Made by a program: the position numbers and the translations under genes | Origin: a phage | Reading direction: 5' to 3' (one strand) | DNA: 64,000 bases | Sequence record: PZ386951.1 | The notes under the pieces: generated by a model | Seen by the model: the letters and a program-made list of their open reading frames with translations, nothing else | Database searches by the model: none | Told to the model about the DNA's origin: nothing | Part shown: one piece after another, positions 1 to 64,000 of the stretch | How positions within the stretch are numbered: position 1 is the stretch's first letter | How the letters are laid out: every line of letters begins with the position of its first letter

Positions 1-1830
1 ACCATTAGTTCCACATACTTTATTCAGATACTCATTAATTTTACGAGCAATCCACTGAATACCAACTTGGCCGAAAATTGTGATAGCAGTAGCATTTCGC
101 AAATCATAGTAACGGAAATGAATATTACCAAGAGCACCGTAAAGACTGTTAATAAGAATTTTACGGTTTAGCTGATTTGTATTAGCAAGTGTAGCTGCTT
201 TTTCACATTCTTCAATCAAACTATTGAGAACAGATTCAGTATAATTCGATAGTTCATTTAAGAAATCATCACTGAACTTAACATATCGTTCAACTTCAGG
301 TTTAGTTGAACAAGACCCTGCGCCTTTCATAATAATCTTTTTAATAGCTTCGGCATTCATTTCTTCAGCGAACATTTTCTTTTTCCAATCTTTACGCTGG
401 AAAAATACTTTAGCGATTTCCTTTGGAATGATACCTTCTTGATGCTTATCATACATCCATCCATTCGGAGAACAAGAATATTCATCACTCGGTTTAGGAG
501 CTGTTCCTGCGATATATTCATGAATTGGATGAACTTTAAACTGCCCACGAATAGTCTCAGGACTAATGTTAACCTGACGAATAATGCTAGGATACAGAGA
601 CGTCAAGTCAAAACTCATAATATATCGACGAGCAATTGGTTTAGGTTCAAACACAAATGCACCCGGAAAACTTTGTTTAACGTGCGAACCTTGTTGAGGA
701 ATAACCTTATGTTCACCTTTCAATGAGTTAAAAATAATAGCATCCCAAGTTTTAATAGGACTCATTACACCAGAAAAAGGCATTTTAGCATAATAAGACA
801 TACTTAAAACTAGATCGATAAACCCGCGAATTTTATCAATTGCTTGAACTGATTCTACGTCAATGATGTTATAACTAATATATCGTTGATGATTAGTCTC
901 ACGAAGTTTATTAATAGGACCGTCGTATGGTAATTTACCTTTTTTGGTTTCATGTTGAGCAACTGATTCCAAAGAGAATGACGGCAAATTAGTAAAAGCG
1001 AATTTCTTGTACAAATCTAAATAATCAAGAATAGATACGCCATCAATAGAATAAATTTCTTTGCTACCGTACATATTTTGGATAAGTTTAGATTTTACTC
1101 GACCGATTGGAGAGAAGCGTTTCATACTACGTTCACCGAGAACCATTTTAACGCGATTCATGATATACGGAACGTCAAATCCCTCAATATTCCAACCGGT
1201 AAAAATAGCAGGTCGTTTCTGTTCCCAGAGATTAATATATTCCATGAGCATATCACGCTCATTATCAAATGGCATATAAATTACTCGGTCAAGAATTTCT
1301 TGAGGAACTTCATCACCACCTTCACAGTCAAGCTTAGCAGCTAACTTTGCATCCCATTTTGATACTGAACCGTACATTGAATTCAAAAGATCAAAAACAT
1401 AAAAACGATCATCAATTGAATCGTAATGAGTGATAGCATCAATTTCATATTCAGCTTTCATTGGGTCAGGAAATTTATCACCAGTAACCTCAATGTCACA
1501 GTTAGCTACACGAACAAATTTTCGGTCATAAACAATTTCTGAACCATATGTATCACTGATGTAAGCGAGTTTAAAATCGTTCATACCGAGAGCTTCGAGA
1601 CCGATGTCTTCCATTCGTTTCATCCAATCTCGAGCATCTTTCATTGATGGAAATTTTTGAGGAGCACAATTTTTACCATAAATGTCTTTGTACTTTGACT
1701 CTTCCTTACAATGCCTAAACATAGTCGGAAGATATTCTACTTCACGAGTACGTTCCTTTCCGTTTTCATCAATATAACGTTCAACAATGTTATTTCCGAC
1801 TGTTTCAATAGAGATATAAAATTCTTTCAT
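1..1830 (-). CDS. 43: DNA polymerase gp43, N-terminal ~610 aa; CDS continues beyond window start
   Basis: Minus-strand frame open from ATG at 1830 (MKEFYISIETVGNN...) to the window edge; translation at the edge reads ...FGQVGIQWIARKINEYL; absent from ORF track because it runs off the window; matches T4 gp43 as recalled. Confidence 0.93.
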   Translation of the reverse strand, partial: MKEFYISIETVGNNIVERYIDENGKERTREVEYLPTMFRHCKEESKYKDIYGKNCAPQKFPSMKDARDWMKRMEDIGLEALGMNDFKLAYISDTYGSEIVYDRKFVRVANCDIEVTGDKFPDPMKAEYEIDAITHYDSIDDRFYVFDLLNSMYGSVSKWDAKLAAKLDCEGGDEVPQEILDRVIYMPFDNERDMLMEYINLWEQKRPAIFTGWNIEGFDVPYIMNRVKMVLGERSMKRFSPIGRVKSKLIQNMYGSKEIYSIDGVSILDYLDLYKKFAFTNLPSFSLESVAQHETKKGKLPYDGPINKLRETNHQRYISYNIIDVESVQAIDKIRGFIDLVLSMSYYAKMPFSGVMSPIKTWDAIIFNSLKGEHKVIPQQGSHVKQSFPGAFVFEPKPIARRYIMSFDLTSLYPSIIRQVNISPETIRGQFKVHPIHEYIAGTAPKPSDEYSCSPNGWMYDKHQEGIIPKEIAKVFFQRKDWKKKMFAEEMNAEAIKKIIMKGAGSCSTKPEVERYVKFSDDFLNELSNYTESVLNSLIEECEKAATLANTNQLNRKILINSLYGALGNIHFRYYDLRNATAITIFGQVGIQWIARKINEYLNKVCGTNG

Positions 1831-1888
1831 AGATATTCCTTAGTTTATAGCCCGAGTTATTAGGCTCTTGATATATTATACTCCAAAT

Positions 1889-1906
1889 AAGGGGCCGAAG
1901 CCCCTT
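1889..1906 (-). promoter_or_regulatory. GC stem-loop (GGGGC-UUCG-GCCCC on the minus-strand transcript) between regA and gene 43
   Basis: Perfect inverted repeat aaggggc cgaa gcccctt; UUCG tetraloop on the transcribed strand. Confidence 0.5.
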
Positions 1907-1908
1907 GC

Positions 1909-2277
1909 TTAATTACCAATCGTATATTTAGGAACGAGTTTCCATTCATGTTTTTGTTTAAAAGAAATAACTCGGAAGTTATTAGTTAAATCTTTCATAA
2001 AAGTTCTTTGTCCAGGAACGATTTCAATCAGTCCCCAATCTTCTAACAGCCATGCAATCGAATCACGACGAACTTCATCTTCTTCTGTCATTTCAACTTG
2101 ACGGCCATCCATACGAAGCATTTCTTTAAAATGAACGATATAGTATAGTCCTTTTTTCTGAAGAATATGACAGGACTGATACAGAACTTTATCTTTATTA
2201 TTAGCAATTCCCATACGAGTCAAAGTTTCTTTTACTTTCAGAAAATCTTCAGGTTTTTTAAGAGTAATTTCAATCAT
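1909..2277 (-). CDS. regA: translational repressor RegA
   Basis: 122-aa ORF; sequence MIEITLKKPEDFLKVKETLTRMG... matches T4 RegA as recalled; conserved position between 62 and 43. Confidence 0.9.
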   Translation of the reverse strand: MIEITLKKPEDFLKVKETLTRMGIANNKDKVLYQSCHILQKKGLYYIVHFKEMLRMDGRQVEMTEEDEVRRDSIAWLLEDWGLIEIVPGQRTFMKDLTNNFRVISFKQKHEWKLVPKYTIGN

Positions 2278-2278
2278 T

Positions 2279-2842
2279 TTACCATTCCAATGCTAGTTTT
2301 TTGAGTTGTTTCTGTTCTTTTACGTTCTTAGTCACTTCTTTCAAAAAATCATCCGTGACTAAACCTTTTAGTTCTTTTAATACTAAAGGTAGTTTTCCAT
2401 TTTTAGTAAGAATTGATTTATAGTTAATTGCATCATTTGTGTTAACTTGATACCGTTTAGCAAGTAACTTAATAATCAATACTTCGGTGGAATCTTCAAC
2501 TAGTTTTGCCCATTTACCATATCTTTTACCACGAGGAACTGCAGCCATTAGATAATTAAAATGGGCTTCATCACTTAAGCCTGATCCAATTAAATTCATA
2601 GCATATACGGCTGGCATGCACTCCGGAAATTGTGATAATGCATTTTCAACCATGAATTTTGAATAATCTTTTTGAGCAATAGAGCATTTAGTTTTATTAT
2701 TAATAGCTCCAATTATTTCAAAAAATTCATTTTCAGCTTTTTCTTTAAAAGAATCAGCAGCGGATTGAACAGCTGTCCAATCTTTTGAATACCAAGCAAC
2801 TTGATGCTCGTTTAATTGAATATCATCTTCAAATAAGCTCAT
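2279..2842 (-). CDS. 62: clamp loader subunit gp62
   Basis: 187-aa ORF immediately downstream of gp44 with 1-nt spacing; T4 synteny and size. Confidence 0.85.
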
Positions 2843-2843
2843 A

Positions 2844-3803
2844 TCACTTCCACTGCATTTCGCATGCCAATTGAATGAAAAGATATGCTAAATGTAACTC
2901 AGTATTAGCCGCAATTCCATGATACTGGTTATTTTCACCAACAATTTCATACATACGAATAATACTTTGCGGAGTTACACGTGTATAGATTTCTTCGGCA
3001 AGTTTACCCACGAACCACGAATAATCGGCTGCATATTTTGGTGCTAAAGCTCTGAGTTGTTTAACATCTTTATTTTTGAGAGACTCAAGAACATCATCAA
3101 TAGCACCACGATCGTTAGTAACCAGTGATAAAATACCAGCATCCAAAACACCTTTAGATGAATAACTATCGAGCTCACCAATAGTTTTACGAAAATCAGG
3201 AAAATTCTTTTTAACCAAAGCTGCTACAACTTTCATATCAGCTATAGCAATACCTTCATGTTTACAGATTTCAGTCAATCGACGAATCATCTGCTTCATC
3301 ATTTCAATTTTATCTTCATCGGTCGGTTGACCGAACGTAATAACTCGGCAGCGTGACTGAAGTGGTTTAATAATACCATCAATATTGTTAGCAGTAATAA
3401 TAATACTACAGTTTGAACTATAAGCTTCCATAAAGGAACGAAGATGTCGCTGAGACTCTGCTAGCCCTGAGCGGTCAAATTCATCAATAACAATTACTTT
3501 TTGACGACCATCAAATGAAGCTGCACTAGCAAAATTAGTCAAAGGACCGCGAACAAAATCAATTTTACAATCTGATCCATTCACAAACATCATATCAGCA
3601 TTTACATCATGACACAATGCTTTTGCTACAGTTGTTTTACCTGTTCCTGGAGAAGGAGAATGAAGAATAATATGTGGAATCTTACCTTTACTTGTAATAG
3701 ATTTAAAGGTTTCTTTATCAAAGGCGGGAAGAATACATTCATCGATAGTAGATGGACGATATTTCTGTTCAAGAATGTGTTCTTTTTCATTTACGGTAAT
3801 CAT
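2844..3803 (-). CDS. 44: clamp loader AAA+ ATPase gp44
   Basis: Walker [11 protein letters not shown], Walker B VIVIDEFD; start taken at internal MITVNEK (319 aa) rather than the 324-aa track ORF. Confidence 0.9.
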
Positions 3804-3837
3804 AATTTCCTCATTCAAGTTTTAGTGTAAATTATAA

Positions 3838-3851
3838 AGGGCCGAAGCCCT
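3838..3851 (-). promoter_or_regulatory. GC stem-loop with UUCG loop between genes 45 and 44
   Basis: agggc cgaa gccct inverted repeat. Confidence 0.45.
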
Positions 3852-3854
3852 CTA

Positions 3855-4541
3855 TTAAAAATCGTGGGTAGAATCAGCTTCAAGAGCTACTACATAATTC
3901 GCGTGTTCACCTTCAAATTTAGCAGCACCTTGTTTACCTTTTGCCCAGAGCAGAAGTTTATAATTTCCTGGTTGCATTTTCATATTTGCCATATTGATAA
4001 TGAAATTAAATGTATTTTCACCATCATAATCACCAAGAGTCAAAGAATATTTAACACGGGTCAGAGCAGAATCTTCTACTTTATTAAAACCGTTAATTAC
4101 GATTTTACCTTCTTTTACCGTGATAGCAATTGTATCAATTTGCAGACCACGAGATACACGCAACAGTTGTTGAAGGTCTTCAGCTTTAATTTCAGTAACA
4201 ACAGATGCTACCGGGAATGGAATTGGTTTATTAGGAGCAACTACTGTACTCGGATCGGCTGCTGGCCAAAAAATTGTTGAGCGGGCATCAGCAATTTTAA
4301 TATTTCCATCTTCTGACTGAGAAATTTCTGCATCATCATTAACTAAAGACAGAATACCGAGAAAACCGTTCAAATCGTAAATTGCTACATCAAAATCAAT
4401 AACGTCAGAAATATTTGCTTCCGCATAAGTTGTACCATTAACTGCGCGAGTCATAATAAATTGACCGGATTTAAGCATAATACCAGAGTTAATAGTAGCG
4501 AAATTTTTCAAAATATTCAGTGTGTCTTTAGATAATTTCAT
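3855..4541 (-). CDS. 45: sliding clamp gp45
   Basis: 228-aa [23 protein letters not shown]...; matches T4 gp45 as recalled. Confidence 0.92.
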   Translation of the reverse strand: MKLSKDTLNILKNFATINSGIMLKSGQFIMTRAVNGTTYAEANISDVIDFDVAIYDLNGFLGILSLVNDDAEISQSEDGNIKIADARSTIFWPAADPSTVVAPNKPIPFPVASVVTEIKAEDLQQLLRVSRGLQIDTIAITVKEGKIVINGFNKVEDSALTRVKYSLTLGDYDGENTFNFIINMANMKMQPGNYKLLLWAKGKQGAAKFEGEHANYVVALEADSTHDF

Positions 4542-5425
4542 TTCAATTTCCTATTTACATAATAGTTAGACCAGGACCGTACAGCACCCTGATAAGATTC
4601 GTCGTTAAACCCATTAGCTACTGCAATTTTACGAAATTTATTATAACTTGGTTTTCCGTAAGCATGCCATAAAGATTTTAATTCATCTTCATGTTCAATC
4701 CAAGTTCCTCTAGCTTTAGATTTTCTAAATTTTGATTTGAATTCCGGTAAATTATTTCTAACAGTTGCTTGAATTGAAGCTCTCTGTCTTCTTTTAGCAT
4801 TATTCCATAATTCTTTTTGAGATTTAGAAATTTTTGATCTTACACTTTCTGAATTCATTATATCACTAAACTTTTTAGCATAACTACAATCAAGATATTT
4901 CAATTTCATCTTATTTGAGAGTTTAAGCTTTTTCTCATCGGTCCAGTGATTCTTCATTGAATTAGATATTTTGTATTTTACTTCAGAACTATGTTTGTAA
5001 CCTTTACGAATACCGACATACTCAGGCGTAATTTCAGATTGCGAAAGCTTTACAATTTTTCCAGTTAAAACATTTTTATATGTTCCATATCCTTTAGCAC
5101 CAATTAAAGTATTTTCATCTGCGTATGCTTTATTAAAATATTTTATATTACTTTTTGCTTTAACTTTTAATTGAAAAAATCTCTCCAATTTTCTTGGATC
5201 TAATATAGTTTCAGCTAAAATTTTGACGGTATATTTAGTGGTTTTAATAAGTTCAAAATATTCATCGCTATAACTCGATGACACGCTTCCAGTATAAATC
5301 TTTCCAGCTGAATCAATTATATTTGTTCCATCGAAAATTGCGTTAATTTTTGAACCTATATAATAACACGGAAAAATATTTTTAGCTTCCCGCTCTGGAA
5401 AGCTAATAAGATATACTAAATTCAT
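4538..5425 (-). CDS. putative Seg-like homing endonuclease (GIY-YIG-like N-terminus, NUMOD3-like repeats)
   Basis: 295 aa; N-terminal [23 protein letters not shown] resembles a GIY...YIG motif; C-terminal [15 protein letters not shown] and [16 protein letters not shown] resemble NUMOD3 repeats; 4-nt overlaps with rpbA stop and gene 45 start. Confidence 0.5.
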
Positions 5426-5811
5426 TTATTAAACTCGGCCACAATTGTTTCCGCAACAATTTGTGCAGCAACAATCAGACGTTCATCTGCATTACCACAA
5501 TAATCATCTTCAAGGCGTTCACCGCATGAAGTCATAATAAATTTAGCACCGGCGTTTAGGGATTCTGTAGTATGTTTGCGCATTAGTTCAATCCATTTAT
5601 TACTTACTTCACGATCGATAGCTTCATAATACGCATGACGAGCAGGTGCAGATTTAATTTTGTTCTGAATAACTTCCATTGCGTTATCAGAAAGAGACAA
5701 AACCCATGCTCGACGAATTTTATTTTGGTTTTGTGGATTTGATTCAGAACGCACGTGTTTTGGCTGAATATCTTTTACGTCAACAGTATAATTCACAGTA
5801 ATTTTAGTCAT
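5422..5811 (-). CDS. rpbA: RNA polymerase-binding protein RpbA
   Basis: 129-aa ORF in the T4 rpbA position; size and sequence consistent with recall. Confidence 0.75.
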
Positions 5812-5820
5812 AATACACCT

Positions 5821-6009
5821 TTAGTCATAATAATCAGTAACAGTCCAAGCTTCATTTCTATTGGACATTATTTTTGTATATTCTGCTTTAAATGCATTCC
5901 TAAGCATAGATTCAGTAACTATATGCTCTTCATTAGAAAAATTATTTCTCAGAATATATCGTTTTATTTCAGGAATAGTTAATAGATGCTGTCCAGTTGA
6001 ATATTCCAT
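5821..6009 (-). CDS. hypothetical small protein (T4 45.1/45.2 position)
   Basis: 62-aa ORF on the coding strand between rpbA and gene 46. Confidence 0.4.
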   Translation of the reverse strand: MEYSTGQHLLTIPEIKRYILRNNFSNEEHIVTESMLRNAFKAEYTKIMSNRNEAWTVTDYYD

Positions 6010-6064
6010 GTTTTTCCTCCATAGAGATTATACTCTAATAAATTAAAGCATAATCTCTTATAAA

Positions 6065-7747
6065 TTAAACCATTACAGTAAATCGACCGACTTTCTTCAT
6101 TTGAAGATGCTGACCATATTCTTGCGGGTCATGGTCTTTATGCGAAATTATAAAAACATTAGTGTTTTTCATTGAATTTATAATATTAGCTACACCTTTA
6201 ATACCTTCGGCATCAAATGACCCATCAAACACTTCATCAAGAATTAATGTACTAATACTAACACCAGATACGATAGAAGCAATATCACGCCAAGTAAATA
6301 AAAGAGCAATATCGATTCGTGCCTTTTCACCTTCACTAAATGAAGCATAACTAAAATCTTCACGACCACGGGATTTAATTGTCTCATTAAATTCTTCATC
6401 TAATGTAAACACATAATCCGCTTCCATTATTTTAAGATAATGGTTAATCTGCTTATTAAATAATGGAATGTACTTTTTAATAATAGCACCTTTAATACCA
6501 GAATCTTTGAGCATATCAGTCAAAATTCCTCGGTGATATTTTTCCATTACTAAATTAGTTTTTGTCTTAACAATTTTATCAAGTTCTTCTTGAAGCAGTG
6601 CTATTTCGTCAGCATGGTCAATAAACTCAGAAGATGCTTTTTCTATAGCTGCTTTAACTTTTTTGGCTTTATCTACCGTCGTGATTAGAGATTGCTTTTT
6701 ATTGCGAATATCATTTGCCAACGACTGCTGGGTTTTAATATTATCTCGGTATTCATCAACAAGAACTTTTAAATTATCACGATGTGTTGAAAGCTGTTCA
6801 AACGAATGCGTACATTCAGAAACTTTATCTTTAATTTTAGAAACAACTTTATCACCGGAACTCAATTGTGACAAACAGGTTGGACATAATCCACCTTCGT
6901 GATACATATTAATGACTTTATTATATGAGTCAATTTTTGATTTAATTAAAAATGCTTCTTGACCGATTTTATTAAATGCATCAGTCGGGTCTTCATCCAA
7001 AACAATATTAACTAATCTTTCATTAGCTTCTTCTATTTCCGATTTTAGCGTTCTAGCTTCTTTTGCCAAATCATCATACATATTTTGTAGACGAGTAAGG
7101 TTGTCACCCGTTAATTTTTTCTGGCGTTCAACGTTATCATTATATATTTTAATTTGTTGGATAATACTATCTTTTTTAACATCAAGCACTTGGTTTTGTG
7201 AATTTAATTCACGTATTAGTGCTTTATTAAGCTTATCCATTTCAGCTAATGTTCCTACCTCAAGCAGGTCTTCCACAAGCTTTCTTCGCGCAGGGGTCGA
7301 CAAACCCATGAAAGGGGTATACCCTGCTGTACCAAGGACAACAATCTGCTTGAAACTGGCATATGACATTCCGATAAGCTGTTCAAATTCTGCTTGGAAA
7401 TCTTTACTGCTGGCAGATTCATTAAGACGTGTACCGTTAACGGTGATTTCGAAAACGTTTGGTTTTTGTCCTCTTTTGATATAGTACTTTTTCTCATCAT
7501 ATTCCATCCACAGTTCAACTAAAAGTTCTTTCTTATTTGTGCTGTTTATTAATTGACCTTTCTTTACATCACGGAATGGCTTGCCAAAAAGCCCAAATGT
7601 GATGGCTTCTAACATAGTAGACTTACCACCGCCATTTCGTCCAGTAATAAGAGTTTTTTGAACCTTATCTAATTGAATGTCAATCCCATTTTGACCAACT
7701 GACATTATATTTTTATATTTTACTCTATTAAGTTTAAAATTCTTCAC
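6065..7747 (-). CDS. 46: recombination/repair nuclease ATPase subunit gp46 (Rad50/SbcC-like)
   Basis: 560 aa; Walker A GRNGGGKST near N-terminus, long coiled coil with CPTC zinc hook, C-terminal signature/Walker B LILDEVFD. Confidence 0.9.
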   Translation of the reverse strand: MKNFKLNRVKYKNIMSVGQNGIDIQLDKVQKTLITGRNGGGKSTMLEAITFGLFGKPFRDVKKGQLINSTNKKELLVELWMEYDEKKYYIKRGQKPNVFEITVNGTRLNESASSKDFQAEFEQLIGMSYASFKQIVVLGTAGYTPFMGLSTPARRKLVEDLLEVGTLAEMDKLNKALIRELNSQNQVLDVKKDSIIQQIKIYNDNVERQKKLTGDNLTRLQNMYDDLAKEARTLKSEIEEANERLVNIVLDEDPTDAFNKIGQEAFLIKSKIDSYNKVINMYHEGGLCPTCLSQLSSGDKVVSKIKDKVSECTHSFEQLSTHRDNLKVLVDEYRDNIKTQQSLANDIRNKKQSLITTVDKAKKVKAAIEKASSEFIDHADEIALLQEELDKIVKTKTNLVMEKYHRGILTDMLKDSGIKGAIIKKYIPLFNKQINHYLKIMEADYVFTLDEEFNETIKSRGREDFSYASFSEGEKARIDIALLFTWRDIASIVSGVSISTLILDEVFDGSFDAEGIKGVANIINSMKNTNVFIISHKDHDPQEYGQHLQMKKVGRFTVMV

Positions 7748-8007
7748 AAAAGATTCCTTTTAATGTATCTTTTAGACCATTCTATCATATCATCATAATC
7801 TAAAAAGTATTCATCAAATTCAGCCATGCAAACAACGCCTTGTGCTGTTTTTGATGTGATATAAATTATTCCAACATATCTAGAATCTTCTTCGGTATAA
7901 TCAATGTTTGCTATGAATTCATCATTAATGTCAAATGTCGAAAACTTCACAGTATGCATCCTTAATACAAGATACAGCCATATCTCGTAATGATTTAGGT
8001 GTGTCAT
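7744..8007 (-). CDS. hypothetical protein (46.1 position); true start may be internal
   Basis: 87-aa ORF; overlaps the next ORF by 77 nt unless started at internal Met. Confidence 0.35.
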   Translation of the reverse strand: MTHLNHYEIWLYLVLRMHTVKFSTFDINDEFIANIDYTEEDSRYVGIIYITSKTAQGVVCMAEFDEYFLDYDDMIEWSKRYIKRNLL

Positions 8008-8194
8008 TATCTAAAATGTTGAAGTTAAAAGATACAGCCCAGTCAGTGCAGACTGTAACCTTTTTAATACAATTATCTTCAACCTCTAACGGTTCAAACC
8101 AGTATTCAATAATTTCTTTATGCCCAATATCATCTTTTACTTCGCATTCAAAATGCTGACTCATCATAACATTTTTAAATTCATCAAAAGTCAT
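7931..8194 (-). CDS. hypothetical protein (46.2 position)
   Basis: 87-aa ORF; stop overlaps gene 47 region; acidic small protein. Confidence 0.4.
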   Translation of the reverse strand: MTFDEFKNVMMSQHFECEVKDDIGHKEIIEYWFEPLEVEDNCIKKVTVCTDWAVSFNFNILDNDTPKSLRDMAVSCIKDAYCEVFDI

Positions 8195-9210
8195 TGTGTT
8201 GCCTCTACATATAACTGATTTGCATATTGAATAAGTGCTTCACGGTCAGAATCAGTGATGTCTGGAATTGCATTAATATACTCTTCCATTAATGTCTGAA
8301 GCGATTGAACTTCAACTTCTTCACTGTCATCTGACTCGACAGAGTTATCAATCTTTGACACAACTCGTAATGAATGCACAACTTTTTCTAGTTCAGATTC
8401 GAACTTCGTCAGATTTTTGTCTACCTCAGTTACTATAACACGTACTGATAGATTTGTAAAATCTTTATAGTCAATTTTTCCTTTAAATGGATAATGAATT
8501 CTACGATGCCAGGTAGTGTTGTTTGGAATAAATTCCATTCGTTCTGTTTCTGTATCAAACATCCAGAACCCACGAGGGTCATTCTCGTCACCTGCAGTTA
8601 GTGTCCATGGTGTACCAATATATCTGACGTTAGCAGCCTCAGAGATAGTATGGAAGTGACCAGACCACACTTCTTTATAAGTCTTAAGGAAATCAGGTTC
8701 AAGACCGTGAGATTTCATTCCTTTATAAAAATAAAATCCATTCAGCTCCCAGTGACCAACACAAAAAGAAGCAGATGAAGTTTTGATGTGTTCAAGAATT
8801 TCACCAGTATTTTCTTCACACATCCAAGGAATTAAATCAATTAAACATCCGTCAAAATCTACTGTAGTAGGCTTATCATATACTTTAACATTAGGATATT
8901 TAGCCAAAAGCTCAGTAGAGGCATTTGGATGCATTACATTTTTGTAGTGGAGATCGTGATTTCCTACAATAGTATGTAATGTGATTCCAGCACCATCAAG
9001 CATTTGAACTATTTCACGGGCAAACTCCATAGTTTTATGCGTGATTGCTTTTCGCACATCAAAAATATCACCATATTGAATCCATACAGTAATTCCATTT
9101 TTCTTAGAATATTCTATCGCTTGCTTAATTCCATCAATTTGAATACCGCGAATCCACTCATCATCAGCTTTAACGCCTAAATGCCAATCACCTAAATTTA
9201 AAATTTTCAT
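8191..9210 (-). CDS. 47: recombination/repair nuclease subunit gp47 (Mre11/SbcD-like phosphoesterase)
   Basis: 339 aa; calcineurin-like motifs GDWHLG, GDIFD, GNHD, GHWE, GHFH. Confidence 0.9.
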   Translation of the reverse strand: MKILNLGDWHLGVKADDEWIRGIQIDGIKQAIEYSKKNGITVWIQYGDIFDVRKAITHKTMEFAREIVQMLDGAGITLHTIVGNHDLHYKNVMHPNASTELLAKYPNVKVYDKPTTVDFDGCLIDLIPWMCEENTGEILEHIKTSSASFCVGHWELNGFYFYKGMKSHGLEPDFLKTYKEVWSGHFHTISEAANVRYIGTPWTLTAGDENDPRGFWMFDTETERMEFIPNNTTWHRRIHYPFKGKIDYKDFTNLSVRVIVTEVDKNLTKFESELEKVVHSLRVVSKIDNSVESDDSEEVEVQSLQTLMEEYINAIPDITDSDREALIQYANQLYVEATQ

Positions 9211-9370
9211 ATATCAAGAACCGTCATTGAAATGCAAAATAAAATTATTGAAATAAACCCATCTGGGGTGCTAAAGAACCCAATCCAACATGCTCTAGTG
9301 AATAGATAAAATGCGAGAAAAAGTATCACATATCCAAGAAATATCATTATATCAAACTCCGTATAAAGCT

Positions 9371-9388
9371 AAAGGGCCGAAGCCCTTT
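9371..9388 (-). promoter_or_regulatory. GC stem-loop (UUCG loop) overlapping the a-gt stop codon
   Basis: aaagggc cgaa gcccttt inverted repeat. Confidence 0.45.
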
Positions 9389-10589
9389 ATTTTGTAATAA
9401 TGTCAAACTGCTCTTTAAAGCAGAAGCTTGAATCTTGATGCTGATACAAAAATTCATATGCTTTTTCTCGCTCACGGTCATAAAGAGCTCGGTCAGATGA
9501 CAGTTCTTTAATACGCTCGAATGTTGATTCCATGTCATTTTCATCAAACCAAATGATACCGCTATCATGAGAAATTAATGGAGTGTTATCAACACGGAAT
9601 TTTAAATTTTCGCCCGTAGATTTCCAAAATACCGGAATTGTTCCACATGCACCAAGCTCGAGATGAGTATATTCTAAAGAGCGCTGTAGATATTTTTTAT
9701 CCAACTTACTCAACTGATAACCAAAACCGGATTTACTCATACGTTCAAGCATTTCGCTATTTACATAACGGTCAAGAATTTGCGTTGGCAAATTAGGAGC
9801 AATTTTAATTTGGTCTACTTGATGAAGACGATAATACTCGTATGGAATTCCTTTTTCTTTAATAGGAATGAACGCTGGAGAACGTTCTAGACCTTCCATA
9901 ATAGTACTTAGTCCTGCAGGTTTAAGATATTTTTCATGAAAATCAAACATCTGATAAAAACCTTTCCATGTAGTCGTACGACCAATCCAACGATTGATAT
10001 TCATGTTAATTTCAGAAACATCTTTCCAGTATGTTGATCGAACCTTTGCAATATCCATCGGAGGCTGAAAGTTATATACGGTCGGTGCTTCTTCAATATC
10101 ATCAAACAGAGAAACAGTTTCTGGATACCACTCTTTCATCAGAACTTTATTAAAATCACCATTATCAGAATGGCTAAAAATAACATCAGCCCGACGAACA
10201 GTTTCTTCTAATCCCAAATTTCGACGCAAAGAAAGAGAAGAATGGTCATGCTGATAAACTACAACACGAACCGAAGGTTTAATGTTATCAATAATTTTTT
10301 TATAGTTATTAATTGTGTCTTCTTCAACTGAAGTAGCAGGAACTGAATTGATAATTAGAATATCACAATCATTTACCAGCTTAAGTGTTTTATCGTATTC
10401 TTTTGCCAATAAAACAGGAATTGAAAATGATTTATAATCATGTGCACAGTTACGAGTAAATGATTTATCTTTAGCATAAACCAAAGTTACTTCATGACCA
10501 TTTTTAATAAACCAATCACGTTGCTCAAGAGAAAATTTAGTTACACCACAACCTTCAAGACCTCGAGCCATAAAAATACATACTTTCAT
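9387..10589 (-). CDS. a-gt: DNA alpha-glucosyltransferase (hydroxymethylcytosine glucosylation)
   Basis: 400-aa ORF MKVCIFMARGLEGCGVTKFSLEQRDWFIKNGHEV...; matches T4 AGT as recalled. Confidence 0.85.
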   Translation of the reverse strand: MKVCIFMARGLEGCGVTKFSLEQRDWFIKNGHEVTLVYAKDKSFTRNCAHDYKSFSIPVLLAKEYDKTLKLVNDCDILIINSVPATSVEEDTINNYKKIIDNIKPSVRVVVYQHDHSSLSLRRNLGLEETVRRADVIFSHSDNGDFNKVLMKEWYPETVSLFDDIEEAPTVYNFQPPMDIAKVRSTYWKDVSEINMNINRWIGRTTTWKGFYQMFDFHEKYLKPAGLSTIMEGLERSPAFIPIKEKGIPYEYYRLHQVDQIKIAPNLPTQILDRYVNSEMLERMSKSGFGYQLSKLDKKYLQRSLEYTHLELGACGTIPVFWKSTGENLKFRVDNTPLISHDSGIIWFDENDMESTFERIKELSSDRALYDREREKAYEFLYQHQDSSFCFKEQFDIITK

Positions 10590-10640
10590 TTAATATCCTC
10601 TTTGTTTTGGTTTATTTTACCAAAAATTTATAAAGCAATA

Positions 10641-10658
10641 TAGGAGCCGAAGCTCCTA
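10641..10658 (-). promoter_or_regulatory. stem-loop taggagc cgaa gctccta at the 3' end of a small ORF
   Basis: Inverted repeat with CGAA/UUCG loop. Confidence 0.4.
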
Positions 10659-10829
10659 TCCACATAATACACCGTATAGAGGCTCATTAGAGCTTCTAAA
10701 TTTTCTGCGCTTATATGTTATAGTTCCTTCTGCTTTAGCTTTATCATGAGACTCTTTAAAGCGTCTCATCATTTCCTCTTTAGAGGAACGAATTTTATTA
10801 TAATCTATTTCAGAAGTCTGGGTGTTCAT
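10656..10829 (-). CDS. possible small protein (57 aa), below the ORF-track size cutoff
   Basis: Read by hand: MNTQTSEIDYNKIRSSKEEMMRRFKESHDKAKAEGTITYKRRKFRSSNEPLYGVLCG; stop sits in the hairpin. Confidence 0.25.
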   Translation of the reverse strand: MNTQTSEIDYNKIRSSKEEMMRRFKESHDKAKAEGTITYKRRKFRSSNEPLYGVLCG

Positions 10830-10832
10830 CTT

Positions 10833-11039
10833 TCATAACTGCCACCATTTTTTGACTTGATAAGAATCAACCCACACTTTCATATTAGGGTTTGCTCTTA
10901 CAATAGGAGGATTAACTTCTTTAATTGAACTATCGTGGTATTCTTTTTCAGAAATTTTCACACAAAGATGACCATTCAAAGATTCAGTAAATCCTGCATT
11001 AATTTTAAGACGCTTGAATTTTACGTGTGTAAGCATCAA
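10833..11039 (-). CDS. hypothetical protein
   Basis: 68-aa ORF on coding strand between gene 55 and a-gt. Confidence 0.4.
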   Translation of the reverse strand: MMLTHVKFKRLKINAGFTESLNGHLCVKISEKEYHDSSIKEVNPPIVRANPNMKVWVDSYQVKKWWQL

Positions 11040-11322
11040 TCATATCCTCAATCTGCGATCTAGTAGTCTTCCAAAGAATACTGATGAGTTCATCGTTATA
11101 TGGCTGTTTTAGAATATCCCGACTTTTCTTGATAGCATATTCGTATTGAGCAAAATTATTATTTTCAGCTGCAATCTGAGCGTGCTTATAAAGACGATTC
11201 AGTTCACGTTTGTTTTTAGACAATAACTTATTTGCTTTTCTTTCTGCTTCAAGACGGTTCTTTTCTTCAATAGAAGAAATAAGCTTTTCCACTTCATCAT
11301 TAATTTCGGGTTTATCAGTCAT
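11005..11322 (-). CDS. hypothetical coiled-coil protein
   Basis: 105-aa ORF, charged helical sequence. Confidence 0.45.
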   Translation of the reverse strand: MTDKPEINDEVEKLISSIEEKNRLEAERKANKLLSKNKRELNRLYKHAQIAAENNNFAQYEYAIKKSRDILKQPYNDELISILWKTTRSQIEDMIDAYTRKIQAS

Positions 11323-11323
11323 A

Positions 11324-11542
11324 TTATTTCTCTAATATAAAATAAAAATCATCATCTGTTAAATGATACCGATAGTTTAATTCTACACCATTAGATTTAA
11401 AAGCGGTATCATACGGATTTTCTGGATCAATATCAATGTCAAGAGCTAAAACTTCCCTGAGATACATTTTAAGTAAATAGGGAATAGCTTCAACTTCAGG
11501 TATTTCTTCCAAGAATCCGGAGAGGTTAATCGTTAGCCTCAT
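11324..11542 (-). CDS. hypothetical protein
   Basis: 72-aa ORF; start overlaps gene 55 stop by 17 nt. Confidence 0.45.
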
Positions 11543-12083
11543 ATAAAAAATCCAAACTAGGAGAATCGTCTACAACACTTTTCTTTTCAGCCCCCGGTGT
11601 TCTATAAGTTGATTCTTCGTAATGCGTCATTTTATCGTAGATGTCTTGAATAAAAGTTTCATCTACTAACGCAACCATATCGTCGTCACGACTGTCATAG
11701 ACATTGTGAACGAAGTAACTATATTTCTTTGCAACTTCCTTACGTTCTTTTTTAATACGTTGGACGAATGCATTAAAACAAGCTTGAGTTATATATGCAT
11801 GTGGGTTTTTATATTTCGTTTCATCAAAATTATGAAGCCCCTTAATAGAAGCTTCTATACCGTCTGCAATCATTTCTTGTTTCCAAGACTGGGTGTATCC
11901 TGAAAAGTTGAAACGTTTAGATAAGCCTTCTGCAATAAGCATAATGGCTAATCCGATAGTATCATTCTGACGAACTACTTTATTTGGGTCTTTATTATTT
12001 GCTAATTCTGTTTTCCAATCAATAATAGCTTGTAAAAGCTCTTTATTGTTTACGTAATTATATTTAGGCTTAGTTTCTGACAT
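11526..12083 (-). CDS. 55: late-transcription sigma factor gp55
   Basis: Start taken at [23 protein letters not shown] (185 aa); matches T4 gp55 as recalled. Confidence 0.9.
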
Positions 12084-12165
12084 TTTCACCTCTTAGCTCA
12101 ATTCATAGATCTATTATATCATAATATTTGAAGATCTATCTTAAAGCATAGAGGATGAATCAATT

Positions 12166-12381
12166 TCAAGAATTCATCAGCTTAGCCGCTCCAAGAGCTG
12201 CATCTAGTGAATCAAATTGGTCAACATATTCAATCAATTCGCCGTAATTAGCGTATAACCACCATTGGCTAAATTCATACTCAAGGATGAATCCATTTCC
12301 TTCAATTTGAGTTAAACCATTGCCGTTTGTATTTACTTCATATCCGGCAAGACGTAAATCGTTAATAAGAGCTTCGTTCAT
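12166..12381 (-). CDS. hypothetical protein
   Basis: 71-aa ORF, coding strand. Confidence 0.4.
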   Translation of the reverse strand: MNEALINDLRLAGYEVNTNGNGLTQIEGNGFILEYEFSQWWLYANYGELIEYVDQFDSLDAALGAAKLMNS

Positions 12382-12383
12382 AA

Positions 12384-12710
12384 TTATACCTTAGTAATTT
12401 TCAGGTCTGCAAATTTTTTCTTGCGTTGATTTTTCATGCGACGAATAGTTTTATCGGAAATTTCATGCTTTTGATAAGCTTTAGATTCTACACCAAAAGC
12501 TTTAACATCAAATTCTGACAAGATATATTGAACCAACAATTCACGGACAGTATTGCGTCCAATCTTCTGATCATTCTGTTTCATCGTCTGATGAAGCTCT
12601 TTTTCCCATTTATCCAAAATTTGAGGAGTTACAATATCGCCTTTTTCTAGCAAAGAAACTACTTTATCATATGCGTAAGAATTGATGGCGTTTTTAATTT
12701 GAATAGTCAT
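12384..12710 (-). CDS. hypothetical protein
   Basis: 108-aa ORF, 2-nt spacing to next gene. Confidence 0.45.
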   Translation of the reverse strand: MTIQIKNAINSYAYDKVVSLLEKGDIVTPQILDKWEKELHQTMKQNDQKIGRNTVRELLVQYILSEFDVKAFGVESKAYQKHEISDKTIRRMKNQRKKKFADLKITKV

Positions 12711-12747
12711 ACATTATCCTCAATTACGTTAAAATTTTATTATCCAA

Positions 12748-12764
12748 AAAGGGCCGAAGCCCTT
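12748..12764 (-). promoter_or_regulatory. GC stem-loop (UUCG loop) overlapping an ORF stop
   Basis: aaagggc cgaa gccctt inverted repeat. Confidence 0.45.
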
Positions 12765-12963
12765 AGCTAAACTTTTTGGCACCCTTCCAGCCTTCATACA
12801 TCATTGCGGCTGATATTAATATTGCTCCTGAGCAACTTGAATATTTGTGATTCCAAAACCAGTTTAGAAAAACTTCATCGTCAATACCTTGGGCTATCAT
12901 ATTTTCAAAGAACTGACGACGAGATTCGGCAATTCGTTGTGATAATTTAGATTCAGGATTCAT
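12763..12963 (-). CDS. hypothetical protein
   Basis: 66-aa ORF. Confidence 0.4.
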   Translation of the reverse strand: MNPESKLSQRIAESRRQFFENMIAQGIDDEVFLNWFWNHKYSSCSGAILISAAMMYEGWKGAKKFS

Positions 12964-13179
12964 TTAAATTTTCCAGTTACCGTTTTCATCAATAAATTTA
13001 ATCCAGTCATTTACTGACCACTTAGTTGTATCACCTTTTGGAGTAACATTTAAAGTGTATAACCCCTGCTTAAAAAGCATTCGTTTGATATTCATATTTT
13101 CCTCAGCTGTAACGATAACACTCGTTTGATTTACGTTTAGCAACTCGTTGAGAAGTATTATAATCAAAATCATCGTCAA
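12964..13179 (-). CDS. hypothetical protein; start uncertain (overlaps upstream ORF)
   Basis: 71-aa track ORF; an internal Met start would give about 43 aa. Confidence 0.3.
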   Translation of the reverse strand: MTMILIIILLNELLNVNQTSVIVTAEENMNIKRMLFKQGLYTLNVTPKGDTTKWSVNDWIKFIDENGNWKI

Positions 13180-13441
13180 TGTAAACTGATTTTTTCAACT
13201 TTCTTACTTCACCACGTAATTGGCGATTTAGCTCATCTTTAACTTCTGAATCAATGCCTTTCATTCTACGCCATTTATCCGAGCGAAAAATGTTTTCAAC
13301 CATATCTTTATGACTTACCCCATCAGGAGCTTTACGCTTTCCGAAATAGTCATAATCACGCACTTTTAAGTCTTTACGACGATACGTTTTACCCATGGAG
13401 TTTAATTTCCTTAGCAACTGAACTAAATACAGCACGATCAC
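13103..13441 (-). CDS. hypothetical basic protein
   Basis: 112-aa ORF rich in K/R. Confidence 0.4.
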   Translation of the reverse strand: MIVLYLVQLLRKLNSMGKTYRRKDLKVRDYDYFGKRKAPDGVSHKDMVENIFRSDKWRRMKGIDSEVKDELNRQLRGEVRKLKKSVYIDDDFDYNTSQRVAKRKSNECYRYS

Positions 13442-13571
13442 AAATCATGCGTTTATGTAACTTGAGTATAATATAGCAAACTTCAAAACTATTTACATGA
13501 ATAACACGAACAGCATTACCATTAATGAGATAATACTGTCCCTTTTTAATTTCTTTATCAACCACAACCAT
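13389..13571 (-). CDS. hypothetical small protein
   Basis: 60-aa ORF directly downstream of an early promoter. Confidence 0.3.
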   Translation of the reverse strand: MVVVDKEIKKGQYYLINGNAVRVIHVNSFEVCYIILKLHKRMICDRAVFSSVAKEIKLHG

Positions 13572-13601
13572 ATCAATTCCTCAAAGGTAATTCATATGTT
13601 A

Positions 13602-13631
13602 ATAATACCACGGTTTGAACTTGTTGTAAAC
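13602..13631 (-). promoter_or_regulatory. sigma70-type early promoter (minus strand)
   Basis: On minus strand GTTTAC, 18-nt spacer, TATTAT; follows the hairpin after nrdH. Confidence 0.5.
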
Positions 13632-13711
13632 AACTTTGTGAAAAATATTTTAGGGAATGACAAGAAGGGAACGATAGCTTAGAATGGTAATATACAGAAT
13701 GCGAGAAAGAA

Positions 13712-13727
13712 AGGCCCAGAGGGCCCG
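13712..13727 (-). terminator. GC stem-loop downstream of nrdH (possible early terminator)
   Basis: aggccc aga gggccc inverted repeat; U-rich after it on the minus transcript. Confidence 0.4.
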
Positions 13728-13729
13728 TC

Positions 13730-14038
13730 TTAATCTTCTATGATATCTCTATCATATCCAAGTGAAATGAGAGTTTCTTTGAAGTGTTTAATGTTCTTTT
13801 GTCTAGAATCATTAATGAAAATGACCGGATAACGAATGTTAAGAGATGTGAATCCAGCGCGTTTAGCAAGAGATACAATCAGCGGACGATCATACTCAAT
13901 CTTACCATTATTTGTAAGAACTTTATAGAAAGTAAAAGGAGCATTGAGCTCCTTTAGAAGTTTTGTAACTGATTGACATCCAGGACAACGACCTACTTCA
14001 TCTGGAATTCCATAGACTTCAATCTTATTTTGTTTCAC
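13730..14038 (-). CDS. nrdH: glutaredoxin-like protein (NrdH-like)
   Basis: 102 aa with N-terminal redox motif CPGC; conserved position near nrdG/nrdD. Confidence 0.6.
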   Translation of the reverse strand: MKQNKIEVYGIPDEVGRCPGCQSVTKLLKELNAPFTFYKVLTNNGKIEYDRPLIVSLAKRAGFTSLNIRYPVIFINDSRQKNIKHFKETLISLGYDRDIIED

Positions 14039-14040
14039 AA

Positions 14041-14253
14041 CTATTCCTTACTAAGAGCAGCATTCAGCTTGTTAGTAATTTTATCCAGACGCTTATTGAA
14101 CTCACTAGAAGATAAGCCCTTTTCTGGAGAAATTAAACTAATAACGAAAAATACAACAATAAAAGGAATAAGGAAAATAGCTCCAACTGCCATAAACAGA
14201 AAGAATGTTACAGTTGTAAGAAAATCAGCTAAACCTTTACGAAATTTATACAT
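14041..14253 (-). CDS. small membrane protein
   Basis: 70 aa with a long hydrophobic core TVTFFLFMAVGAIFLIPFIVVFFVISLI. Confidence 0.45.
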   Translation of the reverse strand: MYKFRKGLADFLTTVTFFLFMAVGAIFLIPFIVVFFVISLISPEKGLSSSEFNKRLDKITNKLNAALSKE

Positions 14254-14368
14254 ATTTTACCCTTAATTGATTAACCAAGCATTGATAAGCACTAAACTAT
14301 ATTGCGAATAAAATTCTGGACCAAAATGAAAAATCATATCATTTATAGTATCCATAATGTAATTCAAT

Positions 14369-14839
14369 TTAATCATGTGTCCACACCCCATCGGTATTTG
14401 ACCAAAGTCGCTGATTATCTGATCCTCGCCACAGCTTTTTAGTCGGAAGATTTTTCTCATACTTCCCATCAATAATAACATCAACATATTTAAGCATTTC
14501 TAGTTGTTTAATATCTTCAAACTTATATCCTGTCCACAACCAAATGCTTTTATTGGGATAAAGATTTTTAATAGTTTGAACCACAGAGTGAATCACGTCT
14601 CTGTTATCAGGATAAAGAGGGTCACCTCCGGTTATAGTTAATCCTTCTATATAATCATTATTCAAACATTCAATTAATTGTTCTAGTGTTTCACCAGTGA
14701 ATGGAATACCATTTCTAGCATTCCATGTTGATTTATTATAACACCCTTCACATTTATGCAAACAACCTGTAACGAAAAGAACGACCCTGCAACCAGGGCC
14801 ATTAACAAAATCGCAAGGATAAAATCTATCATAATTCAT
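14369..14839 (-). CDS. nrdG: anaerobic ribonucleotide reductase activating protein (radical SAM) NrdG
   Basis: 156 aa; cysteine cluster CLHKCEGC; overlaps nrdD stop by 4 nt. Confidence 0.9.
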   Translation of the reverse strand: MNYDRFYPCDFVNGPGCRVVLFVTGCLHKCEGCYNKSTWNARNGIPFTGETLEQLIECLNNDYIEGLTITGGDPLYPDNRDVIHSVVQTIKNLYPNKSIWLWTGYKFEDIKQLEMLKYVDVIIDGKYEKNLPTKKLWRGSDNQRLWSNTDGVWTHD

Positions 14840-16653
14840 TGGTGTTTAACCCTATGCATGATTTCTTTATTTTTGCCAAGATTAAATCCGCGTTCGTTCG
14901 GATTTCCCAAATAACCACATGTTCTTCTTATTGTGTTCATCTTTTTAGGATCAGTTTCTCCACAAATAGAACAAACAAATCCGTTTTCAGTAGGAGTCAT
15001 TTCATGGGTACTTCCGCATGTAAAACATTTATCTACTGGCATATTAACACCAAAATAATCTAAATGTTGTGCGGCATAATCCCATACAGCCTCAAGACCT
15101 TTTAAGTTATTTTTCATATCAGGAAGTTCAACATAAGAAATGTGACCACCTGTCGCAATGAAATGATATGGCGCTTCACGAGAAATCTTTTCAAACGGAG
15201 TAATATTTTCTTCTACTGAAACATGGAAACTGTTAGTGTACCAGCCTTTATCAGTAACATCCTTTACACTTCCATATTTTTCAGTATCAAGTTTACAGAA
15301 ACGATAACAAAGGTTTTCAGCAGGAGTCGAATATAAACTAAAAGCAAATCCAGTTCTTTCAGTCCACTGTTTAAGATGAGCATTCATTTTAGTTAAAATT
15401 TCTTGTCCAATATCACGACCGACAAGAATATTCAATTCGTGAATACCAATGTATCCTAGGGACACTGAACTTCTACCGTTTTTAAATAACTCAATTATAT
15501 CATCATCAGGTTTAAGACGAACCCCAAATGCACCTTCTTGGTAAAGAATAGGAGCAACAGTTGCTTTAACTCCTTTTAAGGAACTAATTCTACACATCAA
15601 AGCTTCAAAACATAAATCCATTCGTTCATTGAACAATTCAGTAAATTTCTGTTCATTGAACTGTGTTCCAATATAAGAATCTAATGCGATACGAGGAAGA
15701 TTCAGTGTTACAACACCAAGATTATTACGTCCATCAAGAATTTCATTACCAGTCGAATCTTTCCATACGCTCAAGAAACTACGGCAACCCATCGGAGAAA
15801 CAGGAACAGATGAACCAGTGATAGCTTTATTGTTCTTAGCTGAAATAATATCAGGATACATCCTTTTGCTTGCGCACTCTAGAGCAAGCTGTTTAATATC
15901 ATAGTTCGGATCGTCTTTGTAAAGATTAACACCTTCTTCAACGAACATAACAAGCTTAGGGAAAATAGGAGTTATCCCATCACGACCGAGACCTTTAATA
16001 CGATTTTTCAGAATTGCTTTCTGAATCATTCGTTCAGTCCAGTCAGTTCCCGTACCAAATGTAATTGTTACAAAAGGCGTTTGTCCGTTTGAACTAAAGA
16101 GAGTATTTACTTCATATTCATAAGCTTGGAATGCATCGTATACGTCTTTTTCTGTTTTAGATTGAGCATAATTCAACGCATCGGCGATTTGCCATTTTTC
16201 TGCATCCTCAATATGTTTTGCATAGGTGCGTTTAACATAAGGAGAAAGTACTTTATCTACATTCGCAAAAGTCGTTCCGCCGTATTGATGGGAAGCAACC
16301 TGTGCAGTAATTTGTGCCATAATTGCAGTAGCAACACCGATTGATTTAGGAGTTTCAATCTGTGCATTACCAAGCTTAAATCCGTTCTCAAGCATTCCTT
16401 TTAAATCTACTAAACAACAATTAGTAAATGGAAGAGCAGGGGAATAATCAATATCATGGAAATGAATAATTCCGCTTTCATGTGCTTTCATAATAAAAGA
16501 CGGGACCATATTTTTGGCAATGTGTTTAGACACAATACCAGCCATAAGGTCCCGTTGAGTTGGAAAAACACGAGAATCTTTATTAGCATTCTCGTTCAAA
16601 AGGTCTTTATTAGTTTTATGAATCAATCCTTCAATTTCTTTTTCAATTGTCAT
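14836..16653 (-). CDS. nrdD: anaerobic ribonucleoside-triphosphate reductase NrdD, uninterrupted
   Basis: 605-aa continuous ORF; C-terminal Zn-ribbon CFTCGSTHEM...CSICG and glycyl-radical motif RRTCGYLG. Confidence 0.92.
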   Translation of the reverse strand: MTIEKEIEGLIHKTNKDLLNENANKDSRVFPTQRDLMAGIVSKHIAKNMVPSFIMKAHESGIIHFHDIDYSPALPFTNCCLVDLKGMLENGFKLGNAQIETPKSIGVATAIMAQITAQVASHQYGGTTFANVDKVLSPYVKRTYAKHIEDAEKWQIADALNYAQSKTEKDVYDAFQAYEYEVNTLFSSNGQTPFVTITFGTGTDWTERMIQKAILKNRIKGLGRDGITPIFPKLVMFVEEGVNLYKDDPNYDIKQLALECASKRMYPDIISAKNNKAITGSSVPVSPMGCRSFLSVWKDSTGNEILDGRNNLGVVTLNLPRIALDSYIGTQFNEQKFTELFNERMDLCFEALMCRISSLKGVKATVAPILYQEGAFGVRLKPDDDIIELFKNGRSSVSLGYIGIHELNILVGRDIGQEILTKMNAHLKQWTERTGFAFSLYSTPAENLCYRFCKLDTEKYGSVKDVTDKGWYTNSFHVSVEENITPFEKISREAPYHFIATGGHISYVELPDMKNNLKGLEAVWDYAAQHLDYFGVNMPVDKCFTCGSTHEMTPTENGFVCSICGETDPKKMNTIRRTCGYLGNPNERGFNLGKNKEIMHRVKHQ

Positions 16654-17123
16654 TTTAAACTCTTTCTAAGCTGCTTCTTAAATGAAGCTATTAATTGTGT
16701 TTTGGTGTCAGATTCATTATATTCAAATCCTCTTTGAAGCATCTCGGCCATCATTTCCTCTTTTCCTAAACGAGAAAATTCCTTTGATTTATCTCCAACA
16801 AAGTTAGGGTGAATATTATTTTGGGTGTAATCGGATTTTAAATAAGTAAGTAAATTTTCTAACCATTCAAGATAATCAACACCTTGTCCCTTTAAGCCAG
16901 AACGATTAAATTTATGCTTCATTTGACCTTCTGCAGCATTGCATAGATTACAAAGCAATCCACGTACCTTTCCTGCTTTTGGTCCATTTAATTCATGGTC
17001 ATGGTCGAGGTGATTAGCTTGAACATCAGGATTTAGTTCTCGTTGGCAAATTAAGCATTTACCGTTTTGTGCATCATAAAATTTCTGTTTTTCTTCTTTA
17101 TATAATTTGCCAGTCAATAACAT
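16650..17123 (-). CDS. 49: endonuclease VII (Holliday junction resolvase) gp49
   Basis: 157 aa; zinc/His-Me finger region CLICQRELNPDVQANHLDHDHELNG...CNLCN. Confidence 0.9.
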   Translation of the reverse strand: MLLTGKLYKEEKQKFYDAQNGKCLICQRELNPDVQANHLDHDHELNGPKAGKVRGLLCNLCNAAEGQMKHKFNRSGLKGQGVDYLEWLENLLTYLKSDYTQNNIHPNFVGDKSKEFSRLGKEEMMAEMLQRGFEYNESDTKTQLIASFKKQLRKSLK

Positions 17124-17165
17124 AATAAAACCCTTACCTTAAATAGATAAGGGTATTTATTATTT

Positions 17166-17651
17166 TCAAGTATTGTAAAACATTTGATTCAATCGCTTAT
17201 ATTGCCGAATCTTTTGGTCAGAAAAAGAAATTTGAGTTTCAAGCCATTCAATATATTCTGCCGCAGCTTGCATCAAATTTCCTTCATAGCCATCGTTATT
17301 TTCTTGTGCAGCTAATTTAGCTAATGCATATGAAATACGTTCACCTTGAAAATCGGCTTTAGGCTTCTGAACAACTTGATTAGTTCGCTCTACAACTTCT
17401 TCAATTTCGCCATTTTCGACTGATTCAGTATTCCACAAGCACCAATACGTAATTGGCTTATCGTAGATGTTAATAATCTTTCCATCAGAAAGTTCAATTT
17501 CAATAATTCCAGTATCAGGCTCTATATCATCTTCGCATTCTTTTGCAAGTTCACGAACTTTAAAGACGGTGCCTGCACTAAGTTCCGGCCAGTAATTACA
17601 CAGCCCTGTATCAGCACGATTAATTCTAAACCACTTATCTACTGTAATCAT
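17166..17651 (-). CDS. pin: protease inhibitor Pin
   Basis: Start taken at MITVDKWFRINRADTG (161 aa); matches T4 Pin as recalled. Confidence 0.75.
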   Translation of the reverse strand: MITVDKWFRINRADTGLCNYWPELSAGTVFKVRELAKECEDDIEPDTGIIEIELSDGKIINIYDKPITYWCLWNTESVENGEIEEVVERTNQVVQKPKADFQGERISYALAKLAAQENNDGYEGNLMQAAAEYIEWLETQISFSDQKIRQYKRLNQMFYNT

Positions 17652-17774
17652 GTCCCATCTCCATATCAATTAAGTCATTTATCGTTGGTTCATTATATAC
17701 TGTTTCTTCATCAGTGTAAACCGGTTCTTCCGGCTCTGACTCTACAGTTTCCCATCTAGCCGCCCACCAAGGTT

Positions 17775-18095
17775 TTATAGCGTAATCCATTCTCGTACTG
17801 TCTGAGTTACTACACGTTCACGGGGCTCGACTAGTTCAACAGTCGGAACTGCATAATACCAGTCAGAATGATAAGAACCTGACCGAGATTCATTTACCGC
17901 TACATGTACATTATGTTTTGGACTAAAGTAAACACACTGACGATATTGGCATTTACCATCTTGCACCCAGTCTTCTATTTCAACAGGTTTAAGATAATCG
18001 GAAAAATCGAAATCATAGTTTTCCGAAAATGCATCATGGTCTTCAATGATTTCGCTCAGAACTGCATCAACATCTAATTTATTTTCAATAGTCAT
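17775..18095 (-). CDS. hypothetical protein
   Basis: 106-aa acidic ORF. Confidence 0.45.
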   Translation of the reverse strand: MTIENKLDVDAVLSEIIEDHDAFSENYDFDFSDYLKPVEIEDWVQDGKCQYRQCVYFSPKHNVHVAVNESRSGSYHSDWYYAVPTVELVEPRERVVTQTVREWITL

Positions 18096-18105
18096 TTTTC
18101 ACCAA

Positions 18106-18276
18106 TTAATTTCGCAATTTATTAAGTTCTTCATCATCAATCCAGGATTCTAGTCCTGATGGCAGGGCACATTCAATTTCCCAAAGAAGTTCTTCAATTT
18201 TATGAAGACGATCTAGTTCTTCAGCAGGAATAGTAACCATTGACGGAGCTCGTGATACATTAATATCGTAAATCAT
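18106..18276 (-). CDS. possible small acidic protein (56 aa), below ORF-track cutoff
   Basis: Read by hand: MIYDINVSRAPSMVTIPAEELDRLHKIEELLWEIECALPSGLESWIDDEELNKLRN. Confidence 0.25.
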   Translation of the reverse strand: MIYDINVSRAPSMVTIPAEELDRLHKIEELLWEIECALPSGLESWIDDEELNKLRN

Positions 18277-18278
18277 AT

Positions 18279-18494
18279 TTACCCCAATTTAACCATACAA
18301 TCGCCGTATTTCCACTTAGAAATAGACTTTTCACCATTAGAATAATAAACTTCGAGTTTAGCACGATTATTTTTAATTTGAATAACCTTTGCTGTCATCA
18401 AAGTTCCATACCCATAATAAACTGCAACTTCATCACCTACATATACCGCGCTTCCGCGGTAATCATGAATATAGTCATTTCCTTCGAGCATCAT
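18279..18494 (-). CDS. hypothetical protein
   Basis: 71-aa ORF; 4-nt overlap with nrdC stop. Confidence 0.45.
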   Translation of the reverse strand: MMLEGNDYIHDYRGSAVYVGDEVAVYYGYGTLMTAKVIQIKNNRAKLEVYYSNGEKSISKWKYGDCMVKLG

Positions 18495-18754
18495 TTAAAA
18501 TATTCTCGCAGTTGGTCAAATCCACCAATATGACTTCCATCAGGAGCAAATACTTGAGGCATCGTCAAGCCGATTTGAGTATCACGACCTAGTTTAGTCA
18601 GAAGCTCAGCAATTTTCTCATCATCAAAAACACCTTTTTCCGGCATAATGTTGATAAATTCAAACGGCTGTTTCTTCACGGTCAAAAGACGTTTTGCATT
18701 ATCACAATACACACATTTGTGGATGTTGCTATCATAACCATATACTTTAAACAT
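18491..18754 (-). CDS. nrdC: thioredoxin/glutaredoxin NrdC
   Basis: 87 aa; active site CVYC; matches T4 NrdC as recalled. Confidence 0.88.
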   Translation of the reverse strand: MFKVYGYDSNIHKCVYCDNAKRLLTVKKQPFEFINIMPEKGVFDDEKIAELLTKLGRDTQIGLTMPQVFAPDGSHIGGFDQLREYFK

Positions 18755-18755
18755 A

Positions 18756-18998
18756 TTATTCCTTAATTCCTAGTACTTGTTTAAAAGTCTCGTCGTAATC
18801 AAGACTTTGGCCCGTTTGTTCTTTATGTTTGTATATAATATCACTTACTTCTGATAGCATATTTTTATATGAACGAGTTAAAGCAGATTTAAGCACGCTG
18901 TATCTATCAGGAAATTTACCATGTTCATTATAATAAGCTATTACTAATTCACGGACTGCCTTTTCAGCAGTCTCCATATATTCTTTACGCTTGGTCAT
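18756..18998 (-). CDS. hypothetical protein; start taken at internal Met
   Basis: Track ORF is 133 aa but its first 53 codons overlap the upstream gene; start at [13 protein letters not shown] gives 80 aa. Confidence 0.4.
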
Positions 18999-19281
18999 TT
19001 TCTTCTCGGTCAAATCGGTGTTTACAATGGCGACATTTATAACGAAGATTATTAGTCTGCCAATGGACCAATTGCACCTGTTCAGTTCCACATTCAGGGC
19101 AATTAGGAACGTTTTTAGAAGCCCTTTCGCGACGCTTAACCATAGCCATAATGGCATCCCATGCTGGAGGTTTAAAATCTAAATCGTCAGTAACTAGCAG
19201 TCCTTTATCAAACCCAGCGCATGGAGTCCATTCAGGAAAATCTGAAGCTTCGGCAATATCTTCTAATAAACGCTTTTTCAT
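18985..19281 (-). CDS. hypothetical zinc-ribbon protein
   Basis: 98 aa with CPECG...CRHCKH four-Cys motif. Confidence 0.45.
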
Positions 19282-20204
19282 TTCAGTATCTCAATAGCAT
19301 CACGTAAACCATTTGCTTTGGCGGTTAAAGCCTTAAGAACTTTAGTATGCTCTTCAATCTGTTTTTCAACTTCAATCAAACGAGCATTGAGATATTCGCG
19401 TTCTTCTTTCATAGTATCATTCCCATGATTGGATTTTGGTGTAGGTTTAAATTCACTAGGGTCCTTTAATTTAATAACAAATTTAGTTTCAAACAGTGAA
19501 AGACCATAATTCGTATTATCATCAAAGGATTTGACTACATCCATATCAGATAATAACACGCGTAAATTATAAGCCAAAGAACTAATAGTTTCATTGTGTT
19601 TATTAGCTTCGCGTGGTTTCATATACGGAAGATTTTTATATATCTCGTGCGGAGCACAAACAATAATTGACAATTCAAATTGCCCATTCTGGGACGATGG
19701 AGTGAATTTAGCCGTAACCCAGTCTTTTACATTCACATTAATAGTACGGTTATCACCATGACAAAACAGTCTACGAGAATGCTTAAAAAGCATATTCACG
19801 TTATTATTGAATTCGTGTGAAAATTCACTAGCAAATTTTTCTTTACTATCTTTAGAAAACCATTCTTCTAAATAAGTTCTTTTCACGTCGTTAATAATAT
19901 TAAATGTAACAACACTAGCATTTGATACATTAGTCTCAATGTAGCTTGGATACATAAATTTTTTAACATTATTAACAGCTATCACAGAAGATAGTAATCG
20001 GGAACGTTTGAACCACTCTAGCAAAGAACCAAGAGAATGTGAATATGCATTTTGTGTATCTTTACAAATATGGTTTTCCCATCCAATATAGTCTAAAAAA
20101 TCACGAAGAATATTATTGATTACTGCTCTGTGTCCAATCTGATAATTACGGTGTTTAGTAATAAGACTGTCAAAATAATCAATATAATGTTTACGAGTTT
20201 TCAT
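19278..20204 (-). CDS. hypothetical protein with C-terminal coiled coil (tandem family member 1)
   Basis: 308 aa; N-terminus MKTRKHYIDYFDSLI similar to neighbour; C-terminal heptad-rich helix. Confidence 0.5.
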   Translation of the reverse strand: MKTRKHYIDYFDSLITKHRNYQIGHRAVINNILRDFLDYIGWENHICKDTQNAYSHSLGSLLEWFKRSRLLSSVIAVNNVKKFMYPSYIETNVSNASVVTFNIINDVKRTYLEEWFSKDSKEKFASEFSHEFNNNVNMLFKHSRRLFCHGDNRTINVNVKDWVTAKFTPSSQNGQFELSIIVCAPHEIYKNLPYMKPREANKHNETISSLAYNLRVLLSDMDVVKSFDDNTNYGLSLFETKFVIKLKDPSEFKPTPKSNHGNDTMKEEREYLNARLIEVEKQIEEHTKVLKALTAKANGLRDAIEILK

Positions 20205-20256
20205 GTTCTTCTCACTTGGTTAATGATTTATACTCCGAGCCATCCTTGGCTTTAAA

Positions 20257-21258
20257 TTACTTAATTAACTGTAAAGCTTGTTCAAGACGATCAAGACGAT
20301 TAACGGATTCTTCCCAAATCTTTTTAGCCTGCTCATATTCTTTCTGCGCTTTATTAGAAATTTCTAGAGCTTCTTTATAAGCTTTTTCTAGTGCAATAAC
20401 TTCTGGACGAATTTCTATCGGTTCAGGTGAATCGTCAAGACATTCCATTAGTTCCTCAAGGGTAGTTTCTTCTTTAGGAGTATTCACAATTTCATCACAT
20501 TTTTGTTGATAAATTTCTTTATCAGTAGGTGAGTACGCGCACTTTACTTCACGAAGACTAATTACAATTTTATATCCTTCCCAACCGCATATATTCTTAA
20601 AAGGATAAGTATGAATATTTTCTACTGTTTCCATACAAAGTAATGCGGTCTCTAATTGACGAGTTATAGTGCTAGCAATTGAGAAAAATTTATTAATATT
20701 CTTTTGGTTAGTTTCTGGTGTAAAAAATCCATAATTCACAAAAATAGATACTTTATTTTTATCAAGTTCATATTCTTTTATGATAATCATATCAGAAGCC
20801 AAAGGATGAATTTGACGATAATCGCCATAACATAATTTAGAAGCTGATTTTAGAATCTGTCCTTTGAAAAGTCTGAAATTACTAATCCAACGACGAGTAA
20901 AAATATTCTCAGGGTCTTCTTTATTATTAAGATGATAAGAATTAACATCACCGAACCAATTATATCCTACTACATCTTTGGTTCGTTTAATTTCTTTCCC
21001 AAAATTACCAAGAATATCCCGATTAACCAAATATGAAAGAAGACGAGACTCTTTAAAGGTTTTCTTGATAAGATCTTTATCTACACGGCTAGAAATTTTA
21101 CGAATTTCATGAATAAATTTAGTAGAAGAAACAATACTTGCATCAACACTATTGAGCCATTGATTGATAATAGAAAGAACGATATTTTGACCAAACATCG
21201 GTATAGCTTTATCATCAATAACGCTATTGAATGATTTGATATATTCGTTACGAGTCAT
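20257..21258 (-). CDS. hypothetical protein with C-terminal coiled coil (tandem family member 2)
   Basis: Start taken at MTRNEYIKSFNSVI so an early promoter lies upstream; N-terminal YIxxFxSxI and SRLLS motifs shared with member 1. Confidence 0.5.
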   Translation of the reverse strand: MTRNEYIKSFNSVIDDKAIPMFGQNIVLSIINQWLNSVDASIVSSTKFIHEIRKISSRVDKDLIKKTFKESRLLSYLVNRDILGNFGKEIKRTKDVVGYNWFGDVNSYHLNNKEDPENIFTRRWISNFRLFKGQILKSASKLCYGDYRQIHPLASDMIIIKEYELDKNKVSIFVNYGFFTPETNQKNINKFFSIASTITRQLETALLCMETVENIHTYPFKNICGWEGYKIVISLREVKCAYSPTDKEIYQQKCDEIVNTPKEETTLEELMECLDDSPEPIEIRPEVIALEKAYKEALEISNKAQKEYEQAKKIWEESVNRLDRLEQALQLIK

Positions 21259-21286
21259 ATTAATCTCCTCAGTAGAAAGTAAGAAC

Positions 21287-21316
21287 ATTATACCACATCC
21301 TTGTGGCAAAGTAAAC
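21287..21316 (-). promoter_or_regulatory. sigma70-type early promoter (minus strand)
   Basis: On minus strand GTTTAC, 18-nt spacer, TATAAT. Confidence 0.5.
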
Positions 21317-22344
21317 TAGTTCAGTGCATTTAGTGCATTGTTCAGTTTAGAACGTTGCTTTGTCAGATTTTGAACCCTTGACTGAGCTTGTTCTAACACC
21401 TTTTCAGCTTCTAGCACTTCATTAGTTGCTTTAACGAGTTCATCATCTACTGCCTTAAGAGACTTCTCAATCGCGTCAGCGTGCCATTTTTCTACAGGTT
21501 TAAAATTTGAATTTTCAGTAGGAAGAAAACTCACTTTATTAAGTTTACATGCATCTATATTGCTTGAGCTATACATCCAAAATTTAGGATCGTTTGATAA
21601 GTAATTGGATAAATTTAAATTTAAGTTATCTTGTACTTCCTGCTTTTTCTCTTGCGGGACTTCGTCCTTTCTCAAAAAATCGTATTTAAATGAAACGATC
21701 ATATCAAGTTCATATGATGTTGTATCTAATTTAAATCGTTCAAAACGAGGTAAAATCTTAGATTGAACAGCAGCAACAACATCCATATACTTAAATGCTT
21801 CTGTCAACTGTGATTTAAGGCATTCACAAATTGAAAGAGAATTTTTTGTATTAGGTTTAAAACTAATTCGCGCAGTTCTATTATTTTCTTTTAACGGTCT
21901 TACTTCCATCTGAAGAGTATAACCATCAAATTTCAGATTCTTTAAGTTAATATCAGAGCCTTTTAATCGACTAGAAGTAGACAAAATTTGCTTTAATTGT
22001 TTACGGAATAGAGCAATAAATCTCCATTCAATACGATAATGATTTGGATTGAAAAATCCAGATGATAAATCGACCTTACTCTGACCAACACCTTGAACAA
22101 ATAGAGGATTTTTATAATCAATAGTTTTACAGAAATCGGTGAGCTGCTCACGAGCAGTCATTTGCGTAATATACCCTGCTTTACTAAAATTACGCACCCA
22201 TTCACTGCTATTCGTATACTTAAAGTGATGAATAACACGATTAACTTTATCAGGGTCTAAATTATTTTCACACAAAAATGTCATAACATCACGAGTATAA
22301 CTGGCATTACGAACCATATCTTCAATTTGAGAACGAGTTTTCAT
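21316..22344 (-). CDS. hypothetical protein with C-terminal coiled coil (tandem family member 3)
   Basis: 342 aa; MKTR N-terminus; C-terminal coiled coil. Confidence 0.5.
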   Translation of the reverse strand: MKTRSQIEDMVRNASYTRDVMTFLCENNLDPDKVNRVIHHFKYTNSSEWVRNFSKAGYITQMTAREQLTDFCKTIDYKNPLFVQGVGQSKVDLSSGFFNPNHYRIEWRFIALFRKQLKQILSTSSRLKGSDINLKNLKFDGYTLQMEVRPLKENNRTARISFKPNTKNSLSICECLKSQLTEAFKYMDVVAAVQSKILPRFERFKLDTTSYELDMIVSFKYDFLRKDEVPQEKKQEVQDNLNLNLSNYLSNDPKFWMYSSSNIDACKLNKVSFLPTENSNFKPVEKWHADAIEKSLKAVDDELVKATNEVLEAEKVLEQAQSRVQNLTKQRSKLNNALNALN

Positions 22345-22352
22345 AGTGTTCC

Positions 22353-23261
22353 TTAAGATTTAAGTAAATCAACAATTTTAATTAACTTTTCACGCTCAGA
22401 TTTAGCTTTACTACTCAATCCAGATAGTCTGAAAATTTCATCGTCATACTGTTGAATAGAAATATTCAGCTCTTCAATTTGCTTATTAAAATAATCAATT
22501 TGTTCAGAATGTTTTTCGTTACTACGAACTGGTACATGTTTTGTAGGTAATTTAGATGAACTGGATTCATCCGGGCGATAAATTAAAATACAACTTGAAC
22601 CAATCGGGCATTTTGCACCAGACGAATATTCTAATGTTCCGGCTTCTTTTAAAACTTCAAAAGCTAAACAGAGATGATGTCCCATATTAACATAATCTGT
22701 AGAGCGAGCTCTGATATAATAATCATCGCCGCGAATACTAAATTTAAAGCATTTAAGGTCTTCTGTATTATTGGTCTTAAAAATCATTTGTTTATCTAGA
22801 CCTTTAGCTAATCGAGCGCCTAATGCTAATAATCGTCGTTGATTTTCCCACAAATCTGCGATCATTTGGTCAAATGATAATTTCGGCATTAGTCGACCGT
22901 AAAGATCATAGCCTTTATTATAATTGCGAAGGATTTCACTCGCATTAATACGAGACAACGCTCCAATTTTATTAAGGGCTTTCATAATGCGATTAGATAA
23001 ACCCATTCCAGACCCGTTTGTTCGTTGTAAATGTTTATCTAATCCAAACCCAATATCAACTTTAAATTTATCTAAAATTTCAGCATGAACATCTCTGTCA
23101 ATAACATTCAAATCCAAAGTTGGGTTAAATCTATGAAAAAATTTATCTGGCTCTCCACGACGAAGTACAGTCCATTCATTCAATTTTTTATTAACTAAAG
23201 ATTTAATTACTGCATTGACATTATTAATTACGACTGACATATTTTCCTCACTCAATTTCAA
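22353..23261 (-). CDS. hypothetical protein with C-terminal coiled coil (tandem family member 4)
   Basis: 302 aa; C-terminal coiled coil. Confidence 0.5.
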   Translation of the reverse strand: MKLSEENMSVVINNVNAVIKSLVNKKLNEWTVLRRGEPDKFFHRFNPTLDLNVIDRDVHAEILDKFKVDIGFGLDKHLQRTNGSGMGLSNRIMKALNKIGALSRINASEILRNYNKGYDLYGRLMPKLSFDQMIADLWENQRRLLALGARLAKGLDKQMIFKTNNTEDLKCFKFSIRGDDYYIRARSTDYVNMGHHLCLAFEVLKEAGTLEYSSGAKCPIGSSCILIYRPDESSSSKLPTKHVPVRSNEKHSEQIDYFNKQIEELNISIQQYDDEIFRLSGLSSKAKSEREKLIKIVDLLKS

Positions 23262-23655
23262 TTTTACTAAATATACAGAATAAGATGGAACAGACTATAT
23301 AAGCACCACACACAGATTGAACTAATACCATTCCAAAGAACCAAATAATATTATCAAACAATGTCTGTTTTACGTCGAAAGGACGTAAACTTACAGTAAT
23401 ATTATCACCTTTTTCTATTGAAGAATACATCTCTGGGGAAATATATTCACTAAATCTATAACCGTCTTTGAGTTCATATACAGCAATAAATGATAAACTA
23501 GACCCCTTTCCTTGAGTTCCTGTAATGGTATTAACTACAGTAACATCATAATCTTTATAATGCATATAATCATTAATTGCGTAATAACCATATGCAATTA
23601 CTATACATAAACAACATATCAATAAATTCAATCTTTTAATTATCAACCGTTTCAT
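23248..23655 (-). CDS. membrane protein
   Basis: 135 aa with N- and C-terminal hydrophobic helices. Confidence 0.45.
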   Translation of the reverse strand: MKRLIIKRLNLLICCLCIVIAYGYYAINDYMHYKDYDVTVVNTITGTQGKGSSLSFIAVYELKDGYRFSEYISPEMYSSIEKGDNITVSLRPFDVKQTLFDNIIWFFGMVLVQSVCGAYIVCSILFCIFSKIEIE

Positions 23656-23710
23656 AATAATCTCAATTAAAAGGGCTTAGAACCATTATACCATCCTTGG
23701 TATAAAGCGG

Positions 23711-24238
23711 TTATGCGAGTACCGTCTTTAACCGTTCTTCAAACTTCCGAAGAGTATTTTGGCGTTCAGCTCTTTGCTTTTTGTAAGTTTCAATACGCTC
23801 TGAAATGAGAGTGTATCGTTCATTTACTGATTCTTTCATAAAATCAGGAATTTCACGAGAAGTTTTAATCTCGTCAAATTTATCAATAACAGCTTGCTCT
23901 TCAGCAATTAAGTTATCATACATCAAAATATCTTTCTTGATGAACTCAATATCTTCTTGAGTTACACGAGATAATTTAGATGCTTTATCCTTTTTGTACT
24001 GTTCGTTAGTATCACGAGACCAGTGTAATGTACGATTTTTATTCGTATTCTTGTAAATTTCTACAATACCAATCTCATCGATAATAACGATCCAATTCCA
24101 ACGGGATTTGTAAATTTGTCCTCCATCAACAGTGATTTCACCTCCGATTGAGATGTCATTAAAGAACTTGCTTTGTGCTTCTGATTTAAATTTACCATCG
24201 TTGTAATTTACCAGGTTGAAAATATCTTTAGCGTTCAT
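23711..24238 (-). CDS. hypothetical protein
   Basis: 175-aa ORF downstream of an early promoter. Confidence 0.45.
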   Translation of the reverse strand: MNAKDIFNLVNYNDGKFKSEAQSKFFNDISIGGEITVDGGQIYKSRWNWIVIIDEIGIVEIYKNTNKNRTLHWSRDTNEQYKKDKASKLSRVTQEDIEFIKKDILMYDNLIAEEQAVIDKFDEIKTSREIPDFMKESVNERYTLISERIETYKKQRAERQNTLRKFEERLKTVLA

Positions 24239-24266
24239 TTTGTGTTCCTCCGTAGTTGATAGTTGT

Positions 24267-24296
24267 ATAGTACCACAGAGGAACAGTCTTGTAAAC
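24267..24296 (-). promoter_or_regulatory. sigma70-type early promoter within a repeated cassette
   Basis: On minus strand GTTTAC, 18-nt spacer, TACTAT; plus-strand motif gtagttgatagttgtatagtacc also at 25696 and 41073. Confidence 0.5.
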
Positions 24297-24298
24297 CA

Positions 24299-24613
24299 CT
24301 AAAAGAAACTTCTTTCACAATTTTTTCCACTGAACCATGCGCTCACTGCTTTCTTAGTCTCAGGAGCGGTGTTATCCATAAACCATTCAAAGGCAGCCTT
24401 TTTATGATTCTGGAGGGCTTCTCGGGCTTTAATCTGCTCACGGTCTATTAACACTAACATATGAGCCTTTCTTGTCACCAAGGGCTTCTTATGATTTTTT
24501 GAATACTCCCAATCATTTGTCCATCGCATCGTTGTTGCGAATTGAAATACAGCTTCTTTAATTTTAGTTTCGTAAATTTCACGAGCCTTTGAGTATAACA
24601 TCACTACCTCCAT
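24299..24613 (-). CDS. hypothetical protein
   Basis: 104-aa ORF. Confidence 0.4.
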   Translation of the reverse strand: MEVVMLYSKAREIYETKIKEAVFQFATTMRWTNDWEYSKNHKKPLVTRKAHMLVLIDREQIKAREALQNHKKAAFEWFMDNTAPETKKAVSAWFSGKNCERSFF

Positions 24614-24703
24614 TTACCAGTTTAATTCTAATCATCTTTTTGATGGCAGTCCATATAATCTATTTCTGAACTGCCTTTTTGTCATAGAAGTCCTCTTATG
24701 AAT

Positions 24704-25672
24704 TTATTTCAGAAGAGTAACCTCAGCAATTTCTTCCCAACCGTTTTTGTCGGTCATAATAAAGTCAGCAAGATAAAGTGCAGTACGCAGTGAAACATTG
24801 CGTAAACGATTAACATTGACTTTCATCCATGATAATGCTTTATAAGTTTCTTCATCAGAAAGACCGCGCTTTTGCATCATGTCAGTTGAAAGAATAACAT
24901 CTTCAACCCTGACCATAATTTCTTCATTAGTGTGAACACCCAAATCCAAATAAACTGAGCGGGACACTAATGCTTGTAAATGTGGAGCAAGTTTAGTACC
25001 ACGGTCTAATTCGCGGTCAATGTCAACGTTTGTGATAAAAACAATCGTTCCTTTAAATTCAAACTCACGCTCAATGCCTTTTTCTTCTAAGTAAGAAGAT
25101 GCAGTGCTCCAGCAGACTTTACGGGTCTCTCCGGTGTCCAGAGCAGCTTTCAGAAGATTAAGAATGTCCATATCAGAGAAAACATCCACATCATCAATCA
25201 AAAGGACAGAATTCTCTTCACGATTATTCCAGAGCTGTTCATAAAGACCGATACCAGAGATTTTACCGTTAATGCTTTTATACTCAATGTATCCAATATC
25301 ATTTGCTTTATTTAAAGCTTTATCTAAAGAATACGTTTTACCAATACCCGCCGCACCAGAGATAATTAATGAACGAATGTTTCCGTTAATAATACCATTC
25401 GTCATCATTCCCATAACATTAAATCTTTTATTAATGCGGGTTTTCATATCTTCATATGATTCTTTAACTTCTTCAACTTTTACACCATCATATGAAATGT
25501 CTGATTTGTAAACCCAAACACCACGACGTTTACCGTCAATTTCAACAAAAACTTTACCATCTCCTTGTGCATCTACCGGAGCATTATCTGGGAACCATTC
25601 GCCTAAGAGCTCAAAAGTTCCAGAGATTTCTTTACCGAAGTAGATACCCTTATTGATAGTTACAGTTTTCAT
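24704..25672 (-). CDS. putative AAA-type P-loop ATPase
   Basis: Start taken at MKTVTINKG (322 aa); Walker A GAAGIGKT, Walker B VLLIDDVD, sensor-like TIVFITN. Confidence 0.55.
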   Translation of the reverse strand: MKTVTINKGIYFGKEISGTFELLGEWFPDNAPVDAQGDGKVFVEIDGKRRGVWVYKSDISYDGVKVEEVKESYEDMKTRINKRFNVMGMMTNGIINGNIRSLIISGAAGIGKTYSLDKALNKANDIGYIEYKSINGKISGIGLYEQLWNNREENSVLLIDDVDVFSDMDILNLLKAALDTGETRKVCWSTASSYLEEKGIEREFEFKGTIVFITNVDIDRELDRGTKLAPHLQALVSRSVYLDLGVHTNEEIMVRVEDVILSTDMMQKRGLSDEETYKALSWMKVNVNRLRNVSLRTALYLADFIMTDKNGWEEIAEVTLLK

Positions 25673-25710
25673 TTTTATTCTCCAAATCTGTATCAGTAGT
25701 TGATAGTTGT

Positions 25711-25740
25711 ATAGTACCATAAAGCTTTATGCTTGTAAAC
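25711..25740 (-). promoter_or_regulatory. sigma70-type early promoter within a repeated cassette
   Basis: On minus strand GTTTAC, 18-nt spacer, TACTAT. Confidence 0.5.
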
Positions 25741-25770
25741 AACTTTGTGAAAAATTTTTGAAATAAAAAT

Positions 25771-25786
25771 GGAGCCCGAAGGCTCC
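25771..25786 (-). promoter_or_regulatory. GC stem-loop (UUCG loop) downstream of the nucleotidyltransferase ORF
   Basis: ggagcc cgaa ggctcc inverted repeat. Confidence 0.45.
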
Positions 25787-25789
25787 CTA

Positions 25790-26803
25790 TCATTTATAAT
25801 AACTTCGGTGGTTTTCAAGATAGACCTTCTCAAGGAAGTCATCCCAGAAACTCATGTCTACTTTTTGCTGCATACCGTTCTTAGAAGCTTCAGTAGATGC
25901 TGCTTCTACTTGATCGACCACATCTTCCAAAAACTCTTGAACCGTTTTAAATGGATGTTTACCCAACTTCACGTCGAGAATAAATGGAGCATCTTGGAGT
26001 GGATAAACTAAGTCGCCAGTTTTGTAAATTTCCAATAGTTGGAGTCCACCACGGCAAGCATGACTCAGAGCTTTCCAGTCAATACCTTCATTGGCTTCGG
26101 CCTTACGAGCACGTTCACCATATTCAGCATCTAATTTGTTCAGTGACTGCTTAAGCTCAATAAGAGAAAGCGTTGTCTGATATTTACGACCCAACACAGT
26201 GTAGAACGTTTGTGGGCCTGTTTTCTCATGATTATGGAACACCCATTCACAGAATTCGTTTTCTGGAAGACGATGCTTAATATCTTCAACTTTAGTGCGA
26301 CGCTGCTTAATGGAACCGTCTTCTTGGTAATCAACCCATTGCTCGGGGATTTGATTAACTACTTTCAATACATCACGTAATGCAGCCAAACGAGAACCCT
26401 TGACACCGTATTTAGAAGCTTGCTTGCGGACATATCCTAAATAGGATTTCATGTTAGTCGTATAAAAACGAGAACGGTTGTCTTGAATAAACTTCCACAC
26501 GTCAGGCAAATCAGATTTAACAACTAGTTCAGGTGGAGTGTGGAGCATATCCAATGCTACAGTTTCACCATCTGCTGCTAATTTAAAGAAATACTTAAGA
26601 CTATACAATTCGTGGTCAATATCATCTTTAGTGTTTTTAGATGATGTGTTGTTGGTATTTTTACTCATATGCTCTTTAACATTTCCGATAAGAATATCGC
26701 GAGCAGGAGGAATAAAGATTTCTTTAAAATCTACATCAGATTCTGGAGTAGAAGTTCCATAAAGATGACTACCAAAATAGCTTTTCATTACTGTTTTCAT
26801 CAT
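25790..26803 (-). CDS. putative Pol-beta-superfamily nucleotidyltransferase
   Basis: 337 aa; N-terminal GSHLYGTSTPESDVDF fits the GS-x(9-13)-D-x-D NTase signature, with a further acidic residue in DDIDHE. Confidence 0.55.
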   Translation of the reverse strand: MMKTVMKSYFGSHLYGTSTPESDVDFKEIFIPPARDILIGNVKEHMSKNTNNTSSKNTKDDIDHELYSLKYFFKLAADGETVALDMLHTPPELVVKSDLPDVWKFIQDNRSRFYTTNMKSYLGYVRKQASKYGVKGSRLAALRDVLKVVNQIPEQWVDYQEDGSIKQRRTKVEDIKHRLPENEFCEWVFHNHEKTGPQTFYTVLGRKYQTTLSLIELKQSLNKLDAEYGERARKAEANEGIDWKALSHACRGGLQLLEIYKTGDLVYPLQDAPFILDVKLGKHPFKTVQEFLEDVVDQVEAASTEASKNGMQQKVDMSFWDDFLEKVYLENHRSYYK

Positions 26804-27261
26804 TCAGCCTTATATTCAATAACAGGACATACTTTAGCTTTACGCGCTTTTAAAAATTCGACGATAACCGATTTCTTGGGTTGAATAGGAGGTAAACCCT
26901 TATACGCCCTATCAATATTTTCTACATGTAAAGCATAATCCTTTTTCCATTTATAATCTTTATATTTTTCATGCAGTTGTGCAGGAATAACAAATGAACC
27001 AATAATAAGTAAAACAAGCAAAATGGCAAGTATAAATGCTGATGGAATAAGAGTCCATAAACTACCAAAAATAAGCCATTTCTGTATGATTTCTGCGCAG
27101 ATAATAGTTAGACCTGCGAGTATAGTACATCCGAAAAAAGAAACGAAAAATGTAGGAATAACAATAGACCAAAAGTATGCACACAGTGTCTTAGGTCGTT
27201 TCCATTCGTCGTTAAACATTTTGAATAATTTATAATGCCAAGAGCTTTCATTAATAATCAT
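26800..27261 (-). CDS. membrane protein, translationally coupled to the nucleotidyltransferase
   Basis: 153 aa with 3-4 predicted TM helices; stop overlaps NTase start by 4 nt. Confidence 0.5.
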   Translation of the reverse strand: MIINESSWHYKLFKMFNDEWKRPKTLCAYFWSIVIPTFFVSFFGCTILAGLTIICAEIIQKWLIFGSLWTLIPSAFILAILLVLLIIGSFVIPAQLHEKYKDYKWKKDYALHVENIDRAYKGLPPIQPKKSVIVEFLKARKAKVCPVIEYKAE

Positions 27262-27263
27262 AA

Positions 27264-27785
27264 TTATCCTTTCATTGAAGGTGTAACAGTTGTTAAATAC
27301 TTAATCATAGCTTCAGCTTCTGATTTTGACAATGAAATTTCTCCATTGTTTTGACGAATAGAAATAAAATCCGGATGACGGTCACCACCAGCTTTTAAAA
27401 CACACATATAAGTATCAGTTTCATCTTCAATATCTGAAATGATTGAAGCAGTTCCGCATGAATGTGGTTTTTGATAAATCAATGCAGCTTTTCTTCCACC
27501 GTTTGACTGTTCATAAACTTTTAACACATCAAACAAATCACTTCTTTTATCAATAGCTAAGATGTTGTTTTCATCTTCAATGTTAAATCCTTCGGATACT
27601 TCATAAAGTGTCACCCATAAATCGCCAATATCAATGACAGCATTCACCTTTCCATGATTTTCAAGAGCATTACAAATTTTCTTAATTTCATCATAACTCA
27701 TTTTAATAATATCATCTCCTTGAATAAAGAAGATGTCATTTTTAAATTCAACGCGAATTAAACCACTTTCACTTGAAATAAACAT
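27264..27785 (-). CDS. hypothetical protein (tandem paralog pair, member B)
   Basis: 173 aa; C-terminus SEAEAMIKYLTTVTPSM resembles neighbour. Confidence 0.45.
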   Translation of the reverse strand: MFISSESGLIRVEFKNDIFFIQGDDIIKMSYDEIKKICNALENHGKVNAVIDIGDLWVTLYEVSEGFNIEDENNILAIDKRSDLFDVLKVYEQSNGGRKAALIYQKPHSCGTASIISDIEDETDTYMCVLKAGGDRHPDFISIRQNNGEISLSKSEAEAMIKYLTTVTPSMKG

Positions 27786-27791
27786 ATTTCC

Positions 27792-28349
27792 TCACTTTGA
27801 AATCATAGTTGGAATGACAGAATCAAGATAAGTCTTTAGCGCAATAGCTTCGTCTTTGGTAAATGTGACAATATGCGATCGAAAATCGTCAATTTGACGA
27901 ATAGTTAAGACATCTCCCTCTTCATAACATTTTGATACATTTAAAAGAGTTTCATCATTCTGATTGCAAGCGTTAGTAATAATAGCATTGCAATTTTTGA
28001 GCCATTTTAAACTATGTTTTCTTTCATTAGAATAATAAAAATATTTAATCTTAGCTATAAAACTATCCCAATGGATAACTGATAAACACATTGACTCACT
28101 TTTAATATTAAATCCTGGGCATGAAGAATAAAAATGAATTTTGTGCTCATCATTGATGCTTACTATTTTATCAGTATAAGGATATTCAATTTGGGTTAAA
28201 TGAATAATTTCACTAGGTGTAAAATACATCATATCGTCTTCTTGCGTCAAACGATACATATTATTTACTTTTTCTATAGCCAATTCACCAAAAAGTGGAC
28301 TAACTTCTAATACTAATCGTTTCATATTGATTCTCTTCGACTCGCTCAC
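27792..28349 (-). CDS. hypothetical protein (tandem paralog pair, member A)
   Basis: 185 aa; C-terminus DEAIALKTYLDSVIPTM resembles neighbour. Confidence 0.45.
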   Translation of the reverse strand: MSESKRINMKRLVLEVSPLFGELAIEKVNNMYRLTQEDDMMYFTPSEIIHLTQIEYPYTDKIVSINDEHKIHFYSSCPGFNIKSESMCLSVIHWDSFIAKIKYFYYSNERKHSLKWLKNCNAIITNACNQNDETLLNVSKCYEEGDVLTIRQIDDFRSHIVTFTKDEAIALKTYLDSVIPTMISK

Positions 28350-28679
28350 AATTACATACTCCTTTGAATCATATCAATAATATTGTTCACCAAATTATAA
28401 GTAAACATTGGGTAATTATATTGAATCATCACATACACAACAAACAAAATTTTCATTCTCTTCTCCTTGACAGTTGGCAAGATTACTATACCATAACCTT
28501 GCCAACTTGTAAACCATTAAATGACGTTTTCAATAAAATTCTGAAGCTTTGTATGAGCATCAACCATGATTTTCATTTCTTCCTTTGCGAAAGCTGTACC
28601 TCTTTCCCGAGCAGAATACTCATAGTCAGAAACTGCATTAGCATATTCTTCAATTAGTTTCATTAAAAACATCTGCTTT

Positions 28680-28874
28680 TCAGTTTTCATTATTCCACCT
28701 AATCATTTCAAGGTATTGAACTAACTTAGCTTTGGATTTATCCAAATCCTTTTTAGCTGCTTCTATACCGTCGTATGAATATCCTTCACAATGCTCAACT
28801 GCTAATTGATATGAATCTATTTCAATATCACGTGCTAATTTAATGATTTTTTCAAACTGTTCGCGTGTTAGCAT
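28680..28874 (-). CDS. hypothetical small protein
   Basis: 64-aa ORF. Confidence 0.35.
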   Translation of the reverse strand: MLTREQFEKIIKLARDIEIDSYQLAVEHCEGYSYDGIEAAKKDLDKSKAKLVQYLEMIRWNNEN

Positions 28875-28876
28875 AC

Positions 28877-29116
28877 TTAAACTCTCGTATTATGATCGAT
28901 AATTTCATCAAGAAACATATCTAACGCTTCTAAAGCATTATCAACTTTAGCTTCAAGTTCATCAATACCTTTATTTGCAATGCCTGACGAAAACCAAGCA
29001 AAGTCACTAAGTTCCTCATCTGCTTTACGAATTGAAGCCACTAATTCCTTGATTTTATCTGCTTGCTCTATACTAATCATTATTCCACCACATATGAAAG
29101 AGAGAATATTGCACAC
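28877..29116 (-). CDS. hypothetical small protein
   Basis: 79-aa ORF. Confidence 0.35.
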
Positions 29117-29268
29117 GCCATGTGAGTTGCAACTTCATCACACATATTATAACGTTTCTTAAGAAGTTCTACAAGTTCTTCACTAGTGACTTCATCCATG
29201 TCGACGAAAAAATCGCCATTAATGATGACATAGATATTTCCTTCTTGATTAAGTGCTTCAATTTTCAT
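29080..29268 (-). CDS. hypothetical small protein
   Basis: 62-aa ORF downstream of an early promoter. Confidence 0.35.
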
Positions 29269-29296
29269 GATGTTCTCCTCTTTATCCGATGGTTGT

Positions 29297-29326
29297 ATAG
29301 TACCGCGGCTCAGACGGAAAGTAAAC
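29297..29326 (-). promoter_or_regulatory. sigma70-type early promoter
   Basis: On minus strand GTTTAC, 18-nt spacer, TACTAT. Confidence 0.5.
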
Positions 29327-29341
29327 CGGTAAAATGAAAAA

Positions 29342-29359
29342 AGTCTCCCGAAGGAGACT
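29342..29359 (-). promoter_or_regulatory. GC stem-loop (UUCG loop)
   Basis: agtctcc cgaa ggagact inverted repeat just downstream of the preceding ORF. Confidence 0.45.
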
Positions 29360-29363
29360 AATG

Positions 29364-29750
29364 TTATTCGAGGGAAAGAAGATACTTACTCTGGTAAAAC
29401 ATTCCAGTAATATCATCTATCGTGCTTTGGATGGCTGGAGGCATTTCTTTATAAATGCTGTTAGATTGGTCTAGTATGCGATCAATCATTTTAATTGTGT
29501 CGGTAGGAAGTTTACTGGCATCTGGAATTGAAGGCGTGTATTTTCTACCAGAATACCCCAAATATTGCTCACCAAATTTATCAATCAAATCTGGCAACTC
29601 GGAGAAAATAAAATCGTATGCTTTGTGTCTAGCATAACTTTTAGTTTCAAAATGTGCAGAATGAAAATAAGCTTGTGCAGCCATTAATAAACCTAAGTAT
29701 TCATCTGCCTTTGAAGGTTTTCCACTTTGTGAAAAGTCGCTGAATTTCAT
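29364..29750 (-). CDS. hypothetical protein (rI.-1 position)
   Basis: 128-aa ORF; start overlaps rI stop by 4 nt. Confidence 0.5.
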
Positions 29751-30040
29751 TCAGTCTCCAATTTAATGTTCATAATTCTAGCGTATGATTGTGCCATCTC
29801 CGCGCCTCGTTCTATACATTCAAAATCAGAAGAGCACGGGTCATTTTTATAGGTCGTTCTCATAAAACTATAGAATTGTTCAGACGATTCTACGCTTTTA
29901 TTTTCAAAAAGCATATAAACGTGCCTAATACCAGATTCCATAAATTTATCAAAATGAGGATCGACATTCGCTTCAATCGATGGAGATAAAACAAATGACA
30001 ATCCTAGCATGGCAAATAGTGCCGTTGCTTTTAAGGCCAT
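29747..30040 (-). CDS. rI: lysis inhibition regulator RI
   Basis: 97 aa; N-terminal signal-anchor MALKATALFAMLGLSFVLSPSIEA; matches T4 RI as recalled. Confidence 0.85.
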   Translation of the reverse strand: MALKATALFAMLGLSFVLSPSIEANVDPHFDKFMESGIRHVYMLFENKSVESSEQFYSFMRTTYKNDPCSSDFECIERGAEMAQSYARIMNIKLETE

Positions 30041-30052
30041 AAAGGCCTCCTA

Positions 30053-30265
30053 TCATTTTTGCCCTGTATTTACTTTATGCCGATGCACGGCCTTAACTTT
30101 ATCAAGGTATTTTTCAAAATTTCGCAATCTAGTATAGTCTGCCGGAGATTGGTTGAGTGATACTTCTCGACGCAAAGCTGAAATGATATTTCCAACTTCC
30201 CTACGAATTTCATCTAATTGAAGAACAGTAAGATTGCGAAGTTGCTTTTCAGTTAATTGTAGCAT
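30053..30265 (-). CDS. hypothetical protein (rI.1 position)
   Basis: 70-aa ORF. Confidence 0.45.
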
Positions 30266-30307
30266 ATATACCCCTTTAGTTAGATAAACTTATTTATAAC
30301 TTTTGCA

Positions 30308-30889
30308 CTAACCGAGCTTTTTAGTTAATTCATTCCAATGTTTTCTACACAAAGAAACATAAATTTCATCACCAATACAGATTTGATTACCTTCTTTAAC
30401 GGGTGTTCCATCTTCCATTAATCGAGCTGTCATAATCGCTTTTTTTCCGCAATGACAAACTGCCTTCAGTTCAATAAGTTTATCTGCAATCGCTAAAAGT
30501 TCTTTAGAACCTTCAAATAATTTTCCGGCGAAATCAGTCCTTAATCCATAAGCCATAACAGGAACATTATATGTATCAACAATTCGGCTCAATTGATGCA
30601 CTTGTTCAGTTTTTAAAAACTGAGCTTCATCTACAAATACGCAATGAATATCTTTTTGTGCTTCAGCCCATTTATAGAACTCGAAAATATCCATATCATC
30701 TGTAATAATATTCGCTTCCTGTTTAATTCCAATGCGAGAAACAACTTCACAGACAGAATCGCGAGTATCAATAGCAGGCTTAAGAACTAATACACTCATT
30801 CCACGCTCTTTATAATTATGAGCAGCAGTCAAAAGAGAAGCAGATTTTCCAGCATTCATTGCTGCATAAGTAAAAATTAAACTCGCCAT
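30308..30889 (-). CDS. tk: thymidine kinase
   Basis: 193 aa; P-loop YAAMNAGKS and C-terminal zinc-ribbon cysteines; matches T4 Tk as recalled. Confidence 0.9.
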   Translation of the reverse strand: MASLIFTYAAMNAGKSASLLTAAHNYKERGMSVLVLKPAIDTRDSVCEVVSRIGIKQEANIITDDMDIFEFYKWAEAQKDIHCVFVDEAQFLKTEQVHQLSRIVDTYNVPVMAYGLRTDFAGKLFEGSKELLAIADKLIELKAVCHCGKKAIMTARLMEDGTPVKEGNQICIGDEIYVSLCRKHWNELTKKLG

Positions 30890-30898
30890 ATCACCTTC

Positions 30899-31105
30899 TT
30901 AAAGCGTATTCACATAAGCTATTAATTCATTTTCTTTCTTATCAAACCGATCAGCAAATTCTTCCTGCTGTTCGGGAGATAGCGGGCCGTATTCATCATA
31001 AAAGGTGTTTGCTTCTGTATGCTCATCTAGAAGTTCATGGATAAGCTCAAACAATTTATCTTTTTGTTCTTTACTCAGACTCATAACCATGTCACCTTTA
31101 AGCAA
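30899..31105 (-). CDS. hypothetical acidic protein
   Basis: 68-aa ORF. Confidence 0.4.
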   Translation of the reverse strand: MLKGDMVMSLSKEQKDKLFELIHELLDEHTEANTFYDEYGPLSPEQQEEFADRFDKKENELIAYVNTL

Positions 31106-31293
31106 TATTCTTCTACATGTTGTTTACGACCTTTCTTATCAATAAAGGTATATTCAACGAATGTTCCAATGTAGTCTTTATCTACATCATGTGGACTATT
31201 AATTGGACATTTAGTACGGCAAATGCGTTCCCATTGACGAATAATTACTGCTTTGTTTTTAGGATCAAACGGATGTGGGTAATGTACTTTCAT
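31081..31293 (-). CDS. hypothetical protein
   Basis: 70-aa ORF. Confidence 0.4.
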   Translation of the reverse strand: MKVHYPHPFDPKNKAVIIRQWERICRTKCPINSPHDVDKDYIGTFVEYTFIDKKGRKQHVEEYCLKVTWL

Positions 31294-31744
31294 AATCCAC
31301 CACTATTAAATCAATATCAGGAGTAAACATGTCGATTAATTTAGAAACCTTATCCCAATCACCGCCAGCAATACCACAACCTATGCGTGGAATGTAAATT
31401 ACCGGTTTAAACAAAAGGGTTTCTGCCTGTAGATTTAATTCTATCATGCAGTTTACTAAAGCACCATAATCAAGATTAGGACCTGGTTCGTATTGCGTAT
31501 ACAAGTTATAACATATGCCAAAACCATTAGGTTTATGTTTAAAAACAATAGACATATCGCCTAATTTATCACGAGAACCGTACTCAGTAGTGGTTTTATC
31601 TATTTCTAAAATTTTGGGATAGGCTCTTGCTAATTGACCCGCTACACCTGAACCCATAGTATGAAAACAATTGCACCCGTGCGCAATAATATTACCTTCA
31701 AGAAAGAGGGCGACAATATCGCCCTTGATATATTTTACAATCAT
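31265..31744 (-). CDS. putative macro-domain (ADP-ribose binding/processing) protein
   Basis: 159 aa; N-terminal IKGDIVALFLEGNIIAHGCNCFHTMGSGVAGQLA resembles macro-domain glycine-rich nucleotide-binding region. Confidence 0.5.
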   Translation of the reverse strand: MIVKYIKGDIVALFLEGNIIAHGCNCFHTMGSGVAGQLARAYPKILEIDKTTTEYGSRDKLGDMSIVFKHKPNGFGICYNLYTQYEPGPNLDYGALVNCMIELNLQAETLLFKPVIYIPRIGCGIAGGDWDKVSKLIDMFTPDIDLIVVDYESTLPTSV

Positions 31745-32088
31745 CTAGTACTCAATCCTCGATTATAAGAATCTACCAAACGGTCAACCATTGAATGACA
31801 AGCGGCTTTATCTTTCTCCTCCGCAACTGAACATTCTAAAGTATTCCACTTTTTAGCATATCGTTTTAATAATGTATCGTTTTTGTATCTGCTTGATTTA
31901 TCTCTTTCTCCGTCTTTATATGCATATATTAATTTCTGTGCAAATTCAGCTTGGCATGCTTTATTTTTCCCACAATAATCTGCCGCAGTGCGGTTTACAT
32001 ATTCTCTAATTTCAGTATATGATGTATCTGCTGACGCAGAAGCAGAAAATGAAATTAATCCTATACATAAAACCAAAATTTTAGTCAT
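31741..32088 (-). CDS. secreted cysteine-containing protein
   Basis: 115 aa; signal peptide MTKILVLCIGLISFSASASA; four Cys. Confidence 0.45.
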   Translation of the reverse strand: MTKILVLCIGLISFSASASADTSYTEIREYVNRTAADYCGKNKACQAEFAQKLIYAYKDGERDKSSRYKNDTLLKRYAKKWNTLECSVAEEKDKAACHSMVDRLVDSYNRGLSTR

Positions 32089-32626
32089 TTACTATTTCCA
32101 AAAGTTTATTATTTTTAAGGTAATTAGCCTTTTCTAGGACTTCAGAAGCATATTTAGAACCAGCTTTAACATTCCATCCCGAATTATAAGAGGATATTGC
32201 TTTTCTTATATCGCCCTTATGTATATTTAACCAATAAGAAAGTTCAATGTACGCCCAGGAAGCTGAATTGGATCGTTTATTCAACATTCTTTTTATTTCA
32301 GCATCGGTCATATTATAACCAAGTTCCTTAACTCTTGCTCGCATAGTAGGCAAATAATTTTGGAACATTCCATAAGCGTGATGCTTTGGTTTAGATTTTA
32401 AATTAACTCCGCCAGAGCTTTCTTGCCATAAAATAGCAGCCATTATATGACCTAATCCGCTCTTGTGGATATTTTTATGTGTTTTATATTTTCCATCCTT
32501 AGAAAACTGTTCCCCGAATTGATACGCGTAACGCATGTTATCGAGTTGGACATTACTGAAAGTATGCTCGGAGCTATGTGCCATCATTGAAATGGCCAAT
32601 AGACCAGCGAGTAGTGCTTTTCTCAT
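32081..32626 (-). CDS. putative periplasmic lytic transglycosylase (SLT domain)
   Basis: 181 aa; signal peptide; family-1 motifs WQESSG, YGMFQ, YNSGWN. Confidence 0.6.
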   Translation of the reverse strand: MRKALLAGLLAISMMAHSSEHTFSNVQLDNMRYAYQFGEQFSKDGKYKTHKNIHKSGLGHIMAAILWQESSGGVNLKSKPKHHAYGMFQNYLPTMRARVKELGYNMTDAEIKRMLNKRSNSASWAYIELSYWLNIHKGDIRKAISSYNSGWNVKAGSKYASEVLEKANYLKNNKLLEIVND

Positions 32627-32633
32627 GCTTACC

Positions 32634-33095
32634 TCATTGAGTTTTAATTACTGCTTTAGAAGCCTTTCCTGGTAAACGACGACTGTTGATAATTGCCATC
32701 CTACATTGAAGTGACGGGTTTTTGAACTTCTCATTAGGTTTACAAACCGTAAATCCAAGCCAAAGATTTCCATCTGTGATTTCTAAACGTCCAGGACGAT
32801 ATTCAACCCCATCAATAAAATCCTCGTCAATGTCAGGACGTGGAGGCATACTCAGGAATTCATTAACTTCTAAAACATGGTCTTTTATTTTATGGAATAA
32901 TTCAAAAACATATGTCTCATCAATCTCCCGTTGAATTGCACGATCAAGAAGATGCTGAGAATATTTTAGATGAAACGATGAGACCCCTGCTGCTTTTGAT
33001 GCCTCACGAATCTCATTGTTAATTTGACGAAACTCCGACTCAAAGTGACGACGGAGCTTATTTCGACGGATAAAAACTTCTGTGTTGATAGTCAT
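32634..33095 (-). CDS. regB: endoribonuclease RegB
   Basis: 153 aa MTINTEVFIRRNKLRRHFESEF...; matches T4 RegB as recalled. Confidence 0.88.
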   Translation of the reverse strand: MTINTEVFIRRNKLRRHFESEFRQINNEIREASKAAGVSSFHLKYSQHLLDRAIQREIDETYVFELFHKIKDHVLEVNEFLSMPPRPDIDEDFIDGVEYRPGRLEITDGNLWLGFTVCKPNEKFKNPSLQCRMAIINSRRLPGKASKAVIKTQ

Positions 33096-33112
33096 GTTAT
33101 TCTCCTCTTAAC

Positions 33113-33142
33113 TGATAGAAAAATTATACCACAGTCAAGAGG
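33113..33142 (-). promoter_or_regulatory. sigma70-type early promoter upstream of regB
   Basis: On minus strand GTTTAC, 18-nt spacer, TATAAT. Confidence 0.55.
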
Positions 33143-33154
33143 AAAAGTAAACAG

Positions 33155-33433
33155 TTATTCTTTAAATCTGATTAATTTATTCATAGACTTTGAAACTTCT
33201 GCACGAACCTCATGTAGATTTTTGAGCTGTTCAAGACGCTGCGCATAGTAAGCAATTTCATCTTCTTCGAGACAGTCCTGTGAATCTTCTTTAAGATAAC
33301 GTGCATAGTCCTGAAAAGCGTTACGAACTACTTCCTGGAAATCATCAAGACTTTGAATTTTCTTAGGAGTAACAGATATGCGGCGGTCTGCTGTAAAATA
33401 ATGAGTCCCAAAACCTGATAAAATTTGAGCCAT
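33155..33433 (-). CDS. hypothetical protein (vs.3 position)
   Basis: Start taken at MAQILSGFG (92 aa) so that it abuts the upstream stop (TAATG). Confidence 0.4.
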
Positions 33434-33699
33434 TAGTATTTTTCCTCTGGTTGAAACACTGCACGACAAGCCCACATACTTGCTTCTTTGAGTTTCGTTT
33501 TAGCAATAGTTAACTGATCGAGGCTTTCAGCATAATTCTTCGCGAATTCACAGTCTTCACAATTATCTAGTGCTTCCCAGAATTCATCATACAAAGCATC
33601 AAAGATAAGTCCTAAACGAACTTCAGCGTCTTTGATAGCATTCACTTTACCGATTTTCTCTTTAGTATGTGGTTTATAACCCTTAATATCTTCAATCAT
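33433..33699 (-). CDS. hypothetical protein (vs.4 position)
   Basis: Start taken at [11 protein letters not shown] (88 aa). Confidence 0.4.
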
Positions 33700-33913
33700 A
33701 TTTGACTTCCTCACCAGTACATAAATCATATTCAACTAAACGAATAGGTTCATGAATGCCATATCCCTGAACAGAAATTTCTGTCGTAGGATAAATTCCA
33801 CTAATATCACCCATGTTCCATGCTTCATTAAATTGCTGTTCGCCTGAATTACTAAACCATTCGGCGAAAGCATTTAGCACATCTTCAGAACCTTCAATAA
33901 TTATCTTTGCCAT
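33692..33913 (-). CDS. hypothetical protein
   Basis: 73-aa ORF. Confidence 0.4.
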   Translation of the reverse strand: MAKIIIEGSEDVLNAFAEWFSNSGEQQFNEAWNMGDISGIYPTTEISVQGYGIHEPIRLVEYDLCTGEEVKYD

Positions 33914-34275
33914 TACAAACTCTCGGTAAAGGTACGAGCGATAACGTCGCGCTGCTGTTCCGGAGTCAGAGAGTTAAAGCGAACTGCATAACCGGATACA
34001 CGGATGGTCAGTTGCGGATATTTTTCCGGATGCTTAACTGCATCTTCCAGAGTTTCACGACGCAGAACGTTAACGTTCAGGTGTTGACCACCTTCAATTT
34101 TAACTGTAGGCTGTTGCTCAATTTCAATTTCACGGGCATGCAAACCATAGAAAATTTCTGGGTCTACAAAAGAGTCCTCTTTAAAGGTTTTAGAGACAAT
34201 AATTCGTGCTTGAATACCATCTTCAAAATAAATAGTACCTTTATGTGTGCCTTCAAGAATTTGATATGCTTTCAT
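33913..34275 (-). CDS. autonomous glycyl-radical cofactor (GrcA/YfiD-like)
   Basis: 120 aa; C-terminal half [33 protein letters not shown] carries the glycyl-radical signature RVSGY. Confidence 0.8.
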
Positions 34276-34282
34276 ATAAACC

Positions 34283-34663
34283 TCAATTAGAAAATAAATT
34301 TATCCAAGATTGTTCTTTAATTAAAAATGGCTCAGAATCATATGCCATTAAACTTTGCGTAATTAGTCCTTTTAAAGGACCATCAATAAATTCCATGGTA
34401 AAATATGGAATTTTATTCATTAGCCGTGCATTAGGAGCAGTACACAAAACTCTGCATCCTTTGAATACGCCTTTTTGTAATTTGTATTGCTTAGGATAAA
34501 ATTCGCTCAAAATGTTGTTATTTGCCAAAATTTCAAAATGATTCACCAATTTATTTTTAATAGTTTTTGGCGAAAAATAAAGATATTCGAAAAGCTGAGT
34601 GTCTGTCATCATTGCATTCCGATTACGAAAAACTGTGGACGAGTAATACCACCAATACAACAT
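34283..34663 (-). CDS. hypothetical protein
   Basis: 126-aa ORF. Confidence 0.4.
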
Positions 34664-35148
34664 TTACTATTACAGCAGTACTGCACAGTGTCAATATGGG
34701 CACTATAAATCTTATCCATATCAGGAGATTTGACAGGCTCATCAATTATATACAAAATTCGCGAAAGCGATAAACCTCTGAACTTGCTTCCTTTATTACC
34801 GATAAAACTGCGCACAGAATCAGTAAATAAGCGGAATCGAATATCATCATTAGAATAACGCGAAAATTCCTTTTTAATGTTATTTGCAGAAATTTTAGCG
34901 TAAGCTGAAGTATTAGAAAGAACAATAACTGTTCCGCCGTCATACAACCAATTAGCGGCAAAATTAGTTACTGCAGTTGATTTACCGGATTGACGTCCAC
35001 CATCTAGTCGAAGTGTGCAATACTGCTTAAGTAAGTCTTCAAATGGTGGGATATAATCGTTTTTACAAATTTCTTCTACTCTAGCATCAGAATGGTGTGT
35101 AAAAGCATTCATCAGGGATAGATAAGGACCAGTTAAAAATGTTCTCAT
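34609..35148 (-). CDS. small P-loop NTPase-like protein
   Basis: Start taken at MRTFLTGPY; Walker A GGRQSGKST and Walker B-like ILYIIDEP. Confidence 0.45.
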   Translation of the reverse strand: MRTFLTGPYLSLMNAFTHHSDARVEEICKNDYIPPFEDLLKQYCTLRLDGGRQSGKSTAVTNFAANWLYDGGTVIVLSNTSAYAKISANNIKKEFSRYSNDDIRFRLFTDSVRSFIGNKGSKFRGLSLSRILYIIDEPVKSPDMDKIYSAHIDTVQYCCNSKCCIGGITRPQFFVIGMQ

Positions 35149-35301
35149 TTTATTCTCTCTAAATTTGGGCCATTCCGTGGCGCATGAATTGTCCATTTCT
35201 GTATTTACCCATTACCGCACTTGGGCTCGACCTTATTACAGGTTGGCGGGAATCCCTCATAGAATCATGAGGTCCAGGTTGTTCCCATATTTCTTATTTG
35301 C

Positions 35302-35775
35302 TTATTTGAACGATTTAACGTACTGAATAGAACCTTTACTATTCACGAAAGCGATTTTACCATTTTTATTATACATGGTAGCAGTACGCTGATAACCATA
35401 AGTTTGCTTACCAGATTGATAACCAACTAATGCAAAATTATCTTCACCCATTTTATTCTGTTTAGCACGAATGCGTTCATGACCATGTGCCATAAGAACC
35501 TTAGCATCACCAGTTGCAATGGATCGACGAGTTTTTTCATCTTCAACTGTATTAACAAAATCGTCAAATGAATCAAATTTAGCGTGAGATTTATTATACA
35601 GTTTTCCATCTACTGCATAATTATATCCCTGTACATCCATCTCAACTTCTGTACCATCATCCAGTACAGCAGTGATTTTTTGACCTTTTTTAAATTTCAA
35701 AAGATCAGTAAAAGATTCAGCAATAATTTGAGATTTAATAGCTGCTTCAGTGATAAATTCTTGATATGTTTTCAT
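35302..35775 (-). CDS. internal-protein-like protein with capsid targeting sequence
   Basis: 157 aa; N-terminus MKTYQEFITE followed by AA matches the T4 internal-protein targeting sequence and prohead-protease site. Confidence 0.55.
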   Translation of the reverse strand: MKTYQEFITEAAIKSQIIAESFTDLLKFKKGQKITAVLDDGTEVEMDVQGYNYAVDGKLYNKSHAKFDSFDDFVNTVEDEKTRRSIATGDAKVLMAHGHERIRAKQNKMGEDNFALVGYQSGKQTYGYQRTATMYNKNGKIAFVNSKGSIQYVKSFK

Positions 35776-35784
35776 ATGTTTCCT

Positions 35785-36201
35785 TTAAATGTAAATATTT
35801 TTGCCGTAATACTTATACCAGTGCGGCTTCATTAAAATTTTTTCATCGAGTCGTTGTTGACTCAACCTAATAGCTGATTTGCATGGATTATAATCATTTT
35901 TCCATTCTACTGGAATATCACTGATGTCAGGAACTTCAGTATCTTTTATACTAAACCTGCGTTTTAAGCATTCCGTTATAATGTCTGATTGACGCTTTCG
36001 CAAAAATTCTAACTTATCGTAAAAGAACGTAACATGACCAGAACCTAAAATAAACTCGGAAGATATTTTAAAATCTTTAACCCGTTTACCATTTGCCACG
36101 TGTTTACGAATTATACCAAAAACACGTGGCAATTCACGGTATTCCGCGATTAAATGTTGATCAGCAAGTTCAGATACTAAAGTCAAATTAATACGAGTCA
36201 T
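35785..36201 (-). CDS. denV: endonuclease V (pyrimidine-dimer DNA glycosylase)
   Basis: 138 aa [29 protein letters not shown]...; matches T4 DenV as recalled. Confidence 0.9.
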
Positions 36202-36226
36202 TTTACCCCTCCAAGTAATTATGAAT

Positions 36227-36256
36227 ATACTATCACAATTCTAGGAGAAAGTAAAC
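36227..36256 (-). promoter_or_regulatory. sigma70-type early promoter upstream of denV
   Basis: On minus strand GTTTAC, 18-nt spacer, TAGTAT. Confidence 0.5.
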
Positions 36257-36258
36257 TG

Positions 36259-36561
36259 TTATTTACCTTTAATTACTTTAGCTGCTTCGATAGCCGCTTG
36301 CTGAAGGTCATCCATAGACATACCGAATTTAGAAGCAAAGTTATCAATTTTCTTTTCGACAGCATTCAAAGGCTTGGCCTGTTTACCTTCATTAGCGCCA
36401 GGAAGAGCGAGAATACGCTCTTTGTCAATATAAAGGCTTACAAGTTTCTTACGGTCTTTATCGGACAAATCATGAAATGAATGGGCCTTTTTATTTATAG
36501 CGGCTTCTAATTTACCTGCACTCACTCGCGCTTCAGTAATAAATTCTTGATATGTTTTCAT
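36259..36561 (-). CDS. ipII: internal protein II
   Basis: 100 aa; MKTYQEFITE targeting sequence; T4 position and size. Confidence 0.85.
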   Translation of the reverse strand: MKTYQEFITEARVSAGKLEAAINKKAHSFHDLSDKDRKKLVSLYIDKERILALPGANEGKQAKPLNAVEKKIDNFASKFGMSMDDLQQAAIEAAKVIKGK

Positions 36562-36602
36562 ATGTTTCCTTTAAATGTAAATAGGTCTGAGTATTAGCTT
36601 TA

Positions 36603-37181
36603 TTAGGAATTACGGGCTGCATTAGCAACGGCATACGCGTACTGAACATTAGCGTCTTTAAACGTACCTTTAGAGGTATCTATTTCTGCCTTAAAGCCGC
36701 CTTTAGTCATAACATCGGCAAATTCTTTACGGAAAGCCATTGCATCAAGACCTTTCCATGATGATTTATGCTTGGCGAATTCAAGACCAGCGTAGTTGAC
36801 AGCCTTAGCTAATTTATTATCAATAACCCATTTACCAGCTTTAGGCACAAACTTCGGGCCTTTCTGTTTAGAGAACAGTTTTAAATTCCAGCGGCGAAGG
36901 TCACTGTCGGCTTTAACAAAAGCTGCGTCTAAGTTACTAGCAACAACATCTTCAATATGAGCAAATTTAAGTCCGTCAACTTCAATATTTAGATCGGTAC
37001 GCCAGCGAAGTCCTTCCCAAGCGAAGGCTTTAAAGTCGGAAGCCTTTGTAGCTAAGTACCGTTCAATAGGAGCTGTTTTAGGGTCAAAGCCGTTTCCTGA
37101 TCGGTAGGTCCACTCATCTTTGTTAATGCCTTTGGCCTTTACTACAGAAACTTCGGCAATAAATTCTTGATATGTTTTCAT
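36603..37181 (-). CDS. ipIII: internal protein III
   Basis: 192 aa; MKTYQEFIAE targeting sequence; T4 position. Confidence 0.85.
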   Translation of the reverse strand: MKTYQEFIAEVSVVKAKGINKDEWTYRSGNGFDPKTAPIERYLATKASDFKAFAWEGLRWRTDLNIEVDGLKFAHIEDVVASNLDAAFVKADSDLRRWNLKLFSKQKGPKFVPKAGKWVIDNKLAKAVNYAGLEFAKHKSSWKGLDAMAFRKEFADVMTKGGFKAEIDTSKGTFKDANVQYAYAVANAARNS

Positions 37182-37240
37182 ATGTTTCCTTTAAATGTAA
37201 ATATTTTAATTAGTAATTGTCTATTCAAGTAATTGTGAAT

Positions 37241-37270
37241 ATACTATCACAATTCCAAGAGAAAGTAAAC
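37241..37270 (-). promoter_or_regulatory. sigma70-type early promoter upstream of ipIII
   Basis: On minus strand GTTTAC, 18-nt spacer, TAGTAT; same cassette as 36227-36256. Confidence 0.5.
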
Positions 37271-37274
37271 AACT

Positions 37275-38243
<969 letters not shown>

Positions 38244-38262
<19 letters not shown>

Positions 38263-38732
38263 TCAGTGATAAAGTTATTTAAATTTTGAGTATATTTCTT
38301 TTCATCAAAAATCTTTTGTTGTCTGCGTAAACGCCATGGCATTTCAATGAACACGCACCATATCCCAGATAATATTGCTGCTGTAAAAATATTAACAAGT
38401 ATGGTTAAAAGAATCCAATCTCCTATTCTGTCCATTGGATTTTTTATAAAAAAGTAAAATACGAATGATGTCACAGGAAGACTAATAATATACCACAGAA
38501 TCATAATTTTATCTGTGAACCAATCAGCGTTCGTTAACTTAGCGCGACCATTATGAATACACACGAATTTATCATCTGTTATAATAGATGGCTTAGCTGC
38601 TTGATATCCCATTCTAAACTCCCTAATCAACAAATTTTTCATATCTTCGGAACAACCATTCCAGTCAACTCTATCAACTGGAATGCCATCATCCCCATCA
38701 TCTAAATCGTACCAGCGAGTTTTTAAAATCAT
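38244..38732 (-). CDS. membrane protein
   Basis: 162 aa with two hydrophobic helices in the C-terminal half. Confidence 0.45.
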
Positions 38733-39091
38733 TTAATTTTCCTACAATCACTCACAAACTCTTCCATTGATTCTTTTTCAATATAAGACATGTAGCTATT
38801 ATATTCTTTTAATTGTATTTTGTAATCTTTTTTTCTTTGCCAATTTATTTTAAAATTATCATAATGAAAATATAACATGGTACCAAAGAATGAAAATAAT
38901 GAAATAATTTTAGTATAGTGAAGTTCACTCCAAACTTCTATTATATTTACTGTGCCGTCAATGTTTAAAATAAGACAGTCAATTAACAATCCAAAAAGAC
39001 TACCCGCAAGAGCTGCAGCCAACGCCACAGCAAAAATTAAAAATGACTCAGGAAGCGAATATTTGACTTTATTTAGTTTTGGCTTTTGCAT
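38729..39091 (-). CDS. membrane protein
   Basis: 120 aa with two TM helices. Confidence 0.45.
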   Translation of the reverse strand: MQKPKLNKVKYSLPESFLIFAVALAAALAGSLFGLLIDCLILNIDGTVNIIEVWSELHYTKIISLFSFFGTMLYFHYDNFKINWQRKKDYKIQLKEYNSYMSYIEKESMEEFVSDCRKIK

Positions 39092-39486
39092 CGTGATTCC
39101 TTAACAAATTTCATAATTTCATCAAATTCATACGCAGCAAGTTTAAGCTGGTGTTCCTTTTTAATCTTTTCACACTGTGCTTTCCAATCACGTACGCGTT
39201 TACGATAATGTCTTCCTTGATACCAGTATCCTACCCAATTTACAGGTACTAACAAAAGTGGAACTATTAATGGAAGAATTAGCATTAATACCAGTATTTC
39301 GCCAGAATCAATATCAGTCATAACATCTAAAACACCTCCAATAATCAATAGAATTACAAATGATATGAGTATAACAGGACCTATTAATACATCAGTAGAA
39401 ATTATCTGACGCTTTAATTCATACTTTAAGGGTTTACTTGGAAGATACATTGATGGCTTTGACATATTCTCTACATTCCTTAACAA
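39073..39486 (-). CDS. membrane protein
   Basis: 137 aa with two TM helices. Confidence 0.45.
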   Translation of the reverse strand: MLRNVENMSKPSMYLPSKPLKYELKRQIISTDVLIGPVILISFVILLIIGGVLDVMTDIDSGEILVLMLILPLIVPLLLVPVNWVGYWYQGRHYRKRVRDWKAQCEKIKKEHQLKLAAYEFDEIMKFVKESRCKSQN

Positions 39487-40042
39487 ATTTTTCTAGTAAT
39501 AAATCACTTTCAAAATTAGGATTTTCCACTAATTTATCAAAAAGATCATCAACAATATTCAAGATATTTCTTTTACTAAGAATACGTTTATTTTCATGCT
39601 TCGTTTCAGAATCAACTATAAGAGTAAAGAAATATTTCTTTCCCTGAAATTTTACTGTAGTATCAATATAGAATAAATTTGACTTTTGTAAGTTACGTTT
39701 AAACCATGCGTCACTTAAACTATAAACACCGAGATAATCAAAATCGTCGTTTAAATAACATACTGTCCATTCAGGAGAAATGAAATCAGTAAATTCAACA
39801 TCAAAATCACACGTCAATGAATGAATTGATTCAATGCTGTTAATAAGTATTCCAGGACGTATTAAAGACTTTTTACCTCTAGAAAATCTTCCAGAAAGAC
39901 TTTCATCAGTTTCATATGAAGAACCCCAATAATAATTACGTCCTTCTGCCATACGTTTAAGAGCATTTAATAATTGGTCTGGAACATCAACATGTCTTTG
40001 GAACTCTTCAAACATTGAATTGAAATCACTTTGCATTTTCAC
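39434..40042 (-). CDS. hypothetical protein
   Basis: 202-aa ORF. Confidence 0.45.
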   Translation of the reverse strand: MKMQSDFNSMFEEFQRHVDVPDQLLNALKRMAEGRNYYWGSSYETDESLSGRFSRGKKSLIRPGILINSIESIHSLTCDFDVEFTDFISPEWTVCYLNDDFDYLGVYSLSDAWFKRNLQKSNLFYIDTTVKFQGKKYFFTLIVDSETKHENKRILSKRNILNIVDDLFDKLVENPNFESDLLLEKFVKECREYVKAINVSSK

Positions 40043-40062
40043 TCCTATTTACTCCAAGTAAT

Positions 40063-40078
40063 AGGGGCCGAAGCCCCT
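40063..40078 (-). promoter_or_regulatory. GC stem-loop (UUCG loop)
   Basis: aggggc cgaa gcccct inverted repeat. Confidence 0.45.
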
Positions 40079-40083
40079 TATCA

Positions 40084-40677
40084 TTATTTCAGAGAATTAA
40101 TATATTCCTGAACATCGGCAGAGGTAGTTTCAACCCCAGAAATATTACCATTAAAGGTTTCAACTCGAGCAAGTGTGTCTTCAATATCAACCTTAGTCAG
40201 TGCTGCAATTTCAACTACATCATCAGCAGTACTAATTCCAAGGGCATTTGCTGCACGAGTTTCACGGATATATTCCAATTTAACTGCAAGTTCTTGGCGA
40301 GCATCATCTAACTCAACTACTTTCTTGGCGATTTCAATTCGCATTTCAGCATAACCATCAGCTTTAGTAGTCAGCTGTTCAGCTGTTCGACGATATAGCA
40401 AACCGAGTTTAGCATGCATTGTTACATCTTGACCTTCGGAAAGAAGCTTGCGAATTTCACGCTCTTTTGATTCGGCCTGTCGATTCTTTTCGGCAATAAG
40501 TTCACGAATACGTTTTTCTTCATTAATAGATTTAACAGAAGCAGTTTTTAGATCTTTAATTTTATCAAGTAGCTTTGCTGCTGCAGCAGTATACTGTTCT
40601 TCAACAGATAGATTTTTAGCCATAGCAGAACCAAGTTTAGTGCGAATAAACTCAACAATTTTCTTCAGTGTGTTCAT
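40084..40677 (-). CDS. coiled-coil protein, possibly PspA/IM30-like
   Basis: 197 aa, almost entirely helical with N-terminal amphipathic helix [15 protein letters not shown]; PspA similarity is an impression only. Confidence 0.4.
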
Positions 40678-40779
40678 AGTATTTCCTTAGGTTGATTAAG
40701 ATTTAAAATCTGTAAAAATTATTATATTCTATCATCAAATTATAGGCTCATAATATCTCAATCATGAGCCTATGCAAAC

Positions 40780-41055
40780 TTATTTCATATTATTGAAATA
40801 TTCTTCTGCGATTTCGTCGTTATCATGGTAAACTTTAGAAGACAGTTTAACATAACCTTCAGCAGTGAACATGTTAATCACAACCTTTACAGTATACCAC
40901 TGACCATCTTCATTACCCATTACTGCGTAAGTTTCAAACATTGGATGATCAGGACCGATAACTTTAATATCATTCACTGTACGACCGAAATCTTCTGAAA
41001 CGCATTTCATAAAGAAGTTGAACAGTTCGCCGTAATTATCCATTTCATTCTCCAA
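40780..41055 (-). CDS. hypothetical protein
   Basis: 91-aa ORF directly downstream of an early promoter. Confidence 0.45.
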   Translation of the reverse strand: MENEMDNYGELFNFFMKCVSEDFGRTVNDIKVIGPDHPMFETYAVMGNEDGQWYTVKVVINMFTAEGYVKLSSKVYHDNDEIAEEYFNNMK

Positions 41056-41086
41056 GTTGTTTTCTGTATCAGTAGTTGATAGTTGT

Positions 41087-41116
41087 ATAGTACCATGGAA
41101 GAACAGAGATGTAAAC
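41087..41116 (-). promoter_or_regulatory. sigma70-type early promoter within a repeated cassette
   Basis: On minus strand GTTTAC, 18-nt spacer, TACTAT. Confidence 0.5.
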
Positions 41117-41250
41117 CGTTTTGTGAAAAAATTTTAAAAATTTTTAGGGAATTCTAGGGTCAGGAGGGGCAATTAAAAGGTAGGATAATATATTATAAAG
41201 GGTATAAACTAAATGATGCCTAGAGAGGCCAAGAAAGGCCTAGATACAAA

Positions 41251-41277
41251 AAATCCCTATCATTTAGATAGGGATTT
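41251..41277 (-). terminator. intrinsic terminator-like hairpin after the 187-aa ORF
   Basis: 11-bp perfect inverted repeat aaatccctatc/gatagggattt followed by a U tract on the minus transcript. Confidence 0.5.
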
Positions 41278-41281
41278 AAAA

Positions 41282-41845
41282 TTATTTACCCAGTTTAGTT
41301 ATTATAGCTTCGGCAGCAGCTTTTAGCTTAGATGCAGTGTTAATACGATTTTTAATTTCAGTATACGCATCGCCAAGAACATCAAGGCTATCTGAATAAA
41401 CACTTACACTATTGCGTTCACTATTTGAAATAGAACCTTTAGTTTTACGATCAAAATCGGTGTACACGTCTTGAAGATCGCGGGCTGCCTTCTTTGCATC
41501 ATCCAATGCATCAAGAGCTTTATTTAAAGCATTAACATATTTTTTAGTGTCAAACATATTCTTAGAAATTTTGACGGGTGCGCGTTCAGGAGTAGCTAAG
41601 GCAGATTTAGGAACCTGAGCGCCTGATGCCAGTTTCTTAGAAATTTTGAAAAATGCTTTATTGAATTTATTTTCTTGACTCATCGTAAAAGAACTATTAT
41701 CGATGTTATACATTTCAATAGCTTTAGCTTTCCACTTAAGAAAATCGCCCCGGTCTTTTGGGTCCAAGTGGAAGAATACTTTAGTAAGATCTGCTTCAGA
41801 TGGTAATTTTGCTGCTTCGGTTAAAAATTCGGCATAGGTTTTCAT
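41282..41845 (-). CDS. internal-protein-like protein with capsid targeting sequence
   Basis: 187 aa; N-terminus MKTYAEFLTE followed by AAK. Confidence 0.5.
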   Translation of the reverse strand: MKTYAEFLTEAAKLPSEADLTKVFFHLDPKDRGDFLKWKAKAIEMYNIDNSSFTMSQENKFNKAFFKISKKLASGAQVPKSALATPERAPVKISKNMFDTKKYVNALNKALDALDDAKKAARDLQDVYTDFDRKTKGSISNSERNSVSVYSDSLDVLGDAYTEIKNRINTASKLKAAAEAIITKLGK

Positions 41846-41934
41846 TTAAAATCCTTGAAATAATTTATCGGTTGGTTATTAATTATTTATTACTTTGTTA
41901 TTATCCGTAACAGCATTCTCTATGCGATTCAAAC

Positions 41935-42270
41935 TAAAAAGCCCCAACCTTTCGGTCGGGGCTAAGCCTTGCGGCAACCTTGTCGGGGTTCCACCTGCTA
42001 AGGCAAGTGTTTGTACGAAACGCCGGGATTCGAACCCGGTTATTAAGTAGTTGACGCTACTCAATATTTTTAAAAGGCCATATCTCGACCATATCCGAAC
42101 GTTCCGTCAAAAACGCTACTCGGCTTACGGCAAAGATATTTCCTCGAATCGATAATTCGGTGCGCCGTTTCTGCTGTGATGTAAGGGGGCATTAACCGAT
42201 CGTAAAGATTTGTTAATGCCAGTCCTTACCCAGGGAACATCAGTCCGACGACTTACCGGTAGCGACCCGG
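41935..42270 (-). ncRNA. structured non-coding region downstream of tRNA-Arg; candidate small stable RNAs (T4 species 1/2 analogs)
   Basis: No credible ORF; tRNA-like T-arm CCGGGTTCGAATCCCGG around 42022-42040; long perfect hairpins near 42143-42157 and 42187-42219. Confidence 0.3.
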
Positions 42271-42279
42271 TTTCTTGTT

Positions 42280-42355
42280 TGGTCGAGGCAGTAGGGATCG
42301 AACCTACGACCTAGGACTTAGAAGGTCCTTGCTCTTCCTTCTGAGCTATGCCTCG
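42280..42355 (-). tRNA. tRNA-Arg (anticodon UCU)
   Basis: Hand-folded cloverleaf: acceptor CGAGGCA/TGCCTCG, anticodon loop CTTCTAA, T-loop TTCGATC, encoded CCA. Confidence 0.8.
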
Positions 42356-42359
42356 GATT

Positions 42360-42434
42360 TGGCGGACGTGATAGGATTCGAACCTATAACCAATCGCTTA
42401 ACAGGCGATCGCTCTGCCATTGAGCTACACATCC
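42360..42434 (-). tRNA. tRNA-Asn (anticodon GUU)
   Basis: Hand-folded: anticodon stem ATCGC/GCGAT, loop CTGTTAA, T-loop TTCGAAT, encoded CCA. Confidence 0.7.
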
Positions 42435-42438
42435 AAAT

Positions 42439-42525
42439 TGGTGGGGAGTGATGGAGTCGAACCACCCGAGTCGCAATGACAATGGATTTACAGTCCACAC
42501 CGCTACCTCTACGGGATAACTCCCC
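42439..42525 (-). tRNA. tRNA-Tyr (anticodon GUA), class II with long variable arm
   Basis: Hand-folded: acceptor GGGGAGT/ACTCCCC, anticodon loop CTGTAAA, long variable arm, T-loop TTCGACT, encoded CCA. Confidence 0.65.
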
Positions 42526-42537
42526 TAATTCATAATT

Positions 42538-42612
42538 TGGTGGCCCTGGGTGGAATTGAACCACCATCTGGCGATTATGAGTCGCTTGCTTGAACCTTCC
42601 AGCTACAGGGCC
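42538..42612 (-). tRNA. tRNA with CAU anticodon (Ile2 lysidine-type, as in T4, or Met)
   Basis: Hand-folded: acceptor GGCCCTG/CAGGGCC, anticodon loop CTCATAA, T-loop TTCAATT, encoded CCA. Confidence 0.7.
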
Positions 42613-42621
42613 AAATTTTTC

Positions 42622-43107
42622 TTATTTTATGTAATATTTATTTAAAAACTTTCTAGCTTGAGTGTGGCTAACATTTATAGCATTTGCATAATTTTTAATA
42701 AAACCTCGTTCATCCATATTAAAATTTTCTAATATTTTTAATCGTCTAGTTATCTCATCTTGACTTAAAGTACTTGCATTATTTTTAGAAATTTTTTCTA
42801 AGGACTGAACTGAGTGTTTTCGACCACTAAAATTAAAATTTTTAGATTTTGGAGGAAATCTATCATTTAGTCTGGCATCTTTTGTATTTTGATTATTGGT
42901 TGCGCAATATATGTTATTTAATGAATACGGTCCTTTATCACCAAAACGACACATGCAGTATTCATGACCCTTTCTTCCACGCTTATCATAATTTCCCGTT
43001 GATTTCCACCAATGCAACCACTCATCAAAAGTTAAATTCCATTCAATGTTTCTACGTATAGCAGAATTCCGCTGAGAAATATATTTTGCATAATCTTCTT
43101 TCATCAC
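42622..43107 (-). CDS. putative HNH-like homing endonuclease embedded in the tRNA cluster
   Basis: 161 aa; HEYCMCRFGDKGPYSLNNIYCATNNQN resembles a degenerate HNH/His-Me finger; C-terminal helix-turn-helix-like segment; sits between the two tRNA subclusters. Confidence 0.45.
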   Translation of the reverse strand: MMKEDYAKYISQRNSAIRRNIEWNLTFDEWLHWWKSTGNYDKRGRKGHEYCMCRFGDKGPYSLNNIYCATNNQNTKDARLNDRFPPKSKNFNFSGRKHSVQSLEKISKNNASTLSQDEITRRLKILENFNMDERGFIKNYANAINVSHTQARKFLNKYYIK

Positions 43108-43151
43108 AAATTTCTCTACTTATTACATACACTAAGCTAAATCAGCAAAAC

Positions 43152-43241
43152 TGGCGGAGGCGATAGGATTTGAACCTATGAGTCGCCGGAGCGACTGCCG
43201 GTTTTCAAGACCGGTGCATTAAACCACTCTGCCACGCCTCC
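43152..43241 (-). tRNA. tRNA-Ser (anticodon UGA), class II
   Basis: Hand-folded: acceptor GGAGGCG/CGCCTCC, anticodon loop CTTGAAA, long variable arm, T-loop TTCAAAT, encoded CCA. Confidence 0.8.
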
Positions 43242-43243
43242 AG

Positions 43244-43317
43244 TCTCCACGGCAGGATTTGAACCTGCGACATTCTGCTCCCAAAGCAGACGCTCTACCA
43301 AACTGAGCTACACGGAG
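43244..43317 (-). tRNA. tRNA-Pro (anticodon UGG), CCA not encoded
   Basis: Hand-folded: anticodon stem TCTGC/GCAGA, loop TTTGGGA, T-loop TTCAAAT; 3' end abuts tRNA-Ser without CCA. Confidence 0.7.
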
Positions 43318-43327
43318 TAAATTAAAT

Positions 43328-43401
<74 letters not shown>

Positions 43402-43406
43402 AAATT

Positions 43407-43493
43407 TGGTGCGAGAAGTGGGACTCGAACCCACAAGGAAATCATTCCGCAGCATTTTAAGTGCTGTGCCTTTACCAATTTGACCATTCTCGC
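43407..43493 (-). tRNA. tRNA-Leu (anticodon UAA), class II
   Basis: Hand-folded: acceptor GCGAGAA/TTCTCGC, anticodon loop CTTAAAA, long variable arm, T-loop TTCGAGT, encoded CCA. Confidence 0.8.
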
Positions 43494-43494
43494 G

Positions 43495-43567
43495 CTGGGA
43501 ATAAAGGACTCGAACCTTTGCATCTAGCAGTCAAAGTGCTATGCCTTACCAACTTGGCTAATTCCCA
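43495..43567 (-). tRNA. tRNA-Gln (anticodon UUG), CCA not encoded; 1 nt from tRNA-Leu
   Basis: Hand-folded: acceptor TGGGAAT/ATTCCCA, anticodon loop CTTTGAC, T-loop TTCGAGT. Confidence 0.75.
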
Positions 43568-43664
43568 ATTATTAACAAAGGCTCTTAAGCAAGAACCCTT
43601 GATGATAGAGGGTATTAATCAGTGCGATATGAGTTAATAATAACAAATAATTCTTAAAGCATAT

Positions 43665-43952
43665 TTACCATTTATGATAATACATATTTACGATGCATTC
43701 AAGACCCAAAGGATTCTTGAAAATATCATATTCAAGAGGACCTTTTTCCGTTTCAATAAAGAAATCAAAGTTAACTGTATTAAATTTACGGTCTTCCTTC
43801 ACTAATTTAACTTGAGAAGATGAACGGTCAATGTAAACCTTTTCAACTTCAAAACATGTTAAAACGCCATAATCATCAATCAAGGCTTTAGCCGCGTCTT
43901 GATCATATTTATATCCATTTTCAATGGACGATACTTTAGCATAAAGAATCAT
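43665..43952 (-). CDS. hypothetical protein
   Basis: 95-aa ORF between tRNA cluster and the ipI-position gene. Confidence 0.4.
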   Translation of the reverse strand: MILYAKVSSIENGYKYDQDAAKALIDDYGVLTCFEVEKVYIDRSSSQVKLVKEDRKFNTVNFDFFIETEKGPLEYDIFKNPLGLECIVNMYYHKW

Positions 43953-43955
43953 TAT

Positions 43956-44336
43956 TTACCCTTCATCAACAATAGTATGAGTGTGGGCATTTACAATTTG
44001 CCACCAATCAAAGCGATTAGAACCATACATTGGTTTGTTCTCATTTTCTTTGATAATGTCACGGAGTTCATCTTCGGTAGCGGCTTTCGCGATTAAATCA
44101 GCATATCCACCGCGAGGATAATAATTATCACCTGCAAAAAGTAAAAAGTTCGGTTTAATATTATTGAACTCTTCAAGAGTAATAACTTTTCCTGTCGGTT
44201 GAACAATCTCTACATATTTATATCCTAATTTTTGAGCAGCATCTACTGCTTCAAGCAAAGTATCATGAGCCCATCCAATTTGACAACCTGGCTTTTCAGA
44301 TGGATTAGCCTGATAATCCGCGTACACTTTATACAT
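43956..44336 (-). CDS. hypothetical protein; start taken at internal Met
   Basis: Track ORF 139 aa; start at MYKVYADYQ avoids overlap with the upstream ORF. Confidence 0.4.
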   Translation of the reverse strand: MYKVYADYQANPSEKPGCQIGWAHDTLLEAVDAAQKLGYKYVEIVQPTGKVITLEEFNNIKPNFLLFAGDNYYPRGGYADLIAKAATEDELRDIIKENENKPMYGSNRFDWWQIVNAHTHTIVDEG

Positions 44337-44337
44337 T

Positions 44338-44523
44338 CTATTCACCTTTAGAAATTTTATCCATAACGATAGCAATTAAACCAATTAAAAATGCTACTAC
44401 AAGTGAAAAAACATTTTCTGCTGTAGTCAATAATCCGCATATAAATCCAACAAACATTGAAAAACTAAAAGCAGAAGCAGAAATTGCAATAGCAACATTT
44501 CGAATTAATTCACAACGTTTCAT
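44338..44523 (-). CDS. small membrane protein
   Basis: 61 aa, two hydrophobic helices. Confidence 0.4.
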   Translation of the reverse strand: MKRCELIRNVAIAISASAFSFSMFVGFICGLLTTAENVFSLVVAFLIGLIAIVMDKISKGE

Positions 44524-44551
44524 TTTATTCTCCTCAGTAGTTGATAGGGTA

Positions 44552-44581
44552 ATAGTATCACTACCCTATCTAAAAGTAAAC
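44552..44581 (-). promoter_or_regulatory. sigma70-type early promoter with palindromic spacer
   Basis: On minus strand GTTTAC, 18-nt spacer, TACTAT; spacer contains inverted repeat gatagggta/taccctatc. Confidence 0.5.
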
Positions 44582-44815
44582 TCATTTTTTACGAAAAATT
44601 GATTTATTTTCTGCTGCCCATTTTTCAATAACTGCAGCCGGACCAGTAACAACAATTTTATCACCGTAATCTTCTGCGGCGAGTTGACCGAAATTATCTA
44701 ATGCATCACGAAGAACTCCATGAGGCATTTCACCCATTTTATCTTTCTTGCCAGTGTAAATAAACTCAACTTTTACATCAGAAGATTCAGCGATAAATTC
44801 TTTAAACGTTTTCAT
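44582..44815 (-). CDS. internal-protein-like protein with capsid targeting sequence at the ipI locus
   Basis: 77 aa; N-terminus MKTFKEFIAE followed by SS; directly upstream of 57B as for T4 ipI; shorter than T4 IPI as recalled. Confidence 0.5.
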   Translation of the reverse strand: MKTFKEFIAESSDVKVEFIYTGKKDKMGEMPHGVLRDALDNFGQLAAEDYGDKIVVTGPAAVIEKWAAENKSIFRKK

Positions 44816-44845
44816 TTTATTTTCCTAATTAATTTTGATGAGATA

Positions 44846-44875
44846 ATAGTATCACTACCTCATCAGCATGTAAAC
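44846..44875 (-). promoter_or_regulatory. sigma70-type early promoter with palindromic spacer
   Basis: On minus strand GTTTAC, 18-nt spacer, TACTAT. Confidence 0.5.
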
Positions 44876-44887
44876 AACTTTGTGAAA

Positions 44888-45584
<697 letters not shown>

Positions 45585-45585
<1 letters not shown>

Positions 45586-46310
45586 TATAGTACCTTTAGT
45601 GTATTTTTAATTTTAGAAAAAAGTTCTTCAAGAGAACCATCGTTTGTAATTACTAAATCGCCATCACGAATTGGCAATCCAGCTTCTGTAATATGTTTAT
45701 CATTGGATTTTTGACCAGGACGAACTACATGAATTACTGTAGCACCCATCGCCCTAGCCGCATCCATTTCATGATCTTGACGAGTATCAGGAACGATATA
45801 ATAATCATAACCTGAGTTAAATTTATCAAGATAATCTAAAGCAAATAATTTTACCCAGTACATGCGATCGAAGTTATTAACAATCAAATCCGTACCTAGG
45901 GCTTGCATCAGACGACGGACTGACCATTGATCTTCAATATTATTTATAACGTCAGTAATCTTGTTAAATGCTACGAAATTAACTGATTCTTTTCCTTCGT
46001 CATTAAAAACAAACACACCTTTAATTGGGCTTTTACCATTAAGATAGCAAAATGCTTGTTCCATAATCGTGATTACTTCTAATTTAGTCAGATTTAAATT
46101 AGTCTCACGATCATAGTCAATTCCTTCAAACTCTTTACGAGTTAAGCAAGGATAGTCAGTGTTTGCTGCAAATACTCCCCATGCATAAGCCAATGCATCC
46201 TTAATAGGACCAGCAAGTTGGTATTTAACTGCAGAATAATTGCTCATGATAAAATCAGCAGTAGTATCTTTTCCACTACGCTTTACACCGCTTAAAAAGA
46301 TTAGTTTCAT
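45585..46310 (-). CDS. 1: deoxynucleoside monophosphate kinase gp1
   Basis: Start taken at MKLIFLSGVKRSGKDT (241 aa); P-loop; matches T4 gp1 as recalled. Confidence 0.9.
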
Positions 46311-46359
46311 GTGTTTCTCCTCAAATTTAATTAAGATTATAACACACAAAACTGAAGCA

Positions 46360-46890
46360 TTAAACTTCCGCTATAATTTTTCCGTCTTTTTCTACTTGAA
46401 AATAGGTGTAAGGAATCGTTGCAGTACATACTAAAGCCGGGTCTGAATCTTCTGTGTAGCTAAATTCTACTTCAGATAGGTCAGAAACCCAAGGCTTATA
46501 AAAATTTATTGACATCACGATTTCAGTTTTACTATTATCTAAAATGTAAAGCGTAATGTACTCAGGACCTGTTTTTTGGGCAGTATTTTCACCTGTAAGA
46601 TAGTTGCTAGTTCCTAGCATCCATTCATACATTCCTATCCACGACTTAAGTTCTTCATCAACTATAAATCTCACGATGAGTGGATCATACTCAAATGTAA
46701 CACCTGGACGTTGCGCTCGGCCCAGTCCAAACGGCCCAGTCACGGTATCAGTAACAGGTATTCTAATTCCTGGAATAGGAACTGACTGAGCATTTAAAGT
46801 AAAAGCAGATGTAGTATTACTATGTGGTATTGATACTACAAAGTTAGTTGTATTTGCTTGGTTAAAAATTTGTTGCAGAGCTTGCGACAT
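46360..46890 (-). CDS. 3: tail tube terminator (tail completion) gp3
   Basis: Start taken at internal MSQALQQIFNQ giving 176 aa; T4 position between genes 1 and 2. Confidence 0.8.
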   Translation of the reverse strand: MSQALQQIFNQANTTNFVVSIPHSNTTSAFTLNAQSVPIPGIRIPVTDTVTGPFGLGRAQRPGVTFEYDPLIVRFIVDEELKSWIGMYEWMLGTSNYLTGENTAQKTGPEYITLYILDNSKTEIVMSINFYKPWVSDLSEVEFSYTEDSDPALVCTATIPYTYFQVEKDGKIIAEV

Positions 46891-46996
46891 ATATTCCTCA
46901 TAATGCTTTATAACTGTTGGTGGTATAATGGGTCTAAGTCCCTTCCATTCAATTCCATTTAGAACAAACAACAGAAAAGAATGGAAGATAATAGAA

Positions 46997-47821
46997 TTAG
47001 ATATTTGACCAGACTTTGTTTGCAGAGAAACGTTTTCCTTTTGAAACGAACTGCTGAAGTGGCATCAACACAACGTTCGCCCAGTCTTTCGGGGCGATTT
47101 CAACAAGGCTACCCATAATATTACCAGGTATATATGCCTTAATCATTTGGTCTGCACCCCTAAATCCTTTCACTTGACTCCAATCAATTTTTAATTTCGT
47201 TTTATTAGTAATAGTAGGTGTATTTGAATATTGCTTTAAAAGCTCTTCTAGAAATTGCTGACGAGCTTTAGGTGGAATATAGTGCAAGTTTAATCCGTAC
47301 ATTAAATTATGCTTACCTAAACCAAGGTAAATTATCAAAGGAAATTTATCCCAGTAAGGAAGAGTTTCCTTGTGTTTAGCATCATAAGCAAAAGCATATA
47401 TTCGTCCCGGCTGCGGGCGAACAACTTTGTGTCCTTTTACTTGCTTAATAGTTTCAGCAAACCATTTTCTGGTTTTATTATTAATTGCTGCGCCTTCATT
47501 ACGAATTTTATCACGCAATGTTTGTCTGAATGAATTTATCATAAGCAGTTGTCTTTCTTGCTTATTGAGCTTATTCATTGGTTTTGATTCAAGCTTTTGA
47601 ATCTTTTCAGCTGTTTTAATTCCTGAAGCATATTTTGACATTGCTGAAGTAAACGTAGAGTATTTGATTCCTCTTTCTTCAGCAAATTGCTTTCCTGTCA
47701 TTCCTTTTGCTTTGGCCTTTTTATATTCAAGACCTATCTGAATCCATTTCTTTTCGTTTAATGATTGCTTAACCTTTGGAACTTGGGGAGTGCTTTCATT
47801 AATTATTTGAAAAATAGCCAT
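46997..47821 (-). CDS. 2: DNA end-protecting protein gp2
   Basis: 274-aa ORF; T4 position and size. Confidence 0.88.
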
Positions 47822-48273
47822 TATGCCCCCTTAAAGCCAAGAGCTCGTAATCCATCTTCTGTTAGAATTCTAAATTTTATTCCACGCTTTTCAGCTAAAG
47901 ATTGTGCTGCTTTCCATTTGTCAGTGTTCACAGACCAGGTATAAATTTCATTCATAAATCTTTTCTTCGCTGCGGTTGTTAGATGTGCCGGTTTAACTGG
48001 TGGTTGTGTTTCTTTTTTAGGTTTTATTTCAATAAAAAATTCTTGTCCAGAAGAATCTTTCATCCAAATATCCATGAAGTATCTACGTTTTTTCCCTTCT
48101 GCATTGCAAAAATACGGAATTACTGCTGTTTCACTACCCCATGCAATAATTTCTGGATTTTTATCTAACCATTCAAAAAAGAATTTTTCCCAATTTGATC
48201 TATACGTAATTTTTTTAGGGTCACCTCTATACTTTGATATATTTTTAGGAACCCATTTTCCAGAATATGCCAT
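47821..48273 (-). CDS. 4: head completion protein gp4
   Basis: 150-aa ORF; start overlaps gene 2 region; T4 position and size. Confidence 0.88.
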
Positions 48274-48284
48274 TGGATTCTCCT

Positions 48285-48292
48285 TATAAATA
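48285..48292 (+). promoter_or_regulatory. late promoter TATAAATA for gene 53
   Basis: Exact TATAAATA about 30 nt upstream of gene 53 ATG. Confidence 0.6.
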
Positions 48293-48299
48293 GATAATA

Positions 48300-48307
48300 T
48301 ATTTATA
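48300..48307 (-). promoter_or_regulatory. late promoter TATAAATA (minus strand) for genes 4-2-3, divergent from the gene 53 promoter
   Basis: Plus-strand tatttata is the reverse complement of TATAAATA, upstream of gene 4 start at 48273. Confidence 0.55.
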
Positions 48308-48320
48308 AACAGGAGGGCCC

Positions 48321-48911
48321 ATGCTCTTTACATTTTTTGATCCGATTGAATATGCGGCCAAAACGGTGAATAAAAACGCGCCGACTATTCCTATGACAGA
48401 TATTTTTAGAAACTATAAAGACTATTTTAAACGCGCTCTTGCGGGATACCGCTTACGTACTTATTATATTAAAGGTTCACCCCGCCCAGAAGAATTAGCA
48501 AATGCTATATATGGAAATCCGCAGTTGTATTGGGTTTTATTGATGTGTAATGATAATTACGATCCGTATTATGGATGGATTACTTCACAGGAAGCTGCTT
48601 ATCAAGCATCTATACAAAAATACAAAAATGTAGGTGGAGACCAAATAGTATATCATGTAAATGAAAACGGTGAAAAATTTTATAATTTAATATCATACGA
48701 TGATGATCCATATGTTTGGTATGATAAAGGCGATAAAGCTAGAAAATATCCTCAATATGAAGGAGCACTTGCTGCGGTCGATACGTATGAAGCGGCTGTT
48801 CTTGAAAATGAAAAACTTCGTCAAATAAAAATAATAGCAAAATCAGACATCAATTCATTTATGAACGACCTTATACGTATAATGGAGAAATCTTATGGAA
48901 ATGATAAGTAA
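48321..48911 (+). CDS. 53: baseplate wedge protein gp53
   Basis: 196-aa ORF; T4 position and size. Confidence 0.9.
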   Translation: MLFTFFDPIEYAAKTVNKNAPTIPMTDIFRNYKDYFKRALAGYRLRTYYIKGSPRPEELANAIYGNPQLYWVLLMCNDNYDPYYGWITSQEAAYQASIQKYKNVGGDQIVYHVNENGEKFYNLISYDDDPYVWYDKGDKARKYPQYEGALAAVDTYEAAVLENEKLRQIKIIAKSDINSFMNDLIRIMEKSYGNDK

Positions 48912-50622
48912 TAACCTTAATTGGTTTGTTGGTGTTGTTGAAGATAGAATGGACCCATTAAAATTAGGTCGTGTTCGCGTTCGTGTGGTTGGTCTGCATC
49001 CACCACAAAGAGCACAAGGTGATGTAATGGGTATTCCAACTGAAAAATTACCATGGATGTCAGTTATTCAACCTATAACTTCTGCAGCGATGTCAGGAAT
49101 TGGAGGTTCTGTTACAGGGCCAGTAGAAGGAACTAGAGTTTATGGTCATTTTTTAGACAAATGGAAAACTAACGGAATTGTCCTTGGCACGTATGGTGGA
49201 ATAGTTCGCGAAAAACCGAATAGACTTGAAGGATTTTCTGACCCAACTGGGCAGTATCCTAGACGTTTAGGAAATGATACTAACGTACTAAACCAAGGCG
49301 GAGAAGTAGGATATGATTCCTCTTCTAACGTTATTCAAGATAGTAACTTAGACACTGCAATAAATCCCGATGATAGACCGCTATCAGAGATTCCAACCGA
49401 TGATAATCCAAATATGTCAATGGCTGAAATGCTTCGCCGTGATGAAGGATTAAGACTAAAAGTTTATTGGGATACCGAAGGATATCCGACAATTGGTATT
49501 GGTCATCTTATCATGAAGCAGCCAGTTCGTGATATGGCTCAAATTAATAAAGTTTTATCGAAACAAGTTGGTCGTGAAATTACTGGAAACCCAGGTTCTA
49601 TTACAATGGAAGAAGCGACGACTTTATTTGAACGTGATTTGGCTGATATGCAACGCGACATTAAATCACATTCTAAAGTAGGACCAGTCTGGCAAGCTGT
49701 CAACCGTTCTCGCCAAATGGCATTAGAAAATATGGCATTTCAGATGGGTGTTGGCGGTGTAGCTAAATTTAACACAATGTTAACTGCTATGTTAGCAGGA
49801 GATTGGGAAAAAGCATATAAAGCCGGTCGTGATTCATTGTGGTATCAACAAACAAAAGGCCGTGCATCCCGTGTTACTATGATTATTCTTACGGGAAATT
49901 TAGAATCATATGGTGTTGAAGTAAAAACCCCAGCTAGGTCTCTATCAGCAATGGCTGCTACTGTAGCTAAATCTTCTGACCCTGCTGACCCTCCTATTCC
50001 AAATGACTCGAGAATTTTATTCAAAGAACCAGTTTCTTCATATAAAGGTGAATATCCTTATGTGCATACAATGGAAACTGAAAGCGGACATATTCAGGAA
50101 TTTGATGATACCCCTGGGCAAGAACGATACAGATTAGTTCATCCAACTGGAACTTATGAAGAAGTATCACCGTCAGGAAGAAGAACAAGAAAAACTGTTG
50201 ATAATTTGTATGATATAACCAACGCTGATGGTAATTTTTTGGTAGCCGGCGATAAAAAGACTAACGTCGGTGGATCAGAAATTTATTACAACATGGATAA
50301 TCGTCTTCACCAAATAGATGGAAGCAATACAATATTTGTACGTGGCGATGAAACTAAGACGGTTGAAGGTAATGGAACTATCCTAGTTAAAGGTAATGTT
50401 ACTATTGTAGTTGAAGGTAATGCTGACATTACAGTTAAAGGAGATGCTACCACTTTAGTTGAAGGAAATCAAACTAATACAGTAAATGGAAATCTTTCTT
50501 GGAAAGTTGCTGGGACAGTTGATTGGGACGTTGGTGGTGATTGGACAGAAAAAATGGCATCTATGAGTTCTATTTCATCTGGTCAATACACAATTGATGG
50601 ATCGAGGATTGACATTGGCTAA
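48895..50622 (+). CDS. 5: baseplate hub/cell-puncturing protein with lysozyme domain gp5
   Basis: 575 aa; internal T4-lysozyme-like domain MLRRDEGLRLKVYWDTEGYPTIGIGHLI; C-terminal VxGxxxxx beta-helix repeats. Confidence 0.93.
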   Translation: MEMISNNLNWFVGVVEDRMDPLKLGRVRVRVVGLHPPQRAQGDVMGIPTEKLPWMSVIQPITSAAMSGIGGSVTGPVEGTRVYGHFLDKWKTNGIVLGTYGGIVREKPNRLEGFSDPTGQYPRRLGNDTNVLNQGGEVGYDSSSNVIQDSNLDTAINPDDRPLSEIPTDDNPNMSMAEMLRRDEGLRLKVYWDTEGYPTIGIGHLIMKQPVRDMAQINKVLSKQVGREITGNPGSITMEEATTLFERDLADMQRDIKSHSKVGPVWQAVNRSRQMALENMAFQMGVGGVAKFNTMLTAMLAGDWEKAYKAGRDSLWYQQTKGRASRVTMIILTGNLESYGVEVKTPARSLSAMAATVAKSSDPADPPIPNDSRILFKEPVSSYKGEYPYVHTMETESGHIQEFDDTPGQERYRLVHPTGTYEEVSPSGRRTRKTVDNLYDITNADGNFLVAGDKKTNVGGSEIYYNMDNRLHQIDGSNTIFVRGDETKTVEGNGTILVKGNVTIVVEGNADITVKGDATTLVEGNQTNTVNGNLSWKVAGTVDWDVGGDWTEKMASMSSISSGQYTIDGSRIDIG

Positions 50623-50632
50623 TATACTTCCA

Positions 50633-51151
50633 ATGAGCGCTGATTTAGGAGAATCCATGGAAGGTTCTTCTATCGACGTCACCTTTACCGCTCAATTAGA
50701 AACAGGTGAAACGTTAGTATCTATAAATATAACTAGTTACGAAGAAACTCCTGGAGTTTTAGTAGAAGAAAATCGCTTATATGGAACATATGAATCTGTA
50801 TTTGGTTTCGGAAATGACGCATTGAAATATCGTTTAGGCGATGAATTTAAAACTGCTGCTTCATGGGAAGAACTTCCTACTGATTCTGATACTCAGTTGT
50901 ATTTGTGGAAAGCTCCTCAAAATCTCCAGAAGACATTCACTTACGAAGTAACATTAATATATGACTACCAAGAACAAAGTGAATCTGGAGGTTCTGGCAG
51001 TAATTCTAGGTCATCTTCTGATACTACTGAACCGACGGTTCCTCCTGCTCCAATAAGAAAAACTCTCGTTAAAAATTATACTAAAACTATAGTTGGAAAT
51101 TGGAGTCGTTGGGCTAATAAATTGAGAAGCTACGTGTATGAGAGGCCATAA
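50633..51151 (+). CDS. 5.1: hypothetical protein gp5.1
   Basis: Start taken at [11 protein letters not shown] just after gene 5 stop (track ORF starts inside gene 5). Confidence 0.55.
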
Positions 51152-51445
51152 ATGTCAGGATTAAGTTATGATAAGTGTGTTACTGCTGGCCATGAAGCGT
51201 GGCCTCCAACAGTTGTGAATGCTACACAAAGTAAAGTATTCACTGGAGGAATTGCTGTTCTTGTAGCAGGCGATCCAATTACAGAACATACAGAAATCAA
51301 AAAGCCATATGAAACACATGGCGGAGTGACACAACCTAGAACATCTAAGGTATATGTCACTGGAAAGAAAGCTGTTCAAATGGCTGATCCAATATCATGC
51401 GGTGATACTGTGGCTCAGGCATCATCTAAAGTATTCATTAAATAG
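51152..51445 (+). CDS. 5.4: PAAR-repeat spike tip protein gp5.4
   Basis: 97-aa ORF in the T4 5.4 position; PAAR assignment from recall. Confidence 0.8.
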
Positions 51446-51453
51446 GATTTAAA

Positions 51454-53436
51454 ATGGCAAATACCCCTGTAAATTATCAATTAACAAGAACAGCAAATGC
51501 TATTCCCGAGATATTCGTCGGGGGTACGTTTGCTGAAATAAAACAAAACCTCATTGAATGGCTTAATGGCCAAAATGAATTTTTGGATTATGATTTTGAA
51601 GGCTCAAGATTAAACGTTCTTTGTGACCTTTTGGCTTATAATACGCTGTACATTCAGCAGTTTGGTAATGCTGCTGTGTATGAAAGCTTTATGCGTACTG
51701 CTAACTTACGAAGTTCAGTTGTTCAAGCTGCACAAGATAACGGATATTTACCTACTTCAAAATCCGCTGCGCAGACCGAAATTATGTTAACATGCACCGA
51801 CGCATTGAATAGGAATTACATTACTATTCCTCGCGGAACTCGCTTTTTAGCATATGCAAAAGATACTTCTGTTAATCCATATAACTTCGTTTCTACCGAA
51901 GACGTTATTGCTATTCGTGATAAAAATAACCAATATTTTCCACGTTTAAAATTAGCTCAGGGACGTATAGTAAGAACTGAAATCATTTATGATAAATTAA
52001 CACCTATTATCATTTATGATAAAAATATTGATAGAAACCAGGTTAAATTATATGTTGATGGAGCGGAATGGATTAACTGGACGAGAAAGTCAATGGTTCA
52101 TGCTGGTTCAACATCAACGATTTACTATATGCGTGAAACTATTGATGGAAACACTGAATTCTATTTTGGCGAAGGTGAAATTTCTGTTAATGCTTCTGAA
52201 GGAGCTTTGACCGCTAATTACATCGGAGGTCTTAAACCTACCCAGAACTCTACTATTGTTATTGAGTACATCAGTACTAACGGTGCAGATGCGAATGGCG
52301 CAGTTGGATTTTCATATGCAGATACATTAACAAATATAACTGTCATCAATATTAATGAAAATCCAAACGACGACCCAGATTTTGTCGGAGCAGATGGCGG
52401 TGGTGATCCAGAAGATATTGAACGTATTCGCGAATTGGGTACTATTAAGCGTGAAACTCAGCAGCGATGTGTAACTGCGACAGATTATGATACATTTGTC
52501 TCAGAAAGATTTGGTTCTATTATTCAAGCCGTTCAGACTTTCACTGATTCTACTAAACCTGGTTATGCATTTATTGCTGCTAAACCTAAATCAGGATTGT
52601 ATTTAACTACTGTGCAGCGTGAAGATATTAAAAATTATCTCAAAGATTATAATTTAGCACCTATTACACCATCAATTATTTCTCCTAATTATCTTTTCAT
52701 TAAGACTAATTTAAAAGTCACATATGCTTTAAATAAGCTGCAAGAATCTGAACAGTGGCTTGAAGGTCAAATAATTGATAAAATTGACCGCTATTATACT
52801 GAAGATGTAGAAATTTTTAACTCATCTTTCGCTAAGTCTAAGATGTTAACTTATGTAGATGATGCAGATCATTCTATCATTGGTTCATCAGCGACTATTC
52901 AAATGGTTCGTGAAGTACAAAACTTCTATAAAACGCCTGAAGCTGGTATTAAATACAATAATCAAATAAAAGACCGTTCTATGGAATCTAATACGTTTTC
53001 ATTTAATTCTGGACGAAAAGTTGTAAATCCTGATACTGGTTTAGAAGAAGATGTATTATATGACGTTCGTATAGTATCAACAGACCGAGATTCTAAAGGA
53101 ATTGGTAAAGTTATTATTGGTCCATTTGCTTCTGGCGATGTTACAGAAAATGAAAACATTCAGCCGTATACAGGCAACGATTTTAACAAATTAGCAAATT
53201 CTGATGGACGCGACAAATACTATGTTATCGGTGAAATAAATTATCCAGCTGACATGATTTATTGGAATATCGCTAAAATTAATTTAACATCTGAAAAATT
53301 TGAAGTTCAGACTATTGAATTATATTCTGACCCAACCGATGATGTTATCTTTACTCGCGATGGTTCACTGATTGTATTTGAAAATGACTTACGTCCACAA
53401 TACTTAACTATCGATTTGGAGCCTATATCACAATGA
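51454..53436 (+). CDS. 6: baseplate wedge protein gp6
   Basis: 660-aa ORF; T4 position and size. Confidence 0.92.
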   Translation: MANTPVNYQLTRTANAIPEIFVGGTFAEIKQNLIEWLNGQNEFLDYDFEGSRLNVLCDLLAYNTLYIQQFGNAAVYESFMRTANLRSSVVQAAQDNGYLPTSKSAAQTEIMLTCTDALNRNYITIPRGTRFLAYAKDTSVNPYNFVSTEDVIAIRDKNNQYFPRLKLAQGRIVRTEIIYDKLTPIIIYDKNIDRNQVKLYVDGAEWINWTRKSMVHAGSTSTIYYMRETIDGNTEFYFGEGEISVNASEGALTANYIGGLKPTQNSTIVIEYISTNGADANGAVGFSYADTLTNITVININENPNDDPDFVGADGGGDPEDIERIRELGTIKRETQQRCVTATDYDTFVSERFGSIIQAVQTFTDSTKPGYAFIAAKPKSGLYLTTVQREDIKNYLKDYNLAPITPSIISPNYLFIKTNLKVTYALNKLQESEQWLEGQIIDKIDRYYTEDVEIFNSSFAKSKMLTYVDDADHSIIGSSATIQMVREVQNFYKTPEAGIKYNNQIKDRSMESNTFSFNSGRKVVNPDTGLEEDVLYDVRIVSTDRDSKGIGKVIIGPFASGDVTENENIQPYTGNDFNKLANSDGRDKYYVIGEINYPADMIYWNIAKINLTSEKFEVQTIELYSDPTDDVIFTRDGSLIVFENDLRPQYLTIDLEPISQ

Positions 53437-56400
53437 CAGTAAAAGCACCTTCAGTCACTAGTCTCAGAATTTCCAAGTTATCCGCAAATCAGGTGCAAGT
53501 ACGCTGGGATGACGTTGGTGCTAATTTCTACTATTTTGTAGAAATCGCTGAGACAAAAACAGACTCGGGGGAAAATCTCCCGAGTGATCAATATCGTTGG
53601 ATTAATTTAGGATATACAGCAAATAATAGTTTCTTTTTTGATGATGCTGATCCATTGACATCATATGTTATTAGAGTAGCTACGGCGGCTCAAGATTTTG
53701 AGCAGTCTGACTGGATTTATACCGAAGAGTTTGAAACTTTTGCTACGAATGCTTACACATTTCAAAATATGATTGAAATGCAATTAGCTAATAAATTCAT
53801 TCAGGAAAAGTTCACTCTTAATAATTCTGATTATGTTAATTTTAATAATGATACTATAATGGCTGCATTGATGAATGAATCGTTTCAATTCAGCCCATCA
53901 TATGTTGATGTTTCATCAATCAGTAATTTTATTATTGGTGAAAATGAGTATCATGAAATACAAGGTTCTATTCAGCAAGTATGTAAGGATATTAACCGAG
54001 TTTATTTGATGGAATCAGAAGGGATTCTATATCTTTTTGAGCGCTATCAACCCGTAGTTAAAGTATCCAATGATAAAGGACAAACTTGGAAAGCTGTAAA
54101 GCTCTTCAATGACCGCGTAGGATATCCTTTATCTAAGACTGTATATTACCAATCTGCGAACACTACATACGTTCTAGGATACGACAAGATTTTCTATGGC
54201 CGTAAATCTACTGATGTTAGATGGTCAGCCGATGATGTCAGATTCAGTTCACAGGATATAACATTCGCTAAACTTGGCGACCAATTACATCTAGGATTTG
54301 ATGTAGAAATTTTTGCCACTTACGCAACTTTACCAGCGAATGTATACCGTATAGCTGAGGCTATTACTTGCACGGATGATTATATCTATGTTGTTGCCAG
54401 AGATAAAGTTAGATACATAAAAACGAGTAATGCACCTATAGATTCTGATCCATTATCTCCAACATATTCGGAAAGACTTTTTGAACCTGATACCATGACT
54501 ATAACCGGAAATCCTAAAGCAGTATGCTATAAAATGGATTCTATCGGTGGCAAAGTTTTTGCTCTTATTATTGGTGAAGTTGAAACATTAAATGCTAATC
54601 CTAGAACATCAAAAATAATTGATTCTGCTGATAAAGGAATATATGTTTTAAATCATGACACAAAAACATGGAAAAGAGTTTTTGGCAACACTGAAGAAGA
54701 AAGAAGACGTATTCAACCGGGGTACGCTAATATGTCAACTGATGGTAAATTAGTTTCTCTGTCTTCGAGTAATTTTAAATTTTTAAGTGATAATGTTGTT
54801 AATGACCCTGAAACTGCAGCAAAATATCAGTTAATTGGTGCTGTTAAATATGAATTTCCTCGCGAATGGTTAGCTGATAAACATTATCATATGATGGCGT
54901 TTATAGCGGATGAAAAATCTGACTGGGAGACTTTTACTCCTCAACCGATGAAATACTACGCAGAACCGTTCTTTAACTGGTCTAAAAAATCTAACACACG
55001 TTGTTGGATAAACAACTCCGATAGGGTTGTAGTAGTTTATGCTGATTTAAAATATACTAAAGTTATTGAAAATTTTCCGGAAACATCACCAGATAGATTA
55101 GTTCATGAATACTGGGATGACGGCGATTGCACTATAGTAATGCCAAATGTTAAATTCACTGGATTTAAAAAATACGCATCTGGGATGCTTTTCTATAAAG
55201 CCTCCGGTGAAATAATTTCTTACTATGATTTTAACTATCGTGTTAGAGATACAGTAGAAATTATTTGGAAGCCAACTGAAGTATTTTTAAAAGCATTTTT
55301 ACAAAACCAAGAACATGAAACCCCTTGGTCACCCGAAGAAGAGCGTGGATTAGCTGACCCTGATTTAAGACCACTGATTGGCACAATGATGCCTGATTCT
55401 TATTTGCTACAGGATTCGAATTTTGAGGCATTTTGCGAAGCATATATTCAGTATCTTTCTGATGGATATGGAACTCAGTATAACAATTTACGAAATTTAA
55501 TTCGTAACAAATATCCACGAGAAGAGCATGCGTGGGAATATTTGTGGTCAGAGATATATAAAAGAAACATTTATTTAAACGCTGACAAACGTGATGCTGT
55601 TGCAAGATTTTTCGAATCACGTAGCTATGATTTTTATTCTACTAAAGGAATTGAAGCATCATACAAATTTCTTTTTAAAGTTCTTTATAATGAAGAGGTT
55701 GAAATTGAAATTGAATCTGGGGCTGGTACTGAATATGATATAATCGTTCAATCTGATTCTTTGACTGAAGACTTAGTAGGACAAACGATTTATACAGCTA
55801 CAGGAAGATGTAATGTTACTTATATAGAAAGAAGCTATTCTAACGGTAAATTGCAATGGACCGTAACTATTCATAATCTTTTGGGACGATTAATTGCTGG
55901 TCAAGAAGTTAAAGCAGAAAGACTTCCTAGTTTTGAAGGCGAAATTATTCGTGGGGTTAAAGGAAAGGATTTGCTTCAAAATAATATAGACTATATTAAT
56001 AGAAGTCGATCATATTATGTAATGAAAATTAAATCCAATTTACCTTCTTCTCGTTGGAAATCTGACGTTATTCGTTTTGTTCATCCAGTAGGATTTGGAT
56101 TTATAGCAATTACCCTTTTAACGATGTTTATTAATGTTGGTTTAACTCTTAAACATACAGAGACTATAATTAATAAATACAAAAACTATAAATGGGATTC
56201 TGGATTACCTACTGAATATGCTGATAGAGTAGCTAAATTGACTCCGACTGGTGAAATCGAGCATGATTCAGTAACAGGCGAAGCAATTTATGAACCCGGT
56301 CCAAAGGCTGGTGTAAAATATCCTCTTCCTGATGACTATAATGCTGAAAATAACAATTCAATATTTCAAGGTCAATTGCCGTCTGAACGACGTAAATTAC

Positions 56401-56531
56401 TGAGTCCTCTATTTGACGCATCTGGAACAACATTTGCACAATTTAGGGATTTAGTTAATAAACGTCTAAAAGACAATATAGGAAATCCAAGAGACCCTGA
56501 AAATCCAACACAGGTTAAAATAGATGAATGA
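53433..56531 (+). CDS. 7: baseplate wedge protein gp7
   Basis: 1032-aa ORF; 4-nt overlap with gene 6. Confidence 0.92.
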   Translation: MTVKAPSVTSLRISKLSANQVQVRWDDVGANFYYFVEIAETKTDSGENLPSDQYRWINLGYTANNSFFFDDADPLTSYVIRVATAAQDFEQSDWIYTEEFETFATNAYTFQNMIEMQLANKFIQEKFTLNNSDYVNFNNDTIMAALMNESFQFSPSYVDVSSISNFIIGENEYHEIQGSIQQVCKDINRVYLMESEGILYLFERYQPVVKVSNDKGQTWKAVKLFNDRVGYPLSKTVYYQSANTTYVLGYDKIFYGRKSTDVRWSADDVRFSSQDITFAKLGDQLHLGFDVEIFATYATLPANVYRIAEAITCTDDYIYVVARDKVRYIKTSNAPIDSDPLSPTYSERLFEPDTMTITGNPKAVCYKMDSIGGKVFALIIGEVETLNANPRTSKIIDSADKGIYVLNHDTKTWKRVFGNTEEERRRIQPGYANMSTDGKLVSLSSSNFKFLSDNVVNDPETAAKYQLIGAVKYEFPREWLADKHYHMMAFIADEKSDWETFTPQPMKYYAEPFFNWSKKSNTRCWINNSDRVVVVYADLKYTKVIENFPETSPDRLVHEYWDDGDCTIVMPNVKFTGFKKYASGMLFYKASGEIISYYDFNYRVRDTVEIIWKPTEVFLKAFLQNQEHETPWSPEEERGLADPDLRPLIGTMMPDSYLLQDSNFEAFCEAYIQYLSDGYGTQYNNLRNLIRNKYPREEHAWEYLWSEIYKRNIYLNADKRDAVARFFESRSYDFYSTKGIEASYKFLFKVLYNEEVEIEIESGAGTEYDIIVQSDSLTEDLVGQTIYTATGRCNVTYIERSYSNGKLQWTVTIHNLLGRLIAGQEVKAERLPSFEGEIIRGVKGKDLLQNNIDYINRSRSYYVMKIKSNLPSSRWKSDVIRFVHPVGFGFIAITLLTMFINVGLTLKHTETIINKYKNYKWDSGLPTEYADRVAKLTPTGEIEHDSVTGEAIYEPGPKAGVKYPLPDDYNAENNNSIFQGQLPSERRKLLSPLFDASGTTFAQFRDLVNKRLKDNIGNPRDPENPTQVKIDE

Positions 56532-57528
56532 TTCAAGTGTTATCTATCGTGCGATAGTTACTTCAAAATTTAGAACAGAAAAAATGTTGAATTTTTATAA
56601 TTCAATTGGAAGTGGTCCGGATAAAAACACTATCTTTATCACATTTGGAAGATCAGAACCGTGGTCATCAAATGAAAATGAGGTGGGCTTTGCCCCACCT
56701 TATCCTACCGATTCTGTATTAGGTGTAACTGACATGTGGACTCATATGATGGGAACAGTAAAGGTTCTTCCATCAATGCTTGATGCTGTTATTCCTCGCA
56801 GAGATTGGGGAGATACTAGATATCCGGATCCATACACATTTAGAATTAATGATATTGTAGTGTGTAACTCAGCTCCTTACAACGCTACTGAATCAGGCGC
56901 AGGCTGGTTAGTATATCGTTGTTTAGATGTTCCTGATACCGGAATGTGTTCAATCGCATCTTTAACTGATAAGGATGAATGCCTTAAGTTAGGTGGAAAA
57001 TGGACTCCTTCTGCTAGGTCAATGACTCCTCCTGAAGGTCGAGGAGATGCTGAAGGAACAATTGAGCCCGGAGACGGGTATGTGTGGGAATATCTATTTG
57101 AGATTCCGCCTGATGTATCTATAAATAGATGCACGAATGAATATATCGTGGTTCCTTGGCCTGAGGAATTAAAAGAAGACCCGACTAGATGGGGATATGA
57201 AGATAATCTCACTTGGCAACAAGATGATTTTGGATTAATTTACCGTGTTAAGGCAAATACTATCCGTTTTAAAGCATATTTAGATTCAGTTTATTTTCCT
57301 GAAGCTGCATTGCCAGGAAATAAAGGATTTAGACAAATATCAATAATCACGAATCCTCTTGAAGCTAAAGCTCATCCAAATGACCCAAATGTTAAAGCTG
57401 AAAAGGATTATTATGATCCGGAAGATTTAATGAGGCATTCGGGCGAAATGATTTATATGGAAAATAGGCCACCTATTATTATGGCAATGGATCAGACAGA
57501 AGAAATCAATATTCTGTTTACATTTTAA
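56524..57528 (+). CDS. 8: baseplate wedge protein gp8
   Basis: 334-aa ORF. Confidence 0.92.
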   Translation: MNDSSVIYRAIVTSKFRTEKMLNFYNSIGSGPDKNTIFITFGRSEPWSSNENEVGFAPPYPTDSVLGVTDMWTHMMGTVKVLPSMLDAVIPRRDWGDTRYPDPYTFRINDIVVCNSAPYNATESGAGWLVYRCLDVPDTGMCSIASLTDKDECLKLGGKWTPSARSMTPPEGRGDAEGTIEPGDGYVWEYLFEIPPDVSINRCTNEYIVVPWPEELKEDPTRWGYEDNLTWQQDDFGLIYRVKANTIRFKAYLDSVYFPEAALPGNKGFRQISIITNPLEAKAHPNDPNVKAEKDYYDPEDLMRHSGEMIYMENRPPIIMAMDQTEEINILFTF

Positions 57529-57532
57529 ATTA

Positions 57533-57552
57533 AGGGAGCCCATGGGCTCCCT
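57533..57552 (+). terminator. intrinsic terminator after gene 8
   Basis: agggagcc catg ggctccct stem-loop followed by TTTTCTTT. Confidence 0.6.
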
Positions 57553-57559
57553 TTTTCTT

Positions 57560-57567
57560 TATAAATA
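57560..57567 (+). promoter_or_regulatory. late promoter TATAAATA for gene 9
   Basis: Exact TATAAATA about 25 nt upstream of gene 9 ATG. Confidence 0.6.
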
Positions 57568-57591
57568 CTATAAACTCATAAGGAAACCGCT

Positions 57592-58458
57592 ATGTTCATT
57601 CAAGAACCAAAGAAATTGATTGATACCGGCGAAATTGGTAACGCTTCTACTGGTGATATCTTATTCGACGGTGGTAATAAAATTAATAGTGATTTTAACG
57701 CAATTTATAATGCGTTTGGCGATCAACGTAAAATGGCAGTAGCAAATGGCACCGGAGCAGATGGTCAAATTATCCATGCTACTGGATATTATCAAAAACA
57801 CTCTATTGCAGAGTATGCAACTCCAGTGAAAGTTGGCACTAGACATGATATTGATACATCTACTGTAGGTGTTAAAGTTATCATTGAAAGAGGCGAACTT
57901 GGTGACTGCGTTGAATTTATTAACTCTAATGGTTCAATATCAGTTACTAATCCTCTAACAATTCAAGCTATTGATTCAATTAAAGGTGTTTCAGGTAATT
58001 TAGTAGTAACTAGCCCATATAGTAAAGTTACTTTACGCTGTATTTCATCTGATAATTCTACATCGGTTTGGAATTATTCTATTGAAAGCATGTTTGGACA
58101 AAAGGAATCACCAGCTGAAGGTACATGGAATATTTCTACATCTGGATCAGTTGATATTTCACTATTTCATCGTACTGAATACAATATGGCTAAATTGCTA
58201 GTTACGTGCCAATCGGTAGATGGAAGAAAAATTAAAACAGCAGAAATAAATATTCTTGTGGATACTGTTAATTCAGAGGTAATTTCTTCTGAATATGCTG
58301 TCATGCGAGTTGGGAATGAAACCGAAGAAGACGAAATCGCTAATATTGCATTTAGTATTAAAGAAAATTACGTAACGGCGACTATAAGTTCTTCAACTGT
58401 CGGTATGAGAGCAGCAGTTAAAGTTATCGCTACGCAGAAAATCGGGGTGGCTCAATAA
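57592..58458 (+). CDS. 9: baseplate wedge protein gp9 (long tail fiber socket)
   Basis: 288-aa ORF. Confidence 0.92.
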   Translation: MFIQEPKKLIDTGEIGNASTGDILFDGGNKINSDFNAIYNAFGDQRKMAVANGTGADGQIIHATGYYQKHSIAEYATPVKVGTRHDIDTSTVGVKVIIERGELGDCVEFINSNGSISVTNPLTIQAIDSIKGVSGNLVVTSPYSKVTLRCISSDNSTSVWNYSIESMFGQKESPAEGTWNISTSGSVDISLFHRTEYNMAKLLVTCQSVDGRKIKTAEINILVDTVNSEVISSEYAVMRVGNETEEDEIANIAFSIKENYVTATISSSTVGMRAAVKVIATQKIGVAQ

Positions 58459-60266
58459 TGAAACAAAATATTAATATCGGTAATGTTGTAGATGATGGTA
58501 CCGGTGACTACCTGCGTAAAGGTGGTATAAAAATAAATGAAAACTTTGATGAGCTTTATTACGAGCTCGGTGATGGAGACGTTCCATATTCAGCCGGTGC
58601 CTGGAAAACTTATGATGCTTCATCTGGGCAAACATTAAAAGCTGAATGGGGAAAATCATACGCTATTAATACATCTTCTGGAAGAGTGACTATAAATCTT
58701 CCAAAGGGCACAGTTAATGATTACAACAAGGTAATTAGAGCCAGAGACGTATTTGCTACATGGAACGTTAATCCAGTTACACTGGTAGCTGCTTCTGGTG
58801 ATACGATTAAAGGGTCTGCAGTACCAGTTGAAATTAATGTTCAATTCAGCGATTTAGAATTAGTGTATTGTGCCCCAGGACGTTGGGAATATGTCAAAAA
58901 TAAACAAATTGACAAAATTACTAGTTCAGACATTAGTAATGTAGCTCGTAAAGAATTTTTAGTCGAAGTCCAAGGACAAACAGACTTTTTAGATGTTTTC
59001 CGTGGAACCAGTTATAATGTAAATAACATCAGAGTAAAACATCGTGGTAACGAATTGTATTACGGTGATGTGTTTAGCGAAAACAGTGATTTTGGCTCTC
59101 CGGGCGAAAATGAAGGAGAACTAGTTCCTCTTGATGGATTTAATATTCGATTAAGACAGCCTTGTAATATTGGTGACACTGTTCAAATTGAAACATTTAT
59201 GGATGGTGTATCGCAGTGGAGAAGTTCATATACAAGACGTCAAATTAGATTGTTAGATTCAAAATTAACGTCAAAAACTTCTTTAGAAGGAAGTATTTAC
59301 GTTACTGATTTATCAACAATGAAATCAATTCCGTTTTCTGCTTTTGGATTAATTCCAGGAGAACCTATTAATCCTAACTCTCTTGAGGTTCGTTTTAACG
59401 GGATTTTACAGGAATTGGCTGGCACAGTTGGAATGCCATTATTTCATTGTGTTGGTGCAGATTCAGACGATGAAGTAGAATGCTCTGTTTTAGGTGGAAC
59501 TTGGGAACAATCACATACTGATTATTCAGTTGAAACTAATGAAAACGGCATACCAGAAACTTTACATTTTGATAGAGTATTTGAGCATGGTGACATTATC
59601 AATATCACCTGGTTTAATAATGATTTGGGTACATTATTAACGAAAGATGAGATTATTGATGAAACTGATAATCTCTATGTATCGCAAGGACCGGGAGTAG
59701 ATATTTCTGGTGATGTAAATTTAACAGACTTTGATAAAATTGGTTGGCCAAATGTAGAAGCAGTTCAATCTTATCAACGCGAATTTACTGCTGTTTCAAA
59801 TATCTTTGATACGATTTATCCTATTGGAACTATATATGAAAACGCTGTTAATCCAAATAACCCTGTTACATATATGGGATTCGGCTCATGGAAATTATTT
59901 GGGCAAGGAAAAGTTTTAGTTGGGTGGAATGAAGATATTTCGGATCCGAATTTTGCTCTAAATAACAACGATTTAGATTCTGGTGGAAATCCTTCGCATA
60001 CTGCAGGCGGAACAGGTGGTTCTACTTCTGTTACATTGGAAAATGCTAATCTTCCTGCAACCGAGACAGATGAAGAAGTTCTAATAGTTGATGAAAATGG
60101 ATCAGTCATTGTTGGTGGATGTCAATACGATCCAGATGAATCCGGTCCAATTTATACTAAATACCGTGAAGCTAAAGCATCTACTAACTCTACTCACACT
60201 CCGCCAACATCAATAACTAACATTCAACCATATATTACAGTTTATCGTTGGATAAGGATTGCATAA
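58458..60266 (+). CDS. 10: baseplate wedge protein gp10
   Basis: 602-aa ORF; TAATG overlap with gene 11. Confidence 0.92.
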
Positions 60267-60921
60267 TGAGTTTACTTAATAATAAAGCGGGAGTTATTTC
60301 CCGCTTAGCCGATTTTCTTGGTTTTAGACCTAAAGCTGGTAATATAGATGTAATGAATCATCAATCAGTTGGGTCAGTGACAATTTCTCAATTAGCGAAA
60401 GGATTTTATGAACCAAACGTAGAATCAGCTATTAATGACGTTCATAATTTTTCTATAAAAGACGTTGGTACAATTATTACTAATAAAACTGGTGTTTCTC
60501 CTGAGGGTGTTTCTCAAACTGATTATTGGGCATTTTCTGGAACTGTAACAGACGATTCTCTTCCTCCGGGTTCTCCTGTTACGGTATTAGTATTTGGTCT
60601 TCCAGTTTCAGCAACAACTGGAATGACGGCAATTGAGTTTGTTGCAAAAGTTCGTGTTGCCCTTCAAGAAGCTATTGCGTCATTTACTGCTATCAACTCA
60701 TATAAAGACCATCCAACAGATGGTAGTAAATTAGAAGTTACTTATTTAGATAATCAAAAACATGTATTAAGCACATATTCTACATATGGAATAACTATTT
60801 CGCAGGAAATTATTTCTGAGTCTAAACCCGGCTATGGTACATGGAATTTATTAGGCGCACAAACTGTAACTTTGGATAATCAGCAGACTCCTACAGTATT
60901 TTATCATTTTGAGAGAACAGC

Positions 60922-60925
<4 letters not shown>
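60266..60925 (+). CDS. 11: baseplate wedge protein gp11
   Basis: Start taken at [17 protein letters not shown] (219 aa), 6 codons inside the track ORF. Confidence 0.9.
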
Positions 60926-63965
<3,040 letters not shown>

Positions 63966-63968
63966 CAT

Positions 63969-63984
63969 GGGGCCGCAAGGCCCC
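63969..63984 (+). terminator. stem-loop with GNRA (GCAA) loop after wac
   Basis: ggggcc gcaa ggcccc immediately after the wac stop codon. Confidence 0.55.
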
Positions 63985-64000
63985 AAAGGATTTTAAATGT

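Follow-up and report, generated by a model that had tools for sequence, protein, structure and literature searches.

A probable Seg-type homing endonuclease gene in place of the spacer between rpbA and gene 45 of a T4-like phage

The locus between rpbA and gene 45

The 64,000-nt stretch of phage DNA analyzed here (the window) contains a minus-strand ORF of 295 aa with an ATG start at 4538..5425, on the same strand as its two neighbors (ORF listing). Upstream is rpbA (5422..5811, minus strand), and downstream is gene 45 (3855..4541, minus strand), which encodes the sliding clamp and is the presumed target gene. PHROG matches, identity to SegG, and dN/dS mark the ORF as a probable free-standing gene of a Seg-type homing endonuclease. 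On the rpbA side, in AATAAATGAATTT, the rpbA stop codon TGA (5422-5424) overlaps the endonuclease ATG (5423-5425), forming an ATGA overlap at 5422..5425 (minus strand). On the other side, in TTGAAATGAAATTA, the endonuclease stop codon TGA (4538-4540) overlaps the gene 45 ATG (4539-4541). A sequence-only reading had described a 295-aa ORF between the two genes with 4-nt overlaps on both sides, and the ORF listing and the sequence agreed with it. No Shine-Dalgarno sequence was seen by eye upstream of the endonuclease start, and the ATGA overlap probably couples translation of the gene to that of rpbA. The start codon is similarly close to the rpbA stop in the other lineages, with a GTGA overlap, a TAATG overlap, or a 5-nt spacer.

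The ORF has full-length homologues, its dN/dS was 0.08-0.15 (about 0.1) in six intact Tequatrovirus copies, and no competing long ORF was listed on either strand at the locus, indicating that it did not arise by chance. The whole protein, N-terminal domain included, is under purifying selection. No paralogue was found within the window. Two hairpins were considered and rejected. A terminator-like one at 5406..5382 (minus strand, codons 7-15) has a real 10-bp stem, but its fold z-score was only -1.6, the run of U residues is interrupted, and conservation does not extend to Mosigvirus. A weak one across the endonuclease start codon (about 5415-5439) was not significant.

In T4 and phage G8, rpbA and gene 45 are separated by just a 55-bp non-coding spacer, so the earlier statement that rpbA abuts gene 45 in T4 was correct. 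The insertion exactly replaces this spacer. Its left edge is an altered rpbA 3' end (5423..5441, minus strand), with AAA TGA versus CGT TAA in all copies; some copies differ in as many as 6 codons.

Among Tequatrovirus records, 25 of 466 (duplicates included; ~5%) have the gene; the counts for Mosigvirus and Gaprivervirus are about 10 of 154 and 3 of 34. The insertion site in these carriers was always rpbA|45, and MHG19-like metagenome contigs also carry a homologue there. The ORF was absent from T4 and about 95% of close relatives. The homologues in Mosigvirus, Gaprivervirus, and the MHG19-like group share 56-59% aa identity with the Tequatrovirus protein, whereas the flanks of carriers and non-carriers within a genus are 97-99% identical. 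Mosigvirus and Gaprivervirus show the same pattern of carriers and empty sites as Tequatrovirus, with collinear flanks. The insertion had been proposed to be specific to this lineage. Its patchy presence in Tequatrovirus and the diverged homologues at the identical site in other groups contradict this. Judged from these comparisons, the endonuclease is a site-specific mobile family common to several genera, not a lineage marker.

Frameshifted copies were found in the Mosigvirus phages FL18 and AV111, and split annotations in AV115, JM17, and G2285 suggest further ones. The occurrence of decayed and intact copies fits the gain-decay cycle of homing endonucleases. A scan of IMG/VR with the endonuclease protein gave no related loci. 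A scan with gp45 gave 16 loci, and the endonuclease gene was absent from all 14 examined.

The use of one site in four genera would also be expected of an ancestral Tevenvirinae gene that was never inserted and was lost by most phages, including T4. We consider such a history highly improbable. The non-carriers of all four groups have a spacer of the same design, with a promoter-like element and a '(G)AAAGG(A/T)AAT' leader, and ~95% of members would need many independent precise deletions, each rebuilding that spacer. The near identity of the flanks within genera, set against 56-59% for the ORF between genera, also argues against it, as do close family members at other sites (46.2|46 in GRNsp7 and inside uvsX).

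Domains and relatives of the encoded protein

The protein matched PHROG 655 ('homing endonuclease') at E 4.6e-33 and phrog_7504, which has the same label, at E 4.7e-18. The annotation 'homing endonuclease' is already attached to the ORF in several GenBank and RefSeq records. Identity to T4 SegG was 40% over aa 1-102 (102-103 aa aligned), with E 1e-16 in the pairwise comparison and E 2e-9 by tblastn against a phage collection. The N-terminal GIY-YIG catalytic domain (about aa 1-105; 5111..5425, minus strand) contains V4-Y5, Y22-I23-G24, K26, Y44, E81, and N98. A helical NUMOD3-like repeat region (about aa 141-235; 4721..5005, minus strand) is the least conserved part, with 37% identity between lineages. 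The C-terminal helical domain (aa 236-295; 4541..4720, minus strand) is the most conserved part, with 76%. It had no database match in Pfam, the PDB sequence search, or Foldseek, and it is presumed to be the DNA-recognition domain that reads the target sequence.

In an alignment of 100 relatives, Y22, G24, and N98 were invariant, and V4, Y5, I23, K26, and E81 were at least 90% conserved. The GIY-YIG-like start seen from the sequence alone (V4-Y5 ... Y22-I23-G24) is thus present and invariant or nearly so. In the structure model, V4-Y5 is located on strand 2-8 and Y22-I23-G24 on strand 21-26. The modeled catalytic domain has the characteristic GIY-YIG alpha/beta fold, and a nuclease fold is therefore predicted for the protein. 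Helices are modeled at 147-235 (NUMOD3-like region) and 241-289 (C-terminal domain). In the GIY-YIG superfamily, the two tyrosines are canonically 10-11 residues apart; the spacing here is longer. E81 and N98 are common to SegG in the pairwise alignment. Their motif order and modeled helix position suggest that they are equivalent to the metal-binding E75 and N90 of I-TevI. No conserved Arg matching the catalytic R27 of I-TevI after the YIG strand was found in the corresponding segment of the 100 relatives. K26 and K42 are candidates for this position.

The ORF did not match Pfam GIY-YIG (PF01541 / PF19835), even at E 10, and the SegE_GIY-YIG model matched 7 of the 100 sequences in the family alignment. 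T4 SegG, a proven enzyme, likewise has no Pfam match, indicating that this criterion is insensitive for the SegG-like subgroup. The only Pfam hits of the ORF were sub-threshold ones to DUF7132, DUF4476, and NUMOD3. NUMOD3 (PF07460) matched residues 142-158 at E 0.1, with 13 bits against a cut-off of 20.4, and it matched 72 of the 100 family sequences. The NUMOD3-like repeats reported earlier are therefore well supported in the relatives but weak in the protein itself, where, by these scores, they are degenerate. A PDB search with a 6-sequence profile gave nothing. With a 100-sequence profile, the sole match was the NUMOD3 helix of the I-TevI DNA-binding domain (1i3j_A, E 7.6e-4). In an hhalign comparison of the family with I-TevI, the NUMOD3 region alone was aligned (E 1.8e-4) and the catalytic domain was not; residues 161-200 of the I-TevI sequence used agree with 1i3j_A. 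Foldseek found nothing.

SegG, encoded between genes 32 and 59 of T4, is among the closest named relatives. The two proteins have the motifs YYIGSK, GK.Y, ER, and YFN in common, and both are missed by Pfam GIY-YIG. Both genes are promoter-less cassettes in the same orientation as the essential replication gene directly downstream. SegG has 210 aa, is encoded at 59|32, and is experimentally proven, whereas the rpbA|45 endonuclease has 295 aa and is known from sequence. The two are unrelated after aa 102.

I-TevI is encoded by an intron in the td gene of T4; the rpbA|45 endonuclease is not intron-encoded. It has no detectable sequence-level similarity to the I-TevI catalytic domain, and it differs by a longer GIY-YIG spacing (16 aa) and a 25-30-aa insert with a conserved Y-x-G-S motif. 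No zinc finger was evident, and there was no match to the helix-turn-helix (HTH) domain of I-TevI.

Other Seg-like genes of PHROG 655 and phrog_7504 share the catalytic family, the free-standing location, and a patchy presence beside replication or recombination genes. They include an ORF beside gene 49 (43% identity over aa 1-103), the ORF between 46.2 and 46 in GRNsp7, and the ORF splitting uvsX, which occurs in metagenomic T4-like contigs. Their C-terminal regions and insertion sites are different. The rpbA|45 site and the conserved C-terminal domain are confined to four lineages (Tequatrovirus, Mosigvirus, Gaprivervirus, and MHG19-like). This kind of element is textbook T4 biology. The literature searched contained no description, biochemistry, or genetics of an rpbA|45 endonuclease, and a SegG-like family dedicated to this site in four genera is undescribed there.

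Probable gene 45 expression signals in the cassette

Insertion removes the 55-bp spacer and with it the gene 45 leader and a sequence resembling a MotA-box middle promoter. The promoter-like sequence is probably Pm45. Pm45.2 and Pm45 are named as promoters in PMC6024815, the supplements of which do not give the Pm45 sequence. At the 3' end of the endonuclease gene, the last codons (TAT TAT nnn AAT AGG AAA nnn AAA TGA) are identical in four diverged lineages; across the gene, the same codon is kept in only 34 of 113 columns with a conserved amino acid. The Arg-Lys codons in this stretch encode AGGAAA, the Shine-Dalgarno sequence of gene 45 (4547..4552, minus strand). For comparison, the native gene 45 leader of T4 is GAAGGAAATTACATG.

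A candidate MotA-type middle promoter for gene 45, TGCTTAC-N12-TATAAT, is embedded at 4640..4664 (minus strand). This pattern had 5 matches in the window versus 0.39 expected. At the homologous position, the other three lineages have (A/T)ATGCTTTA-N12-TATATT, and the MotA box of the window's copy (TGCTTAC) is less canonical than theirs. MotA-type patterns in general were strongly enriched in the window (18 versus 2.2 expected). The pattern search also located a MotA-type promoter-like site upstream of 45.2 (6027..6050, minus strand). This site is the probable Pm45.2 and the likely source of transcripts carrying the promoter-less endonuclease gene. Within 3800-6200, the T4 late-promoter consensus TATAAATA was absent, and sigma-70-like matches were at chance level (11 versus 12 expected).

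The endonuclease cassette thus seems to have taken over the expression signals of the clamp gene, with promoter function proposed from the pattern matches. Embedded promoters of the downstream gene are documented for segG and others (PMC2988022). By analogy, the arrangement at gene 45 may follow the segG/gene 32 design described there.

All computational tests agreed with the proposal that a Seg-like free-standing GIY-YIG gene was inserted between rpbA and gene 45. The best overall explanation is a free-standing homing endonuclease gene of the Seg (GIY-YIG) type, forming a promoter-less cassette that replaces the spacer and supplies the signals of gene 45. We assign this reading a probability of about 0.85.

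The signals embedded in the 3' end also suit a retained passenger: the enzyme would be inactive or of no consequence, and the DNA would be kept for the gene 45 Shine-Dalgarno sequence and perhaps its main middle promoter. Deletion of the cassette would then be lethal because its DNA holds the only Shine-Dalgarno sequence of the essential gene 45. The alignment of 100 relatives without an equivalent of the catalytic Arg is consistent with this, as is the persistence of frameshifted Mosigvirus copies whose 3' end is intact, and PMC2988022 argues for retention in the same way for segG and others. However, the dN/dS of about 0.1 extends over the whole protein, including the N-terminal domain, and the residues of the catalytic motifs show little or no variation among the 100 relatives. 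Retention alone also leaves the arrival at the same site in four genera and the patchy frequency of 5-9% unexplained. We regard an idle passenger as unlikely.

Junction substitutions and the candidate target

Seven carriers and eight non-carriers were compared across about 4 kb. Fixed aligned substitutions were found at the two cassette edges only. On the gene 45 side, the only fixed changes are three synonymous substitutions in codons 3-6 (CTG>TTA, GAT>GAC; 4524..4535, minus strand), which are linked to endonuclease presence. The remaining fixed changes are at the rpbA stop, and no other fixed difference was found between window positions of about 6805 and 2726. Carriers and non-carriers of Mosigvirus differ by 13 mismatches over the opening 30 nt of gene 45, and those of Gaprivervirus by 7. 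In all three genera, the changes in this segment are dense and mostly synonymous, e.g., TCT AAA > AGY CGT. Since the differences are mainly in these first 30 nt, they point to a target near the gene 45 start, and we infer that codons 3-6 may be part of a target or immunity site. The gene 45 allele of the carriers also occurs in at least three endonuclease-less Tequatrovirus genomes. LH2 and RPN226 are non-carriers with this TTA...GAC allele, whereas the non-carriers T4 and G8 have CTG...GAT.

A further, tentative reading is a cross-genus homing endonuclease family that would recognize the conserved translation-initiation region of the clamp gene and, unlike the characterized Seg enzymes, cut beside its own insertion. 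The element would also have captured the ribosome-binding site and MotA promoter of gene 45 and would not be cleanly deletable. A target at the junction would be atypical because the cuts of characterized Seg enzymes are usually hundreds of bp distant from the gene that encodes them (PMC2988022). In addition, plain physical linkage could explain the gene 45 association because the substitutions are just 6-17 bp from the insertion.

Alternatively, an active Seg enzyme might cut at a distance of hundreds of bp, whether in gene 45, in rpbA, or farther out; SegF and SegG likewise cut at a distant site. SegG is said to cut roughly 330 bp away. Its cut is distant from its own gene, whereas the inferred target of the rpbA|45 endonuclease abuts the insertion. 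Cleavage of gene 32 at a distance from segG is stated in the title of Liu et al. 2003, cited in PMC2988022. Under a distant cut, the changes at the gene 45 start would be co-converted donor sequence, or compensation for the new leader in translation initiation or RegA binding. Distant cutting is the rule for characterized free-standing endonucleases (PMC2988022), linkage is expected anyway within 17 bp of the insertion, and the altered leader of gene 45 could make the early-codon changes compensatory.

Several results are less easily explained by a distant cut. The interval from about 6805 to 2726 contains no further fixed difference, and a distant target, which would be identical in carrier genomes, would be liable to self-cleavage. 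Mosigvirus and Gaprivervirus each show, independently, the same clustering in codons 2-9 of gene 45, with as much nucleotide change and as little amino-acid change as possible. There are also non-carriers holding just the gene 45 patch, as expected of conversion tracts around a nearby break. On this evidence we find a distant cut doubtful.

Under the best overall explanation given above, the mechanism would be as follows. The protein consists of a SegG-like GIY-YIG domain (aa 1-105), a run of NUMOD3-like helices resembling those with which I-TevI contacts DNA, and the conserved C-terminal helical domain. The promoter-less cassette is likely cotranscribed with 45.2-rpbA and translated through the probable coupling to rpbA. 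In a mixed infection, the enzyme would cleave the non-carrier genome close to the junction of rpbA and gene 45. Repair templated by the carrier genome would then transfer the gene, with roughly 10-30 bp of flanking sequence on each side, to the cleaved genome, which would amount to intronless homing. The lost spacer is compensated by the gene 45 Shine-Dalgarno sequence in the last endonuclease codons, and the lost promoter probably by a middle promoter that depends on MotA, some 100 nt upstream of gene 45.

The T4-like phages naturally include carriers of intact and of decayed copies as well as non-carriers, some of these with a putative immune allele. They would be a convenient system for mapping the target of a Seg enzyme, and a convenient test of whether the capture of an embedded promoter and ribosome-binding site stabilizes selfish genes. 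The element could explain why markers near the clamp and clamp-loader genes are locally excluded when therapeutic or model T-even phages are crossed, e.g., the BASEL phage Bas45 (PaulHMueller), itself a carrier. If true, junction cutting together with signal capture would explain how one element, though rare in each of at least four Tevenvirinae genera, persists in all of them at a single site.

The endonuclease gene between rpbA and gene 45

The window is a portion of a T4-like (Tequatrovirus) genome. In the ORF listing, the 295-aa endonuclease ORF (4538..5425, minus strand, ATG start) lies between rpbA (5422..5811, minus strand) and gene 45 (3855..4541, minus strand). An ATGA overlap with the neighboring gene is present at both of its ends, bearing out the sequence-only reading that the ORF is wedged between the two genes with 4-nt overlaps. 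T4, where that reading expected no such ORF, has a 55-bp non-coding spacer as the sole separator of rpbA and gene 45, and so does phage G8. The rpbA–ORF–45 segment is 99.5% identical to those of Shigella phage SHBML-50-1 and Escherichia phage PaulHMueller.

The protein matched PHROGs families 655 (full length, E 4.6e-33) and 7504 (aa 1-103, E 4.7e-18), both labeled 'homing endonuclease'. T4 SegG was among its closest named relatives (39.8% identity over aa 1-102, tblastn against 50,697 phage records; E 1e-16, pairwise BLASTP). A review lists SegG among the active GIY-YIG endonucleases, with gene 32 as its target (PMC2988022). Pfam GIY-YIG models matched neither the endonuclease ORF nor SegG, indicating that the Pfam miss reflects limited sensitivity toward this Seg subgroup.

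Searching 1.84 billion representative proteins exhaustively with an HMM returned 262 relatives. In a 100-sequence alignment, Y22, G24, Y44, S47, and N98 were invariant, and V4, Y5, P19, I23, S25, K26, G46, E81, and F97 were at least 90% conserved. The GIY and YIG tyrosines are among them, in line with the GIY-YIG-like start proposed earlier. Judged by motif order, the set appears to include the active-site Glu and Asn of GIY-YIG enzymes; an equivalent of I-TevI Arg27 was not found among the conserved residues of this alignment. The AlphaFold2 model built from the alignment was confident (mean pLDDT 88), and Foldseek with the full-length model gave no match. Successive helices make up the central part of the protein (aa 141-235). 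Pfam NUMOD3 was matched in this region by 72 of the 100 sequences, and the family profile aligned with the DNA-binding domain of I-TevI at its NUMOD3 helix. However, the window's own protein scored below threshold (E 0.1), so the NUMOD3-like repeats that had been claimed for it hold among its relatives and are degenerate in the protein itself. The last 60 aa make up a small domain of helices that matched nothing in the databases. The PHROG labels, the similarity to SegG, and the empty T4 site all point to a member of the Seg group of free-standing GIY-YIG homing endonucleases, as first proposed.

Patchy presence at a constant site

The gene was found in 25 of 466 Tequatrovirus junction-probe matches (~5%; 25 of 625 by a wider probe), a count that includes GenBank/RefSeq and other duplicate pairs. 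Ten of ~154 Mosigvirus records (AV109 and others) and three of 34 Gaprivervirus records (VR26, counted twice, and TH15) also carried it, and a group related to Yersinia phage MHG19 was represented by metagenomic contigs only. The homologs of these three groups are 56-59% identical and sit exactly as in the window. The gene is patchy across relatives, and the idea that it is specific to this lineage was not sustained.

The copies of Mosigvirus FL18 (L005; L numbers are retrieved comparison loci) and AV111 (L006) are frameshifted or truncated, and split annotations suggest the same for AV115, JM17, and G2285. Such damage is frequent in Mosigvirus; in FL18 and AV111, the two copies read, the 3′ end, which holds the ribosome-binding site of gene 45 and the motif resembling a promoter, is intact. 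In Tequatrovirus, the copy of Shigella phage ESh24 (L024:3387-4275, record marked UNVERIFIED) is split by a 1-nt insertion, which may reflect true decay or a sequencing error. Among the six intact copies compared in Tequatrovirus, dN/dS was 0.08-0.15. Between lineages, identity was highest in the C-terminal domain (76%), followed by the catalytic domain (59%) and the helical repeats (37%). The C-terminal conservation fits a common DNA target; the 3′ end is also under nucleotide-level constraints.

The catalytic domain also occurs in more distant relatives located elsewhere: inside a split uvsX, between 46.2 and 46, by gene 49, and, in other genera, at the segG site. The combination of patchy presence, a fixed site, copies in decay, and shuffled domains is what a homing endonuclease family would be expected to show, and it speaks against the alternative of an ancestral gene that was lost many times over.

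The 46.2|46 gene of Salmonella phage GRNsp7 (ON720975.1 84147-85001; L027:195-1049) is a second Seg-like gene (284 aa; PHROG 655, E 8e-45), present neither in the window nor in T4. The 47-43 replication/recombination cluster thus harbors several patchily distributed endonuclease genes from one family. In metagenomic T4-like contigs (L039:2032-4495 and L040), the gene for P0005, a 322-aa distant relative that shares the catalytic domain (phrog_7504, E 1.4e-15), lies within uvsX and divides it into two ORFs, one with RecA_N and the other with T4_UVSX_C, thereby fragmenting an essential recombination gene. Yersinia phage MHG19, which lacks the rpbA|45 endonuclease gene, has another endonuclease gene in this neighborhood, annotated 'homing endonuclease' immediately upstream of 45.2 and on the opposite strand (OQ331036.1 32378-33094; L037:1-30). 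In SHBML-50-1, the annotation places a 73-aa ORF between regA and gene 43 (L023:6905-7126); T4 and G10400 have no such annotation.

Junction alleles and the putative target

We aligned ~4 kb around the site from seven Tequatrovirus carriers and eight non-carriers. Reliably aligned fixed differences were located solely at the two insertion edges. At the rpbA edge, the last sense codon and stop, CGT TAA, are AAA TGA in carriers. At the gene 45 edge, three synonymous positions in codons 3-6 differ (CTG to TTA, GAT to GAC). A linked tract reaching deeper into rpbA varied in length among carriers, suggesting different recombination end-points. When carriers and non-carriers were compared in this way within other genera, the first 30 nt of gene 45 had 13 mismatches in Mosigvirus and 7 in Gaprivervirus, whereas the rest of the gene had 0-2 and 0-3 per 30 nt, respectively. 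The changes in both genera include TCT AAA to AGY CGT, a maximal nucleotide change that keeps Ser and turns Lys into Arg. In most non-carriers examined, other genera included, the sequence of this stretch is ATGAAACTGTCTAAAGATAC or a close variant; the AGT CGT form is native in MHG19, a non-carrier.

On these alleles, the chances are about even that the putative enzyme recognizes or cuts the gene 45 leader and first codons, with the carrier allele being immune. For characterized Seg enzymes, cleavage usually falls hundreds of bp away from the enzyme's own gene (PMC2988022), and linkage across 6-17 bp is expected anyway; both advise caution about a junction target. At least three Tequatrovirus non-carriers with a normal 55/56-bp spacer, RPN226 (L028), ERS-1 (L029), and LH2 (L030), have the TTA...GAC patch in gene 45 codons 3-6, an allele otherwise seen only in carriers. 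They may have arisen by conversion, be resistant variants, or represent the cassette's ancestral background; a gene 45 target with an immune carrier allele would make them one of the first two. The window's protein differs from SegG in site, size, and C-terminal modules, and possibly in having its target adjacent to the insertion.

Expression signals at the junction

No late-promoter consensus was found near the endonuclease gene, no Shine-Dalgarno sequence was seen upstream of its start when the sequence was read by eye, and the start is packed against the rpbA stop in all four lineages. We infer that the gene is probably read off the 45.2-rpbA transcript via translational coupling. A 10-bp hairpin followed by AAAUAUUUUU lies over endonuclease codons 7-15 (5382-5406, minus strand). 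It is reminiscent of the internal terminators of mobE and segF, yet its fold z-score is only -1.6. A weak hairpin covers the start codon (~5415-5439, minus strand). Two other lineages have different hairpins, and Mosigvirus has none.

The 55-bp spacer of T4, deleted in carriers, contains TTGCTTTA-N12-TAAAAT, a MotA-box middle-promoter match. Primer extension has been used to assay a middle promoter named Pm45 (PMC6024815). In the window, the endonuclease gene ends with AAT AGG AAA TTG AAA TGA, which places AGGAAA 7 nt before the gene 45 ATG as a replacement ribosome-binding site. The AGG AAA codons were identical in four of four lineages, whereas over the whole gene the same codon was kept in only 34 of 113 conserved-residue columns. 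A candidate replacement promoter, TGCTTAC-N12-TATAAT (4664..4640, minus strand), precedes the gene 45 start by ~100 nt. The homologous codons of the three other lineages contain (A/T)ATGCTTTA-N12-TATATT; the motifs are conserved and the spacer is variable. The window has 18 MotA-type patterns (2.2 expected), and the variant matching the embedded site occurs five times (0.39 expected).

Several public records already annotate the ORF as a (putative) homing or DNA endonuclease, and we found no description of this gene in the searchable literature. The same embedded arrangement exists at segG/gene 32, where it is argued to hinder loss of the endonuclease gene (review, PMC2988022). The finding may be, with a probability of roughly one in three, a Seg enzyme that acts close to the junction and, across four genera, has taken over the clamp gene's promoter and ribosome-binding site.

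Follow-up and report, generated by a model that had tools for sequence, protein, structure and literature searches.

The window analysed here, a stretch of 64,000 nucleotides of phage DNA (PZ386951.1), contains a minus-strand array of four genes that is largely supported as a tandem set of anciently duplicated and strongly diverged paralogs, with the ortholog of T4 nrdC.6 as the least certain member. The array is most likely an anti-defence family because T4 nrdC.5 counteracts the SIR2-domain defence protein Dsr1 (Srikant, Guegler and Laub, eLife 2022, PMC9391042). The functional evidence within the family comes from NrdC.5 only, and from the T4 protein.

Orthologs of T4 nrdC.3 to nrdC.6 and their database families

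The four consecutive ORFs that a preliminary description had noted at 19278-23261 are real genes. When comparing them to the T4 nrdC region, as that description had proposed, we find that each is the ortholog of a T4 gene, with 92-98% identity. All lie on the minus strand: ORF1 (nrdC.3; 19278..20204, 308 aa, 92% identity), ORF2 (nrdC.4; 20257..21258, 333 aa, 98%), ORF3 (nrdC.5; 21316..22344, 342 aa, 95%) and ORF4 (nrdC.6; 22353..23240, 295 aa from the ATG, 96.5% over 259 residues). ORF3 is flanked by nrdC.4 and nrdC.6 in the same order as in T4 and aligns with T4 NrdC.5 over 342 aa, which identifies it as the nrdC.5 ortholog.

Two start codons differ from the first listing. ORF4 was listed as 22353-23261 (302 aa); its start is most likely the ATG at 23240, which gives 295 aa, because GAGGAAA precedes this codon, the T4 annotation begins there and most database homologs have 292-298 aa. 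ORF2 was listed up to a TTG (350 aa), whereas the ATG at 21258 gives 333 aa; this ATG is preceded by GAGGAG and by a promoter-like TTTACT-17-TATAAT, and homologs begin at the same position. The promoter-like site (TTTACT, 17 nt spacer, TATAAT, TG; 21287..21315, minus strand) sits upstream of the gene, in a gap of 57 nt. Such sites are not enriched across the region (38 compared to 29.9 +/- 5.5 in shuffles) and the site is thus only a lead.

The neighbouring nrdC.2-like gene (18985..19281, minus strand) encodes a protein of 98 aa with weak zinc-ribbon Pfam matches, and its start overlaps the nrdC.3 stop by 4 nt. It is not a paralog but may be a linked partner of the array. A gene of this type also lies beside a family member in RB69 and CC31. 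In Roth66, a small gene downstream of the family member is annotated as 'Dam-replacing family protein' and is probably the equivalent of nrdC.2.

Databases hold the proteins as three separate, unrelated families. The first comprises the nrdC.3 and nrdC.4 orthologs, which match phrog_1435 over their full length (E 2.2e-100, residues 2-308, and E 1.6e-168, residues 1-333, respectively); their assignment to PF26897 was read from the precomputed annotation carried by all of their homologs, not from a direct profile score. The nrdC.5 ortholog matches phrog_2351 and Pfam DUF7235 (PF23882; E 8e-119, 397 bits where Pfam's gathering cut-off is 30, covering the whole profile, positions 1-307). The third family comprises the nrdC.6 ortholog, which matches phrog_2257 (E 1.4e-151, residues 8-302 in the 302-aa numbering, profile positions 1-303), and PF26899 is precomputed on 105 of its 105 homologs. 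In the Pfam scan, the nrdC.3 ortholog reached only E 0.53 against DUF7235 and the nrdC.4 and nrdC.6 orthologs had no match to it; judged by these scores, the three fall outside DUF7235 as it is defined. Comparing profiles and structures, we join NrdC.5 with the NrdC.3/NrdC.4 and NrdC.6 families in a proposed superfamily.

Many GenBank records label genes of the nrdC.3-6 type as thioredoxin or glutaredoxin. We rejected this identity since no such family is matched in Pfam or NCBIfam, and neither the AlphaFold2 models nor the fold-search matches show anything thioredoxin-like. In our reading, the label was inherited from the name nrdC.x of the genes; the widespread misannotation is hereby corrected. 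Searches found no further known family that the four proteins match, and no enzyme or defence protein.

Probable common descent and shared architecture

The tandem duplication and divergence proposed in the preliminary description stand for nrdC.3, nrdC.4 and nrdC.5 by profile comparison; nrdC.6 joins weakly by sequence (E 3-5e-4) and mainly by predicted structure. Comparing nrdC.3 to nrdC.4 with hhalign gave a probability of 98-99%, and the single nrdC.3/nrdC.4-type gene of other genera matches both by phmmer. The N-terminal motifs earlier noticed in the first two proteins (YIDYFDSLI and YIKSFNSVI; SRLLS) contain truly invariant residues: T2, R3, Y6, I7, F10, F68, S71, R72 and L74 are identical in 29 sequences of the two families. 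The nrdC.5 protein aligns colinearly with the joint nrdC.3/nrdC.4 profile over the central domain (probability 95%, E 3.5e-8), and the M(K)TR start is common to all three. Furthermore, when the ORFs at five phage loci are ranked by HMM score, the cross-family matches come directly under the true family members.

An alternative is that unrelated proteins, either nrdC.6 or all four, gained similar C-terminal coiled coils independently, the array being a coincidence of similar-sized genes. Its arguments are that pairwise BLAST among the four found nothing significant except a marginal nrdC.3-nrdC.4 match, that first-pass hhalign of nrdC.6 against the other three remained below a probability of 3%, that profile comparisons restricted to the C-terminal tails had no significance on their own, and that Pfam and PHROGs keep three families. 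For nrdC.3, nrdC.4 and nrdC.5, the profile comparisons above exclude it. For nrdC.6, the profile signal is sub-threshold: the protein is colinear with the joint nrdC.3/nrdC.4 profile (probability 31%, E 5e-4) and with a Roth66 family member (probability 41%, E 3e-4), and comparison to nrdC.5 gave a probability of 6.5%. These colinear alignments nevertheless match the SR...L..F/Y and G-D-x-R/K motifs, which contradicts unrelated origins, as do the structural links. In Foldseek, the nrdC.4 model finds the NrdC.6-family structure JS10 NrdC.6 (E 6e-6, TM 0.44/0.52), and the links between nrdC.4 and nrdC.6 are reciprocal (E 1e-4 to 6e-6). Both models share six matches, to proteins of about 300-370 aa from the T4-like phages IME523, PM2, fHyAci03, Acj9, Acj61 and fHe-Yen9-01. 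The TM values of 0.44-0.52 come with a high rmsd because of flexible linkers. In addition, the sole family copy of CC31 is nrdC.6-like, and Roth66 carries an nrdC.3/nrdC.4-like copy in the same syntenic slot. We thus consider unrelated origins very unlikely. The nrdC.6 protein is probably a family member and the most diverged paralog; the main evidence is its predicted structure, whereas its sequence signal is under the usual thresholds. As far as found, the superfamily is known only from T4-like phages (Straboviridae); the genes themselves were already known, and no description of the link among nrdC.3-6 was found in the searchable literature.

Structure prediction was run on the nrdC.4 and nrdC.6 orthologs (mean pLDDT 82.5 and pLDDT 76.9, respectively), and the secondary-structure elements come in the same order in both AlphaFold models. 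In the common plan, a bundle of helices at the N-terminus is followed by a central alpha/beta domain that consists of a long helix, a beta-hairpin, another helix and a second beta-hairpin. A linker modelled with low confidence then leads to a long amphipathic C-terminal helix of 40-60 residues that terminates in a hydrophobic-Leu-Lys motif. In the nrdC.4 ortholog, the bundle comprises residues 3-84 (21007..21252, minus strand) and the central domain residues 88-235 (20554..20997, minus strand); the alignments to NrdC.5 and, with a weak signal, to NrdC.6 fall in the latter. Alignments and the heptad scan suggest that the nrdC.3 and nrdC.5 proteins follow the same plan.

The C-terminal heptad-rich helices of 40-60 residues that had been proposed were recovered as heptad-rich, Pro/Gly-poor stretches of 39, 53, 61 and 58 residues in ORF1 to ORF4; shuffled sequences reached these lengths in 4, 0, 0 and 0 of 300 cases, respectively. 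Such tails are rare outside the array: the whole window has 52 ORFs of 150 aa or more, and five of these have a tail of at least 40 aa, of which three are in the array (ORF1 scores 39) and one is nrdC.8, two genes further on. On the minus strand, the helices map to 19281..19418 in the nrdC.3 ortholog (about residues 263-308, heptad scan), 20263..20406 in the nrdC.4 ortholog (residues 285-332, a single AlphaFold2 helix of 48 residues with pLDDT 76-86, also found in the heptad scan), 21319..21501 in the nrdC.5 ortholog (about residues 282-342, a 61-residue stretch in the heptad scan, whose last 56 residues contain no Pro or Gly) and 22359..22508 in the nrdC.6 ortholog (residues 245-271 and 277-294, AlphaFold2 and heptad scan). 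The C-terminal region of nrdC.6 has DDEIF and LLK in all of the 26 sequences compared. These models and scans show heptad periodicity and helicity, and a coiled-coil oligomer is putative. According to the preliminary description, a lack of significant similarity among the four would have meant convergent coiled coils. Similarity was found, although below threshold for the nrdC.6 sequence; given the homology of the four proteins, the coiled coils are thus unlikely to have been gained convergently by proteins of separate origin.

The central domain may also resemble tail terminator or tail completion proteins with the lambda gpU fold (for example 3fz2, 6tba_4A, 8bcp_C). At 4-18% identity, the likeness would be one of fold and not of family, and compared to gpU-like proteins the phage proteins here add the N-terminal bundle and the long C-terminal helix. 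Taken literally, the fold would make the four virion-assembly or neck-related factors and not anti-defence proteins. However, the genes sit in the early nrdC-tk accessory region among non-structural genes and not in a tail module, T4-like phages, whose virions are conserved, carry between 0 and 4 copies, and nrdC.5 has been described as early and nonessential, in a region deletable in viable evolved T4 clones (PMC9391042). We therefore rejected membership in a gpU-like tail module and regard a virion role as extremely unlikely.

Copy number and sequence divergence

Comparison across T4-like phages shows a growth of the array in copy number, from 0-2 copies in distant T4-like phages to three in RB69-like phages and four in Tequatrovirus. 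The nrdC.3 ortholog is the youngest copy; it occurs only in Tequatrovirus and has no counterpart in L006-L014.

The four genes have a dN/dS of 0.14-0.29 compared to 0.01-0.10 in flanking genes (2-30 fold higher). Across genera, identity is 39-50% for nrdC.4, 20-27% for nrdC.5 and 45-51% for nrdC.6, compared to 77-89% for flanking genes. Alignments show that this rapid protein evolution is concentrated in the middle domain, with the ends comparatively conserved. For instance, the two allele classes of nrdC.3 share only 36-51% amino acid identity in the central domain but 88% at the N-terminus, and the nrdC.3 C-terminal helix block is 72-85% conserved across alleles compared to 38-68% in the centre. 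Similarly, the C-terminal helix of nrdC.4 ranks with the best conserved blocks when genera are compared (0.62-0.73). The central domains of nrdC.3 and nrdC.5 are extremely divergent beside flanking genes that are 99-100% identical. The nrdC.6 protein contains a strongly conserved 60-residue block, YNKGYDLYGR...NQRRLLALGARLA.G.DKQM.FKTN, which is more suggestive of a fixed functional site than of a surface shaped by an arms race.

The array had initially been linked to an arms race with the host. The activity of T4 nrdC.5 against Dsr1 (PMC9391042) and the fast divergence support this indirectly, but gene-wide dN/dS is below 1 in all four genes and positive selection was not demonstrated. Thus, relaxed constraint fits as well as diversifying selection.

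A candidate counter-defence repertoire

A T4 deletion mutant infects Dsr1-carrying cells when NrdC.5 is expressed alone from a plasmid; this evidence is a genetic rescue (PMC9391042). The activity belongs to T4's own NrdC.5; the window protein, full-length in DUF7235 and in the same position, is a 95%-identical ortholog known from its sequence. ORFs 1, 2 and 4 are most likely distant paralogs of the same architecture that lie outside DUF7235, and the searchable literature does not describe nrdC.3, nrdC.4 or nrdC.6 as relatives of NrdC.5.

We consider it somewhat better than an even chance that the four paralogs are early-expressed counter-defence proteins that have diversified and act by direct binding via the central domain. 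The host immunity protein that is neutralised, or the variant of it, would differ from paralog to paralog, with contacts made by the variable central domain. The conserved C-terminal helix might oligomerise the inhibitor and thereby provide avidity towards oligomeric defence proteins; alternatively, it might dock onto a common partner.

The four could also be paralogs of which NrdC.5 affects Dsr1 indirectly, by hiding or modifying the phage component that is sensed or by altering host physiology, with the others as general host-takeover or accessory factors. The restriction to genetic rescue, the gene-wide dN/dS below 1 and the good conservation of nrdC.6 and of the ends of all members, as for contact with a conserved phage or host partner, are in line with such indirect action. 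However, nrdC.5 alone suffices for rescue from a plasmid, and central domains as divergent as those of nrdC.3 and nrdC.5 beside nearly identical flanking genes are typical of proteins that track variable host targets. We thus regard indirect action as possible but rather unlikely.

The nearest functional analogue for a possible mode of action of NrdC.5 appears to be DSAD1 of an SPbeta-group phage. DSAD1 is reported to inhibit the SIR2 defence protein DSR2 by direct binding, competing with its trigger; both phage proteins neutralise a defence-associated sirtuin. The target of DSAD1 is DSR2 and not DSR1 and the phage lineage is another; the putative likeness is taken from the literature. By analogy to the competition between DSAD1 and the tail tube protein for DSR2, the central domain might be a decoy that mimics a phage neck or tail protein of the tail-terminator or tail-completion fold and occupies a defence protein's sensor domain but does not activate the protein. 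We consider this mechanism improbable. A broader proposal, speculative and unlikely in its full form, is that NrdC.3-6 are a modular anti-defence superfamily, specific to T4-like phages, with a constant handle and a variable head. The N-terminal bundle and the C-terminal coiled coil would provide the conserved scaffold. The tail-terminator-like central domain would be a swappable decoy plugging sensor domains, with Dsr1 as the first known target, and each paralog and each nrdC.3 allele class would aim at a different defence system. If true, the array would be a small phage-encoded repertoire of immune antagonists, enlarged by tandem duplication.

Other T4 accessory counter-defence genes (tifA, adfA/61.2, dmd, ipIII and the anti-OLD gene gp49.2) are likewise non-essential, lie in hyperplastic regions and determine host range with respect to specific defence systems. 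These are single small genes, whereas nrdC.3-6 form a four-member array of multi-domain paralogs of about 300-340 aa. In T-even genomes, gp49.2 lies about 1 kb from the array.

T4 is the best-studied phage, yet its nrdC.3, nrdC.4 and nrdC.6 are orphan genes and nrdC.5 is known by its anti-Dsr1 phenotype only. As members of one family, the three orphans become good candidates for new counter-defence activities. The hypervariable central domain is the likely specificity determinant and the C-terminal helix the likely scaffold. The two nrdC.3 allele classes and the series of one to four copies in T4-like phages provide a ready comparative system. In practical terms, the nrdC.3-6 genes are likely host-range determinants of T4-like phages.

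Gene array and neighbourhood

The array (19278–23261) consists of four consecutive ORFs, as had been described; all four lie on the minus strand and are present in the ORF listing of the window. Its surroundings contain endonuclease VII, pin-like genes and NrdC, after which comes a run of minus-strand genes; transcriptionally upstream of the array are nrdC.7, which encodes a predicted membrane protein, nrdC.8, nrdC.9, nrdC.10 and nrdC.11. In a megablast search, 503 phage records matched the array with a best identity of 97.2%, and nearly all of these are T4-like phages of Escherichia, Shigella or Yersinia. Comparison with the annotation of T4 (NC_000866) identified the ORFs as orthologs of nrdC.3 (19278–20204, 308 aa, 92% identity), nrdC.4 (20257–21258, 333 aa, 98%), nrdC.5 (21316–22344, 342 aa vs 340 in T4, 95%) and nrdC.6 (22353–23240, 96.5% over 259 compared residues). 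From these identities and the gene order, we conclude that the window phage is a Tequatrovirus that is distinct from T4 itself.

The previously given sizes of 308, 333 and 342 aa hold, whereas the fourth protein most likely has 295 aa instead of 302. Its probable start is the ATG at 23240, as this is preceded by GAGGAAA, agrees with the annotated start in T4 and fits the length of most homologs (292–298 aa). The homolog of Shigella phage Sf25 (P0099) has 378 aa (98% identical, 85% query coverage), possibly due to a fusion with the upstream gene or an annotation artefact of the start codon. For nrdC.4, the start is the ATG at 21258, which is preceded by GAGGAG; a promoter-like TTTACT-17-TATAAT lies upstream, inside the gap after nrdC.5.

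Several observations concern the adjacent genes. The nrdC.7 ortholog (23248–23655, minus strand) adjoins nrdC.6 in Tequatrovirus, has the highest dN/dS of the neighbourhood (0.37) and was undetected by phmmer in the nine non-Tequatrovirus loci (L006–L014). RB69 and CC31 have a gene with the annotation nrdC.7 elsewhere, between nrdC.2 and nrdC. On the other side of the array, an nrdC.2-like zinc-ribbon protein (18985–19281, minus strand) is just 67% identical to T4 NrdC.2, whereas the surrounding genes are far more conserved. There is a 4-nt overlap between its start and the stop of nrdC.3, and the protein may be a translationally coupled partner. A small gene likewise follows the family member in RB69, CC31 and Roth66, annotated in Roth66 as 'Dam-replacing family protein'. 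In GenBank, the homologs of nrdC.3–nrdC.6 are called 'thioredoxin' in many phage records, while a few use 'Mur ligase domain-containing protein'. We rejected the label 'thioredoxin', as there was neither a thioredoxin-family match nor a thioredoxin-like fold match to support it, and take it to have its origin in the locus names nrdC.x.

Relatedness of the four proteins

The first two proteins had been described as sharing N-terminal motifs, and this was borne out: all 29 sequences compared have T2, R3, Y6, I7, F10, F68, S71, R72 and L74 in common. Furthermore, phrog_1435 is matched over its full length by nrdC.3 (E 2e-100) and nrdC.4 (E 2e-168), their homologs have PF26897 in common (precomputed Pfam), and the hhalign probability between them is 98–99%. 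In other genera, a single nrdC.3/4-type gene matches both (phmmer). NrdC.5 belongs to Pfam DUF7235 (E 8e-119) and to its own PHROG. It aligned colinearly to the joint nrdC.3/4 profile with a first-pass hhalign probability of 82–92%, which with enlarged alignments became 95% (E 3.5e-8, central domain), and it also begins with the M(K)TR start of nrdC.3/4. These sequence profiles lead us to conclude with high confidence that nrdC.3, nrdC.4 and nrdC.5 are homologous.

Pairwise BLASTP, run on the four proteins together with neighbouring ones, lacks the sensitivity to settle their relatedness; its sole match was a marginal one between NrdC.3 and NrdC.4 (E 0.017). An exhaustive HMMER search with NrdC.5 against 1.84 billion representatives yielded 12 matches, apparently all from its own family, with no bridge to the other families and no cellular homolog. 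A sequence search of the PDB with NrdC.5 gave noise only (caspase-3, E 0.6–1), and nothing meaningful was matched in NCBIfam and PADLOC. At the nucleotide level, a repeat search detected no residual duplication, and its only notable match is the start ATGAAAACTCGT (MKTR), which nrdC.3 and nrdC.5 share. The duplications are thus old.

Each of the four proteins had been said to end in a heptad-rich helix, and both a heptad scan and AlphaFold2 models of NrdC.4 and NrdC.6 agree with this. The scan counted windows of 28 residues in which the a/d positions are hydrophobic and Pro or Gly occurs no more than once. The heptad stretches running to the C-terminus comprise 39, 53, 61 and 58 residues in nrdC.3 to nrdC.6, and were equalled by 4/300, 0/300, 0/300 and 0/300 shuffles, respectively. 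A tail of at least 40 residues occurs in five of the 52 window ORFs with at least 150 aa; three belong to the array, and a fourth is nrdC.8, which lies two genes from it. The models place a single terminal helix at 285–332 in NrdC.4 (mean pLDDT 82.5) and two helices at 245–271 and 277–294 in NrdC.6 (mean pLDDT 76.9). The family consensus sequences end in ..LRNAIEVLK, ..LEQALELLK, ..LnaAllALK and ..iinLLKD, which have a hydrophobic-Leu-Lys terminus in common. When only the last 50 residues were compared as profiles, no pair reached significance (best NrdC.3–NrdC.5, probability 28%), so that homology of the tails cannot be demonstrated from the tails themselves.

Other heptad-rich tails were observed in the window. 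The nrdC.8 ortholog (23711–24238, minus strand, 175 aa) has a 41-residue heptad-rich C-terminal helix. We considered it as a fifth family member and left it out, as hhalign gave no signal against the four. Foldseek weakly matched the NrdC.4 model to a 175-aa protein of Klebsiella phage KPV15 (E 4.5e-3). Outside the nrdC locus, a 187-aa ORF (41282–41845, minus strand) is the sole one with such a tail (50 residues). In T4 (NC_000866, about 8067–8130 of the T4 locus L015, about 22440–22460 of the window), nrdC.6 has a 1-nt deletion compared to the window where the C-terminal helix begins. The resulting frameshift leaves 275 aa without the helix, and the DNA past the deletion still codes for ...ISIQQYDDEIFRLSGLSSKAKSEREKLIKIVDLLKS in another frame. 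Either the laboratory strain mutated here or the old sequence contains an error.

NrdC.6 belongs to PF26899 and phrog_2257. For nrdC.6, profile alignment left the link below threshold: there was no signal in first-pass hhalign with small alignments, and with enlarged alignments colinear matches to the joint nrdC.3/4 profile (31%, E 5e-4) and to the homolog of Klebsiella phage Roth66 (41%, E 3e-4), in which the motifs SR...L..F/Y and G-D-x-R/K are aligned. In HMM searches of the ORFs of five further phage loci, cross-family matches rank just under the true members. The structural evidence is stronger. The NrdC.4 and NrdC.6 models have the same order of elements at near-equal positions from the N-terminal helical bundle on: a long helix (119–142 and 123–144, respectively), a first beta-hairpin (158–174 and 165–178), a helix between the hairpins (185–208 and 186–199), a second beta-hairpin (212–235 and 204–221), a low-confidence linker and the C-terminal helix. 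Among viral structures, Foldseek matched the NrdC.4 model to NrdC.6 of phage JS10 (E 6e-6, TM 0.44/0.52). Both models also matched the same uncharacterised proteins of about 300–370 aa in T4-like phages (Enterobacter IME523, Pectobacterium PM2, Acinetobacter fHyAci03, Acj9 and Acj61, Yersinia fHe-Yen9-01; E 1e-3 to 7e-8). From the models and profiles, nrdC.6 is probably homologous to the other three, for which we have good but not complete confidence. Convergence, with which the tail comparison would be compatible, is now unlikely. The proposed tandem duplication and divergence stands for nrdC.3, nrdC.4 and nrdC.5 and probably extends to nrdC.6, and we regard the paralogy as a whole as very probable.

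Divergence and copy number in T4-like phages

The four paralogs share one three-part architecture, in which a conserved N-terminus and a C-terminal helix enclose a fast-changing central domain. Within Tequatrovirus, they are 86–99% identical (nrdC.3 down to 59–60% in one allele class), and the flanking genes (endonuclease VII, nrdC, nrdC.8–11) 97–100%. Across genera, identities are 77–89% for the flanking genes, 39–50% for nrdC.4, 45–51% for nrdC.6 and only 20–27% for nrdC.5. Nei-Gojobori dN/dS is 0.29, 0.18, 0.20 and 0.14 for nrdC.3 to nrdC.6, compared to 0.01 for endonuclease VII and nrdC and 0.04–0.10 for nrdC.8–11. Of the suggested arms race between diversified paralogs and the host, these ratios bear out an accelerated evolution of the proteins; they do not show positive selection across whole genes. 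Across genera, few blocks of nrdC.4 and nrdC.6 are conserved as well as the C-terminal helix, and in nrdC.5 conservation is highest over the last 40 residues.

For nrdC.3 (19278–20204), two sharply distinct allele classes with about 60% overall identity exist in Tequatrovirus (loci L001, L004 and L005). Between them, the N-terminal 80 residues are 88%, the C-terminal helix 71–77% and the central domain 36–51% identical. As these classes differ amid neighbours with 97–100% identity, and most megablast matches begin only at query position 438, within nrdC.3, recombinational module exchange is suggested.

The array grew stepwise via tandem duplication. The Tequatrovirus loci L002–L005 contain nrdC.6, nrdC.5, nrdC.4 and nrdC.3 in that order, and nine loci from other E. 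coli T4-like genera, as well as RB69, contain nrdC.6, nrdC.5 and one nrdC.3/4-type gene. A single copy is found in Enterobacter phage CC31 (nrdC.6-like, HMM E 1.5e-6), Acinetobacter phage AM101 (weakly nrdC.5-like) and Klebsiella phage Roth66 (nrdC.3/4-like). In the stretch fetched for Cronobacter phage GAP161 (Pseudotevenvirus), there is no family member downstream of nrdC.11. From this distribution, nrdC.3 is the youngest copy and specific to Tequatrovirus. In the distant phages, the family copy adjoins nrdC or a small nrdC.2-type gene. Acinetobacter phage Acj61 has two consecutive UniProt accessions that are both Foldseek matches, which suggests a separate duplication. CC31p079 and a 170-aa ORF of Roth66 were rejected as NrdC.8-like or family-like, being homologous to each other only.

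Function and proposed mechanism

The array is not a new kind of system: its genes have long been annotated as T4 orthologs, and for one of them a phenotype has been published. Srikant, Guegler and Laub (eLife 2022, PMC9391042) evolved T4 against toxIN, and one of the evolved clones, which carries a deletion in the accessory region, no longer infected E. coli ECOR17. Infection was regained when dsr1, encoding a SIR2-domain defence protein, was deleted from ECOR17, and dsr1 on a plasmid shields MG1655 from the T4 deletion mutant. T4 NrdC.5 neutralises Dsr1 (PMC9391042). Beyond this paper, our literature search found no follow-up on the mechanism of the neutralisation, no function for nrdC.3, nrdC.4 and nrdC.6, and nothing on the DUF/Pfam accessions. 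Recent work shows that the neighbouring gene 49.2 inhibits the OLD defence system, so that further counter-defence genes are present in this part of T-even genomes.

We propose that the family members are early-expressed, cytoplasmic counter-defence proteins, and consider the chances of such a family-wide role to be even; a role in virion assembly is very unlikely. The central domain would bind host immunity proteins directly, with targets that differ among paralogs and alleles. The amphipathic C-terminal helix would oligomerise the proteins, which would give avidity for oligomeric targets; alternatively, it might dock onto a shared partner. Direct binding is the more tentative part of this proposal, and we hold it to be somewhat doubtful. 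The neutralisation of Dsr1 could also come about through an indirect action of NrdC.5, and a decoy version of the model builds on a possible resemblance to tail terminators.

In databases and the searchable literature, we did not find PF26897, DUF7235 and PF26899 united as one superfamily with a common architecture. Through this link, nrdC.3, nrdC.4 and nrdC.6 would be paralogs of the anti-Dsr1 protein, and the central domain stands out as the putative specificity element; the lead is useful and can be tested directly.

What the first reader, a model, noticed from the sequence alone, without database searches (positions are those of the whole stretch)
31265..31744. Candidate macro-domain protein among early genes
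The N-terminus (IKGDIVALFLEGNIIAHGCNCFHTMGSGVAGQLA) resembles the nucleotide-binding core of macro domains, which bind or hydrolyse ADP-ribose adducts. T4-type phages ADP-ribosylate host proteins, and several bacterial defences use ADP-ribosylation, so a phage macro domain could tune or reverse such marks.
Basis: inference. Interest (0 to 1): 0.5.

Follow-up and report, generated by a model that had tools for sequence, protein, structure and literature searches.

The report
Phage T4 tk.4/AdfM macrodomain gene

Summary
The ORF at 31265..31744 (minus strand, 159 aa) is real and is a macrodomain. It passes the Pfam Macro threshold (33.1 bits against a cut-off of 22). The AlphaFold2 model has pLDDT 94, and its best structural matches are TARG1, Poa1p, BT1257 and DarG. 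The window is a near-twin of phage T4, and the gene sits in the tk.4 slot between vs and tk.3. The protein aligns end to end with T4 Tk.4 at 58% identity.

T4 tk.4 has carried an A1pp/macro annotation since 2006. A November 2025 preprint (HIDEN-SEQ) found it to be the only T4 gene needed to grow on DarTG2 hosts and named it AdfM. The most likely function is therefore removal of ADP-ribose from thymidine in phage single-stranded DNA.

Two refinements come from this work:
- **Active site.** The family has an invariant Gln84 where DarG and TARG1 have their catalytic lysine. This matches SCO6735, a lysine-free enzyme that cleaves thymidine-ADP-ribose and whose Q85A mutant is inactive.
- **Mosaic allele.** The body of the gene is a diverged patch (47-70% nucleotide identity) in a background that is otherwise 97-100% identical to T4.

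The gene is already known, and interest is low to moderate.

The parts
31265..31744 (-). tk.4 / adfM orthologue: a 159-aa single-domain macrodomain protein.
   Evidence: ORF listed. Pfam Macro match. 58% identity and 74% positives to T4 Tk.4 over 155 aa without gaps, E=4e-70. Same neighbours as T4, vs upstream and tk.3 downstream. AF2 pLDDT 94.
31337..31681 (-). Region matched by Pfam Macro (residues 22-136).
   Evidence: profile positions 2-117 of 118.
31646..31672 (-). N25-x6-G31-S-G33: the distal-ribose Asn and phosphate-binding loop 1.
   Evidence: N25 and G33 are invariant and G31 is present in 92 of 102 homologues. N25 aligns with N23 of PhiKZ AdfM, and the N23A mutant of that enzyme has reduced DNA de-ADP-ribosylation (PMC13309987).
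31493..31495 (-). Codon CAA for Gln84, at the position of the catalytic Lys of DarG (K80) and TARG1 (K84).
   Evidence: Codon read directly. Invariant in 102 of 102 homologues. hhalign pairs NLYTQ with NFPTK of Taq DarG and with LITK84 of TARG1. hmmsearch pairs it with NMIGQ of BT1257. It lies at the end of strand 74-84 in the model. In SCO6735 the equivalent Gln85 is essential (PMC9411070).
31355..31390 (-). P119-RIGCGIAGGD-W130: phosphate-binding loop 2, of the SCO6735/BT1257 type, with Ala126 where TARG1 has Asp125.
   Evidence: P119 and W130 are invariant; G122, G124, A126, G127 and G128 are at least 90% conserved. It aligns to PRIGCGLAGGTW of SCO6735 and PRIGCGLAGGKW of BT1257, and to PRIGCGLDRLQW of TARG1.
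31741..31744 (-). ATGA overlap: the tk.4 start codon (31744-31742) overlaps the vs stop codon (31743-31741).
   Evidence: Read directly. The 5' region is identical to T4. Translational coupling is an inference.
31265..31293 (-). The last 29 nt of tk.4 overlap the start of tk.3 (31081..31293). In T4 this overlap is only 4 nt.
31265..31620 (.). Diverged mosaic patch covering codons about 42-159 of tk.4. Nucleotide identity to T4 is 47-70% here, against 97-100% in the flanks.
   Evidence: Sliding-window identity from a global alignment. Flanking proteins rI.-1, rI, rI.1, vs and vs.1 are 100% identical to T4, tk is 99.5% and regB 99.3%.

Best explanation
The ORF is the tk.4 (adfM) gene of a T4-type phage. 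It encodes a stand-alone macrodomain of the TARG1/DarG/SCO6735 ('ALC1-like') class that acts as an orphan antitoxin. When the host DarT2 toxin attaches ADP-ribose to thymidine in single-stranded phage DNA, the enzyme binds the ADP-ribose in its cleft. The cleft is formed by N25, the G31-S-G33 loop and the P119...W130 loop. The enzyme hydrolyses the N-glycosidic bond to the base, which restores replicable DNA and releases free ADP-ribose. It lacks the catalytic lysine of DarG and TARG1 and has an invariant Gln84 in its place. Catalysis is therefore most likely of the SCO6735 type: Gln positions the distal ribose and an activated water attacks, rather than a lysine forming a covalent intermediate. 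What is shown here: the fold, the orthology, the synteny and the conserved active-site residues. What is shown in the literature for relatives: T4 Tk.4 is required against DarTG2, SCO6735 cleaves thymidine-ADP-ribose and needs Gln85, and PhiKZ AdfM removes DarT2 marks in vitro. What is inferred: that this 58%-identical allele has the same substrate and the same anti-DarTG2 effect.
For: Macro fold and family assignment. Orthology to T4 Tk.4: 58% identity over the full length, with identical gene order tk-tk.3-tk.4-vs-vs.1-regB. T4 genetics: tk.4 was the only hit against DarTG2 and its knockout is sensitive (bioRxiv 10.1101/2025.11.20.689424). The best matches in defence-oriented libraries are DarG, covering its macro part only: NCBIfam NF048014 at E=1.4e-6 and PADLOC DarG at 4.3e-7. 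All 12 family-invariant residues (H22 G23 N25 C26 G33 A35 D49 N80 Y82 Q84 P119 W130) are present in both the window and the T4 alleles. Q84 aligns to DarG K80 and TARG1 K84. SCO6735 has Gln85 at that position, cleaves dT-ADPr on DNA, loses all activity in the Q85A mutant, and rescues DarT toxicity (PMC9411070). Loop 2 is nearly identical to that of SCO6735 and BT1257. The acidic pI of 5.07 is not an obstacle, because the biochemically active PhiKZ AdfM has pI 5.05 (PMC13309987).
Against: No biochemistry exists for any Tk.4-type protein; the preprint itself only says enzymatic removal 'seems likely'. This allele is 42% different from the T4 protein that was tested. The loop after Gln84 (YEPGPNLDY) has TARG1 length and contains no lysines. 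In SCO6735 the longer loop carries Lys89 and Lys93, which help bind DNA. A small 7-sequence MAFFT alignment put Q84 two columns away from the Lys, whereas the three profile-based alignments agree with each other. I could not inspect model coordinates to confirm that Q84 points into the cleft.
Confidence: 0.75

Rival explanations
1. The protein neutralises DarT2 stoichiometrically, by binding the toxin or occupying its DNA site, and hydrolysis is dispensable.
For: Catalytically dead SCO6735 Q85A still inhibits DarT efficiently in vitro (PMC9411070). Other phage anti-DarT factors, AdfA and AdfB, act by direct binding (PMC11825919; PMC11481870). The protein is acidic, with pI 5.07.
Against: The full ADP-ribose-binding and catalytic constellation (H22, N25, G33, Q84, P119, W130) is invariant across 102 homologues down to about 40% identity. 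That pattern is what an enzyme would show. The protein has no counterpart of the C-terminal DarT-binding domain of DarG; its matches cover only positions 2-142 of 338.
Confidence: 0.1
2. It is a Poa1p-like small-molecule enzyme, an ADP-ribose-1''-phosphate phosphatase or O-acetyl-ADP-ribose deacetylase. It would process soluble ADP-ribose derivatives, such as by-products of RNA repair, sirtuin products or defence signals. This is the reading behind the historical 'A1pp phosphatase' annotation.
For: Yeast Poa1p is a strong sequence and fold match: E=1.8e-9, profile E=2.4e-14, Foldseek E=3.4e-9. H22 aligns with Poa1p His23, a residue chosen for mutagenesis in PDB entry 6lfs. GenBank and PHROG label the family 'phosphatase'. 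A comparative survey argued that phage Macro and NADAR domains may prefer soluble ADPr derivatives (PMC9503650).
Against: The only phenotype known for the orthologue is specific to DarTG2, a DNA-modifying system. I know of no source of ADP-ribose-1''-phosphate in T4 infection (my own knowledge). In vitro phosphatase activity is common among macrodomains and would not exclude the DNA role.
Confidence: 0.08
3. It erases ADP-ribose from RNA or proteins: uracil-linked ADPr on RNA, marks left by other defence ADP-ribosyltransferases, or the phage's own Alt/ModA/ModB marks. The DarTG2 phenotype would be one facet of a broader eraser.
For: TARG1, DarG and especially SCO6735 also hydrolyse uracil-ADPr on single-stranded RNA (PMC13036486). 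SCO6735 and TARG1 also act on protein ADPr.
Against: The adenine modification by CmdT is described as irreversible so far. No evidence links this macrodomain class to arginine-ADPr. tk.4 is dispensable on ordinary hosts and was scored only with DarTG2.
Confidence: 0.07

Closest known systems
Phage T4 Tk.4 = AdfM (anti-DarT factor Macrodomain; NP_049723; bioRxiv 10.1101/2025.11.20.689424)
   Same: It is the orthologue. It occupies the same slot between vs and tk.3 and has the same ATGA coupling to vs. The first 47 residues are 43/47 identical. All family-invariant residues are shared. Lengths are 155 and 159 aa.
   Different: Overall identity is only 58%. The gene body is a recombinant patch in an otherwise T4-identical background. 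Loop 2 reads IGCGIAGGDW here against IGAGIGKGNW in T4. This allele is about 94% identical to the JS98 'tk.4'.
Streptomyces coelicolor SCO6735 (PDB 5e3b) and Bacteroides BT1257 (2fg1/2afc)
   Same: Gln replaces the catalytic Lys, the TARG1 Asp125 equivalent is absent, and the PRIGCG(L/I)AGGxW loop is nearly identical. Both are orphan genes with no adjacent darT. BT1257 is the best PDB sequence match, with profile E=3.4e-19.
   Different: The loop after the Gln is shorter (six residues shorter than in BT1257; equal in length to TARG1) and lacks the DNA-positioning lysines of SCO6735. The window protein is acidic rather than electropositive. It is encoded by a phage.
DarG antitoxin macrodomain (T. 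aquaticus 5m31, M. tuberculosis 5m3i) and PhiKZ gp104 'AdfM' (PMC13309987)
   Same: Same class of fold (Foldseek probability 1.0, TM about 0.72-0.76). hhalign probability is 97.5% to Taq DarG and 95.9% to PhiKZ gp104. The conserved Asn is shared. The biological target, DarT2, is the same for the T4 orthologue.
   Different: DarG and PhiKZ AdfM carry the FPTK catalytic lysine; this family has Q84. PhiKZ AdfM matches DarG at E=9.4e-25, whereas the window protein matches it only at 1.4e-5. The two proteins called 'AdfM' therefore belong to different subfamilies. The window protein has no C-terminal DarT-binding domain and no neighbouring darT.
Human TARG1 / OARD1 (4j5r)
   Same: It is the top structural match (E=3.7e-10, TM 0.72/0.81), with profile E=1.4e-16. 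The length of the loop after strand 5 is the same, and the His (H22 here, H32 in TARG1) is shared. TARG1 also removes thymidine-ADPr.
   Different: The catalytic dyad Lys84/Asp125 is replaced by Gln84/Ala126.
Yeast Poa1p (6lfq-6lfu), ADP-ribose-1''-phosphate phosphatase
   Same: The N-terminal half is strongly similar, including HxCNC...GxG, and the fold matches. It is the source of the 'phosphatase' label.
   Different: Poa1p has a long insertion in the middle of the domain (the alignment breaks between residues 79 and 116). Its role is in eukaryotic tRNA-splicing by-product metabolism.
T4 AdfN (gene 30.3), NADAR orphan antitoxin against DarTG1 (PMC11825919)
   Same: The strategy is the same: a lytic T-even phage carries a stand-alone homologue of the antitoxin's hydrolase domain and removes ADP-ribose from its own DNA.
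   Different: The fold is unrelated (NADAR), the enzyme is specific for guanosine, and the gene lies outside this window.

Membership tests
Macro domain superfamily (Pfam PF01661) | Profile match above the curated threshold. | tested here: met
   33.1 bits against a cut-off of 22, E=6.2e-8, covering 116 of 118 profile positions.
Macro domain superfamily (Pfam PF01661) | Three-layer alpha/beta/alpha fold with a central mixed sheet. | tested here: met
   AF2 model with pLDDT 94 and alternating strands and helices. 187 PDB matches at E<=0.001, headed by macrodomains.
Macro domain superfamily (Pfam PF01661) | Conserved Asn plus GxG loop, and a second Gly-rich phosphate loop lining the ADP-ribose cleft. 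| tested here: met
   N25, G31-S-G33 and G122-C-G124...G127-G128 are invariant or at least 90% conserved.
Macro domain superfamily (Pfam PF01661) | Binds ADP-ribose. | not testable with these tools
   Needs ITC or DSF with the purified protein.
T4 Tk.4 / AdfM orthologous group | Full-length homology to T4 Tk.4. | tested here: met
   58% identity over 155 aa with no gaps, E=4e-70.
T4 Tk.4 / AdfM orthologous group | Conserved genomic position between vs and tk.3 in a T-even genome. | tested here: met
   flanking proteins are 96-100% identical to T4.
T4 Tk.4 / AdfM orthologous group | Required for growth on DarTG2-expressing hosts. | not testable with these tools
   Shown only for T4 itself.
DarG antitoxin (NCBIfam NF048014 / PADLOC DarG) | Score above the equivalog cut-off and two-domain architecture (macro plus C-terminal DarT-binding domain). 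| tested here: not met
   27.8 bits against a cut-off of 250. Only profile positions 2-142 of 338 are matched. The protein is 159 aa.
DarG antitoxin (NCBIfam NF048014 / PADLOC DarG) | Catalytic lysine (Taq K80) in the FPTK motif. | tested here: not met
   Q84 aligns to that position and is invariant in the family.
DarG antitoxin (NCBIfam NF048014 / PADLOC DarG) | Encoded next to darT. | tested here: not met
   The neighbours are vs and tk.3. A bacterial homologue is also an orphan.
SCO6735/BT1257-type lysine-free ALC1-like macrodomains | Gln at the position of the catalytic Lys, and no Asp125 equivalent. | tested here: met
   Q84 and A126. The equivalence to SCO6735 Gln85 is by transitivity through TARG1, DarG and BT1257. 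A direct residue-level alignment to SCO6735 was obtained only for loop 2.
SCO6735/BT1257-type lysine-free ALC1-like macrodomains | Extended mobile loop (five residues longer than in TARG1/DarG) carrying DNA-binding lysines. | tested here: not met
   The loop aligns without gaps to TARG1 and is six residues shorter than in BT1257. The sequence YEPGPNLDY contains no Lys.
SCO6735/BT1257-type lysine-free ALC1-like macrodomains | Hydrolyses thymidine-linked ADP-ribose on single-stranded DNA. | not testable with these tools
   Needs a gel-shift or dot-blot assay on DarT2-modified oligonucleotides.
Poa1p-like ADP-ribose-1''-phosphate phosphatases | Sequence and fold similarity, including the His23 equivalent. 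| tested here: met
   E=1.8e-9, Foldseek E=3.4e-9, H22 invariant.
Poa1p-like ADP-ribose-1''-phosphate phosphatases | Appr-1''-p phosphatase activity as the physiological role. | not testable with these tools
   An enzyme assay is needed. No pathway context for it appears in the window.

The most novel reading that the evidence does not exclude
Tk.4-type phage macrodomains may be a third mechanistic branch of DNA de-ADP-ribosylases: a lysine-free, Gln84-based active site like SCO6735, on a short, non-basic TARG1-length loop. The replacement of just the tk.4 gene body in an otherwise T4-identical genome may mark tk.4 as an exchangeable counter-defence cassette, with alleles matched to different DarT2 variants or to other substrates such as uracil-ADPr on RNA.
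Probability: 0.25. Interest if true: 0.45.

Novelty: already known. Interest (0 to 1): 0.22.

Why it matters
DNA ADP-ribosylation by DarT toxins is a widespread anti-phage defence, and T-even phages stack several countermeasures (AdfA, AdfN, AdfM). Recognising this ORF as the AdfM orthologue predicts that this phage resists DarTG2. That is useful when choosing phages against hosts that carry DarTG. The invariant Gln in place of the catalytic Lys means the T4-type AdfM should not be assumed to work like DarG. It offers a small, well-behaved model for the lysine-free mechanism proposed for SCO6735. The sharply bounded allele swap gives natural variants for testing specificity.

Tried and rejected
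1. I tried twice to force a residue-level alignment of the Gln region to SCO6735 (5e3b) by querying PDB sequences with C-terminal fragments. Only loop 2 aligned, so the Q84-Gln85 equivalence rests on transitivity through TARG1, DarG and BT1257.
2. A 7-sequence MAFFT alignment offset Q84 from the Lys by a two-column gap. I judged this an alignment artefact because hhalign and hmmsearch agree and the model ends strand 5 at Q84.
3. I looked for a DarT neighbour next to a bacterial homologue (P0095, Pelagimonas). There was none; it is an orphan gene, so this was uninformative.
4. I considered the protein's acidity (pI 5.07) as an argument against a DNA substrate. I rejected it because the proven DNA-ADPr hydrolase PhiKZ AdfM has pI 5.05.
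5. The promoter and terminator consensus scan was not above chance for promoters (22 found against 23.1 expected), so I make no claim about the promoter or about timing.
6. The CmdTAC paper mentions macrodomains only in its reference list and says nothing about T4 tk.4.
7. The label 'putative thymidine kinase' for T2 tk.4 in a 2026 preprint appears to be a naming artefact and was disregarded.

Full report
**Observation.** The window has an ATG-started ORF of 159 aa at 31265..31744 on the minus strand. The start codon overlaps the stop codon of the upstream gene in an ATGA arrangement at 31741-31744. The last 29 nt overlap the start of the downstream ORF (31081..31293). The ORF is not a chance reading frame. 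It passes the Pfam Macro gathering threshold: PF01661, 33.1 bits against 22, E=6.2e-8, covering nearly the whole profile. It matches PHROG 335 at E=1.6e-71. tblastn finds homologues in 2,774 phage records.

**What the locus is.** The window is a T4-type (Tequatrovirus-like) genome. Megablast of the ORF finds 572 phage records, of which 219 are at least 95% identical. GenBank labels them variously 'macro domain protein', 'phosphatase', 'Poa1p-like family protein' or 'hypothetical protein'. In T4 itself (NC_000866) the gene order is rI.-1, rI, rI.1, tk, tk.1, tk.2, tk.3, tk.4, vs, vs.1, regB. The window shows the same order, and the finding occupies the tk.4 slot. The protein aligns with T4 Tk.4 from end to end without gaps, at 58% identity, 74% positives and E=4e-70. 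tk.4 orthologues were already matched to the A1pp (macro) domain in 2006 (PMC1524935).

**Fold.** I aligned 102 homologues from the large protein collection and predicted the structure with AlphaFold2. The model has mean pLDDT 94.0 and pTM 0.89, with the alternating strand/helix pattern of a macrodomain. Foldseek against the PDB returns only macrodomains at the top:
- human TARG1 (E=3.7e-10; TM 0.72 normalised to the query, 0.81 to the target);
- yeast Poa1p;
- Bacteroides BT1257;
- the DarG macrodomains of T. aquaticus and M. tuberculosis.

All have probability 1.0. A profile search of PDB sequences gives the same set: BT1257 3.4e-19, TARG1 1.4e-16, SCO6735 1.6e-15, Poa1p 2.4e-14, DarG 4.6e-12 and 1.7e-10. 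These proteins form the 'ALC1-like' or TARG1-like class of macrodomains as named in PMC9411070. In libraries aimed at bacterial annotation and defence, the best match is DarG. It covers only the macro part and scores far below the membership cut-off: NCBIfam NF048014 at 27.8 bits against 250, and PADLOC DarG at E=4.3e-7.

**Published function of the orthologue.** A bioRxiv preprint of November 2025 (10.1101/2025.11.20.689424) screened a T4 transposon library on E. coli expressing DarTG2. [quoted passage not shown] A clean knockout made T4 sensitive to DarTG2. The authors named the gene adfM (anti-DarT factor Macrodomain). They state that enzymatic removal of ADP-ribose from DNA 'seems likely', and no biochemistry was reported. 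This fills a gap noted earlier: T4 lacking both adfA and adfN stays resistant to DarTG2 (PMC11825919). Independently, a Cell Reports 2026 paper gave the same name, AdfM, to PhiKZ gp104. That macrodomain does remove DarT2-made ADP-ribose from DNA in vitro, and its N23A mutant is impaired (PMC13309987).

**Active site: the refinement from this work.** Twelve positions are invariant across the 102 homologues: H22, G23, N25, C26, G33, A35, D49, N80, Y82, Q84, P119 and W130. All twelve are present in T4 Tk.4 as well. N25 aligns with the N23 of PhiKZ AdfM. Gln84 occupies the position of the catalytic lysine of DarG (K80) and TARG1 (K84):
- hhalign pairs NLYTQ with NFPTK of Taq DarG (97.5% probability);
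- hhalign pairs it with LITK of TARG1 (98.5%);
- hmmsearch pairs it with NMIGQ of BT1257;
- the model ends strand 5 at residue 84.

Ala126 replaces the TARG1 Asp125. This is the situation described for Streptomyces coelicolor SCO6735. That enzyme lacks both TARG1 catalytic residues and has Gln85 at the lysine position. It nevertheless cleaves thymidine-linked ADP-ribose on DNA and protects against DarT. Its Q85A mutant is completely inactive, and a water-mediated mechanism was proposed for it (PMC9411070). The second phosphate loop of the window protein (PRIGCGIAGGDW) is almost the same as in SCO6735 (PRIGCGLAGGTW) and BT1257 (PRIGCGLAGGKW). By contrast, PhiKZ AdfM is a genuine DarG-type macrodomain with the FPTK lysine. 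It matches 5m3i at E=9.4e-25, whereas the window protein matches it at 1.4e-5. The two proteins named AdfM are therefore different subfamilies of one class. The Tk.4 family also differs from SCO6735. Its loop after the Gln has TARG1 length, six residues shorter than in BT1257, and it has no lysines, whereas SCO6735 uses Lys89 there for DNA binding. I worried that the acidic pI (5.07; family median 5.87) argued against a DNA substrate. PhiKZ AdfM, which does act on DNA, has pI 5.05.

**Mosaic allele.** Around the locus the window is almost identical to T4. rI.-1, rI, rI.1, vs and vs.1 are 100% identical at the protein level, tk is 99.5%, regB 99.3% and tk.3 95.7%. Tk.4 is 58%. A sliding-window comparison shows that nucleotide identity falls to 47-70% between about 31265 and 31620. 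It recovers to 78-90% over 31594-31743 (roughly the first 50 codons) and to 100% just upstream of the start codon. The same allele is 94% identical to the JS98 'tk.4' and at least 95% identical in 272 phage records. T4-type alleles fall in the band below 60% identity. So the gene body was exchanged by recombination, with one boundary inside the conserved N-terminal motif region. A second variable patch lies just downstream at 30890-31060. There the T4 genes tk.1 and tk.2 are replaced by a single 68-aa ORF.

**Most likely mechanism.** The gene encodes a stand-alone hydrolase that removes ADP-ribose from thymidine in single-stranded phage DNA after DarT2 is unleashed. That makes it an orphan antitoxin, like the NADAR protein AdfN against DarTG1. 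I put 0.75 on this. The rivals are:
- stoichiometric inhibition of DarT2, for which the SCO6735 Q85A result is a precedent;
- a Poa1p-like role on soluble ADP-ribose derivatives, the source of the old 'phosphatase' label;
- a broader eraser role on RNA (uracil-ADPr is cleaved by SCO6735, TARG1 and DarG) or on proteins.

The invariance of the whole catalytic constellation argues for an enzyme. The DarTG2-specific phenotype of the T4 knockout argues for DNA as the relevant substrate.

**Membership.** The protein is a member of the macrodomain superfamily and of the T4 Tk.4/AdfM orthologous group. It is not a DarG: the catalytic Lys, the C-terminal domain and a neighbouring darT are all absent. 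It shares the lysine-free active site of SCO6735 and BT1257 but not their extended basic loop.

**Verdict.** The gene is already known: identical and near-identical proteins are in GenBank, some annotated as macro-domain proteins, and the T4 orthologue now has a genetic function. What this work adds is the Gln-for-Lys point, the distinction between the two 'AdfM' types, and the sharply bounded allele swap. Interest is low to moderate.

Noticed in passing
window 30890-31060 (ORF 30899..31105, minus strand): This is a second variable patch next to tk.4. The T4 genes tk.1 and tk.2 are replaced by a single 68-aa ORF (Pfam DUF7438, 54% identical to T4 Tk.2), while tk and tk.3 on either side are 99.5% and 95.7% identical to T4. 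The closest DNA relative, phage SholemSchwarzbard, has three small ORFs here.
   Followed up: partly
window 31707-31725: A perfect 7-bp stem with a 5-nt loop (AGGGCGA-TATTG-TCGCCCT) lies inside codons 7-13 of tk.4. The terminator scan picked it up on both strands. It is identical in T4. It could be an mRNA structure near the start codon or merely a coding coincidence.
   Followed up: partly
window 37807-38262 (minus strand): A NUDIX hydrolase ORF (PF00293, E=2.9e-13) sits next to the lysozyme gene e (37275..37769), which is the T4 nudE/e.1 position. From my own memory, T4 NudE.1 hydrolyses ADP-ribose among other substrates. It could therefore dispose of the ADP-ribose released by the macrodomain. 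I did not test this.
   Followed up: no
window 42280-43567 (minus strand): A cluster of nine tRNA genes: Arg(tct), Asn, Tyr and Met(cat), then a 540-bp gap, then Ser, Pro, Gly, Leu and Gln. The set and spacing differ from the closest DNA relative, which has ten tRNAs with a homing endonuclease in between. The gap at 42613-43151 was not examined.
   Followed up: no
window 31741-32088 (vs) and 32081-32626 (vs.1): The upstream genes are 100% identical to T4 vs and vs.1. vs.1 carries an SLT lytic transglycosylase domain. The HIDEN-SEQ preprint reports vs as the most depleted T4 gene in minimal medium. The tk.4 start codon is coupled to the vs stop codon by an ATGA overlap.
   Followed up: no
literature; no window coordinates: Two independent papers use the name AdfM for macrodomains of different subfamilies. 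T4 Tk.4 is Gln-type (bioRxiv 10.1101/2025.11.20.689424). PhiKZ gp104 is DarG-type with the FPTK lysine (PMC13309987). A 2026 preprint labels T2 tk.4 a 'putative thymidine kinase', which appears to be a naming artefact.
   Followed up: yes
L003 6001-6459 (Pelagimonas phthalicica chromosome): A bacterial homologue of the Tk.4 family (P0095, about 40% identity) is a stand-alone macro gene among housekeeping genes. It has no ADP-ribosyltransferase next to it, in the manner of SCO6735.
   Followed up: partly

Follow-up and report, generated by a model that had tools for sequence, protein, structure and literature searches.

The 64,000-nt stretch of phage DNA analyzed here (record PZ386951.1; hereafter, the window) carries, between vs.8 and denV, a 157-aa ORF that begins like an internal head protein, which raises the question of what this protein is and what it might do. 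An earlier note on this DNA had taken it for a new capsid-targeted cargo. The ORF list and the translation agree with that note in placing the ORF at 35302-35775 and in its opening with MKTYQEFITE followed by AA; the frame fills this interval exactly from ATG to stop (N-terminus MKTYQEFITEAA), and lies on the minus strand, a detail absent from the note. The claim of novelty does not hold, as the ORF is the already known Ip4 (IpIV) of T2 and ~470 other T4-like phages. The protein is 99.4% identical to T2 IpIV, RB14 Ip4 and the RB27 protein in tblastn searches and to Ip4 of phage K3 (UniProt Q38388), sharing 156 of 157 residues with T2 IpIV and differing only at residue 14, which is lysine here and asparagine in T2. 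Pfam family DUF7412 (PF24183) matches over the full length, residues 1-157, at 318.4 bits (curated cut-off 27), PHROG 3155 "internal virion protein" matches with an E-value of 1.7e-101, and the only significant neighbor in the BFVD structure library is Q38388, "Ip4 [Enterobacteria phage K3]".

Homologs of ip4 were detected by tblastn in 471 of 50,697 phage records and in about half of the records that matched the locus (471 of 936). At least 99% identity was found in 188 of the 471, including T2, RB14, RB27, Shfl2 and many Shigella, Yersinia and Citrobacter phages, while another 160, chiefly Klebsiella phages, fell between 60 and 80% identity. The name Ip4 is said to originate with Repoila et al. 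1994. It or IpIV already stands on the annotations of T2 (LC348380, NC_054931), RB14 and Shfl2, the T2 wording being "ipIV: IpIV internal head protein" and that of RB14 "Ip4". A passage of Silas et al. 2025 (PMC12373910) puts the internal proteins recognized by their signal sequence in related phages at "at least 10", crediting Repoila et al. 1994, and Ip4 is, going by that passage, among them. Nucleotide differences from T2 (15 synonymous, 1 non-synonymous) and from FelixPlatter (20 synonymous, 1 non-synonymous) indicate that ip4 is under purifying selection. In one T2 record, AP018813.1, the Ip4 gene is tagged "valyl tRNA synthetase modifier", which looks like an annotation error.

The gene lies in a minus-strand array with the order regB, vs.3, vs.4, vs.5, vs.6/GrcA, vs.7, vs.8, ip4, denV, ipII, ipIII, e, nudE (Table 1). 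The T4 annotation and DNA alignment bear out the earlier statement that T4 has no gene between the vs genes and denV: in a three-way DNA alignment, the T4 denV stop codon abuts the conserved segment that comes after ip4 in the window and in T2. The stretch between e and vs.8 is variable, reading e-ipIII-ipII-denV in T4, e-ipIV in T2 (which lacks denV, ipII and ipIII), e-denV-ip4 in ECO4, e-ip4 in a Klebsiella Jiaodavirus, and e-ip4 with another 105-aa leader-bearing ORF between the two in FelixPlatter (Bas40). The window has e-ipIII-ipII-denV-ip4, and ip4 adjoins vs.8 in all ip4-bearing configurations compared. The denV allele of the window is ~96% identical in nucleotides to the ECO4 type and ~75% identical to T4 denV. 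When a 1-kb probe spanning contiguous ip4, denV and ipII (35500-36500) was searched against the 50,697 phage records, none of the 623 matching records covered 80% of it, so this mosaic is absent from that collection. The phage combines two known locus types in a new mosaic, which is the expected reshuffling at this locus and no new kind of feature. In phage ZCEC14 (OP168898.1), denV and ipII are tagged "TraG-like protein | ssDNA binding protein", apparently another annotation error.

Table 1. Coordinates of ip4, its predicted processing products and neighboring features in the window.
Feature	Position	Strand	Basis
regB	32634-33095	-	
vs.6/GrcA	33913-34275	-	
vs.8	34609-35196	-	
Conserved G+C-rich non-coding segment, fixed vs.8-side boundary of the internal-protein array	35167-35286	-	Alignment, contig search
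ip4 (ipIV) CDS, 157 aa + stop	35302-35775	-	ORF list, tblastn, Pfam, PHROG
Predicted mature Ip4*, residues 21-157 (137 aa, 15.5 kDa, pI 9.3)	35305-35715	-	
Residues 11-20 (AAIKSQIIAE), predicted disordered linker with predicted second site I-A-E|S	35716-35745	-	pLDDT, conservation, IPI precedent
Capsid-targeting sequence, residues 1-10 (MKTYQEFITE), with first gp21-type site I-T-E|A	35746-35775	-	Sequence, IPIII mapping
45-nt 5' module common to ip4, ipII and ipIII	35753-35797	-	Ribosome-binding region and first 23 nt of the leader
denV (endonuclease V), ECO4-type allele found with ip4	35785-36201	-	
ipII (Ip2), leader-bearing, opens MKTYQEFITEAR	36259-36561	-	PHROG 7857 "internal virion protein"
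ipIII (Ip3), leader-bearing, opens MKTYQEFIAEVS	36603-37181	-	PHROG 5341 "internal virion protein"
e	37275-37769	-	

The difference between phages with and without ip4 starts exactly at the edge of a 120-nt non-coding segment that hardly differs between the window, T4, T2, FelixPlatter and ECO4. The segment core, CCTGTAATAAGGTCGAGCCC, occurs in 21 viral contigs of 14-173 kb, divergent T4-like phages included, and every reading frame of both strands is interrupted in at least one version of the segment. One predicted base pair covaries (AU 8, CG 3, UG 3 and UA 2, with no mismatch among 16 versions) and a 5' hairpin carries a compensatory change in FelixPlatter, whereas the remaining pairs do not vary. 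The segment matched no Rfam family, and single-sequence folding gave a z-score of +0.43. We regard it as a weak candidate for either a structured vs.8 leader or a recombination boundary that stays fixed. The start of vs.8 (35148-35196) is probably over-extended in annotations. Within the 195-aa vs.8 ORF, the match to PHROG 1488 starts only at residue 19, and the spacing before the internal ATG (35148) differs by 0 nt in the window, -1 nt in T2 and +8 nt in T4, placing the upstream part in three frames. The 219-aa Vs.8 of T4 (NC_000866, 64253-64912) therefore likely includes this non-coding segment.

The leader of Ip4 can be compared with that of IPIII, in which targeting depends on positions 4 and 7 and processing on positions 8 and 10 (PMC9026906). 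Ip4 keeps all four of the mapped residues: Y4 and F7, the same as in IPIII, and I8 and E10, which supply the determinants of cleavage by the prohead protease gp21 (L or I at position 8, E at position 10). Read against this mapping, the ORF carries a true capsid-targeting sequence. The leader had been described as shared with IPII and IPIII at 36259-37181, and both parts of that description stand, since these two genes match PHROG 7857 and 5341 and a 45-nt string, TATTTACATTTAAAGGAAACATATGAAAACATATCAAGAATTTAT, recurs unchanged at the three genes, at 35753-35797, 36539-36583 and 37159-37203. This module comprises 22 nt with the ribosome-binding region and the first 23 coding nt. The likeness of the three leaders is far beyond chance, and ip4 occupies the place of an internal-protein gene, between e and vs.8 and beside ipII and ipIII. 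At its upstream end, the ip4 copy of the module reaches into denV and covers its last four codons and stop, so the window denV ends in GKNIYI where T4 denV ends in GKAIYA. Repoila et al. reportedly proposed that ip genes are shuffled by recombination in conserved sequences that flank them, and the 45-nt module is consistent with such shuffling.

In another reading, the leader is a relic of recombination among the ip genes and Ip4 is left unpackaged, acting in the producing cell or representing a decaying gene. A 45-nt module could be copied by recombination without selection for targeting, and our literature search returned no report of Ip4 processing and no direct evidence of Ip4 in virions. 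Several observations nevertheless make this reading very improbable. The leader motif and E10 are present in 14 of 14 enterobacterial representatives of the Ip4 family, and a similar leader, MNFxxFLNE, opens two of three distant relatives (~35% identity) whose DNA has long diverged; ip4 is under strong purifying selection; and the first 10 residues of IPIII are by themselves enough to package foreign proteins (PMC9026906). We hold it to be very probable, by analogy, that Ip4 is a packaged, processed internal protein.

Propeptides of internal proteins are 10-19 residues long (PMC9026906), and Ip4 probably has a second processing site beyond the leader. We aligned 16 members of the Ip4 family, 13 at 61-99% identity and the three distant relatives, which were all that profile searching added from among 1.84 billion representative proteins. 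E20, with L, I or M at P3 and followed by S or A, is found in 15 of the 16, and the distant relatives read LNE|S at this site. In the AlphaFold model, residues 10-18 are disordered (pLDDT <50) and the chain is well folded from about residue 21. A precedent is offered by T4 IPI, whose translation reads MKTFKEFTSTTTPVSTITE|ATL... with an ITE|A cut after residue 19; its mature form has 76 residues (PMC3012670), which of 95 in total places the cut at that residue. Taken together, the conservation of E20, the disordered linker and the IPI precedent suggest that a second cut probably falls after E20, with mature Ip4 starting at S21 and residues 11-20 probably forming a second excised propeptide. The K14N change, the only difference from T2, would be lost with this propeptide.

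Modeling of the protein with AlphaFold2 on a deeper alignment gave a pLDDT of 86.2 and a pTM of 0.80, with the five models ranging from 83.8 to 86.2. The predicted fold comprises a beta-hairpin (residues 33-54), three helices between residues 70 and 103, and a C-terminal sheet (113-156). A structure search with this model returned no close structural relative, leaving a fold without a solved relative, and the family sequence profile matched no PDB chain below an E-value of 0.5. Searches of NCBIfam and PADLOC yielded sub-threshold noise only. The profile and structure search that the earlier note had suggested for the mature protein thus delivered a family, DUF7412/PHROG 3155, but no structural relative. 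In pairwise comparisons of mature Ip4, Ip2, Ip3, IpVI, T4 IPI and two other leader-bearing proteins, no significant similarity was found, and mature Ip4 showed no homology to the GmrSD inhibitors Ip1, Ip2 and Ip3.

The mature protein is basic, with a pI of 9.3 and a net positive charge (17 of its 137 residues are Lys and 5 are Arg), and mature Ip2 and Ip3 are likewise basic. Being basic, Ip4 cannot imitate DNA as the anti-restriction proteins Ocr, ArdA and Arn do with their strongly acidic surface, and none of these proteins was matched in the structure search. An enzymatic role built on H64 and the HGH motif at residues 97-99 was also considered and rejected. H64, H97 and H99 are absent from the distant relatives, which argues for a binder over an enzyme, and we saw no sign of a catalytic site.

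The lysine-rich composition of mature Ip4 would also suit a protein that is mainly structural or DNA-associated, one that neutralizes or organizes packaged DNA or aids core and head assembly and has no specific host target. A head holds ~1000 internal proteins whose lysines touch DNA phosphates (PMC3012670), IPIII mutants assemble heads more slowly and have a lower burst (PMC9026906), and the negative result for ip4 on a GmrSD panel, described below, fits such a role. We nevertheless consider it unlikely. Only about half of the locus-matching records have ip4, T4 thrives without it, and, in phages that have it, strong conservation across the entire folded domain is easier to reconcile with a specific partner than with generic charge neutralization. 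Ip3, moreover, was formerly deemed structural and proved to be a GmrSD inhibitor (PMC12373910).

We propose instead that Ip4 is an injected inhibitor of a first-response defense, and we infer its packaging, processing, injection and target from the features described above. The gene would probably be expressed late in infection, within an e-ipIII-ipII-denV-ip4 transcription unit. The 10-residue leader would dock on the scaffolding core of the prohead, gp21 would trim it after E10 and, very probably, cut again after E20, and the basic 137-residue Ip4* would stay in the head with the DNA and be ejected with it into the next host. There it would most likely inhibit one specific first-response nuclease defense, stoichiometrically and by direct protein-protein binding, and as the target we would guess first at a type IV, modification-dependent restriction enzyme that does not belong to the GmrSD groups tried so far. 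We give this account as a whole an even chance of being correct, and its specific proposal of a type IV target beyond those tried a chance that comes close to even and at best reaches it.

Scans for regulatory signals found no exact copy of the late-promoter consensus TATAAATA just upstream of ip4, ipII or ipIII, and scans for sigma-70 promoters and terminators gave no specific signal immediately before ip4 or behind it. One exact copy of the T4 late-promoter consensus lies within the ipII CDS, at 36492-36499 on the minus strand, and transcripts begun there would reach denV and ip4.

As Ip4 has no sequence similarity to Ip1, Ip2, Ip3 or IpVI and no structural relative, its function has to be argued by analogy. 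The statement that IPI* is the only internal protein with a known role is outdated: Ip1, Ip2 and Ip3 block GmrSD-CT596, GmrSD-ECOR21 and GmrSD-ECOR17, respectively, with no cross-protection (PMC12373910), and another leader-bearing protein, Bas37_0260, blocks McrBC (HIDEN-SEQ preprint, 10.1101/2025.11.20.689424). All four leader-bearing proteins with a known target inhibit a type IV restriction enzyme. Silas et al. 2025 proposed that every protein of both internal-protein loci targets GmrSD variants (PMC12373910). When ip4-10 were expressed against a published panel of common enterobacterial GmrSD variants, no reproducible inhibition was observed, which supplies part of the restriction-protection test that the earlier note had suggested. 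T2, in which Ip4 is the sole internal protein at the e-to-vs.8 locus, is restricted by GmrSD-CT596, GmrSD-ECOR21 and GmrSD-ECOR17 (PMC12373910). Together with the negative panel, restriction by these three systems makes Ip4 an orphan. The idea of a candidate anti-defense effector thus survives as the leading hypothesis for proteins of this kind and is plausible for Ip4, but it is neither new nor proven.

The relative-less fold and the lack of inhibition of common GmrSD variants suggest that Ip4 may target another defense class. An injected effector with a target other than a type IV restriction enzyme is possible, at clearly less than an even chance; candidate targets are some other immediate-early defense, such as a BREX-associated system, a Druantia-like system or an abortive-infection sensor, or a host-takeover target as for the packaged ADP-ribosyltransferase Alt. 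That Ip4 would inhibit a class of defense not previously linked to internal proteins seems rather unlikely; if true, it would break the proposed GmrSD-only rule of both internal-protein loci.

Two further ORFs of the window bear such a leader. One, of 187 aa (41282-41845, minus strand), opens with MKTYAEFLTE|AA and sits outside both classical internal-protein loci, with the e.x genes on one side and the tRNA cluster on the other. It was found in 165 phage records and belongs to PHROG 2280, "unknown function"; among the matches listed, 25 of 25 are "hypothetical protein" or unannotated (e.g., RB14ncORF136c). It looks like an unrecognized cargo with capsid targeting, and of the candidates in this window it may be the one less explored. 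The other, of 77 aa (44582-44815, minus strand), opens with MKTFKEFIAE|SS at the ipI position adjoining a 57B-like gene. This protein is IpVI: it falls in PHROG 8111 and has 100% identity to the one annotated ipVI in phages GiZh and PST. The leader-bearing ORFs bring the predicted capsid-targeted proteins of the window to five: Ip2, Ip3, Ip4, IpVI and the 187-aa ORF.

This analysis yields no new gene, Ip4 being already known; what it adds is the probable second site at E20, a confident model without structural relatives, and exact module boundaries, which explain the gain and loss of ip4. Internal proteins enter the host with the phage DNA and can thereby disarm defenses before phage gene expression. 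Ip4 is among the most widespread orphans: roughly every second related phage has it, T2 and many Klebsiella phages that are candidates for therapy among them, and finding its target would add a pair of defense and counter-defense and help host-range prediction.

Compared with known systems, the closest counterparts are the Ip4 proteins of T2, K3, RB14 and RB27, which are the same protein at the same locus adjoining vs.8; the residue-14 difference from T2 lies in the linker predicted to be excised, and the predicted mature proteins are identical. Like Ip4, T4 Ip2 and Ip3 are encoded at this locus with the 45-nt module, have a near-identical 10-residue leader and have basic mature parts, whereas their mature domains are unrelated to that of Ip4, and ip4 did not reproducibly inhibit the GmrSD variants tried. 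T4 IPI*, the inhibitor of GmrS/GmrD of E. coli CT596, resembles Ip4 in having an N-terminal capsid-targeting propeptide that ends, in Ip4 by prediction, in I-x-E and is removed some 19-20 residues in, and both are small, non-essential proteins of polymorphic loci. The mature proteins differ, however: Ip4*, with 137 residues, is almost double the 76 of IPI*, the two have no sequence similarity, and IPI* is absent among the structural neighbors of Ip4. T2, which has Ip4 but lacks IPI, is restricted by GmrSD-CT596 (PMC12373910). Bas37_0260, compared by description, is a non-T4 internal protein with the same N-terminal signal; it is encoded at the ipI locus, unlike Ip4 at the e-to-vs.8 locus, and its target, McrBC, indicates that the targets of internal proteins reach beyond GmrSD to other type IV enzymes.
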